Shown one piece after another: positions 1 through 64,000 of a stretch of DNA of 64,000 nt. Made by a program: the position numbers and the translations under genes. Position 1 is the stretch's first letter, and each line of letters starts with the position of its first letter. The notes beneath the pieces were generated by a model. The model was not told the DNA's origin, made no database searches, and saw only the letters and a list, made by a program, of their open reading frames with translations. The stretch comes from Squalus acanthias (taxonomy: Eukaryota): NCBI GenBank assembly GCA_030390025.1, contig CM059431.1, positions 116,872,001 to 116,936,000 on the forward strand, written 5' to 3'.

Positions 1-493
1 CCTGGCTGGAGGGTGCAGGACTCTCCCAGCTCTGCTCAGCTGCATGCAGACGCTGAGCCTCGGGGCCCATCCAGAAAGATGGTGATCCTGGAGGTGCAGC
101 AAAAAGTGCAGGAGGGTTTGACAGGTTTTGCGACCACGATGTCAGCAAATGTTCAGAGAATGGAGGAGTCCATCTCCAACATGAGCACCACTGTGTCGCA
201 GGCGATAGCAACTGTAGGCTCTTCCATGGAAAGGATGGCCACCTGCTTGGAGCAGCTAATGCACCACTCCCCTGTTGCATTCCCCTCAGTCAGAGCCCCA
301 CATGCTTCCTGGGATCACGATGGCTGTGTCTGCTCCTGCACAGTCACAGGAGGAACAGACTTTGGCAGGTCCATCACAGGCTCCAAGACCCAGAGGATAT
401 CCACCAAAAGGGTCTGTGCAGTTGCAGCAGGGACGTGAGCAGGCTGCCTCTACCTCTGCTAAAGCCACAGGGTTGCACCTCGTAGAAGGGTAA
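1..493 (+). pseudogene. Last exon of Harbinger Myb/SANT-like partner gene, frameshifted
   Basis: MSANVQRMEESISNMS and AQSQEEQTLAGPSQA match VTASVQRMEESISNIS and AQPQEEQTVAEPSQA of the partner gene at 45779-46519; split between ORFs 13..438 and 275..493. Confidence 0.75.
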
Positions 494-804
494 GCACTTG
501 GGTGTTTAATTGCTGTTTGTGTTACGCTTCCGTTACTCTGATGTCATATATTAAACTATTGTTTTCACCACTTTCCAGTCATGGCCAATTTAGTCTGCAA
601 CTTTGGAAGTGGCTTAGTGAGTTGGAGTGAATGGTGAGACATACATTACCTCCATAATGGTGGTCAGTGTGAAAGGAATGGCTTGGTCATTGTAGGGATG
701 CTTTATGATGATGCTGTGGGGTAGTGCCAACCTGGCTTAGCATATGGCAGTCATATGGGTGTACTGCCTGAAATTAAGTAAATCTGGCAATGATGAGCCC
801 ATCC

Positions 805-1076
805 AGCGTCGACAGTGGGGGAGGAGGAGCCTTTCTTTCTTTCTCTCTCCCACAGAGCGGTCGGCAGCGGGGAAGGAGGGGCGGACCTGGTTGGAGCGGC
901 AGAGGCCTGAGGTGAGTCATTAAAGGGAGGCCCGAGGCTCAGGTAGGCCTCAGACCAGCGTCGACAGCGGGGGAGGAGGAGCCTTTCTTTCTTTCTCTCT
1001 TCCACAGAGCGGTCGGCAGCGGGGAAGGAGGGGCGGACCTGGTTCGAGCGGCAGAGGCCTGAGGTGAGTCATTAAA
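805..1076 (+). repeat. Tandem 152-bp monomers in CR1 5' UTR (about 1.8 copies)
   Basis: agcgtcgacag...ggtgagtcattaaa starts at 805 and again at 957, near-identical. Confidence 0.93.
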
Positions 1077-1136
1077 CTCACCTACGTGGCCTTTTTCCCC
1101 AGCGGGGAAAGAGCTTCGCGGGCTTTTTCAAAGGCA

Positions 1137-1170
1137 GGGGGCGGGGCCAATTCATTGGTACCCGTATATA
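1137..1170 (+). promoter_or_regulatory. Candidate internal Pol II promoter (GC box, CCAAT/ATTGG, TATA-like)
   Basis: ggggcgggg-ccaat-tc-attgg-tacccg-tatata in canonical order about 190 nt upstream of the ORF1 ATG; motif evidence only. Confidence 0.45.
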
Positions 1171-1361
1171 GGTGGAGCGGTTGCTAAACCCGAGACACTA
1201 CACTAGTAGTGACTCCCACCCTCCCACCTCCTCTAACCTTTAGGGGTAGAGGGAATTTAAAAGGTATGTTCGATTTTATATTTTGTTTTCAGGGACTTAA
1301 CTCCTGGACCTAAGATAAATAAGTTTAAATTTTAGTAATAAAGTAACATAAGGGTTAAGTC

Positions 1362-2306
1362 ATGACAGGAAGCCTCGGACCCGTTTCATGCTCCTCCTGT
1401 GCCATGTGGGAAACCAGGGACACTTCCAGTGTCCCTGACAACTACGTGTGCGGGAAGTGTGTCCAGCTGCAGCTCCTGACAGCCCGCATGGTGGTGCTGG
1501 AGCTGCGGGTGGACTCACTCTGGAGCATGCACGATGCCGAGAACTCGGTGAATCGCTCATTTAGTGAGTTGTCCACACCGCAGGTAAAGGCTAGGACAGA
1601 CAGTGAATGGGTGACCAAGAAGCAGGGCAATATCAGGAAGGTAGTGCAGGAGTCCCCTGTGGTCATCTCCCTCCAAAACAGGTATGCCGCTTTGGATACT
1701 GTTGGGGGAGATGGCCTACCAGGGGAAGGCACTAGCAGCCAGGTTCATGGCACCATGGCTGGCTCTGCTGCACAGCAGGGCGGGAAAAAGAGTGGCAGGG
1801 CTATAGTGATAGGGGACTCAATTGTAAGGGGAATAGACAGGAGTTTCTGTGGCCGCAACCGAGATTCCAGGATGGTATGTTGCCTCCCTGGTGCAAGGGT
1901 CAAGGATGTCTCGGAGCGGCTGCAGAACATTCTGAAGAGGGAGGGTGAACAGCCAGCTGTCGTGGTGCATGTAGGTACCAACGATATAGGTAAAAAGCGG
2001 GAAGAGGTCCTACAAGCAGAATTTAGGGAGCTAGGAGCTAAATTAAAAAGTAGGACCTCTAAGGTAGTAATCTCTGGATTGCTACCAGGGCCACGTGCTA
2101 ATCAGAATAGAGAGAACAGGATAGTGAGATTGAATATGTGGCTTGAGCAGTGGTGCAGGAGGGAGGGATTCAAATTCCTGAGGCATTGGAACCAGTTCTG
2201 GGGGAAGTGGGACCTGTACAAAAGGGACGGTCTGCACTTGGGCAGGACTGGAACCGATGTCCTCGGGGTAATATTTGCTAAAGCAGTTCGGGAGGATTTA
2301 AACTAA
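1362..2306 (+). CDS. CR1 ORF1p: CxxC-CxxC zinc finger, leucine-zipper region and SGNH/GDSL esterase domain
   Basis: 314 aa; CSSC...CGKC, then esterase blocks IGDS, PGA, VGTND, DGLH all present. Confidence 0.93.
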   Translation: MTGSLGPVSCSSCAMWETRDTSSVPDNYVCGKCVQLQLLTARMVVLELRVDSLWSMHDAENSVNRSFSELSTPQVKARTDSEWVTKKQGNIRKVVQESPVVISLQNRYAALDTVGGDGLPGEGTSSQVHGTMAGSAAQQGGKKSGRAIVIGDSIVRGIDRSFCGRNRDSRMVCCLPGARVKDVSERLQNILKREGEQPAVVVHVGTNDIGKKREEVLQAEFRELGAKLKSRTSKVVISGLLPGPRANQNRENRIVRLNMWLEQWCRREGFKFLRHWNQFWGKWDLYKRDGLHLGRTGTDVLGVIFAKAVREDLN

Positions 2307-2353
2307 TATGGCAGGGGAATGGGAACCTATGTAGCAAAACAGGGGGAAGTAAT

Positions 2354-5290
2354 ATGCAGTCAGAAACAAATGTTAGAAGGGTGAGAAACAATAGGGGAAG
2401 GCCGAGTAAACAAAGGCAAGAAACACAAAGGGCCATACTAAATCATAAGTCTAAAAGGACAAAGGATGTTAATAAAACAAGCCTAAAGGCTCTGTGTCTT
2501 AATGCAAGGAGTATCCGTAATAAGGTGGATGAATTGACTGTGCAAATAGATGTTAACGGATACGATGTGATTGGGATTACAGGGACGTGGCTCCAGAACA
2601 ATCAAGGCTGGGAACTGAACATCCAGGGGTATTCAACATTCAGAAAGGATAGAATAAAAGGAAAAGGGGGTGGGGTAGCATTGCTGGTTAAAGAGGAGAT
2701 TAATGCAATAGCTAGGAAGGACATCAGCTTGGAGGATGTGGAATCAATATGGGTTGAGCTGCAGAACACCAAAGGGCAGAAAACGTTAGTGGGAGTTGTG
2801 TACAGACCTCCAAACAGCAGTAGTGAGGTGGGGGAGGGTATGAAACAGGAAATCAGAGGTGCGTGCAAAAAAGGCACGGCAGTTATCATGGGTGACTTTA
2901 ATATGCATATAGATTGGGCTACTCAAACTGGAAGCAATACGGTGGAAGAGGATTTCCTGGAGTATTTAAGGGATGGTTTCCTAAACCAATATGTTGAGGA
3001 ACCAACTCGAGGGGAGGCCATCCTGGACTGGGTGTTGTGTAATGAGGAGGGACTAATCAGCAATCTTGTGGTACGAGGCCCCCTGGGGAAGAGTGACCAT
3101 AGTATGGTGGAGTTCTACATTAGGATGGAGAAGGAAACAGTTAAGTCAGAGACCATGGTCCAGAACTTAAATAAGGGCAACTTTGAGGGTATGAGGCGTG
3201 AATTGGCGAGGTTAAATTGGCAAGCGATATTTAAGGGGCTATCAGTGGAAGGGCAATGGCAGACATTTAGAGATCGCATGGATGAACTACAACAATTGTA
3301 CATCCCGGTCTGGCGTAAAAATAAAAAAGGGAAGGTGGCTCAACCATGGCTAACAAGGGAAATCAGGGATAGTATTAAAACCAAGGAAGTTGCATACAAA
3401 TTGGCCAGAAGTAGCAGCAAACCCGGGGACTGGGAGAACTTCAAAACTCAGCAGAGGAGGACGAAGGGTTTGATTAGGGCAGGGAAAATAAAATATGAAA
3501 GGAAGCTTGCAGAGAACATTAAAATGGACTGCAAAAGCTTCTATAAATATGTAAAAAGAAAGAGGTTAGTAAAAACAAACGTAGGTCCCCTACAGTCGGA
3601 AACAGGGGAAGTCGTAATGGGGAACAAGGAAATGGCAGATCAATTGAACAAGTACTTTGGTTCGGTGTTTACTGTGGAGGACACACACAACCTGCCGGAA
3701 ATAAAAGGGGTCAGAGGATCTGGTAAGAGGGAGGAGCTGAGGGAAATCCTTATTAGTCGGGAAAAGGTATTGGGGAAATTGATGGGACTGAAGGCTGAAA
3801 AATCCCCGGGGCCTGATGGTCTGCATCCCAGAGTACTTAAGGAGGTGGCCTTGGAAATAGTGGATGCATTGACGATCATTTTCCAACATTCCCTAGACTC
3901 TGGATCAGTTCCGATGGAGTGGAGGGTGGCCAATGTAACCCCTCTTTTTAAAAAAGGAGGGAGGGAGAAAGCAGGGAATTATAGACCGGTCAGCCTGACA
4001 TCGGTCGTGGGTAAAATGATGGAAGCAATTATTAAAGATGTCATAACAGACCATTTGGAAAGTGGCGACATGATAGGTCCAAGTCAGCATGGATTTGTGA
4101 AAGGGAAATCATGCTTGACAAATCTTCTGGAATTTTTTGAGGATGTTTCCAATAGGGTGGACAGGGGGGAACCAGTAGATGTGGTGTATTTGGACTTTCA
4201 GAAGGCCTTCGACAAGGTCCCACACAAGAGATTGGTGAGCAAAGTTAAAGCACATGGGATTGGGGGTAATGTGTTGACGTGGATTGAGAACTGGTTGGCA
4301 CACAGGAAACAAAGAGTAGGAGTAAATGGGTACTTTTCAGAATGGCAGGCAGTGACCAGCGGGGTACCGCAGGGTTCGGTGCTGGGACCCCAGCTGTTTA
4401 CATTATATATTAATGATTTGGACGAAGGGATTAAATGTAATATCTCCAAATTTGCGGATGACACTAAATTGGGAGGCAGTGTGAACAATGAGGAGGATGC
4501 TAGGAGGCTACAGAGTGACTTGGACAGGTTGGGTGAATGGGCAAATGTATGGCAGATGAAGTACAATGTGGATAAATGTGAGGTTATCCACTTTGGTGGT
4601 AAAAATAGAGAGGCGGACTATTACCTGAATGGTGGCAGATTAGGGAAAGGGGACGTGCAACGAGACCTGGGCGTCATGGTACATCAGTCACTGAAGGTGG
4701 GAATGCAAGTGCAGCAGGCAGTCAAGAAAGCAAACGGAATGATGGCCTTCATAGCAAGGGGATTTGAGTACAGGAGTAGGGAGGTGATGCTACAGTTGTA
4801 CAGGGCCTTGGTGAGGCCACACCTGGAGTATTGTGCGCAGTTTTGGTCTCCTAACTTAAGGAAGGACATTCTTGCTATTGAGGGAGTGCAGCGAAGGTTC
4901 ACTAGATTGATTCCTGGGATGGCCGGACTGACATATCAAGAAAGATTGGGTCAACTGAACTTGTATCCTCTGGAGTTCAGAAGAATGAGGGGGGATCTTA
5001 TAGAGACATTTAAAATCCTGACTGGTTTAGACAAATTAGATGCGGGCAGAATGTTCCCAATGGTAGGGAAAACTAGAACCAGGGGTCACAGTCTAAGGAT
5101 TAAGGGGAAGCCATTTAGGACTGAGCTGAGGAGGAACTTCTTCACCCAGAGAGTGGTGAATCTATGGAATTCTCTTCCACAGAAGGTTGTTGAGGCCAGT
5201 TCGCTAAATATATTCAAAAGGGAGTTAGATATAACACTCACAACTAGGGGGATCAAGGGGTATGGCGAGAAAGCAGGAATGGGGTACTGA
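2354..5290 (+). CDS. CR1 ORF2p: APE endonuclease plus reverse transcriptase
   Basis: 978 aa; CLNARS, VYRPP, MGDFN, SDH (APE); SPGPDG, NYRPVSL, QHGF, DFQKAFD, GVPQGSVLGP, FADD (RT). Frame is open from 2282. Confidence 0.97.
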   Translation: MQSETNVRRVRNNRGRPSKQRQETQRAILNHKSKRTKDVNKTSLKALCLNARSIRNKVDELTVQIDVNGYDVIGITGTWLQNNQGWELNIQGYSTFRKDRIKGKGGGVALLVKEEINAIARKDISLEDVESIWVELQNTKGQKTLVGVVYRPPNSSSEVGEGMKQEIRGACKKGTAVIMGDFNMHIDWATQTGSNTVEEDFLEYLRDGFLNQYVEEPTRGEAILDWVLCNEEGLISNLVVRGPLGKSDHSMVEFYIRMEKETVKSETMVQNLNKGNFEGMRRELARLNWQAIFKGLSVEGQWQTFRDRMDELQQLYIPVWRKNKKGKVAQPWLTREIRDSIKTKEVAYKLARSSSKPGDWENFKTQQRRTKGLIRAGKIKYERKLAENIKMDCKSFYKYVKRKRLVKTNVGPLQSETGEVVMGNKEMADQLNKYFGSVFTVEDTHNLPEIKGVRGSGKREELREILISREKVLGKLMGLKAEKSPGPDGLHPRVLKEVALEIVDALTIIFQHSLDSGSVPMEWRVANVTPLFKKGGREKAGNYRPVSLTSVVGKMMEAIIKDVITDHLESGDMIGPSQHGFVKGKSCLTNLLEFFEDVSNRVDRGEPVDVVYLDFQKAFDKVPHKRLVSKVKAHGIGGNVLTWIENWLAHRKQRVGVNGYFSEWQAVTSGVPQGSVLGPQLFTLYINDLDEGIKCNISKFADDTKLGGSVNNEEDARRLQSDLDRLGEWANVWQMKYNVDKCEVIHFGGKNREADYYLNGGRLGKGDVQRDLGVMVHQSLKVGMQVQQAVKKANGMMAFIARGFEYRSREVMLQLYRALVRPHLEYCAQFWSPNLRKDILAIEGVQRRFTRLIPGMAGLTYQERLGQLNLYPLEFRRMRGDLIETFKILTGLDKLDAGRMFPMVGKTRTRGHSLRIKGKPFRTELRRNFFTQRVVNLWNSLPQKVVEASSLNIFKRELDITLTTRGIKGYGEKAGMGY

Positions 5291-7164
5291 GGTAGCATGT
5301 TCAGCCATGAACGCATTGAATGGCGGTGCAGGCTCGAAGGACCGAATGGTCTACTCCTGTACCTATTTTCTATGTTTCTATGTTTCTATCCCATGCCTCC
5401 CGGGCAGCAATGTGCTCGGGTGCCGGTGGGATCTGGAACGCAGGTTTCTTCTGCTCCTCCTCCTCCTTGTCTTCCAGCTGATGCTCCTCCTCCTCCTCCT
5501 CCTCCTCTGAAGAGGCTGTGTGCTCAGAGCTTTCTCCTCACGCAGCACTAATCCTCGCTGCTGCGCTATGTTGTGCAGGGCGCAGCAGACCACGACAATT
5601 CTGGAGACCTGGTGCGTACTGCAGGGCTCCTCCAGATCTGTCAAAACATCTGAAGTGCATTTTCAGCAGGTCTATTGTCTGCTCTATGACATACCTGGTG
5701 GACATGTGGCTTTCATTATATCTCTCCTGGGCCTCAGTACTTGGCCTCCTCAAGGGTGTCATGAGCCACGTCTTCAGTGGATTGCCCTTGTCTCCAAGCA
5801 ACCAGACGGAAAGTTTGTTTAAGGTGTAAAGAGCTGAGGGAGGGTGTACTGGCGCAGCATGAAAGAGTCATGGCAGCTGCCTGGGAATTTGGCACATACA
5901 TGGATGATGATCTTCATTTGGTTGCAGACAAGCAGCACATTGAGGGAGTGGAAGCCCTTGCAGTTGCCAAACACTTCTGGGTGATGCTGGGGTGCCCTGA
6001 TGACCACATGTGTGCAGTCGATGACGCCCAGCACCCATGGGAAGCCAGCCAGAGCGGCAAAGCTGAACGCCCACTCAGTAACACTGGCATCATCAGTGGC
6101 AAAGTTGATATAATTGGCTTACTAGTCAAACAGGGCATCGGTGACCTGTGTGATGCATCTGTGAGTGGCCGACTGCGAGATGCTGCAAATGTCTGCTGCA
6201 CATTCCTGGAAGGAGGCTGAGGCGAAGAAGTTGAGGGCGCTGGTGACTTTGACAGCCACTGGTAAGGCGTGTCCACCATGTCCTCTGGGCTGCAGGTCTT
6301 GGTCCAGAAAGCTGCAAAGGTCTGCGACGACCTGGCATGATAGCCTGAGCCACCTTTGGCACTGCTGCTGAATGATGTTGAGGAAGCTCATCCTCTGCCT
6401 GTATATCCTGTGTTGGGGGTATTGCCTCCGGCGCGGTGCAGCCCTGCGCTGCTGCCCTCTGTCCTGTGCAGCATCAGGTCATTGAAGAGAAGGTTGGTGG
6501 TGTTGTTGTTGGTGCTGCTGGTGTTGGGGCTCATCGTGGTCCAATTCTGAGGACTAAGGTGAAACAGTATAAATGGCACCCGTGCTGATGTAATAGATGG
6601 CAGGTCAAGTAGATATGAGAGAAGCAATCTGTCAGTGGTGTGATAGGTTGTAGCAATGAGGTGTCATTGGTTCCCGAATTTTCTGAAAACACTTGCAACC
6701 TCTAGAAAGCTAAATCTGTGCTGACAATGCACTCAGCAACAGCATCTGCCTTAGCAAAGTAACCAGGTGTAAAGTGGGAGTATTTATTGTGCTTTCCATG
6801 CTGTGCAGTAATGAGTTCCATGAATGGCCACTGAACTTCTGCCTCAGGTTCACAGATGTGGTTCCTGAGCTGCGTGATTCCCGTGCTCATGCAATGAAAA
6901 TGGAAAGGTAGGGTTCAAAAGAGGCTTAAGGATCTGACAACTACTTAATAATTATCTAAATTAGGTCGGCCACCTCTGCCGTCCTGGCAAACGCGCCCGA
7001 GTAAAAGGCGCGAGGAGACGGGATGACAGCGGGTTCCCAACCCACTCTGATTTATTTCAACTTTCACTCCAGACCCGCCTCCAATCCCGCACGCATAGCA
7101 ACAGGAAAATTCTGACCATGACCTCTGACTTGCTAGTCCAGTACCATAACCACTAGGCTAGTAT

Positions 7165-8780
7165 GGCCCAGAAATCAATGCATACCATGATGTGGTGCTA
7201 TAGCAGACTTTGCAGCAGAGCTTTTGGCATGGGTGGTTCTTGCTCAAGGAACTAACCTTAGATTAAACTCCATATTACAACTCAGGATTAACTCATCCTA
7301 TAGGGCCAGGGTTTCTTATCTGGATCCATCTGAAGAAACCTGCCTGCACCAGCTAAGACTCTGAAAGGAAGCTCTCACCAAAGTCTACACACTGCTGTAG
7401 CCAGACTTTAAGCCTACTTCAAACACAACCTCAGCTCTGACAGTTGTTGTAAAGGCCACAGCTACTGTGAACTTTTATGTGACAGGCTTCTTCCAGGTAA
7501 GGGCAGGAGCTCTCTGGCACATTTGCCAACCTTCAGTTACAGAGGGCCTGAAGTGGTCATGTTATCTATGGTGGTCTGCAGCTCAGTCAGGAGATGATGG
7601 AGCAGTGTATTGTTGCAGGTTGTGGATTGTTCCAGGCAAACCCCAAACTACTTGCTCCATGGGACACTCTCCAGTGACTCCATGATGTTATGATGTTAAG
7701 CTACGAAAGGACATTTATTAGATGGCCCTGTGAGGTCCAAATCCCTAAACTCCACAGCTGATGGTAGCCTTGAGCTGACCATCCAGCCAGCAGGTTGCAT
7801 CTCTTGCAATTTCTTCTCCTCATTCTTGCTTTACCAGGTTCTTCCTCCTGCAAGTGGCCAATAGATATCCCAGAGCAGATATAGGATTACTGCTGTTTGC
7901 ACTGTAAAGTTGGCTGATGTAGGGTGTGATGAGGAGCTTCTTTGAGACTGTATAGTTGGTTCATCCTCCTCCTCCAGGGCTTCTGGAGGAACAGAAAAAG
8001 AACACATTTTACAATACTTGCAATAAGACACCCCATGAAATATATACATGGCAAGAGAATGTGGTGTGTGCATTGAAATGCTTCAATGTGAGGAATTGGA
8101 GGAGTAAGTAAATAAGAAAATAAAGAATGAAAAGCAAAAGATACGAGTCATGAGCTTTGGGAAGGCTTCTGATTTCAGCCTTCACCACCATCCCAATTAT
8201 CCCCATGCCCATAATCTGGATGATCCTCTTATAAAGAGTCAATGAATATACTTTTCGTGACACTTTCCTCTCTGCAAGTGCTGCCTCCTGTGCAATTTCC
8301 TGCTGCAAGCAGATTCATAAGAGGCACCTTATGTAAGTGAGAGAACATGCCACTTTGAAACCTTGTGATGTATATGGGTAGCACAGTGATATGACAACAT
8401 GCCATAGTGGGAGGGTATCAAAACAGTGTGCTATGAGCATTTACCAAGATCAAAAGTTGGTAAAGTTCACTGCACCACATTTACAATGAAGACGCTTGGT
8501 AGGATAGTCTACTGAGATCTTGCACATGTTTGCACAATTACATTGGCAACTTTGTGTAGGTCAAAAAAGTTCTTCTTCACCTACTCTCAGATTCAGCCCG
8601 CAGATGAGGCTATGTTGACGTGATCTCTACTCACCAACCGTGCTACATATTTAGTTGGAGGGTGGTCCTCTCAACAAAATAAAACCACCATTCACTGCAC
8701 AACTTTCTGAAGCAGGAACTCCAGTGCTGGTGCACTGAATCTTGCAGATTGCTGTGCTGTTTGGATTGGATTATTATCCC
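7165..8780. mobile_element. Old, heavily decayed Harbinger relic (transposase N-terminus +, Myb exons -)
   Basis: About 7300-7530 + translates to SYLDPSEETCLHQLRL...VVVKATATVNFYVTGFFQ; about 8700-8745 - gives ARFSAPALEFLLQKV and about 8560-8580 VKKNFFDL; TIR-like ggcccagaaat at 7165. Right end not found. Confidence 0.6.
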
Positions 8781-9080
8781 CAAGGCGTTTTGTCTTCTCT
8801 CAAATTCTGCAAACTTATGGATATTTCAAAAACAAATTTGATCTGATCAGTTTCTAAACAGACAGTACCACCAACAGAGGCTGGCTACCGTCCCATGACA
8901 CTTCTGGCTATCTCTGGACTGCTTCATGGATTGCATTTCTCCCCGATCCAAGACAAAAGGGTTGCAAAAATCAATAAGCCTCTGATCCCAGTGTAAATAC
9001 TGGTGACCTCTGGTTTACCAGGTCATGGGATGTCACTTAATTTGAATAAACCAGGAGGGTGCCCACACCAGATGTAGAAG

Positions 9081-11229
9081 GTGATTGAATTTTTTGAAGA
9101 GGTGCCTAAAGTAGTGGATAGGGGACTGTCTATGGATGTTATTTATATGGACTTCCAGAAGGCATTTGATAAAGTCTCACATAAGAGACTGTTATCTAAG
9201 GTAGAAGCCCATGGAGTTGAGGGCAAATTATTGACCTGGTTAGGAAATTGGCTGAGCGGCAGGAGACAGAGAGTAGGGATAATGGGCAGGTACTCAAAAT
9301 GGCAAGATGTGACCAGTGGTGTCCCGCAGGGATCTGTGTTGGGACCTCAACAATTCACAATATTCATTAACGACTTAGATGATGGCATACAAAGTCATAT
9401 ATCCAAATTTGCCGATGACACAAAGATAGGTGGCATTGTAGGCAGTGTAGATGAAAGCATACAATTACAAAGGGATATTGATAGATTAAGTGAATGGGCA
9501 AAACTGTGGCAAATGGATTTCAACGTTAGCAAATGCGAGGTCATCCACTTTGGACCTGTAAAGGATAGAACAGGGTACTTTCTAAATGGTAAAAAGCTAA
9601 AAACAGTGGCGGTCCAAAGTGACTTGGGAGTTCAGGTACATAGATCATTAAAATGTCATGAACAGGTACAGAAAATAATCAAAAAGGCTAATGGAATACT
9701 GTCCTTTATATCTAGAGGACTAGAGTACAAGAGGGCAGAAGTTATGCTGCAGCTATACAAAACCAACCATCTTCATCAATGACCTTCCCTCCAACATAAG
9801 GTCAGAAATGGGGATGTTCGCTGATGACTGCACAGTATTCACAACTCCTCAGATAATGAAGCAGTCCATGACCACATGCAACAAGACCTGGACGACGTTC
9901 AGGCTTGAGCTGATAAGTGGCAGGTAACATTCGCGCCACACAAGTGCCAGTCAATGACTATCTCCAACAAGCGAGAGTCTAACCACCGCCCCTTGACATT
10001 CAACGGCATTACCATCGCCAAATCCCCCACCATCAACATCCTGGGGTCACCATTGATCAGAAACTTAACTGGACCAGCCACATAAATACTGTGGCAACAA
10101 GAGCAGGTCAGAGGCTAGGTATTCTGCGGCGAGTGTCTCACCTCCTGACTCCCCATCTACAAGGCACAAGGGAGGAGTGTGATGGAATACTCTCCACTTG
10201 CCTGGATGAGTGCAGCTCCAACAACACTCAAGAAGCTCAACACCATCCAGGACAAAGCAGCCCGCTTGATTGGCACCCCATCCATCACCTTAAACATTCA
10301 CTCCCTCCACCACCAGCGTACCGTGACTGCAGTGTGTACCATCTACAAGATGCGCTGCAGCAACTTCGGCAGCAACTCTCAAACCCGCAACCTCTACCAC
10401 CTAGAAGGACAAGGGCAGCAGGTGCATGGGAACACCACCACCTCCAAGTTCCCCTCCAAGTCACAAACCATCCTGTCTTAGATGTATATCGCCGTTCCTT
10501 CATTGTCGCTGGGTCAAAATCCTGGAACTCCCTCCCTAACAGTGCTGTGGGAGTACCTTCACCACACAGACTCACCACCACCTTCTCAAGGGCAATTAGG
10601 GATGGGCAATAAATGCTGGCCTTGCCAGCGTCGCCCACATCCCATGAACGAATAAAAAGAAAAAAAACCCTGATTAGACCACGCCTGGAGTACTGTGAGC
10701 AGTTCTGGGCACCACATCTTAGGAAAGATATATTGCTCTTGGAGGGAGTGCAGCATAGCTGTACCAGAATGATAGCCGGACTTCAAGGGCTAAGTTAAGA
10801 GGAGAGATTACACAAATTAGGGTTGTATTCCCTAGAATTTAGAAGGTTAAGGGGTGATCTGATCAAAGTTTTCAGGATATTTAGGAGAACAGATAGGGTA
10901 GATAGAGAGAAACTATTTCTGCTGGTTGGGGACTCCAGGACTACGGGGCATAGTCTAAAAAATAGAGCCAGACTGTGCAGGAGTGAAATTTGGAAACACT
11001 TCTACACACAAAGAGTGGTAGATGTTTGGAACTCTCTTCTGCAAACGGCAATTGATGCTAGATCAATTGTTCATTTTTAAATCGGAGATTGATAGCTTTT
11101 TGTTAACACAAGGCATTAAGGGATATGGACCAAAGGCAGGCATATGGAGTTTAGTCACAGATCAGCCATGATCTCATCGAATGGCGGAACAGGCATAAGG
11201 GGCTGAATGGCCTCCTCCTGTTCCTATGT
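9081..11229 (+). mobile_element. 5'-truncated CR1 (RT to 3' UTR), interrupted by another LINE
   Basis: ORFs 9081..9782 (DFQKAFD, GVPQGS, FADD) and 10613..11080; LYKT|LIRPRLEY joins across the insertion; CR1 3' UTR ends near 11229. Confidence 0.92.
9765..10663 (+). mobile_element. 5'-truncated LINE of a second CR1-group family with A-rich tail
   Basis: FINDLP...MFADD RT motifs, MEYSPLAW...IQDKAARLI, SWNSLP; ends aataaaaagaaaa; AAAACC duplicated at 9759-9764 and 10664-10669. Confidence 0.85.
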
Positions 11230-11932
11230 CAGGGGGGGCAGTGGGGAAGAGTGGCTGCCGATAATCTCCTAGAAACATAATTCATCTGCTCTTTATTAGG
11301 TGGCTACAAAATGCAGGCATTATTTGTTAAATCTTTTGGGGGTCCAGAGAGACCTTGACCTAGCCCTGAACCCTCAGGAAGGCCCCACTTCTGCCGGATG
11401 GCAAGCCAATACGTCTACTCTTACTCAATGTACTAGCCTACTGCTCTTACACCAGGCCAAGGATGAGGAAACTCCTAGCTGGGGTGGGGAATCTGCTCCC
11501 CCAGCCTCTTACTTCAATATCCTTGTCTGGGATTTGTGGAGCCTCCATCCCAAATCAGGCCCTGAGGAAACTGCCAGTGAAGGCTGGGATCCAGTGTATC
11601 CAGGTGCAGGCCTAATCACCGGCATTTCGATTGCAGTGGAAGGACTGCACATTTTTGGCTCCAAGAACTCTTTTAAAGATGCAACTGTCTGAAGCCAATC
11701 TTTCAATCACATTATTTCATCTATATAAAGATATCAAATAAAAAAATTTAGTGGTGAATTTCCACTTGGATTCTCCTGCTCATCCATCGTAACTTCAACA
11801 GAGAAACAACAGAAACCCTGGAAGAATGGAGCAAATGGTGTTTACGCTGTGTTTCATGGGTTTCTACGGGTCATCTGCCAAAGTTACGGGAGAGGATCCA
11901 GAGAACCACTACGGAAATTCCCTCCCATAATA

Positions 11933-12525
11933 CAGAAACTTGCATCGAAACTTGGTTAAACCACACTTGGAGTACTGTGTACAGTTCTGGTTCCCATCTT
12001 GTAAAAAGGATATAGAGGCACTGGAGAGGGTGCAAAAAGGATTTACAAGGATGATACCAGAACTGCGAGGTTATACGGATCAGGAAAGGATGAACAGGCT
12101 GGGTCTCTTTTCTCTTGAAAAGAGACGGCTGAGGGGTGACCTAATAGAGGTCTTTAAAATCATGAAAGGTTTTGATAGAGTAGACTCAGAGAGAATATTT
12201 CCGCTTGTGGGGCGGAGCAAAACTGGAGGCCATCAATATAAGATCGTCACCAAGAAATCAAATAGGGAATTCAGAAGAAACTTCTTTACCCAGAGAGTTT
12301 TGAGAATGTGGAACTCGCTACCACAGGGAGTAGTTGAGATGAATAGTATAGACACATTCAAGGGGATGCTAGATAAACATATGCGGGAGCAGGGAATAGA
12401 GGGTTATGCTGATAGTTAGATGAGGAAGGATGGGAGGAGACTCAAGTGGGGCATAAACGCCAGCACGGACTGGTTGGACCGAATGGCCTGTTTCTGTGCT
12501 GTATATTCTATGTAATCCTATATAA
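11933..12525 (+). mobile_element. CR1 3' fragment
   Basis: ORF 11940..12419 (PHLEYCVQFW, RRLRGDLIEVFK, FFTQRV) followed by CR1 3' UTR and short repeat tail. Confidence 0.92.
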
Positions 12526-12674
12526 TCGATGAAATCTCTATTTTGGAGACATAATGGAGCATTACTTCATCACATCGCCTAAGGAATCAATAAAATCTCT
12601 TTAGCTTAGAAATAAGATCACTCATTTTAAATTTTGGAAGTACTTTCATTGGCAACTGCCGAAGTATCCCAATT

Positions 12675-12802
12675 AGAGAGAAAGAGAGAAAGAGAAAGAA
12701 AGAGAGAGAGAAAGAGAGAATAAGAGAGAGAAAGAGCGAGAGAAAGAAAGAGAAAGAAAGAAAGAGAGAGAAAGAGAGAGAAAAATAAATAAATAAATAA
12801 AT
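12675..12802 (+). repeat. Purine-rich microsatellite (AG/AAAG)n then (AAAT)n
   Basis: Read directly; adjoins a minus-strand SINE 3' remnant at about 12807-12849, so probably an expanded SINE tail. Confidence 0.9.
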
Positions 12803-13377
12803 GGATTCACGACCTCAGGATGTCCCAAAGCTCTTTACAGCCAATGAAACAGGATGGAAACAAAACACATTGAGAACAGTCTCAGATATTGTCGTCAAAT
12901 TAAGTAATGTATATTGTAATACATTTAATAAGCAGAATAATAAGTAACACACCTGACTGACTTTCCTGTTTTCTCTACAATTATGGGTAACGTCTATGGG
13001 GTTTTAAAAAGAACCATCAGGACATAAAAAACATTTAAGAACAGGAGAAGTGCATTAGGCCCAACAAGCCTATCGCTTTTTGATAGATGGGTGCCATCTA
13101 GTCCCAGATAGCTATATTCATTCTCTCTCCAGAAACACATCCATTATCTCTTGGACTCATTTAAACTGTTTGCTTCACTGGCCTCCCTCTGCTAAACTTA
13201 TTCCACAAGTCTTATTCTCTCTGCGTGATGTCCCTCTTACTCTGAACAAACGTATCTCCTTCTAAAGTCACATTTTTAAAAGGTAGCACCAGTTCTTTTC
13301 AGTTTAAAAAGATGATGAAAGATGGTGAAAGAAAAGTTGTTTGGAGTATGGAATGCTTTTCAGAGGGAATGATGCGG

Positions 13378-13577
13378 AGATGCCGGTGTTGGACTGGGGT
13401 GGACAGAAGTGAGAAGTCGCACAACACCAGGTTATAGTCCAACAGTTTTATTTGAAATCACAAGCTTTCGGAGCTGCTGCTCCTTCGTCAGGTGAAGGGG
13501 CAGCAGCTCCGAAAGCTTGTGTTTTCAAATAAAACTGTTGTGGACTATAACCTGGTGTTGTGCGACTTCTCACTTTT
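13378..13577. mobile_element. Penelope-like element terminal fragment forming an about 80-bp-arm inverted repeat, inside an old CR1 3' fragment
   Basis: Arms 13407-13486 and 13494-13575 are near-perfect reverse complements; contain ctgacgaa...gaaagcttg and aataaa, typical of vertebrate Penelope pseudo-LTRs. Confidence 0.8.
13458..13495 (-). ncRNA. Minimal type I hammerhead ribozyme motif (Penelope type)
   Basis: Minus strand: UCAC-CUGACGA-A-GGAGC(AGCA)GCUCC-GAAA-GCUU-GUGA; stem I UCAC/GUGA, 5-bp stem II, palindromic AAGCUU stem III region. Confidence 0.72.
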
Positions 13578-13920
13578 CTAGTTGGAGTTATTGAGGCAGA
13601 GGCAATTGCATCTTTTAAGGGAAGGACAGATACACATTTGAAGCAGAGGAAGATATAGGATTGTGGGTAGAGAGCAGAGCAATGGAAATACAACATTTCT
13701 GACAGTGCTGCACTCCATCGGAACTTAGCTAAAGTGCCAGCCTAGCATATAGAAGACCTGGACTGATGTTTTTTGTCTCAGAGGTGAGAGTGCTACCAAC
13801 TGAGCCAGCTAGTATGAAGGGCTGGGCAGCAGCAAGGGTCTAAAAGGCAAGGGTGAGCGGGGCTGGGGGGGTGGGCATGGAGGGGTTGAGGTAAAAGTGA
13901 ATGAAGGCTCACCAAAAATT

Positions 13921-14232
13921 TTAGAATAGGGTTTTTCTAGCACTTTTGGGAATCCTCAGTGCAGGAGTGGGAAAAAAAGCATTGATCAGCCATTTGATTG
14001 AGTTGGAGCAAGAGCGGCAGGTGGGGAGGGGAGAAAAGAGGGAAAAGGGCATCTTGGCACTCAGACTGACTGGAGAGGCAGAGGAGGGAGTGGGGAGCGG
14101 CAGTGGGGCAACTATCGGATGATAGGTCCAATCTTCAGAGGCCTCAGGCATGTGACACCAACTGCCTTGGAAATGAAGATTGGAGGACTCCAGTAAGTAT
14201 AATAGATATATAGGTGGGATTAAGCATGACAA
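13921..14232 (-). mobile_element. Probable degenerate L2 LINE fragment
   Basis: Pyrimidine-rich minus strand resembling the L2-like segment at 55130-55930; weak. Confidence 0.35.
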
Positions 14233-15159
14233 GCAGGTGTGGTGGAAATAGTATGATTGGAAAAGTATTACAGAAAGTACAGGTGATACTTACAGAAATA
14301 ATGTGCTACATGCAAGACTTAATATATAGATGATATTTAGTTTCTTGCACTTTAAAACATGTAGTGGTTGATTATCTTCAATGGGCGAATGGGGATATTT
14401 TTAAAAGTAGAATGTATTGCTTCTCTAAATATCTCTTTTGAAAATCCAGCATGTGCTATTGTCAGTCACGCACATAGATTAATGTTTTCATCTTGTATTG
14501 TGGCATGAAGGTACTTGATTTTGATATATTAAAAAAACGTCCCTTGTTTGCTGAACAATTTCCGTGTGACTTTAATAATTTTCAGCTGTCATTTCCAGGG
14601 CTGTACACTGCTCAACATCTCAGATTACGAGTTGGGAGATTAATGAAGGAGGCTGCAGAGTCCAACTCTGTCGCAACACAGCACATGCTTGAAAGGGCTC
14701 GCTGCTAATGAGTCCCTGTCCACCTATACATGTATCACTGTAAGATTAATCGTCCTAAGTGACATTTGTATTAAATAAAGAATTGGTTTGAAAACTTACC
14801 TCGCAGTAGCTGATGCAACTACACAGAGGATACTGAATGCCTGTCAGCATGTTACAGGGTGCTAATCTAAGTGATGAGGGCCAAGTTATAAACTGCTCAA
14901 GTTTACGTCTTAGGGGCTGCCAGGTATCAGAGCTTTCTGATTATTTTTCCACAGAAAAGATTTGAAAATAAGGGTTACTTTTAATTTTTTTGAAGCACAC
15001 TCTATTGTCAGAGGTGAGCCCAGTTCTGTCCAAGTGAAAGACAAAAAAAAAACTTTTGTAACTCCAGCGATCTTTCTTGAAAGTTCCTTCAGGGTGCATG
15101 CTCCAAAGTATGTTCTTTTTGCCAGTATCAACTGATGTCAACAAAAGGGTCTCCTATTC

Positions 15160-15310
15160 TCATAGAATCAGAGATTGATACAGCACAGGAGGCCATTTGT
15201 CCCATTGTGCCTGTGCCGGCTCTTTGAAAGAGCTATCCAATTAGTCCCACTCCCCTGTTCTTTCCCCATAGCCCTGTAAAATGTTTCCCTTCAAGTATTT
15301 ATTTATTTCC
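15160..15310 (-). mobile_element. CR1 3' UTR fragment
   Basis: catagaatc...cagcacaggaggccatt...tagtcccactcccc matches the minus-strand CR1 tails at 31549 and 37747. Confidence 0.75.
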
Positions 15311-16025
15311 ATTCATACATGGAGAGCACGAGGGGAACAATATGTCATGGAACCAACCAGGGAACAGGTTATTTTAGAGCTTGTATTGTGTAATGAGACA
15401 GGGCTAATTAGCAAACTAAAGCATCCTCTGGGGTAGAGTGATCATAATATGATAGAATTTCACGTTAAGTTTGAGAGTGACGTGCCTAAGTCCGAAACTA
15501 AAGTCTTAAACTTAAATAAAGCCAGTTACATAGGTATGAGGGGCGAGTTGGCTAAGGAAGATTAGAAAAATAGATTAAAAGGTATGGTGGTAATTAAGCA
15601 GTGGCTAGCATTTAAAGAACTATTTCATAATTCTCAGCAAAAATACATTCCATTGGGAAACAAAGGGGGAGAAATTCAGTATCGCCCCATTTGGGGCGCA
15701 ATTATTGGCCGGGCGCAAAGATTGGCGCCTGGCGCTAATTATCGCCTCCAACTGCAAACTTGACTTTTATCGCCCCTGGAGGTGATTGGAGCGCTAAATC
15801 AGGCACTGCACACCTGTCTTAAGGCGCAAAGGCTGAGGAGCGAGGCGTTAACTCAGAGCGCGGGCGCAGCGCAGGTGCTGTCAGTTAGTGATGGAACACA
15901 GACACACTGGCGCCGGACAGTTCTTAAAGGGGAGGGTCGATCTTGCACGCCAGCCACACCCTGCTCATTGGAGCCTTGAATCTCGGCCTGGAGAGACCTG
16001 TGCCTAAATCTTCCAGCCAAGGACT

Positions 16026-17792
16026 ATGGAGAGGGTGAGAGAACGAGCTCAGCACTTCAGCGAGCGGGCCTGGGATGCTCTGGTTGGCGCGGTGGAGCGC
16101 AGAAGATCTATACTCTTCCCTGAGAGAAGCAGGAGGCCTTTGCCGCGCGAGTACAGAAGAGTGTGGAGGGAGGTGGTTCAGAGCGTCTCCTCCAGGAGCA
16201 TGGTGCTCAGGACTCATATACAATGTCGAAAAAAGTTCAACGACCTCACTCGGATCGTCAGGGTGAGTGGCTTTTTTTCAATACCTCTCCATCCCTCCAT
16301 CTCAACCTCACTCTATGGCCAGAGGGTCTTAAAACCCCAATGCACAACACTCATCCAACACCTATGGCCCTCTCATGAAACACACACACACATTCAACAC
16401 TTTGCTTACAGTAAGGGCTATTCACCTATGGGAGGCACATCAGGCAAGACCATGGCTGTATATTTACTCAGACGCCGTCCTTTTTCTTGCAGGCCAAGCT
16501 ATCTCATAATAGGAGACAGCAGCAACGGACGGGTGGAGGGCAGCCTCAGCTGCAACCCCTCAGCGATCTTGAGGCGCGCGTCCACAGGGTTGTGGCAAGC
16601 CGGGTGATCGGTCCCGTCGCCACTGGAGACGCCGACCCCGTTCTGGACAGCAATGGTAAGGTCATCACCTTTTTGTCCTCTGTCCTTCCACTTGTCCCTC
16701 ACAACACCAGCCTTTGACACTTTCAATCCAACTTACTAAATCGCTGCACTCATTCCTCCCTTACTGCTCCCCTGTCCTCACACTAAAGCCACTCTTGTAC
16801 CTCCCTGCTTTCAGATGGTGATTCACCAGCTGAGAAGACGGGCCCTCAAGCTGCCAGTGGGAGTGAAGCTGCAGCCGAGGAGGAAGATGAAGGCGGAGCA
16901 TCAGCGCCACCCTCCCCCGAGGAAGCCCATGCCCACACTGGGAACACGCCTTCCCTGGAGGGGAGCAGGGGGGAAGGGTCTGATGAGGTTGAAGCTCCAG
17001 GACCCAGCGGGCTGCAGCAATGCCATGGGGGGTAGGGAAGCTTGGGGGCCTTCTCCCCGGAGGGAGAGGAGGCCAGCAAGTCCTACTGCACTGGATGCAG
17101 AGGAGGAGCGGCTCATCGCTGAAATGAACACCCAGGCGGTGGACATGCACACTGAGCTCATGGGTGCAGTGGGAAGGGTGCCCGAATGCATTGAATCACT
17201 GGCAAGGAGTGTGGAGCACTTCGCTGTAGCACAGGCGGATGCCACACTAAAGCTTAGTGCTGCAATTCAGTCACTGGGTGCCATGAACCCATCTCAGACT
17301 GCTCTCATGCAGACTCAGATTGAGGCCACGCGAGCACTGACTGCTACCATCCTCGATGGTTCGTACACATTTCCCCAGGGCTCTCACCGCGCCGCAGCAG
17401 GCCAGCAATCTGTGCTCCAGCAGATTTCTCCGGGTGCTGAAGTGCTGCCCCGTGGGAGTGCCAGTGTGTCGGTCGAGCAGGGAGTTGCTGTCCTCTCTCA
17501 AGATGACAGCATTCCTGCTGCCACCACTGTCACTTCTCCACTGCACTTGCCACCGCCTGTAGGACAGACTGCTGCTGCCCATGCAGAGTTGCTCCAGTCT
17601 GCAGCCGAGCCCTCCAGGCCCAGAGCTGGTCGAGGCCGACCTTCAAGGGCATCTGCAGTCTCAGGTTCTGACAATCAGCAGCCTTCCACCAGCCTTGCTG
17701 CAGCCACTGAGGTCCCATTACGGAGGAGCAGTAGGGTGGGAAGGGGGGAAGTGCACAAGGGAAGGAGATCACCCTCGAAGGGCAAAAAGTAG
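16026..17792 (+). CDS. Harbinger Myb/SANT-like partner protein, 3 exons (16026-16262, 16493-16655, 16815-17792), with a 1-nt frameshift in the G-run at 17027-17032
   Basis: Exon 1 FSERAWDALV...VWREV...QCRKKFNDL (trihelix/Myb_DNA-bind type); exon 2 RTGGG motif; splice sites agg|gtgagt, ttgcag|, g|gtaag, tttcag|; spliced frame meets TAG at 17033 while the helical C-terminus continues in +1. Confidence 0.85.
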
Positions 17793-18091
17793 GAGGTGTG
17801 ACAAAATGTTGGTCATTTTTTTATTAATGGCTGAGGTTCGTGATCAAACTTTTGAACATTATATCCAGGTTATGAGAACCAGTTATGTTAATGACTGTGT
17901 TTTTGTGTTTCTTTCTATTAGTTTGTCATGAGGAAATGACACACACAGAGTTTGTGAAATAAATAAGTATTTGTATTCAAAATGTACATGTTTGGTCTTT
18001 GGAATCATTGCTGCCTTGGCCGGCTTAGTGGTTGCGGGTTGGTTTCATTCATGTTGTTCTCAATGGCAGAAGCCATTTCCTCAGCAGGGGC

Positions 18092-19252
18092 CTAGAAGCG
18101 GCTTGCTATCAGCCGTTGACGGACGGCCCTTCCAGTTTCTACATTGTGGGCCTCCCTCCCGCCTTGGTGCTGCTGATGATCATCCTCCTCCTCTTCCTCC
18201 TCCTCTTCCTCCTCCTCCTCTGGTGGTGCTCTAAGGCCTGGTGGCATTGGCTGGGTCCTGAGGATTGCCAGGTTATGCAGCATGCAGCACACAACTACGA
18301 AGTGGGAAACTCGCTCAGGCGAGTACTGCAGGGCTCCTCCAGAATGGTCCAGACAGCGGAACCGTTGCTTGAGCACGCCGATTGTGTGCTCAACGATGTT
18401 CCTGGTAGCTTGATTGCTCTCATTGTACCGCAGCTCAGCAGGGGTGTTGGGCGTACGGAGCGGTGTCATCAGCCAGGTGCTCAGTGGATATCCCTTGTCC
18501 CCGAGAAGCCAACCAACCGGCTGATGCGGTGCCTGGAAAAGTTCTGCCACAGTAGTCTGGCGCAGGATGAATGCATCGTGGCAGCTGCCAGGATAGTGGG
18601 CATTGACAGCGAGTATCAGCTGTCTGTGGTCACAGACCAACTGAACGTTTAAGGAATGGAACCCCTTTCTGTTGCAGAAATCCTCGGCATTCTCATGCGG
18701 AGCACGCAAAGCCACATGCGTGCAGTCAATGGCGCCCTGCACCATGGGGAAGCCCGCTATCCTAGCAAAGCCCATTGCGCATTCTTGCTGCTTGTCTGGG
18801 GTCATGGGGAAAGAGATGTACTCTCGTCTCCTTTTAAAGAGGGCATTTGTGACCTGACGGATGCAGCAATGCACCGCGAACTGGGAGATATTGGCGATGT
18901 CCCCAGTAGCTGATTGAAATGAGCCAGTGGCATAAAAGTTCAGAGCCACTGTGATCTTCACTGCCACCGACAGAGACGTCCTGGACCTCAGTTGAAGCTG
19001 CAGATCTGGCTGCAGCAGATGGCAGAGCTCAGTGACTACCTCCTTGCTGAAGCGCAGCCTTCGCAAACACTTCTCCTCAGACATATTAATATATGTGAAT
19101 TGTTGGCGATATACCCTGGGAGGGTAAGGTCTCCTGTACAGAGGCCTGTTGGCCCTCCTCCGTCTGGCCATGATTGCCACTCTCTCTCTGCATCTCTGTG
19201 TCCTCCGATTCTGGTGGCGCAGGACGACGCCCCCAATCAGTGCAGCCCCCAT
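18092..19252 (-). CDS. Harbinger (HARBI1-like, DDE_Tnp_4) transposase, open frame
   Basis: [51 protein letters not shown], acidic tail; likely start MGAALIG at 19252 (ORF track extends to 19321). Confidence 0.95.
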   Translation of the reverse strand: MGAALIGGVVLRHQNRRTQRCRERVAIMARRRRANRPLYRRPYPPRVYRQQFTYINMSEEKCLRRLRFSKEVVTELCHLLQPDLQLQLRSRTSLSVAVKITVALNFYATGSFQSATGDIANISQFAVHCCIRQVTNALFKRRREYISFPMTPDKQQECAMGFARIAGFPMVQGAIDCTHVALRAPHENAEDFCNRKGFHSLNVQLVCDHRQLILAVNAHYPGSCHDAFILRQTTVAELFQAPHQPVGWLLGDKGYPLSTWLMTPLRTPNTPAELRYNESNQATRNIVEHTIGVLKQRFRCLDHSGGALQYSPERVSHFVVVCCMLHNLAILRTQPMPPGLRAPPEEEEEEEEEEEEDDHQQHQGGREAHNVETGRAVRQRLIASRF

Positions 19253-20949
19253 TGTCTCTTGGCAATCAAAGTTATGAAGGTCAAAAACCAAAGTACCTGC
19301 AAAGTTATGATCAGTAGCCAAAACTACCTCACACAGCGTTGACTCAATGCAGAAGTCTCTCTTTCTCTCTCTCTGAATCTCTCTCTCTCTCTCTCAGAAC
19401 GAGTGGTGCAAAAATGTCAACCACAGAGAAAGACAGGAAGAGGCCCCCTTTAAATAGCGCCCCCCCAGCCCCCCAGCGACTGGGGAGCGTTCCAGTCTTC
19501 CGGTCGTTGGTTGCACCAGGCGGAAAGGATGGGGGCGCAACTCAATTTCCGCTCCGGGGCACCACAAGGGCGTTGCACCCTCGTATGACATCAAGATCTG
19601 CGTGCGCAGGAGATCGCGGCGGTAAAGTTTAGCGCCACCGCAAAATGTCTAGTTAATTTTGCGAGTGGCACAAACATCGCTGCGCCTGGGCGCTAGTTGC
19701 TTTGCGCCCCATTAGCGCCCTCTTAAGGCGCTAACGGGAGGCGCAACCAACTGAATTTTTCCCCCAAAAACTCCACGGGAAAAGTGATCCATCCATGGCT
19801 AACTAAAGAAGTTAAGGGGAGCATTAGGTTGAAAGAAGAAGCTTATAATATTGCGAAGAATAATAGTAAGCCTGAGTATTGGAAGAGTTTCAGAAACCAG
19901 CAAAGGATGACCAAAAAATTGATAAAAAGGGAAAAAATAGAATGAGAGAAAACTAGCAAGAAATATAAAAACAGGTTGTAAGAGCTTCGACAAGTATGTA
20001 AAAAGGAAGAGAGTAGCAAAAGTAAATGTTGGTCCCTTAGAGGCTGAGACAGTAGAAATTATTATGGGGAATAAGGAAATGGCAGAAACGTTAAACAAAT
20101 ATTTTGTATCTGTCTTCACAGTAGAAGACACAAAAAGCATACTAAAAATGGTGGGGAACCAAGGGTCTAATGAGGGTGAGGAACTTAACGTAATTAATAT
20201 AAGTAGAGAAAAAGTACTAGAGAAACTAATGGGACTAAAAGTGGACAAATCCCCTGCACCTGACGTTCTACATCCTAGGGTTCCAAACGAGGTGGCTGCA
20301 GAGATAGTGGATGCATTGGTTTTGAGCTTCCAAAATTCCCTAGATTCTGGAACGGTCCCAGTGGATTGGAAGGTCGCAAATGTAACACCACTATTCAAGA
20401 GAGGAGGGAGAGAGAAAACAGAGAACTACAGGCCAGTTAGCCCGACATCAGTCATCGGGAAAATGCAGGAATACATTGTTAAGGAAGTGGTGTCATGGCA
20501 CTTAGAGAATCATAACATGATTAGGCAGAGTCAACATGGTTTTATGAAAGGGAATTCGTGTTTGACAAATTTATTAGAGTTTTTTGAGGATGTAACTAGC
20601 AGGGTAGATAAAGGGGAACCAGTGGATGTAGTATATTTGGATTTCCAAAAGGTATTTGATAAGGTGCCACATAAAAGGTTATTACACAAAATAAGGGTAC
20701 ATCGGGTTGGGATAATATAGTAGCATAGCTGGAGAATTGGTTAATGGACAGAAAACAGAGAGTAGGGATAAACGGGTCTTTTTCAGGTTGGCAGGCTGTA
20801 ACTGGTGGGGTGCCGCAAGGATCAGTGCTCGGGTCTCAGCTTTTTACAATCTATATTAATGACCCAGATGAAGGGACTGAGTATAATGTATCCAAGTTTG
20901 CTGATGTTACAAAGCTAGGTGGGACTGTAAGCTGTGAGGAGAACACAAA

Positions 20950-21746
20950 GGGGGTGAAATTCGGCTCCTTTGCACCTGCCGTTAGCGCCTCCAGGGGGCG
21001 CTAACGGGGCACAAAGGGGTTATCACCTGGGAGGGGACGAAAAAAGTACCTCCTGTGAAATTCGGTGGGGCGTTGCTAAGGCGCTACCCGATAGCACCGC
21101 GCCCCCACCGGTAGTGCCCCAGGCTGCCGCGCCTCCGGTGCTGATGTCATCGCTATGGCGGTGGCCCCTTAGCACCCCATTGCATCCCCTTACTGCCCCA
21201 CAGCAGGAATTTGGTTGTGCCCCATGAGGCTGCCATAGGCAGTGTCAGCGCCAGCCTCGCTGGGCCGACCTTCGCTCGCGGGGCGGTAGTTAAAGGGGAG
21301 GTGCAGCCATGACCCATCTTTTTTTGGCTGACCTCCAGGTCGGCCCTCCATAGTGTGCCGTGGCATGGTCCTGGCCGCCACCGCACAACCCGGCACCGCA
21401 TCTTGGCGCCGGGCTGCTGCCATGGCACCATGCCGTCCTGGTAGCCTTGTTGGGGCCATCGGAGGCCCTGCAGATTGCGCAGCGGCCCTCCCCTTTAACT
21501 GTAGGGGAGGGGAGTTGAAACGCAGCAGCACTCCACCGAGCCTCCGTGGGGCGCTGTCAATCATGCCCCGACGTCGCCTCGGTTACCACCCCACCAGGAA
21601 GTGGAGCGCCCGACATTGTGCTTTAATTCCTGGGCGGGGCAATAAGGCAAATTTCGCGGTGGGGGCGGGATATCTTTGCCAGGCGGAGATGTCCCGCCTC
21701 ACCAGTGTTACCGCCCCGAAACGGGGCGCGACCGAATTTCGCGCCC
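20950..21746. mobile_element. Harbinger family A MITE (797 bp, GC-rich)
   Basis: TIRs gggggtgaaattcgg / ccgaatttcgcgccc; AAA TSD at 20947-20949 and 21747-21749; CR1 frame restored on removal; ttagcgcc/ggcgctaa motifs. Confidence 0.92.
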
Positions 21747-23719
21747 AAAGAGTCTGCAAAGGGATATAGGTAGACTAAGTAAGTGGGCAGTAAGGTGGCA
21801 GATGGAGTATAATGTAGGGAAATGTGAGGTTATTCACTTTGGTAGGAAGAATAGAAAAACAGAATATTTTTTAAATGGTGAGAAACTTTCAAATGTTGGT
21901 GTTCAGAGAGATTTGGGTGTCCTTGTGTAAGAAACACAGAAAGCTAGCATGCAGGTACAGCAAGCAATAAGGAAGGCAAATGGCATGTTGGCCTTTATTG
22001 AAAGGGGGTTGGAGTATAAGAGTAACGAAGTCTTGCTACAATTATATAGGGCCTTGGTGAGACCACACCTGGAGTACTGTGCACAGTTCTGGTCTCTTTA
22101 TCTAAAGAAGGATATACTTGCCTTGAAGGTGGTGCAACAAAGGTTCACTAGATTGACTCCTGGGATGAGAGGGCTGTCCTATGATGAGGGATTGTATAGA
22201 ATGGGCCTATAATCTCTGGAGTTTAGAAGAATGAGAGGTGATCTCATTGAAATATATAAGATTCTGAAGGGGATTGACAGGGTAGATGCTGAGAGGTTGT
22301 TTCCCCTGGCTGGAGTGTCTAGAACTAGTGGGCATAGTCTCACGATAAGGGGTCGGCCATTTAAGACTGAGATAAGGAGGAATTTCTTCACTCAGCGGGT
22401 TGTGAATCTTTAGACTTCTCTGCCCCAGCGGGCTGTGGATGCTGAGTCTTTGAATATATTCAGAGCTGAGATAGATAGATTTTTGGACTCTAGGAGGAAT
22501 CAAGTGATATGGAGATCGGGCGGGAAAGTGGAGTTGAGGTCGATGATCAGCCATGATCTTATTGAATGGCGGAAAAGGCTCGAGGGGCTGTATAGTCTAC
22601 TCCTGCTGCTATTTCTTATGTTCTTATGTTCTTAAGTCCAGTGGCAGATACCCTCATTTACATATGTTGCGATTGTCCAGCAGCATGGGCACACATGTTA
22701 CGGGAAGGCCTCAGATGGCAATAAAACTGGAGTGCAGCCATTACTGGACAGCATCTGCCTCAATATGCAGGTCTCAAAACTGCTGTGCCAAATCAAAATC
22801 AAAAATGCAGCGTCAATGGAAATCAATGAAAATTAAAATCAAGTGCTTTCTATAACGGCCGGCCAATCTGCAACACTGGTTCTACACACTTGGGTAGCAA
22901 GTTGCAAATCTATCTCAATGTGTTCATGAAGGGAGGGAAGAAAACTGGTAAGAAAAAAACGTTTCCTAAAACTTCATGCATAATCTAATTATCACACTTG
23001 GGCAGATATTTAATTGTTACCTTTGTTGTCTAATATCCTTAATTAAAGGCTATGGCCACTAATTTCACAAGACATTGAAAAAAGAAGAAAAAGTCTCCCC
23101 TGTTTTATTAGAAACGTTTAAACAAATTAATGGCAATATGTGTCGGAGTAGTAACATATTGAGACAGTTATTATGAGTAAGGATGTATTTGAGCTGTTGA
23201 GAGTCAGATCTGAGCCAATTACGGTTAATACCATCAAGAATAATAACTGCATATTTTGAATGTAAATTTGACAAAAGAAATATTAACCATAGCACCAAAG
23301 TCATTACAGATGGTTTATATGGCCAAGCACAAAAACAGAGCATTGTACAAAAGATAAAGGGAGTGCTAATAAACTCATAATTAATGAAAGTTAAAATAAA
23401 AGACTTATAACTATGATTGTCAGAGATGTCTCATCATTATAGTTAAAAAGGGCTCCTTGGCAGTGAAGATATATCCTGCTGAATAATATATGCAGACAGA
23501 CCATGTTAATCTTGTGCAATGTGGAGACTTAGATAGCATATTTTTGTCTTTGTATTAATTTTGATCAAAAGAAGACTTGAACAAACAAGATGGAACCAAG
23601 AAAGACTAGTAGAAATTTTTTGCAGTCTATTCATCCATTTATAAATATTACTTTGAATCTTCCTTCCATCCTAAAATGGGATCACGGAAATTAGCAAATA
23701 TAATTGACACATACGAGGG

Positions 23720-24450
23720 CAGTGGACTCCAGCATGACCCCTTTCACCACCGCGCATTCTGGGAGATGGACCTCAGTGACTGCAGATAGGAGTGGTTCTC
23801 GTCAAACACCCCTTTCAGCGCAGACTCATACAGACAGAGGCCGCTAGCTCCTCAGCAAAGGCCAGCCATCTCTTGAAACCTCTGCTGGGGTACGACAGAA
23901 TCCTCTTTCACTCCTAATCCTCAAACTCCCTTGTGCTCTGTGAATCTTACTGTGCAAAATCCTCATCCACACTTTCTTTCTCCCGCCTGTTGAAAATCTC
24001 TATGCTGATAAGTGGGGAAAAAGGGATGAATAACATCAGGGTTAAAGTGAGGGCCTCTGGCCAGAAGCAGTGGGACTAGTCTCATGATAATCATCCTTCT
24101 TGTCCTGCTCCTCCTTCTCTTCTTCTTCTTCATCTGCATCCCTTGACTAATCTGTGGAAAAAGAACATAGAAGCTAAGAATGGATGTGCACCATCCAGAG
24201 ATAGGAATGTGATAGAGATAGCCTTGCTCTGGACTTTTCTGGCTCACCGCTGATGTAAACTACTGCAGCAGTTACTAGCAATATTTTACCCACACTCAGA
24301 GCTGGCACAGGCCAACTGACTTCTTTATCACCAACAGCTCCAATGCCTGGTCCTCATATGGAATGAGCTGCCTGATGTCTGGGAGCACTTGCACAGGCCT
24401 TGGCCTCTTGCATATTTTTTGCCCTCCACTGCCAAATGTTAAACGCTGGA
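23720..24450 (-). pseudogene. Possible old Harbinger Myb-partner relic
   Basis: PDIRQLIPYEDQALELL resembles partner exon 2 (NLTPAEEHTLEI), followed by an acidic low-complexity stretch. Confidence 0.4.
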
Positions 24451-25199
24451 CATCTGGGCATAACAGGTGGCTCTTGTGTTTGAACAGTGTAAATGGTGAG
24501 AAACAGGATGTACTTCCCTTATTTGTATACCAATGTTGTATTCTTACCCAATGGAGCCAGTCCCCAGAAAACCTGAGGGCAGTTTTCTGCCCCCACCCAT
24601 CCCAGATCCACAAAAATGTTGGGAAGGGATGGTTAAACAGAGAGACATAAAATATTTCCTAGCATAGATTTGTACTGACAGGACATCCAACTAATTTACC
24701 ACAAATTAATTTATGTTGATTAAAATAATCTCAAATTTTCAAAATGGAGCCTTTACCTCACATCCACTGCAATATATTAGATGTAGCAAATTGGCTCAGT
24801 AGTCAGTCAAGTGTTTGTGTACTCAACTTTATGATTGAGATTTTGTAACCAATAAACAGCTTTATAGTGCATGACCGATTGCCTAGCGTCTTCCTTAATG
24901 ATTTGGCAAGGAAAGGTTAATTCATTCACTCAGTAGCTTGTAGGCAATGTTCCCTCTAATTTATTTTGGCTCCACATGCGCGGTTTTTGCATTGAAAATC
25001 CGGCAAGCTGGCTGCACGGGATCCCTGGAGCGTTGCTTGTAGGTATTCTAATCGTGGCTTGAACTAAAACTTAAATTTATTCGAAACTGGTTAATGTAAG
25101 GGCAGTTCAGTGAGCTGACTCAGGCATCACTCACTCCTGGACCGACACTGGGGGGTAAATCCCAGATGGTTCCTAGAGAGGGCGTTTTTATTGATTCAT

Positions 25200-25510
25200 T
25201 TGAATTTGCTTGCCACTTTCCTCCCCATTAATTCTAAAGGCCTTGACTCCTCACTGAGTTACAGTTCCATTGTGCTGGTTGTCCTTTAAACCATTCATTC
25301 AAATGATGATTATTGACCTGTGAACCTTGACAGCAAGCACCAGCAGAGTATTTAACCAGTTGAGCCCAAGCTGATTTTCCTTTCCTTAACACAAGAGTGT
25401 TGAGGACAATAGTTGCCAATTGCTGAAATATTTGGTGCCACTCTGGCTGAGCTCAGCTAGCCCAGCAAAGACCAAGGATTGTGTCTGGGACTTCCCTGAC
25501 TGTAAGGCTT
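25200..25510 (-). mobile_element. Ancient tRNA-derived SINE (AmnSINE2-like, from memory)
   Basis: tgagctcagctagcccagcaaagaccaaggatt...tgggacttcc shared with 39400-39790 and 51230-51590. Confidence 0.5.
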
Positions 25511-26801
25511 AACTTCAATGAGCCACGGTGGGGGGTACCTTTGTACTATTTATTATCTCCCTGCTCCACACTGCTCCCCCCATGTTTAGAATTTCCATTT
25601 CTAGAGTTTCTGACACATGTAGTTCTCTTGTATTCTTTGGAACCTGTGCTAGGAATTTTATTGGGGCTTCTTCCGCTCTACCACTGTAACTTTGACAGAA
25701 GATCAGCAGGAACCCCATTTATGTGCATATTTCTGTGTTCAGTGGGACAGCCTAAAAACAGATCCAGCAGTCCAAAACTATACATCCATGAGGCATTGGG
25801 GACCATCATCAGCAAAGGAATTATATACCATTCCGATCTGCAACCTCATGACCCGACACTTGCCTCGCTTGTCCAACATTATCAAGCCAGGAGACCAACT
25901 TTGCTTGAATGCAGAATGTAGAAGAGGTGCCAGGACCAGTGACAGGAATACCTTAGAAGGCAGAACCAACTTAATGGAGCTACAACACTGGGTTACCTGC
26001 ATGGTAACGCCAAATGGAGTGAGCTATAGACAGGTATAATTGGCTGCACAGCCAATGGACAGAAGAAGGTTCTGTAGCCCTACCACAGCCAATCGAGAGT
26101 GGTGGTGGGCAATTAGGCAACCAACAGGAGATGAGTTTAACCTATCTTCAACTAAGGCAGAGCCCAACATGTGTGCAATAGACAAGGCTAAAGTGGTTGC
26201 AAACATCTTCAGCTATAGTCCCACGTGGATGATGTTACTCAACCTCCTCCCATCCTAGCATCCAGTTTATTTTATCTGAAATGAAGTGCCTGGACACAGT
26301 GAATATTATTGGTCCTGACAATATCCAAGCTATAGTGCTGAAGCCCTGTATAACTAGTCAAGCCATTCCAGTGCAGCTATGACTGGCATCTAATCAACAA
26401 TGTAGAAAATTACCCAGCTTAGTCCTATCCACAAAAAACAGGACAGATCTAATTTGACCAATTACTGCCTATTCACTCTCCTAGTCGCTGACTCTCAGGC
26501 CGGAATCTTTATCTTGGAGTCAGGTCGGGTGCGTGTGGACTGCGTAGCAGGTTGGGAACCCAAAGATTTGAACAGCGCGTTCTGCACTGCGCATTTAACT
26601 TAATGGCCCCAATTAAAACAGTCAGGTGTCTTTCCAGGCCCAATTAAATTGAGCGGGTCTGACGATGTCACCGGTGACTTGTTTTCAACGCGGATATTTA
26701 AAGCAGCCTTGCACACATCTCATTTGAAGGTTGATGGAGGAGTGTAGAAAGTGGTTTCAAGAGCTCTAAATTACGCAATAAGACTGACAAATCTGTGGGG
26801 C

Positions 26802-27980
26802 ATGGAGACAAGACAGAGGGCCGCGCCAAGATTCACAGATGCCTCCCTGGAAGTGCTGGTGCAGGCAGGAAGAGCACGCAGGGAGGTCCTCTTCCGTGGG
26901 GATGAAAAAAAACAACCACCCAAAGAGACAAAACGGGTATGGCTAGAGTTTGCAGAGGAGGTCAGTAGCAGGGATGTCATGAGGAGGACGTGGATCCAAT
27001 GCCGGAAAAGATTCAATGATCTCATGAGGTCAGGAAAGATGAGTGCAATGCCACACTCACCTACATCCTGATATGCCTGTCACCACAACCTCATCACTCT
27101 GCCTTCTCAAGCCTACTCCTGCACATCACACCAACCTACCTTGCAGGTCCACCCATCTCTCTCTGTCTATGCACCTACTCACACCCCCGTCTGACTAACC
27201 GCCACTGACATTCACCCTCATCCTAATGCAATCATAGCAAGTAACACCCTAGACGGAGGCCATTTGGCAATGTCACGCCAATCCCTCATAGTCACCCTCT
27301 ACAAATGTAGCCCATCCATTCCTTACACTCATTCCATCACTCTCACTCAAAGTTCTCTTCTTTTCCTCCTTGCAGGAGAAGAGAGCGCACAACAACAGGG
27401 AGAGGCAGAGAACCGGAGGTGGCCCTCCAGTCTTTAGTAATTTGACACCAGCAGAGGAGCATACCCTCGAAATCTCTGAAGTTGCAGAGCTGCTGGCGGT
27501 GGGAGACGGAGAGAACGGTACATCCCAGCAACCTGATGACAGTATTAAATCTCATACAGCCACATGGCATACCAGTCACTCATATGGTGACTGAATTCAG
27601 CAGCCAGTCAAATGTCATCATGTGCATAATGGTAATGTTACACATTCTTATCATAAGAATTCAAATTCATCTCTTTACTCTCCCACAGGTCCATCAAGTG
27701 CCCCCCCCGCCAACCACTCCCACGCCAACCCCCCCTCCCCCACCCCCCGCCACTGTGCAGCCGCAGGAGGAAGACGATTCTTCAGAGGAAGCTCCATTCT
27801 CTGCGGGTGCACCGTCACCAGACCCATGCACAGGCAGCACCAGCGCAGATACACACACCCCGGTGGGCCCTGTGCGAGATAGACTAGTGTTGTCACCTGG
27901 TGTCTCACACTTCACAAGTGAGCAGGAGCAGATGGTGGAGACAGAGACAGCAGTGGAGACTCCTCGCCGGAGGGCACAGA
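26802..27980 (+). pseudogene. Myb/SANT-like partner pseudogene (exons about 26802-27038, 27376-27535, 27689-27980)
   Basis: PRFTDASLEVLV...WLEFAEEV...QCRKRFNDL; ERQRTGGGPP; exon-1 donor reads ATGAGT instead of GTGAGT; truncated. Confidence 0.85.
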
Positions 27981-28682
27981 ACACAAGAGTCATGACAGCT
28001 GCCAGGGAATCTGGCACACACATGCATGATGATCTTTTTATGATTGCAGACGAGCTGCACATTGAGGGAGTGGAAGCCCTTGCGGGGTTACAAACACTCC
28101 TGGATGATGTGGTGATGCCTTGATGGCCACATGTGTGTAGTCGATGACGCCCTGCACCTGTGGGAAGCCAGCCAGAGCCGCAAAGCCAAGTGCCCGCTCA
28201 GTAACACTGGCTTCATCACTGGCAAAGTTTACATAAGTGGCTGACTTGTGAAACAGGGTGATACATTGTGGGCGGCCGACTGCGGGATCCCGCAAATGTC
28301 TACTGTAGATCCCTGAAAGGAGCCTGAGGCAAAGAAGTTGAGGCCGGTGATGACCTTGACAGCCACTGGTAAGGCATGTCCACCAGGTCCTCTGGGCACC
28401 ACAAACTACAGCAAGCTACAAACGTCTGCGATGACCTGGCGCTATAGCCTGAGCCTCCTGAAGTACTGCTGCTCAGTCATGTCCAGGAAGCTCATCCTCT
28501 GCCTGTATAGGGGGTATCGCCTCTGGCTGACCCACTCTCTCCTGTGAAGCATGAGGTCATTGAGGAGAAGGCGGCTTTTGTGGTTGCTGCTGCTGCTGGT
28601 GTTGTGGTTGGTGTTGTTGGTGCTGGGGCTCATCTTGGTTCAATTTTGAGGTCCAAGGTGAGACAGCATAAGCGGCACCCAT
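27981..28682 (-). pseudogene. Harbinger transposase, N-terminal half
   Basis: SFLDMTEQQYFRRLRL, GFPQVQGVIDYTHV; frameshifts; ends at the deletion junction. Confidence 0.85.
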
Positions 28683-31548
28683 GCTGATCTAGTAGATGGC
28701 AGGTAAAGTGAGATCAGAGGCCCAATCCCTCAATGTTCTGATAGTGACTAGCAATGTGGTAAGAGTGGGTTCCAAGGTTGCAGAAATGACCTACAAACTC
28801 CTGACAGCTAAATCTCTGCACAAACGGGTGTCAGCCAGAGCCTTCCCATTAGGCAAGTAAGCAGGTGTTAATGTATGATTACTTGTATGCTCTTTCCAGC
28901 TGTCACTTAATGGACTCGCACAATGGCCACTGAGCTTCCACCTCCCCTTCACAGACAAGGTTCCTGAGGTGCGTGAATCCTGTGCTTCAGCAGTTAAAGC
29001 CAAAATCTGATGTTAAAAAGCCTCTTCAGGGTCTCTCAACAAGCATTTCATTATTTCAATGAGGTCGCCCGCCTCTCCCAACTGGGTCCGTGGCGCGCTG
29101 GGAAATGCGCCCGAGTTAAATGCGGAAGCCGGCAGGATGACGCTGGGTTCCCAAGGCGCTGGCAATTTCCGCGATTTTACTGTTGACCCACCCCCAAACC
29201 CGCACGCTCGGCACTGGGAAAATTCCGGCTTCAGGTTGTGCCAGAAACAGTCAGTTCCCGATTTCATCACAGCCTTGACATCAAGCAAAAGTTCGCCAAA
29301 TATGGTACCAAGGAGCATTAGCAAAAGTGAAAATCAATGGGACTCAAGGGGAGGCCATTCATTTCCCAAACATTGCTGCAGGTAGTTCCTCGGGACAACG
29401 TCCTTGGCCCAACCAACTGCTTCATCCATGATCTTCTCTCCATAGGTCAGGAATGGGGCGACTTGCAAATAATTCCGGTATTCAGCTCTATTCACAACTA
29501 CGCCGATAATCAAGCAGCCTATGCCAGCAGACAACATTGCCAGGTAGTCATAGTAGTGCTGCAGGCATTGCATCACAGTGAAGGATGAAGAGATCTTACA
29601 GTCGTATGACCGATGTGGGACAGAGATTCCTCTTTTGCATTTGGATGTGAGGAGTGCATAAGGAAAGATCAAATGGGAAGGATCATGCACCTGTAATGGA
29701 GACCACCCAATCTTCTGTTCATTCATTAGTTTTAATGGACAGAAAATTAGCCAGGCTTCATTGCTGCTGTGTGATCCTCTCTGCTGATTTTCCTCTATGC
29801 ACTCTGCCCAGGGGATTATTTGTGCCTAATCTGTCCTGGTCTATTTATTTTTATGGAATTAACTTAATGAGACATTTTAATGAAAAGTCAGTGTAAGATT
29901 GTCAAAGGTCCTGAACCCTAATTCCAATTGAACTTTTATAGCTCAATTTTAACAAGCAAAAGGAGATGGGACACTCACTTCTTTAAGTAAGATCTGGCCT
30001 CTAATAATTGATTTAAATTGGTGTTTCTGTTAAAGTGCACTATTCTAGTAAAGCTGGGTTTAATATTACACGGATAATGCAAAATGGTGGTAATTGTTAG
30101 ATTACTGACAATTGCAATCAGGAGTGAATGTGTATCAACACTGCCCCATACGTATTATGAGGCACAAGCTATCCAAACTATTATAAACTCTCCTATCATC
30201 GAAAATACTTTTTCTTTGCAAAATAATTATTGAAGACATAGTAAACGTGCGTGATAATGCTTTTGTAAAAAATATTAACATTTTACATTTCCTTGTTACT
30301 TTAATTAAGAAAAAGATAATTATGCGACGCCAAGCGAAGGTCCGAACAGTTTCTGCATATCTTATTGTCGCAGTTTGGAGCTGCTTTGATCTCTTCTGTC
30401 CACATTAGCAATGCTGTTGTATTTCAGGTAGTAGAGGTTGGATTTTGATCTTATTTACAAGTATTCGATTCAGAGTCTCCGAAGATCAGCGGCTGTTCCA
30501 GAAGACACCTGTCGTAAATCTGGCGGCAGCCTGCTGGAATCGTCACAATCCCAGCCAAGACCTGGCCACACCGGATCCCGGCCAATCAGCTGGTGTTACC
30601 AGGGCGGCCCTGAGGAGAGGAAGCTTCCAATGCGTCTACAAAGCCATTGACATAAGGGGTGGATCCAGGAGCAGGGAGTTCCTTAGTCAGAAGTTCTTGC
30701 TCCTCGGTCCTCAGTTGCGACGTGGCATTCAATTGGTAGAAGTGTACCTTGTTTCACCGCATGAACCTGGATGGCAGGGGTCCCCCCTGGTGCTCCAGAC
30801 TGGGGTCGTTACTTGGAATCCTGGAGATGGGGGACCCAGAATTATTTCAGGGAGTTTGAAGCATCTGCGCCCCCCTCGCCCCGTAAGAAAAATTATGATA
30901 TATTTTCGTTACTGCTATTTGATTCTGTTAAATTCTGACCACATGCTCTCAGGCAATCCTTATCAGGGATGTCCTGATTACTTTAGAACACTCCCATTGT
31001 ACTCAGTGCATTGCCTGCTTTCCTAACAGTAAAACTAATCAAAGGACAGACAGGGTGAATGTGGCAGATACCAGACAGGGAGAAAACAGGAATAATTAAA
31101 TCATGAAATAGCTGTTGATCACATTGCTTGTCGTGATCTCTGATCAACCAAGGCCATGTCGTATATTCTGTCCTCATGACATGATCAAAACGTTCTCAAG
31201 CAGGACTAGCTACATGATTAAATAAAAGGGAAGAATAACTTTATGAAATGCATGCGTGCAGCAATGAGGATAAAAAGAGTGACCTGGGAGAGAGATTTCC
31301 AAGAAGGAAAGAGACAGGAACATCAGAAGAAGACTTTGCTTGAGATTCTGAACCCCTTCCCAGGCATGGTTAACATTAATCTGTTATGTGCTGCAGTTAA
31401 ATCACTGTTCAAAACATTAACGTGTACTGAGACTTGTTAGCTTTTCTGCAATAAGCACTTGCTACTGTTAAAAACGATTACATTTGTGTCGACCTATTTT
31501 AAGTCTTACACCCCCACACCCTTGTAAGGCACCCAGACTGTAGGGGTA

Positions 31549-32065
31549 TCATAGAATCATAGAATGGTTACAGCACAGAAGGCGGCCATTCGGCCCATCG
31601 AGCCCGTGCCGGCTCTCTGCACGAGCACTTCAGCTAGTCCCACTCCCCCGCACTTTCCCCGGAGCCCTGCAATTTTTTTTCCTTCAGGTAATTATCCAAT
31701 TCCCTTTTGAAAGCCACGATTGAATCTGCCTCCGCCACCCTTTCAGGCAGTGCATTCCAGATCCCAACCACTCGCAGCGTAAAAAGTTTTTCCTCATTTT
31801 ACCTTTGGTTCATCTGCCAATCACCTTAAATCTGTGTCCTTTGGTTCTCGACCCTTCCGTCAATGGGGACAGTTTCTCTCTATCTACTCTGATTAGACCC
31901 CTCATGATTTTGAACACTTCTATCAAATCCCCTCTTAACCTTTTCTGCTCTAAGGAGAACAACCCCAGCTTCTCTAGTCTGTCGACATAACTGAAGTCGC
32001 TCATCCCTGGAACCATCCTTGTAAATCTTTTCTGCACCCTCTCTAAGACCTTCACATCCTTCGGG
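31549..32065 (-). mobile_element. CR1 3' fragment
   Basis: KDVKVLERVQKRFTRM...RLRGDLIEVFK in ORF 31810..32259; (GATTCTAT)n-type tail. Confidence 0.92.
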
Positions 32066-32961
32066 TACACCCTGGCATCCCCTTCCCGGGCCAGCCAGCT
32101 ACCAGGAACATTTCTGGGATCTTTAGTGGGGGAATGCCACAAATGGGCCTTCAAAAGCCGAAGGTCCATTTCTGCTTTCCTCTCTCCTGACTGTGCAACT
32201 TTTGATGATGTGGCTGTGGCCATGTGAAGGAATAAGCCATATTCAGAAAAATACACCATTCTATGAAATAATTCTGGCTTTATTAAAACATGACAAACTA
32301 GGTCTGGAAATCTAGAAACCTGGCTATGAAAAGCTGTATTGTTAACAGCATTCAGGCTATTGGGATATGATAAGTTGTTGACACTGAATCAATAACCTTA
32401 TTGAAACAGGAGGTTGGAGGCTCCTGAAGTCTGAAGCTTTGAAAGAACACAATCGTACACCCTGTTAAGGTGTTCTAAATTACACTTTGGAAAGAAACAC
32501 ATAAAATTAAGAAACATATGCCTTCGTAAAAATGACATCAAATGAAACACAGGAGACACGATTCTGTGTTGCAACCAGCTGAGGTAACTAAGAATTGCAT
32601 AGATCACCCTGGTTGAGGTGTTTTAATTTACACGTCGTAAAAAGACACAAACAGAAGACCTTGGTAAGAATGACATCAAATAGATGCACCTGCTGTTACA
32701 CCATTTTTTATGATAAGCTTCAAACACCTAAAGGAGAGATAAGAGACTGCATTGCTACCAGCTGAGGTGACTGTAAGAATAGCAGAGGTCAGCAGAAAAA
32801 TGACTGGAGATAATTAGCTTCCATCAGCAGAAAACTTCAAAGGAAATACCACTGAGAAAGGATATAAATATTGAACTTTCAAATGGGATGATAGTCTCGC
32901 TGTAAAGGGGCAAAGCGATTCTCAGGCTTCAAAGGCAGGCTCTGTAAGTCTACAACTCTTT

Positions 32962-33639
32962 GGGCTGCATTTTCATTGACCCGTGGAGGCGGGTTTGGAG
33001 GCATGTGGGGGGTTAAAATTGCGAAAAGTGGCGGGCGGGCACAAGTCCGCCTCCATCCCGCCTCCACGCAACTTTGATGAAATCGTGTCTGCTGGTCCCA
33101 CCTGCGTCCCGCCTTTAAGAGACAGGATAGGCTGTTAAGGCCCTTAACAAGCACTAAATTGGCTCTATAATGCCATTTTGAAAGGCCTTTGTGATTTTAA
33201 CCCTTGTTCTACGTGAAGCACGCCTGTTCTGAAACACGATTGTGAAACCTGGCGGGAGCACATGTGGATAGCTGAATATCAGTGGCTGCGCTGAGTATCA
33301 GTGAGTGGCTGGCTGGCATCTGGGAGTGGTGGAGCAAAAAAAAATTCCCTCTCTCTCTCTCTCTCTCTCTCCTTAGAGCTGCTGCTCATTTTGCATCCAG
33401 GTCCTCTCACAGCAAAGGCCAGGCAGTCTCTGACCTTCAATGCAGCATCAATGATGACATCATCAGAGGCGACTTTCAGACTGAAACCACTAATTGGTTC
33501 ATGGGTACCCACATGCTGGAACTCAATTGCCCAATTAGGTGAACATTGCATCAAACTCCCACATCCAATTGCAGTCGGGTGGATAACACGAAATGCGGAT
33601 GACACGACCCCAACCTGCCCCAGTATCAAAATCCAGCCC
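32962..33639. mobile_element. Harbinger-type MITE
   Basis: TIRs gggctgcatttt / aaaatccagccc; subterminal ggaggcgggtttggag as in 43663; flanking triplets TTT/AAA do not form a direct TSD. Confidence 0.72.
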
Positions 33640-33852
33640 AAAGTGTCTCGGGGATCAACGGTACTGTATTTGATTTTGGTGGATATTCTGAATAAGGCTA
33701 GAACTGTAAAAATGTAGCGAAGTTAAGATCTGATGATAAGAATTGTAAGCTTTCTCTTTTTGGAACTGTTAATGTTGCGATTGAAACACCTACTGTAACT
33801 ACATGTCGGTTCTTTAATAAATCTATATATTTTTAGAATTGTCTCACATAAT

Positions 33853-34614
33853 GGCCCAGAAATTCGCCTCTCCGGCTTGCCGTGGGGGTAAGGATCGCGC
33901 GCGCTCTTACCTACCATGCCTGCCGTTGTGTTTTGGGCCCACGGGAACTTCAGCTCCTGGGCCTGCTCCAAGAGCCGGCGCGCAGTGCTTGCATGTCCCA
34001 GGGGCGTAGTTAGTGCGATGCGTCCCCTGGGATCACATGGGCCATGGAGAGCCAATGGCAGCAGACCATCTTTCATTCATAGATTTGACAGGAGACCTGT
34101 CAAATCTGTGAATTGAAATCAGCCCCAAAAGAACAGCTAAACTTAAAATAAATTTTTAAAAAAACCATCACATTTATAAAATAACTATAGTTAAATAAAT
34201 TAACCACTTTAAACAAAAAATAAATTTTTGAAAAAATTAAAATACTTTTTAAAAGTGATAAAAATAAACTTACCTTTCTTTAAAGTATCTAAAAAAGATA
34301 AACCTGTTGAAATTTTTTTTAATTATACTTAATTAACCACTTACCTTGTTGAAAACGGGTCCTGCGCCTCCTTTTTAATAGCGTAGTTTCTTCAATACTT
34401 ACCCTCGCGTAGAAACCTGAAAAAAAATCTAAGTTTGTTGCGTGTGCGCAGCCTCTACCGCGCACGCGGTTCACCTAGGAACTGCCCCCTTCACCATACC
34501 AGAAGTTCTGGTTTCCCGCGCATGCGCAGTGCATGCAGGAAACCGGCACTTCGAGACGCATTACGGGTGAGTACAGACTGTGTACTCACCCGGGAAGGGC
34601 CAAATTTTTGGCCC
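33853..34614 (+). mobile_element. Harbinger-type MITE family C, copy 1 (762 bp)
   Basis: TIRs ggcccagaaatt / aatttttggccc; flanks AAT/ATT; colinear with 50316-51077. Confidence 0.88.
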
Positions 34615-37600
34615 ATTACTTCTGTATCAAACTCGCAAACTCAATCTCTGTACGCTCTTTGGTGATGAGTTGCAGAATTCTCGGGGGTAGTTAACCGGAC
34701 CCTCATAATATCCGGAACGTTACAGTCTAGCTAAACTTATTAAAAGTGCTATCTGGAGGATGGTAACATTTTCAGGTTGTTCCTTTCCTTTAGGGGGAGA
34801 TGGTCCAGACCTTTAGACCCAATTAAACGTCTTTAGGATTCGGCTACCTCAAACTTTAGTTGAAAGTGAACATCTGGGGAATACGCCTGATCCGGGGTAG
34901 CCCTAAAGGGGCTAGGACTAGTAATAATCCCTTCAACCAGACAGCACATCCCGACCCCCATAGACCTCCACGGCCAGGTACTCTATCTATTTAAAGACGT
35001 GCTCTTGGGAAAGCTGCTGATCCACATAATTCTGACCTTTACCTGGGTAACTGCCAGAGCCTAAATTAGAAAACAAATTAAACACATCCATTCTTAATTT
35101 GAAATGTTAATAGAGAAGTGACTGTGCCACGTGCTGGGATGAATGTGGCTATTACAGTTTACCTGCACTCTCGTTTGAGAATCATGAAGAATGTTTGAGT
35201 ACTGTATATTTGTACAATATACTATTATTTCTTCAGAGCATGGAATCCAGTATTTGTACATCATTCACATCATGTTTAAATGCAATAGCTCCTTACAAGT
35301 TAAATTGGTGTCAGTATGCAGCCACAATTGTCCCGGTACATGGAATCTTGTATTTGGATCAGAAAAATTAAATACCAAAAGAAGTTTGTTTAAATTTTTT
35401 TTTTTAATTGCTCTTCTGGGCCCCACAAAGATAGTTTGGGCCACTGCTGCCCCAAATCCCCCCCCCCACCCTTTTTATTCTGAAACCCTTTTGAAACTCC
35501 CCTCCACCCTTCGTGACTTACTTGACTCCCTGCTGGTGGTCTCGGGCCCACCCGATCTTTGTGGGCCAAAATGCAGCAAGCCGCTTCGGGATGTCTTTTT
35601 CGGGCAGGCAGCTGGCTGGCAGAATGTTAATGAGCCCCGGCCATTGTAATGGACCAGGCCTTCCACTGCAGTATCTGAGTGGGAGGTTAAAATTCCCCCA
35701 TACAGTCTTGGAATGATTTGAATACTCATGACCTTTTCACTCAGTTAACCAAAAGAGGGAGCCCACTGATTGTCACATCAGTCAGTGCTTTCATCTGTTA
35801 CTCAGGAAACCACCAGACCTCTTGGATCTGCGCCTGTAATTAGTCACAGTGCATCTTGATGAGACTTTTAGCTAAATGTGGCATTTAAATCTAGCAATAA
35901 TAAATAAAAAAGAATTCAATGATGGCAGGTGCTAGTATGCCAGAAGCACAGTGATAGTCGCTTGCTATAAGGCACCCCAACATGTTAGATTCCACTTTAG
36001 CCAAGGTTATGGGAATAATATTCACCAGCCACTACACCGCACTTCGTGCAGTGTCAATAAAAAGGCAATCAGTAGAATGCAATTAAAAAAAATCCTGTTC
36101 TGTAATTATTTTGTTCAACTGTGCAGCAGAGGCTGTTTATTATCTCTCAGTATTTGTTGTCTTAACCGTGTGAGGTTAGTGTTTATTCACCAGGGTAAAC
36201 ACAGTAATTATATGATCAAAATTTAAAAAACCTAATTAAAGTACTGAATGATGCCTGAACTTATGTGTAGCGGTGTCTTGGACTGTTCCTCCAGAATAGA
36301 AACTAGCTTCATAAATATTGTACCACCTGAAGAACTGTCAGAACATTGAAGCCTAGATATAGGCTAGTGGAAGCAAATAAAATATCAAATCATTTTGTTT
36401 GATATTAAGAATACAGTTTTGTTTGCAGAATTTGATAATCTAAATCATTATAAAACAGTCATTTTGCAAAAACTGCATGGCTGTTAGTGCTCATCCAAGG
36501 GACACCTCAGACCCACAGTATATGGCTGACTGTATATCACAATTACATATACATTTTCCATCTAGGGTATCTGTAATTTTGCCAACAATGTAACAATACT
36601 TGGAAAAAGCAATGCCATGTTCTGTGATGGAGCTTCTCAATTTCCAACAATGGATTTTACAGGTGTCTTAAAATGCAATTATGTCTGTTCATTGGTGGGC
36701 AGATTGGTAGCCATGTTGCAGGTTCGAAACGTTGAAGTAGCCTGCACACAACACCCCTAGTTTGAACTCAGAGCTGTTGCTAAAACGACAAGGCCAGATA
36801 AAAGATAGTAACAGTGGAATCTTCAGAACATGTACCGGTCCGGAAAAGATCATTTTGGTACATCTGGCTGGGCCCAAAGTTCACACGCACATATGTAAAC
36901 AGATATGTATCCAAGGCCCTGACATTTTGCTGTTGGCATGTGTTTTAGTTCCATGGATGTCTAATGGTGATTATGGGTTTAAATCCTTCTGGTCAAAGAT
37001 GCACATGAGATCCCCAACAATTTCAGTGAGGCATAATCACAGGCAATTGTTACTGAGATTGGTGAAGATGCGCAAGTAAATATATTTTAGGGTATGGGAA
37101 GCCAAAGCTTGAACATCCATTCATGAACATCTCCATTGCAACTTCTTTATTACTGTCCATCAGTTTGGCTCAAATAGTAGTACTCTCAGAAAGTTGCAGG
37201 TTCAAGCCCCACCCCAGCACTTGAACATATATGCCTCAAATTTCTTCACTACTTTTAGCAAGACAGGAGAGTAATATGGGCATGTGTCATTTTCCAGGGA
37301 CAGATTTTGAGGTGGGACCTGCTTCCAGCTGGTTTCCACTCTTTTTTGGCATCCACGGAAATTTCCAATCCATTTAGGTGAAGGTAAGCATCTGAAGGAT
37401 ATCTCCCAGGTGGAAGCAGATACCTGGACAGGGTCCTATCAAAGGTGAAGATACAGCTGTAAGAGGTTGCATGCAAGTAAGGCTCATGAGTAGAGATCTA
37501 AACACAGGTTCCAGGTGGAAGCGTTAGACAGCTTTTGAACCACGGCGCTCTGTGAATGAAGACTTACCATTCCATTTAAGAAGCGAGGGATGATCTGTCT

Positions 37601-37639
37601 GGCAGTGAGGGAGCGTACCTTGGAGATGTAGTGAAAAAA

Positions 37640-38130
37640 GGAGTTCTCTTATTTTGCATGCTCTCGTAAGGTCATTGAATATTTTTGCGGCATTGGTCAG
37701 GTGGCCTGGTGATGAAAGAGGTGACAGTGAGTGGCACTGCCACCTAGAATCATAGAATCTTACAGCATTCTATTTGACCCATCGTGCCTGTGCCAGTTCT
37801 TTTGAAAGAGCTGTCCAATTTAGTTCCGCACCCCAGCTTTCTCCCCATAACCCTGCAAATTAGTCCTCTTCAAATACATGTCCAATTGCCTTTTGAAAGT
37901 CTCGATGGAATCTGATTCCACCACCCTTGCAGGTAGTGCGTTCCAGATCTTAACAACCCTCTGTGTGAGGAAATCTCTCCTCATTTCCCTTTCACAGCTT
38001 CACTAAATCTATCTTTTTTGACAATTATTTGTAATCTATGACCTCGCTCCACACAACTCGGGAACTCCCTTTGCTGGGCTTTATCCTTGAAGTTACATCT
38101 TGACTCTGAGGACTTGTATGTCAGCATTTC
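37640..38130 (-). mobile_element. Old Myb exon-1 relic interrupted by a CR1 3' fragment (about 37747-38050, minus)
   Basis: Minus strand DQCRK..FNDLTRAC at about 37655-37700; CR1 tail tagaatcatagaatc at about 37745. Confidence 0.6.
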
Positions 38131-38369
38131 TAAAGGTCTGGATTCTCCTCTTTGGTCTCCCATCAGTCAGCTGAGATTATCCGTGGGCTCCTCTGCCAGC
38201 ACTTGACTCCCATTTTACATGGGAGTTGCACAGGTGCCACGGTAACAACATGCAAATGAGGTGACCCCACAAATTCTGGTGGGATCAGTGGCATATGTCA
38301 CCGGCAGATGATGGTCCCATCCCTTTGGTGCAACGAAGGTGTAGATAGGCTCACTGAATTTTCGGTACC

Positions 38370-38670
38370 ATCCTTCAGATGAAATATTCAATTCTGTCTG
38401 TTTTGAGAATTCATGACATTAATTGAAGAAGAGCATGGAGTTGCCCCAGTGCCCTGGGTGTTATTCCTCCCTCAATCAATGCCTCTAAAGCAAATTCATT
38501 GGTTACTTCTATCACTCCTGTTTGTGGGATATTGCTGTGTGTAAAATGGCTGCCACGCTTGCTTATTCAACAGTCGATGCGCTGCAAAGTAATTTATGAC
38601 CTCTGAAGCACTTTGAAATATTTCTCAGAGACATGAAAAAGTGCCATATAAAGGCAAGACTTTCTTTCCA
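38370..38670 (+). mobile_element. Degenerate SacSINE1-like DeuSINE, 3' part
   Basis: ttcagatga...gaagaagagcatggagttgcccc...aaggcaagactttcttt matches 39793-40264. Confidence 0.7.
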
Positions 38671-39098
38671 GTCACGTAAAGAAATAGTGCACATTACATT
38701 CAGAGTTTAACTAAGCCTGTTGCAAATGTGTCTTGCTGGGGGCCCAGGTTAATATAATGCTTACAGTTCTTCTTATATCGTCACGGATTTTTGTCCCAGA
38801 GCTATCTGTCACTCAAATCCGCCAGCCAGAGTTAGAATGAGTTTTGCCAGTACTTGCCCAGGTGATCGAATAGAATGCCTCATGGCAGAAGAGTGGTGAC
38901 GGGAAAAAAAACCCAATAGCAACATTTGACATTCCCCTGCTGAAAAGGAGTGCATTGATATTGTTGTGAGCTTTTCCTATCCCTTAGAGCTCTATAAGAT
39001 CCTATGGTTCCAGGCAGTTAAACAGCAGCTTGTAATGTAGTGAACCATGTGCAGTAATAAAGAGGATTGTATTCTACTAAATAGTTACATCATTCTAA

Positions 39099-39184
39099 AT
39101 GTTATAAAGGGAGTTACGGTCAGATGCTTATTGATGTCTCTGATTCATCAATAAGCATCTGACCAAAGCTCCCTTTGTTAGCAT
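39099..39184. repeat. Isolated about 86-nt hairpin with perfect 19-bp core
   Basis: ggtcagatgcttattgatg (39118-39136) / catcaataagcatctgacc (39146-39164); outer aaagggag/ctcccttt. Confidence 0.9.
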
Positions 39185-39399
39185 GATTTATGTTTTAAAA
39201 TTTCTGGTTAGAGGACACCTGGGAGTAAAAATTTTGTGTACAACTCTCTCTTGCGTGGTATCATGAAGTTCGACCCCATTGATGTTAGGAGAGGAAATGG
39301 TGGTTTATTTCTGCTCCAAGGCTACCTCTAGTCAGCAACTTTAAAGTATTAAACATGGTAACAAGAAGAAACTGAGTAAGTATGCAGCTATCTGCTATT

Positions 39400-39790
39400 T
39401 CCTCTTGCAATTTTCTTCTCCAATTTTTTCCCCTCTCTTCGCCAGAGGGTATTTATTTGCTGTTATGGTATGGTACGATGGACTTCAATCAATACCTTAC
39501 CCTAGTGGCTATTATTCAAGTGTGAGCCTTGATAGTGAGTATTGGTATGTTATTCAACTAATCAGAGCAAATCATAACCAAGGCCAATTCTTAACTCACC
39601 TGACATTTACACATGCATACTATCAGCAGGAGATACAGTATGTTGAATAGGAATATGGATTGTAGCTGATTTTACCCTCATCAACCCAGGAGCTCAAAAT
39701 TCAGCTACAGCACCAATATTACCACCCTAACTGAGATTAGCTAGCTCATGACAGACCAAGGATTAAACCTGGGACACTTCCTAGTGTTGC
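39400..39790 (-). mobile_element. Ancient tRNA-derived SINE (AmnSINE2-like); its head appears split by the younger SINE at 39793
   Basis: ctgagattagctagctcatgacagaccaaggattaaacctggga; resumes gtctgtatg...acccactgag after 40265; similar to 25200 and 51230. Confidence 0.5.
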
Positions 39791-39792
39791 TA

Positions 39793-40264
39793 GTGTTCGC
39801 TGTGGCTCAGTTGGTAGCACTCTCACCTCTGAGTCAGAAGGTTGTAGACTCAAGTTTCCACTCCAGAGACTTGAGCACAAAAGATCTAGGCTGACACTCC
39901 AGTGCAGTACTGAAGGAATGCTGCACTGTCGGGGGTGCCGTCTTTCAGATGAGATGTTAAACCGAGGCCCTGTCTGCCGTCTCAGGTGGACACCAAACAT
40001 CCCATGGCACTATTTCGAAGAAGAGCAGGGGAGTTATCCCCAGTGTCCTGGCCAATATTTATCCCTCAATCAACATCACAAAAAACAGATGATCTGGTCA
40101 TTATCACATTGCTGTCATGGAAGTTTGCTGTGTGCAATTTGGCTGCCACGTTTCCTACATTACAACAGTGACTACACTTCAAAAGAACTTCATTGGCTGT
40201 AAAGCACTTTGGGACGTCCTGAGGTTGTGAATGGCACTACATAAATGCAAGTCTTTCTTTCTTT
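39793..40264 (+). mobile_element. SacSINE1-like DeuSINE, full length
   Basis: tRNA-like head (tggctcagttggtagc), Deu-domain ggtgccgtctttcagatgagatgttaaaccgagg...cccatggcac, (CTTT)n tail; several copies in the window. Confidence 0.9.
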
Positions 40265-40988
40265 AGTCTGTATGATATAATTACTCATTAGATAAACGTG
40301 TTGACCCACTGAGAGGACAAGTCAGACATGTTTTTCTAATACTCAAAACAATGAAGTGCACTTACTTACTCTTTAGCAATATTAAGGTAAATTTTATAAA
40401 TGCATATTCCCAATGTGGAGTTTCACCCACTGGGAGTGTTTAGCATGAATCTGAGCATTTGTCACTCCTGATTTTCTGCCTAAATTCCTGATATGCTTTA
40501 CAGGAAATGTGCCTTCATAAAATGTGTGCTCTTCTCTCTTTTGTGCTGTAACATGATATAGGATTTTGTAATTGTGGCACTGGCCAATTTATGTTTTTTA
40601 CAAATAATAATATAGCACATTTGCAGCGTACCTAATCACCACCAGAACAGTTCCAGCTCCAAGCACTAACAACACTCATCTTTATGTGCACGAAAAGAAA
40701 AATAACTATCTGTTGTAAGTGGATTCTCACCGACAGTGCCACATACAGTTGGCCCGTAATTTCCTGGAATTTTGTGTTATAACTATGGCACATGATCAGT
40801 GCTGCACTGTTTTCTGCATTTCTGCCAGTGACATGCTGGCGTAGATTGACATCCAAAGATTTTGCTGCAGCACCAGCTGAAGTCACCTGGTATGAACATA
40901 ATCGATAGTTCTGGAGTTGATAGCGATTTTTTCTTAGCATTTAAAAAAAATGTTTTCTTACTGAGACCTGTGCTCTAGATAACCAAAA

Positions 40989-42745
40989 GGGGGAAATTTT
41001 CGAGGGGTCAGCGGACGCGTTTGGTGGCAGGTCAGGTGGGAATTTTTTTTTCTGACAGCGGATAGGGAACCCGCTGTCAACCCGCCTCCACACTAGTCTC
41101 CCAGATGTCAGGTCTGTCATCGCTGAACAGACCCAGCACCAAGTGGTGGAGGAGGCAATTTAGATTATTAAGAGCTATTTTAAGTTACCTTTAGAGTTTA
41201 AGAGTCCGCCCATGGCTTCCCCACTGCTCGGGGATCACGTCAGGTAAGCAGGTCCAGAGTTGTGTCAGCATGGGATGATTTCTTTACTTGACAGCTGCAA
41301 ATGGTCAATAAAAACTCCCATTTCATAGCTGTTCACTTTCCAAATTTAGAAGCTGTTGCTTACTGCATTTGGAAGACAGATTGAGCTTTACGCAGCCTGC
41401 AAGTGTTAGGAGCAAACTCTTTATCCAGTGTCACCTCTTTGGAACAACCTCTCTCACCATTGACAGATTGCTTCTGTCTTCTCAACCTCACCTGCCATCT
41501 ATTCCATCAGCATCGGTGCCCTTGAAACTATCATACCTTGGTCCTCAGAATCCCACCACAATCAGCCCCAGCACCAGCAGCACCAGGCACACCAGCAGCA
41601 CCAACAACAACGCCAACCTTCTTCGCAATCAACTGATGCTGCACAGGACACAGGGCATCAGCACCCGACTACATTGCTGCCCATGATGCCAGGGATGGCC
41701 TCACCATAGGCCAGGTTTACTTCACTTGACGCTGCACACCCTGGCTGCCACATGATGCACCAGGTTGGCACCACCCCACACCAACAACATAAAGCATCCC
41801 TACAATGTCCAAGCCATTCGTTTCATACTCATCACCATTGCGGGGGGTACCGTTACGTCTCACCATTCACTGCAACTCACTAAGCCACTTCCAAAGGTGC
41901 ACACAAATCTGTCCAAGAAGGCAAAGTGTTGAAAATAAAGATTTCAATGTTTGACAGCACATTAACAGAAACTTCACATGAACATTGCATAAAACACCCA
42001 AGTGCCTACTCCTGTGTGTTGTTAGTTGGTATGTTTGGACTAGGATGAGGGTGAGTGTGAGGGGTGGCTAGTGAGATGGGGAAGTGATAATGTAGATAGA
42101 GAGGAATGGGTGGGTGCAAGGTAAGTTGGTGTGAGTATGGATGTGCAGGAGTAGGGTAGGGAAGACAGAGTGATGGGGATGTGCTGAGAGGCACAGCAGG
42201 ATGAGGCTAAGTGTGGCTTTGCATTAACATTTCGTGATCTACTGGGATTATTGAAAGGTTTGCGCCACTGCAGCCTGGTCCTCCTGATGACATCCCTGCT
42301 TGTGCCCTCCTGTGCAATGTGCAACCGGGCTGCATTGGTTTCCTGGGGAGGTCTCTTCTGCCCATGGGAAAGGAAAAGAACCTTCCTGCGTGCTGTGACT
42401 CCCTCCATAAGCATATGGAGGCAGTAATGGGAGAGCCTGGGTGCAGCCCTGCACCTTTGTGCAGTGCTTGTCAGTGTTTGCAACAACTCAATGCTGTAGA
42501 ACACTGACAGCAGAACTGTCAAAATGATTATGGACATGGTCCCTTTAAGAAAACCGGCTGATGATGTGTCATCAAGTGACATCATCAGACCCGCTTCCTT
42601 CAATTGGCCGGCAAACACGCTGGGTGGGCTTAACAAGGCCAATCAGTGTAAAATCATTTCACAGAGCAGGCTGGAGCCAGCAGCGGGGTCGCGCCCCGCA
42701 ACCGACCCCGGCCACACCGGACCCGCGGTAGGCAAATTCACGGCC
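40989..42745. mobile_element. Harbinger family B, multiply deleted (transposase ends +, Myb exon 1 -)
   Basis: 41510-41730 matches transposase N- and C-termini; 42220-42470 - APRLSHYCLHMLMEGVTARRKVLF...QWRKPFNN; AAA at both flanks; TIRs diverged. Confidence 0.78.
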
Positions 42746-44199
42746 AAAGTGTCAGTCAGAGTGCCAGTCAGACCCTCGCCCTTCTATGTGTTCAGACTAA
42801 GCTGCTGGAATGGCCTACCCTGTTGGAGAAACCCTTGTTCTGTATAATAATGGAAGAAGGAGAGGAGCAGCAGAGGCAAGAGGCTCTGAGAATGAGCCGC
42901 CATGACAGAAGACAGCAGACCCCTCACTATCATCCCTATTGGTGACGTCACTTTTGTATTTGTTTTATGCCGTTTTTCATGTTCTGCCGTTGGCAAATAA
43001 GCTCCGTAACAAATTTTTAGTTAAGTTTCCATCGGCAAGATTGGCATAGAAACCGGCATAAATTCTGGCGGAATTTCTGTGTAAGTGTGAGCAAGGAAAT
43101 TCCAGGCTAGTGCGTTCCTATTTTCAAAGAAGTTGTCAGGTACGAGTCCCAAGACTGCGTCTCCATTGAAATGTCGGAAAAATAAGTCCATTCAAACTGG
43201 CACTATGCACCTCTTGGCAGCCACTTGCAGAATAAGATTAGTGGAGGTCTTGAAAAGGCTTCCTATCTGTCCTCTCAGTTGCTGACACTAGTGACATTGG
43301 GTTCTCACCTACATTGTCACACACAGTGGACCTAAAAGACAAAGAAGAAAATAACATTTTTAATAATTGGGAGAAGGGGCATGGCCTCATTTAATATTTT
43401 TAGATTTCCTGGTGTGATATTGCACTAGACATGTTTTAATTAGAATTTTAGATTTCCTTGGATTTAATTGTTAAAAGCTCTTTCCTCAAATGACAGACTC
43501 TAGCCTACACGTATTCTGTACATTGCTCAACAAGTTTAACAAAAGAATTGCCCCTCTGCTGTCTTACGTGAACTTGGTGCAAAGCCAAGCATGACTTTTG
43601 TAAGTGCTGGATACAGGATCCTCCCTCATACTTTCTAATGCCTTATAGAGACTCAACACTATGGCCGCGATTTTGCCAGCACTCAGAGGGCGGGTTTGGA
43701 GGCGGGTCAGAGGTTAAATGCGTTTTGATTGACGGCGGGTTGCGAACCCGCCGTCAACCCACCTCCACGCAATTTTGCAAAGTGTCGGGTCTGGGAGTCC
43801 CGATCAGACCCGACACCAAGCGGCAGGAGAGGCACTTAAGGCAGTTTCCAGCTTGTTAACTGCCTACATAATCCAATTTTAGCAGGCTCTTCCCATTTTA
43901 TGGCATTTTCAGTGTGTCCCACGCTGTTCGCAAAACTCGCCAGCTGATTGTGCCGGGTTCCGCAACTACGCGAATTCTTGACAGCTGCACCTGCAGCATA
44001 AAAGTGGACTTGTAACATGGCTGACTTTCAGATGGCAGAACTTTGTTTTTTGAGGTGTTGGAACACATTTTGCAGACCTATTGAGCTTGTAAGTGGTGAA
44101 GCTGATATCCATATGGACTGTGACCTCCTTGAAAAACCCTCTCCCCACATTGACTGAGCGCTCATAACATCTATTCCTCAACTGAGATATATACCAGCG

Positions 44200-45427
44200 G
44201 AATTGGAACCATTTATACCCTCTCATCCTGGTCCTCAGAATCGGAGGAAGAGCATCCGTGGCAGCAGCAGAACCAGGCACAACAGCAGTAGCAACAGCAG
44301 GAGCGCCAACCTTCTCCTCACCCACCTGATGATGCACAGGGCAGAGGGCGTCAGCGCAGGGCTGCACCTCGCCGCAGGAGATACCCTCAACACTGGGTTT
44401 ACAGGCCGAGGATGAGCTTCCTCAACATGAGTGAGCAGCAGTGCCAAAGGAGGCTGAGACTTTTGCGAGATGTAGTCGCTGACATCTGCGCAATGCTGCA
44501 CCAACACCTGGAGCCCAGAGGAGCGGGTGGACACTCCTTACCAGTGGCTGTCAAAGTCACCACCGCACTCAATTTTTTTGCTTCAGGGTCCTTCTAGGGA
44601 TCATCAGCAGACATCAGCAGCATCTCCCAGTCGGCCGCATGCACTTGCATCACACAGGTTACTGATGCCCTCTTTGCAAAGGCGCACAATTACATCCACT
44701 TCTCCACGGATGAAGAAGTGTAACCGCGCATGCGGTTAGCTTTGCAAATATGGCAGGCTTGCCAAGAGTGCAGGGCCTCATAGACTGCACACATGTGGCC
44801 ATTAGGGCACCCCATCACAACCCAGCTGTATTTGTCAACCGCAAGCACTTCCACTCACTTAACGTGCAGCTGGTGTGTAACCACAGGAAGAACATTATGC
44901 ATGCTTGCGCCAAGTTCCCTGGCAGTTGCCATGACTCCGTCATCCTGCGTCAGTCTACTGTGCTTCAGCTCTTCAATCCACCAACCGAACTTTCCAGATG
45001 GCTACTTGGAGACAAGGGCTATCCCCTGAAGATGTGGCTAATGATGCCGTTGAAGAGGCCATCAAACGAAACTGAGGAGCGTTACAATGTGAGCCACATT
45101 TCCACCAGAACCATCATTGAGCAAACCATCGGCTTGCTCAAAATGAGATTCAGATGCCTCGACAGATCAGGTGGAGCCCTACAGTACGCACCAGCCAGGG
45201 TCTCCAGAATCATCGTGGTCTTCTGTGCACTGCACAACATCGCACAGCAGCATGGCTTACCACTGCCTGAGGAACAAGTGGCTCAGCGCACAGCCTCCTC
45301 CTTAGAGGAGGAGGAGGAGGAGAAGAAGGAAGACCTTGCGGATGCGGATGTGCTAGTTCCACCAGCACGCGAGCACATTGCTAGCCGTGAGGCAAGGGAT
45401 GCACTAATCCATGCCAGATTCACTTAA
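44200..45427 (+). pseudogene. Harbinger transposase pseudogene with in-frame stops
   Basis: ORFs 44412..44597 and 44750..45427: [40 protein letters not shown]. Confidence 0.9.
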
Positions 45428-45699
45428 GTTTACGAAGCAAACACATGTGGCTGCCACCTTCTTAACACATCATACACAATCTGTACAATAAACTGTGGGT
45501 TCCTACCACTCTCACCACCATCATTACAGATGAAAGGCGCCCTGACACCTCACTGTGACACTTCCATTTCTGGGCACATATAGGCCAACTCTTTGAATGT
45601 TTGCCATCGCATTTCATTATTACAATTGAAATGACGATGATAATCTTAAATTTGTATTACATCAAAACACCCAAGTGACTACCCTTGTGACTATTTGTG

Positions 45700-48125
45700 T
45701 GTTAACTTCCTCTTACGCGTGCTTCTATGTGGTGCTTCCCCTGTGGCTTCCGCAGATGTGGAGGCACCTTGCTCACTTTCATGCTGCTCCTGCTTTGACA
45801 CTTTTGGCTGTCATCCTCATGAGTTTGCGAGCCTGGGAGGGCTCGGCAACGGTCTGCTCCTCCTGTGGCTGTGCAGGGGCTGAGACGACCATCTCAGTTG
45901 GGTGAGGAATCTGAGGCTCTGACCGAGGGCTCCGCAGTGGCATGGGAGTGTGAGCGCTTGGAGAGGAGCCCACACTTCCTTGTTGTTGACCACCAACATC
46001 CTTCTCATGGGTCGCCCGCACTTCACTGCTAGCAAGTAGCTGGACAGCACCTTGCTGCACATCAGTGGGGCCATGAGAACCCGTCTCTGTACTGACAGTC
46101 CTCATAACGGGGACGTCCATGTACCTCTGGTGTCTCTCCTGGATAGCTGCCCATCTATCCTCCATAACAGACCATCTATTTGGAAGAGTCACCGTGATCT
46201 GTTGAATCTGGCGACTTATGTCCTCCAAGGAGGTTGCCACCCTCTCCATGGTGGCACGTTCATGTGCCATTACCTCCACCATGGCATTGCTTATGTTTGA
46301 GATGGACTCCTCCATTCTCTGCACACTCGCAGTTACCGTGGATGCAAAACTGTCAGAGACTCCTGCACTTGTTGCTGAAGTTCCAGTACCGCTCTCTTTC
46401 TGGATGGCCCCAGAGGCACAGGGTCCACATGCAGCCTCCGACGAGGACTCTCCACCTATCCCTGTCTCCACCATCTGCTGATGCTCACTTGTGAGATGTG
46501 ATACGCCAGGTGAAAACACTTGTCTATCTCGCGAATGACCCTAGGAAGGACAGAGGATCAGAGGGACCTTGGTGTGCATGTACATAGATCTCTGAAGGCA
46601 GCAGAACAGGTAGATAAGGTGGTTAAAAAGACATATGGGATACTTGCCTTCATTAGCCGAGGCATAGAATATAAGAGCAGGGAGGTTATGATGGAGCTGT
46701 ACAAAACGCTAGTTAGGCCATAGCTGGAATAATGTGTGCAGTTCTGGTCGCCACACTATAGGAAGGATGTGATTGCATTGGAGAGGGTGCAGAGGAGATT
46801 CTCCAGGATGTTACCTGGGCTGGAGCGCTTCAGCTATGAAGAGAGACTGGACAGGCTGGGGTTGTTTTCCTTAGAGCAGAGAAGGCTTAGGGGGGACCTG
46901 ATTGAGATGTACAAAATTATGAGGGGCATAGATAGGGTAGATAGAAAGGAACTTTTCCCCTTAGTAGAGGGGTCAATAACCAGGGGGCAGAGTTTCAAGG
47001 TAAGGCGCATGAGGTTTAGAGGGGTTTTGAGGAAAAACTTTTTCACCCAGAGGGTGGTTGGAGTCTGGAACTCACTGCCTGAAAAGGTGGTAGAGGCAGG
47101 AACCCTCACAACATTCAAGAAGCCTTTAGATGAGCACTTGAAACACCATAGCATACAAGGCTACAGACCAAGTGCTGGAAAATGGGATTAGAATAGACAG
47201 GGCTTGATGGCTGGTGTGGACACGATGGGCCGAAGGGCCTCTTTCTGTGCTGTATAACTCTATGACTCTATGACTCTAAGGTGTGCATCTCTGCGCTGGT
47301 GCTGGGTGCGCTCAATTCTGCTGACACTGCGCCCTCAGAGGTTGCAGCTTCCTCTGAGGAGTCTTCCGTCTTTTCCTCCTGGACAGTGGGGAGCGGGGCT
47401 CTCGATGGTCCTGTGGGGGAGTAAAGGCATGAGTTACACATGTGAAGTTAACGTAGCAGACACATCCAATTGTGCAGATGATCATAACTCAATCTGTATG
47501 CACATCAGATGCCATATCAGTCACTCATGCAATCTAAATGAGAGGGTTGCAAATCTATTCTGTCAGCAGCTTGCTCTACTGCGCCCATCTGACCGTCCCC
47601 CACTTCCAGCTCCTCAGCACCTCCGACGATTTTGAGAGCAGCCTCCTCAGCGGTGGTCAAGCTGGGCATTCGAAGGTGGTCCTCCTCCTGTCCTGCCCCT
47701 CTCCCTCTTATTGTGGGCTCTCTTTTCTGCAATGAGGGACACAAGTGGAGTTGAAGTGAGAATGTTGGAGTGAGTGTAGAGAATCCATAGCATAGATGCT
47801 TAGAGGGAGACAAAGATGGAGTGAAGTGCCAATGCCAAGGGCCCTCTGTGTTCGTTGTTAGTTGTTGTCATTGCATAACAGTGATAGCGAGTGTGAGGTG
47901 TGCATAGTAGAATGGTGAAGTGATTCTGTACATAGAGAGAGAGGGATGGTTAAGGGTGCAAGGGGTGTAACGGTAAGTTGGGATGTGCAGGAGTAGGTTG
48001 ACAATGCAGAGTGCTGGTGATGAGAGGAGATGGGGAGCAGATTGAAGGTAAGTGTGATGTTATACTCACTTTTGCTGTGCGTAGCAGATCATTGAACCTT
48101 TTCCTGCACTGAACCCAGGTGCAAC
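45700..48125 (-). pseudogene. Myb/SANT-like partner pseudogene; most of exon 1 deleted, last exon split by CR1
   Basis: WVQCRKRFNDLLRTAK|gtgagt near 48070; exon 2 LTTAEEAALKIVGG; last exon in ORF 45779..46519. Confidence 0.82.
46536..47278 (+). mobile_element. CR1 3' fragment inside the Harbinger Myb gene
   Basis: QRDLGVHVHRSL...FFTQRVVGVWNSLP; tail (TATGACTC)n. Confidence 0.93.
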
Positions 48126-48799
48126 CACACAAAGCAGCAGACCCAAACCCACTGATTGGGCCGGGTAGCACGCACGGCGGGCTGAATCAGCCCACTTTAG
48201 CAAAAATCGTAATTTCCGGGCGGATTAAACTGGCAGTGGGAACGGAACCCGTTGAACATCAAAGCCGCCTCCAACCCGCCTCCACTCGGAAAATCGCGGC
48301 CTATGCCTTCAGTTGGCAGGAAAATCTAATTGTTTCTGGATTTTCTCCTGGGATGGATCACCCATCCTTAGAAAGTTAGGGGAGGAGGAGTTAACAAAAG
48401 CACCCACCCTAATGCCCCGTGAGTGTTATGGAAAGAAAAAAAATGTTTAGCATAATTATATCAATAACAACGTAGTTTAGCGTGATGGTTATGCAGTTAA
48501 TTCACTGCAAAATGGCAATTTTCCAATCATTCAGTGAGTAACATAAGAATACTGAGTTGCAAGTCCAAATTTCATTTTTAAAGGAGTATTCCTCCTATGC
48601 CTTAAGAAGTCTTATTAAAGGGATTCCAATGTTGCAATTTTAGTAACAGCAACTATCATATTTAAAGTGGCATTGGTTTACTAGCACATTGTGCAATTTT
48701 GTAAATTATACCAAAATGCTCATCAGAACATTTAAGTTTAACTTCAGCATGACAAAAATAATGCATGGCTGTTATGACTCTTTTGCTTGCGAATACAGT

Positions 48800-49525
48800 G
48801 GGCCGGATATTCCGATCCCTACGGGTGTGTACGCGCTGTGCACCCACCCGTAGGGACATCGGAAATACCGGTTTCAGACATACACAACGCATGCGCTGAA
48901 AACCGGCATTTCCGATCTGTCAAGAATCCTCTTAACAGATCCTCCACCTGCCCTGGAGAAGGGCCTCTGCGGGCGGATAGTTCCGCTTTTTGGAGACCCT
49001 CCGCCCGCAGAAAACCCTTACAATTCTTACGCCTGGTAAAAGAGTAGAAAAAAGTTTTAAAAACATTTTTTTTTCACTGATTTATCATTTAAAAATACTT
49101 TAAAAAAAGGTAAGTTTATTTTTAGCCCCGTAAAATACTTCAATTATTTTTTTCAAAAAATTAAATTTTTCTTTAAAATACTTAATTTATTGTAATTTCA
49201 AGTCATTTTAAAAATGTGATAAAAAAAAATTATTTACAGTTTTACTATGTTTTTTCATTGATCTCCATTCATATATTTGACAGCTCTATCTGTCAAATGT
49301 ATGAAGGGAGATTCCCTTCTGTGATTGGCTCCCCATGGCCCACGTGATCCCAGGGACGCTGTGAACTACATGCGCCCCTGGGATACGTGGGCCCTGCGCA
49401 CTTGGAGTTTGGTGAGGCCCAGTATCGGAACTGTGCGCGTCCCGGGAGCCCTCAGGTAAGGACGCAGATTTTTCCAGATCACAGGCCTCCGCCCGCGGGA
49501 GGCCTGCGATCGGAAAATACAGGCC
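48800..49525 (-). mobile_element. Harbinger-type MITE, diverged family C relative in opposite orientation
   Basis: TIRs gggccggatattccgat / atcggaaaatacaggcc; flanks AGT/AAT; 49320-49400 is the reverse complement of about 33980-34060. Confidence 0.85.
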
Positions 49526-49677
49526 AATGTCCTTAAAAGTATTCCAACATACAGCACACAAGTTGTTTTATTTTTTTTAAAGTCTCATTTGCTTATCAGT
49601 AAACGTGCCAACATTAATTCATGCTTACTGCATTGTGCTTGAGCATGCAAGAAGCAGCGTGCAAACTATTATAAAGG

Positions 49678-50130
49678 TGTCAGCCGTGGCTCAGTGATAT
49701 CACTCTCGCACTCTGAGCTGTAAGGTTTTGGGTTCAAAGTCCCACCCCAGGAACCTGAGCACATAAACCAAGCTCACACTTTAGTGCTGTACTGAGGGAG
49801 TGCTGCACTGTCGGAGGTGCCATCTTTCAGATGAAACTTTAAAGCAAGGCCCTGTCTGTCCTCTCAGGTGGATGTAAAAGATCCATGGCACTATTTTGAA
49901 GAAGAGCAGGGGAGTTCTCCCCCATGTCCTGGCCAATATTTATCCCTCAAGCAACATCATTAAAACAGGTCATTATCACATTGCTGTTGTGGGACCTTGC
50001 CCTGCACAAAGTGGCAGCTGCATTTCCTAGGTTGAAGTGACAACACTTCAAAAATATTTCATCGGCTGTAAAGCGCTTTGGGCCATCCTGAAGTTGTGAA
50101 AGGGGCTATAAAAATGCGCGTCTTTCTTTT
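49678..50130 (+). mobile_element. SacSINE1-like DeuSINE, followed by further fragments to about 50300
   Basis: Colinear with 39793-40264. Confidence 0.9.
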
Positions 50131-50315
50131 CCTTACTGAGGGAATGTTGCACCGTCGGAGGTGTCATCTTTCGGATGAGAAGTTAAACTTACGCTACACT
50201 TCAAAAGTAAAAACAGAAAATACTTCAAAAGTACTTCATGGGCTGTAAAGTGCTTTGAGACATTCTGAGGTCATGCTAAATAAATGCAAGTCTTTCTTTA
50301 TAAGCATGACATATT

Positions 50316-51077
50316 GGCCCTGAAATTAAACATCGATGGTTCCCGCGGGGGTAAGGATTCCCCGCGATATCGTACTCCGCGCCTACCTTTTTGTTTCGGG
50401 CCCACACGAACTTCAGTTTCAGGGCCTCTCCCTGTTGCCAGCATGCAGTGCTTGCGTGTCCCAGAGGCGCAATTAGTTCGTGCGAGCTCTGGGATCACGT
50501 GATTCAGTTAGAGCCAATGGCAGCACACCATCTTTCATTCATAGTTTTGACAGCAAGGGCTGTCAAAGCTATGAATACTACAAGCCCCCAAAGGAACAGC
50601 TAAACCTCAATTAAATTTAAAAAAAGCCATCACATTAATAAAATAAGTATAGTTAAATAAATTAACCACTTTAAAAAAAAAATTAAATTTTTGAAAAAAT
50701 TTAAATTCTTTTTAAAAGTTATAAAAATAAACTTACCTTTCTTTAAAGTCTCTAAAAAAGATAAACCTGTTGAATTTTTTTTAAATAACACTTAATTAAC
50801 TACTTACCTTGTTAAAAGAGGGTCCTACGCCTGCTTTCTTTATGTGTAAAATCTTCACCACTTACCTGCGCGTTCAAACCTGAAAAAAAAACTAAGTGCA
50901 CTGCGTGCGCACAACCTGTAGTGCGCACGCGGTTCACTTAGGAACCGCCCCCTTTTCAATTCACGAAGTGCCGGTTTCCCACGCATGTGCAGTGCATGCA
51001 GGAAACCGGCAATTCGGGACCTAATACGCGAGAGTACACAGTGCGTACTCTCGCGTATTAGGTCTAATTTTCAGGCC
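50316..51077 (+). mobile_element. Harbinger-type MITE family C, copy 2 (762 bp)
   Basis: TIRs ggccctgaaatta / taattttcaggcc; ATT TSD at 50313-50315 and 51078-51080. Confidence 0.9.
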
Positions 51078-51229
51078 ATTGAGTGCATGTTTAATTTCCA
51101 CTGTGTTGGCAGACCAGTGTTTTCTAACGCCAACCAGTTATCTACTGGCCCTGTCATTCAATGAGGAAGTTAGGATTGTGATCACTTGGAAACCTGCTTC
51201 TTTCAGAAGTACTCTGTGTGTTCTCTGAT

Positions 51230-51590
51230 AGGCTCCCCCTTGATTTTCTCCCCTCCTTTCCTGTTACATGGGCATTGAATGCGCATGTGGCCATTTTTCA
51301 TGTGTGAAGCTAGTTGGTGGCAATAGCAAGCTACTTGATGCAGGGGGTAATGCATGAGCACCTGATGTTGACATCGGCAAATACTTACATGCGGTCTGCA
51401 GGGCTAACAGAATTTCCATCCGTTGCAGCAGCCTTGACTGATTCTCCTTTCTCTAGCCCAATGTCACGGAGGCCAATTGCCACAACTGTACTGAGACCAA
51501 TGAACTTATCACAGACCATAGGGTGTATCTGAAATCATCCTGTTCTGTGTGACTGAGTACCACATCATGCAGTGCATTTACCCTCTTAGT
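51230..51590 (-). mobile_element. Ancient tRNA-derived SINE (AmnSINE2-like), degenerate
   Basis: Similarity to 39400-39790 and 25200-25510. Confidence 0.45.
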
Positions 51591-52822
51591 TTTTTGAGGG
51601 GAGCTCACAGTTTTAAAGGATGATTAATTGGTTTATTTTCTGTCTAAAAATATGTATTCTGATGTATTTTTACATAGTCATTCCTGCTGTTCTTCTGATT
51701 TCCTGATTTGTACTTTGTAAAATAGTTTTAACCTCTGACACCTGTGGAAATTGATACTCTGTTACTATTCATTAAAAAAAAACATTGAAAAGTAGCAGAT
51801 AATCTCGAGTGACAAGTAGCCTTTGTGCGTGAGCCCATGATCATCGGCGGGGAAACCAGTAGAACAGCAGTGTCTGTTCTACCAGGCTGTGCTCAGAATT
51901 CAGTATTAGGATTCAAACAGAAGTGAGATGTTGCCGTGTCTGAAAGCTCAGGCCAGGCCAGTTATCAGAACTTCAAAGAAAATGGCTGTTTCTTGACATA
52001 TCTATCTATCTGACAGAAATTAGGAGACACGTCATAGTCAAGGAAAGGAAGCGAGCCTTGGTAAACAGCCACATGCTAAAGCTGTACCTAATCTTGACAA
52101 GAACTCTTTCATCTTGGAGATCTGACAGCAGTAGAGTCTCTTTGTGTCTGTGCAAGTGCATAGTACAATTCCTCATTTTCCCATTATGAAAAAATGCCAT
52201 AAAAGTGCCATTAAAAAAGTCATATTTTTATAATAAGTGTTTAATGAGTATGTAACATATAGCGTCTCATCAGCCGGTATTTAATCTTTTATTATTGGAG
52301 GTAGATCAGATGTGCAGGATGGCCATCCTTTTTGTCTGTATCAAATAATGGCTCAAAAAAATCCATGTTAATGTTCGCACTTCATTTCTCGATTTAGGTT
52401 AGATTCTAAGAGCTATCAATTTAAATGTGTAGAATATAAATGTTATTTTTAAAGGTAATTTCCATCCACACAAGATCCTTCAGCGCACATAAGCATGGCA
52501 GAAAAGAAGAAATCTGGGATGCAGAGGCCAAGAATCAAGCAAGTGCGATGTGGGAGTGGGGGGAAGAGAAATTCTGTCATAATTTCAATTAGGGTAGCCA
52601 TCTGCCAAGTTTCGAACTGTACAGGCCAACTTTGAGAGTGGCTGTTTGGCAATTTTGATCAGTGAATACAAATAAGAAAAGTCTGGTTTTTAATTCCTAC
52701 ATTTAAAGAAAATACTGTATGCAGACAAGAAAATACCAGTTTTGTACTTATGCACGCGCAAATGAAGATGGGGGAGAAATTGATCCCCAGTGCGCCTGTT
52801 CTTTGGGTGAAAACTAAGTTGA

Positions 52823-53460
52823 GGGGACCAATTTTTGGGGCGCAAGAGATTGCATCCGATTTCCCCCCCACCCCCCCAACCTCCTGAAAGTGTGCCATCT
52901 GCCAAATTGGCAGTCGGTTACTTTGCAGTGTCCTGGGCACCTGCCTAAAACAGGCGTTAGGCCTCTTGAATATGCTAATCAGGGGTTTAGCACATGTTGT
53001 AGGACCTTGCTGCCAAATTCGGCATAAACCGGGCGGAGCATGTTCTGTTCAGTTTAAGTCTACAGCGGCCTAACCAGAGGTCCTTAAATCTACCACTAGA
53101 GGTCACTGTCAGAGCGAAAAGTAAAGTTTTTTTTTACGTCTGTTAACGTGGGGCCAGGAAGAGCAGAAGTGCTCCTCCTGGCTCTGCAGCAACACTGTGG
53201 CCCATTACTGACCCACGCTCGCCTCTCTCCCATTCGCCTCCCCCCACCCCAGGACTTGCCTGTGGGCCGGTTCGGCGTCAGAGCTGGCCGAATTTCCCAG
53301 AGCTCCAACCGGCAAGCTGCATCGCGACAGCCAGTAGGTGTCCACAGCTCGCTGGGTTTATGTAGGTGAGGCTCGAGGCCCAATTTTTAGTGAGCCTCAG
53401 CCTGATAACTTCGGTCATGCGTTTCAGACCTTTTTTGGTGCAAAACCAGTTTCTCGGCCC
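52823..53460. mobile_element. Probable Harbinger-type MITE, ends uncertain
   Basis: GC/CpG-rich island starting ggggaccaattttt in AT-rich DNA; no clean TSD. Confidence 0.4.
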
Positions 53461-53567
53461 ACGTGCCACATAATTGTTAATGCTGCAAACTACCTAATAG
53501 GTTTTGTTCCCTATCCAGAACCCCACCCTTATTCAGTTTTGGACTGGGAGGTAACTCTAAACTCAAT

Positions 53568-54425
53568 GGGCTGGATTTTACCAGCCCTGAAGAGGCAGGT
53601 CGGGAGGTGGGACTGCTAGGAAAATCCCCCAAAATAGGAGCGGGTCCCAAACCCACTCCCAACCCGCCTCCAACCAATCTTCCCGGGAGTCGGGTCCCCG
53701 ATTTGCGTAGGGTCCCGACTCCTAGAGGCGGGAAGAGGATTACAGCCACTTAACTGCCTGTTAACAGGTAGTTAACAGGCAGTTAAGAGGATTTTTCCCA
53801 TTTTACGGCTGCTGCTGCGGGCTTCCCGATGTCGGGGAACCCCGCCAGGGTAAGTGAGGCGTGATGTGGGTCTACTGTAATTTTTGTGTATATATGACAG
53901 CTGCAGAAGTGGTTTAAAGGATTCAATGGGACACTGGTGAGTATCAGAGGTAAGGAAAAGTTATGAATGTAATTTTTAAAATGTGTTCAGGTGTTTCTGC
54001 AGGTGACAATCTGTGAAGTGTTTCTGTAGGCTCATCTCATCGGGAGAAGTGACAGATGGCTTCTGCAATCTCAGCTGCAGCTGCCATCTGTTTTATCCTA
54101 AGGAGGGAGTAATTGGAGAGTCTGGATGCAAGGGCTCACCTTTGGACAGTGATTGTCAGTGTTTGACAGCACCTCAATGCTGTCAAACACTGTCAAATCA
54201 TCTGCCAAATAAGTGTGGTGCATATGCCTTTAAGAAAACCGGCAGATGAAGCGTCATCAACTGACGTCATCTGACACTGGCTTTCCCTTAATTGGCTGGC
54301 AAGCCTGCAGGGCGGGCTTAACAAGGCCAATCAGGGGAAAATAGCGTCAGCTTGTCAGACGTTGTTGGGGGCGGGACTAGAACCTGAAAACCAGCAGTCT
54401 CGGCCTGGAAGGTAAGATTCCGTCC
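53568..54425. mobile_element. Harbinger family B-derived MITE
   Basis: TIRs gggctggattttacc / ggtaagattccgtcc; AAT TSD at 53565-53567 and 54426-54428; 54150-54335 matches 42465-42650. Confidence 0.85.
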
Positions 54426-55129
54426 AATGACTATGCTTGTATTATTGGCAGGCAAAACATTCTGACTGTGAATATGCATTAAGCTCATGAGTCTTTGCAG
54501 CACGTGGAAAATTACGCTCAGTTCTGATTTTATGTCAGATGTTCATTATGATGAATGAAAACATGAAGGAAGGACCCAACCTATCTTAATGGTAATTAAG
54601 CAGCTCATGTTCTTAATTTGCTCAATAAAAGTTCTGTATCTGTCTTTTTATTGTAACCTATAGCTTTTTTCTGCTTAAGCTTTTTTCAAAGACATTTGCT
54701 GTATTTACCTGGAGGCTACCACCATTTTATATTGGCATAGCTGACAATGATATTGAAGGTGATTCATGCCCTGCGGGTAGAATGACTTTTTAGCAGCGAT
54801 ATAAATTCATTGTGGGCCGTGTTCGTGCACCAAACGTGCAGTCACTTCATTCCTAATGCAACTCTGCTGCTGCACACTGCCTAAAGGGGCAAATTTCCTG
54901 TGTCCTTTGCACCGCATTTGGATTGTGTTAATCTCACTCATTTTAAATGAGCATTAAAAGCCAGCCAGATTCGCACATGTCGGGAATTTTCTACTGCCAC
55001 AAAATTGGAAACAATGGAGATTGCTGTTCGTGCTTTCTCCTCACTTCATTTAATGGATGAAAATGTAGAGGGAAAAAATAAGGGATTCCATGGATATTAG
55101 CAAAGGCAGACTTCCCACACCTACCAATA

Positions 55130-56420
55130 TGTTTACAATCTATAGGGCCAACCCCCCAAGCCACCACCCTGAGTTCCTCACCAAGATATCCTCCCTCCTT
55201 TCCTCCCTCAGCTTCTACACTGAGTGACTGCTCTTTCTCGGTGATTTAAATCTACCCTCTCGCCTAGGAATTCATTGCGCTCATGTCCACCATACACCTC
55301 TCCCTCCATATAAACTTACCTTCCCATATTCATGGTCACCACTTGACGTTGCCGTATCCTGTGGCCTCTCTGCTCGGATGGTCTTGATCAATTTAAAGAC
55401 CATCTTTCCCATCACTTCTTTGTATCCCTCACCACCCAGATACTCACAACCCATTCTCACCCCACTTCCTTCTGCGTCCATCTTGGAAAAAGTTGTCCCC
55501 AAGTCATTTACAATTGCACTTTCAAAATTTCAACTGCATAGCCTTTGGCCTTCCATTCACCACAATGCTTCGGAAGCTGGCGATTTGCTCAGCCGCTCCC
55601 TGACATCCACCTTTAATGCCCCAGTCTCCAGCAAAAACTTTACTCTCTGCCATCCTTGTCATTCCTCCTGGTATAGCCGCCATTTTCACTCCCTCAAATG
55701 CAAGGGCGCAGACTTGAGCATATCTGGGCCACAACTGCTTTAAGTATCCATCGCCAGATCTGGCTGTACCATATCAAGTGCTATCAGGCCTCAGTCTCTG
55801 CTGTCAAAACCCCCAGCTTCTTTTCTCCACTACCAACCGTTAATTTAAACTTTTCCCTCCTACCCCTTCAGATCACCTCCAACAAAAAGTGCGAGGAGCT
55901 CATGGATTTCTTTGTCACTAATGTTGTGACAACACGGTGGCATAGTGGTTAGCACTGGTGCCTCACAGCGCCAGGGACCCGCGTTCGAATCTGGCCTCGG
56001 GTGACTGTCTGTGTGGAGTTTGCACATTCTCCCTGTGTCTGCGTGGGTTTCCTCCGGGTGCTCCGGTTTCCTCCCACAGTCCAAAAATGTGCGGGTTAGG
56101 TTGATTTGGCTATGATAAATTGACCCTTAGTGTTAGGGGGGGATTAAATATGTGGGGTTACGGGGATAGGATGGGATATGTTAGGGGGAATTAAATACGT
56201 GGGGTTACGGGGATAGGGTGGGATATGTGTCGGTGCAGGCTCGATGGGGATTCTGTGTGAGAAAGCAGGGACAGGGTACTGGATTTGGATGATCAGCCAT
56301 GATTGTATTGAATGGTGGAGCAGGCTCGACGGGCCGAATGGCCTACTCCTGCTCCTAGTCTCTATGTTTCTATCTATTCTGCTGCTTCTGCTAATCCTCC
56401 TCCCCTCTTCTGCTTTCTAT
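55130..56420 (+). mobile_element. Decayed L2-type LINE ORF2 fragment (endonuclease region), interrupted by a V-SINE
   Basis: IYR.PP..., LLFLGDLNL, PTFPY..GH.LD, C-rich + strand typical of L2. Confidence 0.65.
55932..56373 (+). mobile_element. HE1-type V-SINE joined to a CR1 3' end
   Basis: tRNA head (tggcatagtggttagc, gttcgaatc), V-domain gtgtggagtttgcacattctccc...gggtttcctccgggtgctccggtttcctcccaca; internal about 47-bp duplication; 56258-56373 resembles CR1 5266-5387. Confidence 0.9.
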
Positions 56421-57489
56421 CAAACCTCCCCCAGGCTCACTCCTGCCCATATACTAAGAAATGGTATCTAATCTAGTGTTGTTTCTAAATGCAGTGGGTT
56501 GGCTCACTAATGGATATCCCTAAGGGGTTCCTTGGATGTGGTGGATCCATACTTCCATCAACATGATCATCAGCAATGCCCAGGACTAGCTCCTCAAGCA
56601 TACGTAAGCTCAGCAGATTTGGGAAGGAGTCTCCTGCAGGTTTTAGACTTACTACTCTGTTGTGCCCTTCCTTTGCCTACAATGTGAAAACAATAATGAT
56701 TTGTTGTTTCCTGAGGCCAATCAGAGCGAGGCAATTGCCCATTGTGGAGTGCAAGAAGGATACTGAGGGAGATTTTATTGGATCTAACCTTTATTAATGA
56801 AAGAGTTTCAGGCAAGGAGCATATAATGATGAGAAAGCATTGCACATGAGTGTGACAAAGGAGAAAGTATATGTGTGCATTATAGGCATGGCATTGCAGA
56901 CCATTACAAAGTCATAAATAGAGGACTCACTTAACTTAAAAAATTCTTGAGGGTGTTGAATTTCTTCCCCTTTTGAGATGCTGTCCTCTTAACAGCAGAG
57001 ATTATATTGATGTGTTCTGTCACCTCTTCCCATGTAATCCTGACTGTATTTTGCTAAGGGGGGTGGGGGGGCGGGGGGGTGCTCATTACTGTAATATCTA
57101 CTACAATTCTGGAATCAAAGGAAACTTTTTCCTCCGCAACAGGAAGTGCATTTAACTTCAGTAGAAATAACAATCGGACAATTTTCTATTACGGCGGCCG
57201 ATCTGCAACGCCAGTTTTATGGCACAGGTGGCAAATTGGAAATCTGCCCCTGCATATCCTGGCGGACTAATGCAGATGTGAACAAGTGGGAACTTTTTGC
57301 AAAATTCCTAATCTGTGCACATCCTTGCAGATATAACTTCTATGACTCTACTCCCTGAAAGCAGTACACATTAGAATATGTACTCGCATGACCTATGAAG
57401 AATTTAAAAAATGCCTTTAAAGGAATCCCATTTTGTGTAAAGATACACTCAGTAAACTTGGTGTTTTTGATCAAATATATCTAAGTAAA

Positions 57490-57920
57490 AATTTATATAG
57501 CACCTTGCATGACCTCAGGATGTCCCAAAGCGCTTTACAGCCAATGAAGTACTTTTGAAGTCTACTCACTGTTTTAGCGTAGGGAAACACGGCCGCCAAT
57601 TTGCACACAGCAAGCTCCCACAAACAGCAATGAGTTAATGACCAGATAATCTGTTTTAGTGATGTTGGTCGAGAGAAAAATATTGATCAGGACACTTCTT
57701 CTTCAAAATTGTGCCATTAAATCTTTCACATCCACATGAGAGGGCAGATGGGGCCTCATTTTAATGTCTCAGCAGAAACACGGCCCCTCCAACAGTGCAG
57801 CACTCCCTCAGTACCGCACTGAAGTGTCATCCTAGATTATAGGCTTAAGCCTCTGGAGCGGGACTTGAGCCCACGAGCTTCTGGCTCAAAAGCGAGAGTG
57901 CGACCACTGAGCCACGGCTA
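57490..57920 (-). mobile_element. SacSINE1-like DeuSINE
   Basis: Reverse complement of the 39793 and 49678 copies (ends ccactgagccacggct). Confidence 0.88.
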
Positions 57921-60107
57921 TAATGTAACCCCGCCCGTTGTGGGTGCGGCTGCTGTCATAGACCTAAAGAGCTGCAGGACCTATTTATTTTGCAATAACT
58001 ATTCCAGAGCTAGATTTCTGTGGCCTGCCTGTTTTCTCTGCTGAAAGCCATTAAATCTACAGACCATTTGCGTCAGGGTAAAAAAATGAACCTTTACTGG
58101 ATCACACACATCAGTTGTGTAGGAACAGTCGAAATAGTGTGCAATTTTAAGTAAAATTAAATTCTCAATGGAATTGATAACACATTGTTTATTCATTTCA
58201 ATTCATTTTGGATTGATAGGTAATATATTTGGCTGTGAGGAAAATATCAAATGATATTGAGAACCACTGGGCTGTGGATTGCTATTTTAACACCTGCACA
58301 AACAGGGTAACATTGATATGTGTTTTACCACCTGCATTCAACAGACAGGAGTGGCATTTATTCACAACGACTCACCTTAGCAAGATTAAATATGAATTAG
58401 CATCTGATTTAAAGTACATCCACTATGTAAATGTTACAGATCAGAAATATTAAAAGAGTCACAGCGACTGCACCTGGTTTGGCTCCAGAATGAATTCAGT
58501 TTCTATGCGCTTGCAGCCAATACAAACAAGCCTGTGTCACTGGAAGCAGAATGGGTTGAATACCTCGCAGCCAAAACCCTTTCAGACTGAGCATAGTAAT
58601 TCCTCAATTGCTAACAAAGACTGCTCTTGCCTATAAAATCTGGTGGATTGGAACATCTGTAAGACATAAATAATACAGCAAATAAAGTATTGTGATTAGT
58701 ATTTTTAATAAATCTTTTGATTAATGGCGAAGTCACAAGCTCTCCCCTTTTCAGTCTGTGTAACTACTGCAGTCATAAAGCCCATCCTTGACATTAAAAA
58801 CATCAAACACTTCTTTTTAATTTTCTTTATGCTTTACAGGTTCCAGAACAGTTTGCGCCCTAATAGAGAACCTTATTCTTAACAGCACTTAAATAGCCCT
58901 CCACTTTTCTCTTCTTCTGATCAATTATCAAGAGAATAGCCATCTGTTTTTATGACATGAACATGCAAAATGCATTAAGCTGAATCACAGTGTAGTATTT
59001 CTGGAGAAAATAGAAAGGATGTTAAACAACAAGAGAGTAGAAGCTGATGTTCGGAATAACAAATGGCTCTCAGTAAAGATATAAAGTGCACACTAGAAAA
59101 AAAAAAGCATTGAATAAAAATAATAGTTACAGATACCAAGGACTATTGTATTCTTGAAAATAAATATTTTAAAATGAATTTCTACTAGCTTGTGAAGATA
59201 CCAGTATTAGTTTAATCAGATATAATCCATTTAGCACAATAGATCTGATTGTAATTGGTCAGTTATCTCAAGAAGAGCACCATGTCACTATTATTAAGAT
59301 GTTGAAGATTTACAGCATAGTTATTGCTATATTAGAAAAAAAATCTTTCCTGATATCTATTCTACTATGGCCAAAGTACTGGGGCCATGTTTCCTGGCTT
59401 TTTAAAGAGGGGTTAAATGGCCATTTCCAGAGATTTTAACAACCCATAATCAATATGGTAGGAATGAGTGATTAAATGCAATATTACTTTAGCAAAAATG
59501 ACAAAAAAATTACAACATGCCTGTCGTAATGATCTTTCAATCTTCTCAAGCAGCTATTGAGCCCCACAACTAGTATAAATAGTTTAAAATTCAGATATCT
59601 GGAGAACACACAAAACTTTACAGAAGTGGGACAACAACTCAGTAAATCCCATCACTGGCTTGACTGTGGGGAATATTGTACACTGTGTAATGAGCTTTTC
59701 GGTCTGGAAGGGTAGCCACAAGCATGAGGCAACAATTCACGGATCATGTAAATTCAGGTGCGACTGCTGTAAGGAACTGAAGGGACGATGGAGCAAACAG
59801 ATAAGTATGCTTGCATACTCATGTACCACCTGCTCTCTTCAAAGAGCAAAGAGAATCAGGTAATCTTCAGTGCACAGCTGGAGAGGAACCAGAACGCCAA
59901 ATGTCACCACACACATTAGCAATAAGCAGCAGTACAGATGCAGACATTGTGACATATATAGTGAGGTGGGTGAGAAAGCACAGTTGAAGCAAGGACTCTG
60001 GTGCTGAAAGGGGTGTTAAAGGTAGGAATTGATGAGGATCGAGCGCTGGCATGTTTGCTGGCCCACTGCAATGTCCTGAGATATTAACCCTAGTGGGTAT
60101 GCTTTAC

Positions 60108-60325
60108 ATAGAATTACAGCACAGAAACAGGTCAGTCGGTCCATGCCGGTGTTTATGCTCCACATGAGCCTCCCCCCACCCTACTTCCACTCACCCTATC
60201 AGCCTAACCTTCTATTCCTTTCTCCTCATGCACTTAAATGCATCTATGCTATTTTCCTCAACTACTCCATGTGGTAGCAAGTTCCACATTCTAAACATTC
60301 TTTGGGTAAAGAAGTTTTTCCTGGA
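60108..60325 (-). mobile_element. CR1 3' fragment
   Basis: Reverse complement of about 12270-12510 with deletions. Confidence 0.8.
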
Positions 60326-60963
60326 TTTCAAGTGGAATCTGTTGCAACACATGGATTATATCAAGTAATCACATAACTCCACACACATCTGTGTAAGGTG
60401 GTTTGGATAGGTTGGACAAAGCTTTCCTGCACTGAAACCTGTGAGAAGCAATACCATCTGGAAAATGCTATGGTAACCTCAGTAATGTAATGTACAGATA
60501 TAATATAAGCAACATCTCTCACAAATGTTCGCAGTGTGGCCCTGAATGCTTTGGTGTACAGACTCAGAGGAGCAGTCTAGGCCTGCTTCAGCTCACTTAT
60601 ACAATGTTTACAGGCAGCCATGAGAGAGGGTTTGATAGATGCCCAGTGCTCTGTGCTCACATAGATTACTGGGTCTTGTGAAGAGTGCCCTCCATCAGTA
60701 CATACTGCAAAGCACAGCTGTGGCCAGTTGCCAGTCATGTCCAAGTCAGTACTGCGCCATCAAAAAGACACTGGGCAACTAACTGCAGGTGCTGCCTCCA
60801 AAAGCAATGAGACTACAGCAACACCAGCAAAGTAGACTCTTGCTACTGATTTAGGTATATCGGCTTTATTCCTAGATATACGCAGTGAGCCTTACATACT
60901 CCATTCAGTTCACCATTGCCACCCACTCCCTCAGCTAGCAACCAGCTTAGGAATAGACACTAA

Positions 60964-61843
60964 GGGGGAGAAATTCGGTTGGTTAGCGCTTCCCGTTAGC
61001 GCCTGGCGGGGGGCGCTAACGGGGCGCCAATGAAGTAGCACCAGGACGAGGCGAATCCAGTGCCGCACGCCAAATCCAGTCGCCCCCTTAGCGCTGCCGC
61101 TAACAGTTAGCGCCTGGGGCTTTAGCACCAGGCAGATCGTGACATCAGTGAGAGCGCAACGCTCACTCAGAGCCCGATATGCCAAATTGATTATCGCCCC
61201 CTGCCTTAGCATCTCGCCCCAACAACAACAGGAAGAAGCTGAAGCATTGACTCACCCTGACCACCTGAGTGAGGTCGTTAAATTTCTTCCTGCACTGTGT
61301 GTGGGTCCTGGGGACCACAGCGCTGCCCGAGACCTGCTGGGCTACCTCCCTCCACATGGCGCGGAAGACTTGTGGCGAGGGCCTCCTGCCACTTGCCGGG
61401 TACAGCACCGTCCTCCGTCTCTCCACAGCAAAGACCAACGCCTCCAATGCTTGGTCACAGAATCTGCGAGCTCTCTCCCTGGGCCGTTGATCTGCCATAA
61501 TGACACCTCCTTCAGTGGTCCGGTTCCTTCTCCTGGGCCTTCTGATTCTTGCTGAGACTGCTGCAGACCAGCAATGCTGAGAATGAGGTTCTGCAGCATG
61601 ATTGAACCTCCCCTTTAAGAACTGGAAAGAGCCTGTGGCAATGATGACCAGCGATTAGACTACATCTGAAATTGCTTAGCGCCACTGAGCTAGGTCATTA
61701 GCGCTTGATTTAGCGCTCACATACCTTTCTTTGAGCGATGACACTGAATTTTGCGTGCAGCGAGATTCATTAGCGCCTGGTGCTAAATCTCAAACTTTTC
61801 AGAAGTTAGCGCCCACTCCGAGGCGATAATAAACTTCGCCCCC
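60964..61843. mobile_element. Harbinger family A deletion derivative retaining only Myb exon 1
   Basis: Left TIR gggggagaaattcggt, diverged right TIR aaacttcgccccc; ttagcgcc/ggcgctaa arrays; flanks TAA/TCG mismatch. Confidence 0.85.
61163..61498 (-). CDS. Stand-alone Myb/SANT-like domain ORF (exon 1 = 61256-61498, reads through the donor to a stop)
   Basis: RFCDQALEALVFAVERRRTVLYP...MWREV...QCRKKFNDLTQVVR, homologous to 16026-16262; no stops; agg|gtgagt donor intact. Expression unknown. Confidence 0.55.
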   Translation of the reverse strand: MADQRPRERARRFCDQALEALVFAVERRRTVLYPASGRRPSPQVFRAMWREVAQQVSGSAVVPRTHTQCRKKFNDLTQVVRVSQCFSFFLLLLGRDAKAGGDNQFGISGSE

Positions 61844-62474
61844 TCGGTTTACAGAGATGTTCTCAAGCCACAATAAGCGATCACAAGAGAAAAACATCAC
61901 ATGCACTCAAAAACAAAATAAAATTATTTCACTTTTAATATACCTTGCAGTCTGTCATTCTTTTATTACAAAGAAAATAAATTGCCAGTTGCTCACAAGT
62001 AAGCAGACATGTTCAATTCTTAGAAAGAACTACCCTGAGCAGAACAGCACAAGGTTACCAAGGTCAGATCAATCCAATGATCTGACAATCATGCTTCTGT
62101 CTATTTCTCTACTATTATGAAGTAATCAATCTTGCCAAGAGTTACTTCAAACAAAGCAACTGAAGGAATCGCACTGATATGTGGATTGAAATTGTGCTCT
62201 GTCATATTGGTAGGGAACATGTTAAGGTATTTAAATCAAATTCTTCTGTCCTCTACTTTAACAGACAGGTTAACCAGAGAAAGCTTTTGTTAAAATAGGG
62301 TACAGAATATTTCATATAATTGCATTCATGGGTTTGTTACTAATATTACACAAGGCAGTTTCAACCCAATAGCGTCTTTACTTTCTGTTTGTTCTTCAAC
62401 CTTTTCAATATCTCATCCTGATGGAAAGTTGTCAACTTGGCTCAGTTAGTGTCATTTTTGCCTATGAGTAAGAA

Positions 62475-63146
62475 ACCCTAAGCTCTGGAATTCCCTTCCT
62501 AAACCTTTCCGCTTCTCTACCTCTCTCCTTCTTTAAGACTCTCCTTGGTAGCACTCTCGCCTCTGAGTCAGAAGGTTGTGGGTTCTAGTCCCATTCTAGA
62601 GACTTGAGCACAAAAATCTAGGCTGACACTCCAGTGTAGTACTGAGGGAGTCCTGCACTGCTAAAGGTACCGTCTTTCAGATGAGAAGTTAAACCTAGGC
62701 CCCGTCTGCCCTCTCAGGTGGACGTAAAAGATCCAATGGCACTATTTCGAAGAAGAGCAGCGGAGTTCTCCCCGGTGTCTTGGCCAACATTTGTCCCTCA
62801 ATCAACATCACTACAAAAACAGATTATCTGGACATTATCACCTTGCTGTTTGTGGGAGTTTGCTGTGCGCAAATTGGCTTCTGTGTTTCCTACATTACAA
62901 CAGTGACTACACTTCAAAAGTACTTCATTGGCTGTAAAGCCCTTTGGGAATTCTCAGGTCCTGAACGGCATTACCTACATGCAAGCCTTTCTTTATTCTT
63001 TCTCCTTAAAACCTAGCTGTTTGACAAAGCTTTTGGTCACCTGTCCTAATATCTCCTTAGGTGGCTCAGTGCCAGATTTTGTTTGATAATGCTCCTGTGA
63101 AGTGTCATGGGACATTTTACTACGTTAAAGGTGCTATATAAATGCA
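62475..63146 (+). mobile_element. L2-type LINE 3' end interrupted by a SINE
   Basis: PKLWNSLP...FKTLL|KT.LF motif joined across the SINE; 3' end aaaggtgctatataaatgca. Confidence 0.78.
62547..63000 (+). mobile_element. SacSINE1-like DeuSINE, slightly 5'-truncated
   Basis: Colinear with other copies; TCTCCTT TSD at 62540-62546 and 63001-63007. Confidence 0.9.
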
Positions 63147-63180
63147 CTTTTTAAATCTCATTATAACGCAAAGATAAAAA

Positions 63181-63290
63181 GGGGGTGCAATGAGTCTTCA
63201 GCAACAATGCTTCGCCAGCCCGTTTTAGATCCCATCCTATTTTCATTCCCATTGACTTTTTTGGTGCTATCAAAGATAAATTTCACCCCC
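63181..63290. mobile_element. 110-bp Harbinger-type mini-MITE
   Basis: gggggtgcaat / atttcaccccc ends with AAA on both sides. Confidence 0.6.
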
Positions 63291-64000
63291 AAATTTTTAA
63301 ATAGGCATCCCTATATTGATTCTCACAACGTCAGATGGAGTTTTATTTCAATGAAGGACTTGCTTAATGCCACTTTGACTAAGACAGGCTAGTAATTGTT
63401 TTAAAATCTATATTATTCACCGCATAATTTTGTAGTAATCAATTGCAATGACAATATCACAGAGTAGAATTTACAAATTAGCACTCCCAGCACTGAGTTT
63501 TGTGTGAAGGGAGCACATATAGGGAATTCAGGGAGGTCAGAGCATCCTGCACGATTTTACGGAATGATGGTGAATTGCAGACTTCCCGCTTGAATTCCTG
63601 AGAGGCACTCCCATTCATAAAATTACCACAATTGTTAGTGCTGAATTATGGACATTATCAGGCATCAGTGACATGGGATACAACAGGGGTTTGCATCCAT
63701 ATTGACACTTGTTGGTGACATTATAGACCAAAAACAAACACAACTCACACATCATACTCAAAAATACATGTCAAAAATAGCTGAAAAGTGATTTTGAGGT
63801 AGCAATTAAACCGTGGAATTATAACTTGCTCAAACTTGGCTCTTGTGATTTATGCTGTAGGTTTTAAAACTAGGGTCTCCGCTCCCCAGTGAGTCCATGA
63901 AAGGATCCCAGAGGGTACTTGAGGTCATCAGATGTCTGTCTCTTCATGGTAAGATGTCTGTATTTTTCTCTTTTTTGTTAACTGATAAGTGCATTATTTC

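Follow-up and report, generated by a model that had tools for sequence, protein, structure and literature searches.

The CR1 element and its ORF1/ORF2 junction

The window, the whole 64,000-nucleotide stretch of Squalus acanthias DNA analyzed here, contains a full-length cartilaginous-fish CR1 LINE at 803–5389 (Table 1). The element bears the hallmarks of CR1: a 3' microsatellite tail (TTTCTATG), no poly(A) and a 5-bp target-site duplication. ORF1 is a GDSL/SGNH esterase (Pfam PF13472, E 5e-13) that matches the ORF1 protein in PDB entry 4C1B (E 6.5e-33), and the ORF2 domains are Exo_endo_phos and RVT_1 (matches to PF03372, PF14529 and PF00078). Canonical vertebrate CR1 LINEs, as described in PMC13343379 and PMC3905857, likewise combine an esterase ORF1, an APE-RT ORF2 and a microsatellite tail. 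In a quick version of an ORF1 homologue tree, the window protein clusters with shark and ray proteins, and by eye the junction resembles the shark CR1 consensus rows in the supplement of PMC13343379. No second copy of ORF1 was found within the window.

Table 1. Features of the CR1 element, in window coordinates.
Feature	Position	Strand	Remarks
Target-site duplication, left copy (CCCAT), 5 bp	798..802	+	Identical 5 bases at both element ends
CR1 5' UTR	803..1361	+	Begins with a 122-nt duplication (family D1; 98% identity, spacing 152)
ORF1, 314 aa	1362..2306	+	N-terminal CxxC..CxxC motif; SGNH esterase with GDS and DGLH; terminal D-L-N-stop
Slippery heptamer T_TTA_AAC (putative), X_XXY_YYZ phase	2297..2303	+	Final two ORF1 codons plus one base
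ORF1 stop TAA, immediately 3' of the heptamer	2304..2306	+	TAG, TAA or TGA in relatives
ATG closest to the ORF1 stop	2308..2310	+	+1 frame, 8-codon ORF
G-rich element, candidate unstructured frameshift stimulator	2314..2323	+	GGGG occupying +11..+14 and a second GGG +18..+20, counted from the heptamer; putative function
-1-frame linker, heptamer to endonuclease motif	2303..2491	+	Stop-free; 31–86 codons in relatives
First in-frame ATG of ORF2	2354..2356	+	Codon 20 counted from the heptamer; position not conserved
ORF2 body, without stops	2492..5290	+	APE endonuclease (Pfam match ~2546–3100), reverse transcriptase (~3959–4618)
3' UTR, terminal TTTCTATG repeats	5291..5389	+	Read from the sequence
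Target-site duplication, right copy	5390..5394	+	Matches the left copy

The 3' end of ORF1 reads GAG GAT TTA AAC TAA. The original prediction had placed T_TTA_AAC in X_XXY_YYZ phase directly before the ORF1 stop, and ORF2 in the -1 frame, open from 2282 with its first ATG at 2354; sequence and phase bear out both statements, and the ORF2 frame stays open to 5290. An out-of-frame ATG at 2308 had been overlooked, and it cannot start ORF2 because it lies in the +1 frame with only eight codons open. A fusion of ORF1 and ORF2 across the junction would measure 314+995=1309 aa. In a related subfamily, the linker region measures 172 bases, against 214 here, and the difference of 42 is in frame.

The junction 9-mer is notable for its position, not for its mere occurrence: the window contains two matches where 0.41 are expected, a count reached in 5 of 100 shuffles, and the second match lies in DNA without a CR1 match. 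Along the ORF2s of four elements, X_XXY_YYZ is found in frame at 3 of 3493 codon positions and TTTAAAC at none, and for a given Leu-Asn ending ORF1 codon usage predicts T_TTA_AAC with a probability of 0.012.

Conservation of the heptamer, the -1 phase and the ORF1 C-terminus

We analyzed the window together with those 17 of 47 metagenome loci that span a vertebrate-type junction; among the remaining 30, three are termite-type and 27 were dropped, as they end before the ORF1 stop or lack an ORF1 C-terminal match. Exact TTTAAAC stands at the end of ORF1 in 15 of these 18 loci, which are related by descent and, for the metagenome copies, derive mostly from a single sample; the three exceptions (L006, L018 and L046) are decayed or deleted. 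The heptamer is present in all six copies with a single-frame esterase that is stop-free to its end, while the 300 nt upstream are only 50–81% identical among loci and the stop codon varies. The termite-type loci (L036, L037 and L042) contain no heptamer. Scans of viral_contigs, genome_contigs, plasmids and phages returned no usable CR1 junctions; L001, L003 and L051 were non-CR1 false positives and L002 a decayed fragment.

Published CR1 consensus sequences (PMC13343379, supplement table 2) have an identical junction. Within the first 400 nt of each consensus in that supplement, 18 of 23 matches to TTTAAAC plus stop, a motif-selected set, lie at the end of ORF1, with hosts comprising chimaera, sharks, rays, coelacanth, bowfin, halosaur, frog, lizard and crocodilians. 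A motif-blind search of the supplement by DGLH-coding 9-mers found TTTAAAC at 8 of 8 readable ORF1 ends, and none of seven matches to the control TTTAAAT plus stop was at a junction. Of 213 variants in contigs of four runs, none of the 40 that were listed falls within 2297–2305, a sample that does not show invariance.

In 9 of the 10 loci that show both heptamer and endonuclease, the endonuclease follows in the -1 frame and the linker is free of stops. The linkers total 408 codons, and there is likewise no stop in the 123 codons ahead of the first in-frame Met (shuffle P 10^-2.6). Upstream of the heptamer, the -1 frame is closed within five codons in 9 of 15 loci, and ORF2 therefore cannot simply start there. 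We rejected a -2 slip, as each of the nine linkers contains stops in the +1 frame. The original prediction would have failed if other CR1 families had lost the heptamer or the phase, or if young copies had stops ahead of ORF2. Instead, heptamer and -1 phase are kept across shark, sturgeon-type and amniote-type loci, the heptamer recurs in the published vertebrate consensus sequences, and such breaks are confined to two decayed copies: L013, with stops within the linker, and L033, with the heptamer present and the endonuclease out of phase. By these comparisons, the putative slippery site is clade-wide in vertebrate-type esterase CR1s.

The ORF1 proteins carry the same signature. In 81 of 132 homologues the tail terminates in Leu-Asn at a length of 22–33 residues, and in three more at 39; in the vertebrate-type clades this holds for 39 of 42 dereplicated rows. 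None of 45 residues preceding Leu-Asn has codons unable to end in U, so that Glu, Lys, Gln, Met and Trp are absent there; these residues number 2/45 at position -6 and 3/45 at position -7, and their absence before Leu-Asn could partly be a helix-face effect. A distant ORF1 clade terminates in Gly-Asn, preceded by Gln in 9 of 10 cases, and another in Lys-Asn. These Q-G-N and x-K-N endings, in putative CR1 clades known from proteins alone, are compatible with G_GGA_AAC and A_AAA_AAC, which together with U_UUA_AAC are three of the four shiftiest heptamers on mammalian ribosomes (PMC5009743). DNA of the two clades was not found in scans of viral_contigs and genome_contigs. The signature is missing from ZfL2-1-like esterase elements, which terminate in R-T-I, from a 12-row distant clade and from two termite-type CR1s.

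It could be argued that ORF1p merely requires a C-terminal Leu-Asn and that the DNA motif is inherited baggage. Leu-Asn is indeed invariant in alignments A1 and A3, the rows of which were picked from proteins with this ending. The synonymous positions are fixed as well, however, at a chance of 0.012 per independent lineage; Leu-Asn tracks the stop codon at tail lengths of 22–39 residues and not a position in the fold; the ZfL2-1-like esterases do without it; and the conserved G-run described below lies outside ORF1. An explanation by protein constraint only is thus already largely refuted, and we consider it very improbable.

A G-run at fixed distance and the search for a stimulator

The original prediction had noted no clear pseudoknot, only a G-rich stretch. 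No local structure was detected downstream of the window heptamer (four fragments, z 0.13, -0.43, 0.53 and -0.14), and the G-rich stretch is itself conserved at a fixed distance. G occupies positions +11 to +15 in 13/14, 14/14, 14/14, 13/13 and 12/13 loci, respectively, behind a variable spacer (+3 to +10). A stem-loop 5–9 nt downstream was not found in 13 loci (local folding z -1.4 to +1.5), a duplex scan of the loci gave no shared long-range pairing partner, and folding predicts a G-quadruplex in just 2 of 13 loci. A C-rich ORF1 stretch ~650 nt upstream scored well as a pairing partner in several loci but was rejected because it corresponds to a proline-rich segment and is not the best partner in L004, L008, L020, L027, L039 or the window.

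In PRRSV (PMC5009743), nsp1-beta/PCBP stimulate the nsp2 frameshift through CCCANCUCC, located 11 nt 3' of the shift site. The CR1 G-run starts at the same spacing, within the 11–14 nt 3' of the shift site at which linear motifs act in protein-transactivated frameshifting of the PRRSV/cardiovirus type, and the two systems share a short unstructured purine- or pyrimidine-run motif at a fixed +11. They differ in that the PRRSV motif is C-rich and the CR1 motif G-rich, in their heptamers, and in that a trans-acting protein in CR1 is only a candidate. Based on this analysis, the G-run would most likely stimulate the putative slip as linear RNA bound by a protein, rather than through a local stem-loop.

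Expression of ORF2

We propose, with fair confidence, that ORF2 of esterase-type CR1 LINEs is translated through programmed -1 ribosomal frameshifting, giving a predicted ~1309-aa esterase-EN-RT fusion in the present element; an esterase + EN + RT fusion of about 1300 aa had been predicted originally, and comparison between elements supports it. Most ribosomes would complete ORF1 at ...L-N and terminate, yielding abundant ORF1p, and a minority, with tRNA-Leu and tRNA-Asn on U_UUA_AAC, would slip back one base, skip the stop and continue through the variable linker to translate the endonuclease and reverse transcriptase. This would yield a Gag-Pol-like esterase-EN-RT fusion with the junction D-L-N/L-I-W-Q-G-N-G, and the stimulator would be the G-run at +11, as linear RNA with a bound protein. 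We infer the slip, the fusion protein and the stimulator role from the conserved features above; in hosts ranging from sharks to birds and crocodiles, the copying enzyme of CR1 elements is probably produced by such a fusing slip. Among longer proteins searched, no natural in-frame CR1 fusion was credible; P0254 and P0032, single ray gene models that cross the junction as F-K-L, probably derive from decayed copies.

The start of ORF2 bears on the main alternative. Conservation of the ORF2 ATG had been put forward as a check, and the AUG is not conserved across loci. Five loci (L007, L008, L009, L010 and L039) have an in-frame AUG 2 nt behind the ORF1 stop, and a UAAUG stop-start overlap is found in 1 of 15 loci (L028) and in 3 of 18 consensus junctions (ScyCan_CR1-1a, SquAca_CR1-17a and SquAca_CR1-6c; PMC13343379 supplement). 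The window junction contains no SART1-type UAAUG, and an in-frame AUG is absent within five codons in the window, L004, L012, L013, L020, L027, L029 and L033. L004, a sturgeon-type copy 97% identical to a sturgeon protein, and L027 have no Met at all before the endonuclease motif. Annotated ORF2 N-termini are uninformative here because gene callers force a start.

Termination-reinitiation, which we judge unlikely, would have ribosomes stop at the end of ORF1 and resume -1-frame translation at an AUG or near-cognate codon close by, held by TTTAAAC and the G-run, with ORF2p as a separate product. It has precedents in SART1 (UAAUG reinitiation) and L1 (AUG-independent reinitiation), as reviewed in PMC3894237, PMC2881922 and PMC10275272, which share with CR1 a bicistronic LINE RNA and an ORF2 coupled to ORF1. 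It retains some probability because an in-frame AUG adjoins the stop in several lineages, as UAAUG or stop-nn-AUG; a restart exactly at the stop would likewise keep the linker open, and local folding of the junctions found no structured stimulator. Against it, the window and seven loci offer no in-frame AUG within five codons, the closest AUG in the window being out of frame, and the RNA structure 3' of the stop expected of SART1-type reinitiation was not found in the window or 13 loci. Neither an exact in-phase X_XXY_YYZ nor a switch of endings among L-N, Q-G-N and x-K-N is predicted by reinitiation, and in CR1 it is the heptamer, not the AUG, that is conserved. In AUG-bearing lineages, reinitiation may operate alongside frameshifting.

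A signal unrelated to decoding would be either a TATA-like TTTAAA with a G-box, acting as an internal promoter from which ORF2 alone is transcribed, or a splice acceptor or branch point at the end of ORF1. The resemblance of TTTAAA to a TATA box and of the G-run to a GC box speaks for it, and in many copies the site ends in TAG, a possible acceptor. Such a signal would require neither phase locking to the ORF1 stop nor an open frame before the first AUG, L004 and L027 provide no AUG ahead of the endonuclease, and a pyrimidine tract is absent, as is AG in the TAA and TGA variants. We give this explanation hardly any weight.

A -1 frameshift would place CR1 beside several known systems. Viral cassettes with U_UUA_AAC, such as that of the coronavirus IBV, which has the same heptamer as CR1 (PMC5009743), and retroviral or LTR gag-pol junctions likewise combine an in-phase slip site with an abundant upstream protein and a rare polymerase fusion, the two products being putative in CR1. 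Unlike these, CR1 is a non-LTR retrotransposon with an SGNH esterase instead of Gag, and no stem-loop was found 5–9 nt downstream. Penelope-like elements, also non-viral, join ORF1 to the RT by a frameshift with a pseudoknot (PMC8557442); they differ from CR1 in their GIY-YIG domain and their telomerase-like RT, and the pseudoknot may also set them apart, the duplex scan of the CR1 loci having given no shared partner.

Translation of LINE ORF2 has been called an open question (PMC3894237, PMC5009743), with reinitiation, from L1 and SART1, as the working model. Frameshifting is not mentioned in the main texts of PMC13343379 and PMC3905857, where ORF2 is handled as a separate product, and our literature search, the reach of which did not extend to the original CR1 descriptions, found no prior proposal of CR1 frameshifting. 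If frameshifting is correct, CR1 has a retrovirus-like solution for ORF2 expression, its ORF2p is mis-annotated, and the real enzyme bears the ORF1p zinc finger and esterase, which could explain recruitment of EN-RT to the RNP or to membranes; ORF2 cloned from its first ATG may then yield the wrong protein in assays of active CR1. More tentatively, a -1 frameshift may have been kept in the dominant non-mammalian-vertebrate LINE clade since before the shark/bony-vertebrate split, fusing a membrane-binding esterase to EN-RT and driven by an unstructured G-run stimulator of a kind not described before, recognised by ORF1p itself or by a host protein that binds G-runs; we regard this wider reading as possible but doubtful. 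If the reading of the G-run holds, it would amount to non-viral protein-controlled frameshifting and a switch on retrotransposition. The junction is a short cassette, suited to one reporter assay.

The slippery heptamer at CR1 junctions

ORF1 of the window CR1 ends T_TTA_AAC_TAA, exactly as claimed in the original prediction, and ORF2 lies in the -1 frame as described there, open from 2282 with its first ATG at 2354. By itself the 9-mer at this site is not rare (two in the window against 0.41 expected), but across four elements just 3 of the 3493 ORF2 codon positions hold an in-frame slippery heptamer. One metagenome scan gave 47 loci (L numbers), mostly amniote-type host DNA that we take to be bird-like, and many from a single sample. 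The vertebrate-type ORF1 end is spanned by 18 loci, window included, and TTTAAAC, predicted to be conserved, is exact in 15; of the exceptions, L018 lost the site through a deletion, and in L006 and L046 it has decayed. The heptamer is present in all six copies whose esterase is unbroken (window, L004, L008, L009, L010, L012), and five with frameshift damage in ORF1 (L007, L027, L029, L033, L039) have their phase from the last codons only. Identity between loci over the 300 nt upstream is 50-81%, the stop varies (TAG, TAA, TGA), as do the next seven bases, and the chance of T_TTA_AAC from codon usage is 0.012.

The predicted conservation of the -1 phase also held: among ten loci showing the endonuclease motif, nine have it in the -1 frame after a stop-free linker, with heptamer-to-endonuclease distances of 31-86 codons. 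The endonuclease of L033 is out of phase; L013 has stops in its linker, and no endonuclease is visible there. In a related subfamily from shark-like sequencing runs the linker is 42 nt shorter, with the frame kept. The heptamer is absent from the termite-type CR1 loci L036, L037 and L042. Vertebrate CR1 also turned up in bacterial records (the 'Pseudomonas aeruginosa' protein P0008 and the Providencia contig L002), which is host contamination of the assemblies.

Published consensus rows (PMC13343379, supplement table 2) were compared over their first 400 nt, junctions being judged by eye. TTTAAAC plus stop gave 23 matches in this motif-selected count, 18 at the ORF1 end (chimaera, sharks, rays, coelacanth, bowfin, halosaur, frog, lizard, alligator, crocodile) and five elsewhere, and TTTAAAT plus stop gave seven, none at the junction. 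A motif-blind check with DGLH-coding 9-mers matched 17 rows, nine at the ORF1 motif; eight of the nine could be followed to the end, each with the heptamer, as conservation among consensus sequences predicts. The row AldAff_Crack-2, named Crack yet matching the CR1-type protein P0056 at its ORF1 end, with the heptamer present, is possibly misclassified. Dogfish families SquAca_CR1-3 and CR1-18 have TTTAAAC plus stop in the 5' UTR as well.

Endings of ORF1 proteins

Of the 253 ORF1 relatives found in two protein searches, 155 carry a C-terminal DGxH-type motif and 132 of those have tails of 20-34 residues; the last two residues of these tails are L-N in 81, G-N in 10, T-I in 10, C-N in four and K-N in three. 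Tail length in L-N proteins runs from 22 to 39, and the residues preceding L-N are freely variable. In a tree computed by a quick method from 97 dereplicated esterases, last residues left out, L-N ends 39 of 42 rows of vertebrate-type clades; a distant 20-row clade mixes G-N, K-N, L-N and other endings, and neither the ZfL2-1-like group (esterase elements) nor a distant 12-row clade has a terminal N. Residues whose codon cannot end in U number 0/45 directly before L-N and 20/45 and 13/45 at the two preceding positions, but 2/45 and 3/45 at -6 and -7; Gln precedes G-N in 9/10. This bias is what U_UUA_AAC and G_GGA_AAC would require, which PMC5009743 places with A_AAA_AAC among the shiftiest eukaryotic heptamers. 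Because DNA scans for the G-N and K-N clades, which are known as proteins, found no sequence, their heptamers are putative.

Expression of ORF2 and the downstream G-run

We consider it probable that CR1 ORF2 is expressed by -1 frameshifting, which would yield a 1309-aa esterase-EN-RT fusion (EN-RT, endonuclease and reverse transcriptase) alongside abundant ORF1p. Reinitiation, possibly alongside frameshifting, seems rather unlikely: its main support is an in-frame ATG 2 nt past the stop in five loci, with UAAUG in L028 and three shark consensus rows, the arrangement of SART1, a LINE with termination-reinitiation, but the ATG closest to the window heptamer is out of frame, and L004, which shares 97% identity with a sturgeon protein, and L027 wholly lack Met before the endonuclease motif, so that the ORF2 ATG failed as a conserved feature. 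The linker of the window reaches its first Met at codon 20, that of L012 at codon 23, and the 123 codons preceding first Mets hold no stops (shuffle P 10^-2.6). A promoter or splice signal at the heptamer strikes us as very improbable, and constraint on the protein equally so.

The CR1 site would work like the viral -1 cassette and resembles it in sequence, but folding of the window and other loci found no stem-loop downstream; on that ground, and being known from sequence alone, it is not classed as a canonical member. Neither a long-range pairing partner common to loci nor a G-quadruplex as a general feature was found. G is near-fixed at +11 to +15 (bases after the heptamer) across loci; among the 18 consensus rows the G-run starts at +11 in five and +10 in four; rows riddled with deletions have it shifted, and two lack it. 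Since the third base of -1-frame codon 6 is fixed as G over K, R, L, S and Q codons (13/14) and Gly 7 is GGG in 13/13 (35% of Gly codons in ORF2), the G-run reads as a nucleotide-level signal. Its spacing matches the PRRSV stimulator, described in PMC5009743 as linear, protein-bound and lying 11 nt downstream of the shift site; by analogy, we would guess that the CR1 G-run is also protein-bound.

The recoding-type signal at CR1 junctions is real, clade-wide and apparently unreported, and is directly testable. In the older literature, overlaps of ORF1 with ORF2 are described for some LINEs, with speculation about frameshifting, which leaves the priority of the CR1 proposal uncertain. The literature searched, which excluded original CR1 descriptions and Repbase reports, contained no report of CR1 frameshifting; PMC13343379, PMC3905857 and PMC4120745 do not use the word 'frameshift' in their main text. 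In the parts covered, PMC5009743 (first 300,000 characters) lacks 'CR1' and calls LINE ORF2 expression unknown initiation, PMC3894237 names reinitiation and IRES and no frameshifting, and PMC2734521, PMC11835228 and PMC5408684 hold nothing relevant to CR1 frameshifting in those parts; frameshifts in Penelope-like elements are already published (PMC8557442).

The CR1 element and its surroundings

Features of the CR1 element in the window
Feature	Position	Strand	Details
Full-length CR1 LINE	803-5389	+	5-bp duplication on both flanks; TTTCTATG repeats at 3' end
ORF1, SGNH esterase	1362-2306	+	

ORF2 is stop-free and encodes an APE endonuclease and RT; the nearest named relative of ORF1 in the protein search is a sawshark protein (74% identity). 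Because base 2583, in a conserved endonuclease motif codon, differs from all contigs of the four sequencing runs compared, the endonuclease of the window element is probably impaired, although the copy is intact in other respects. The 5' UTR opens with a 152-bp tandem unit (803-1076), every unit holding a pyrimidine tract ending CAG plus GGTGAGT, resembling splice acceptor and donor; comparable GGTGAGT/GGTAAG words are present in 5' UTR consensus rows of shark CR1.

The element is nested within a decayed DNA transposon (1-438 and 5390-6500). A minus-strand DDE_Tnp_4 transposase fragment, presumably Harbinger-type, adjoins the insertion (hit at 5538-5867), and the plus-strand ORF at 1-438, which has no Pfam match, may be the transposon's partner gene, an arrangement we take to be the Harbinger layout. 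At least eight more 5'-truncated CR1 ORF2 fragments, 44-70% identical to the window ORF2, lie within 9081-60337, one of them covering 19766-22494 with a gap of ~800 bp.
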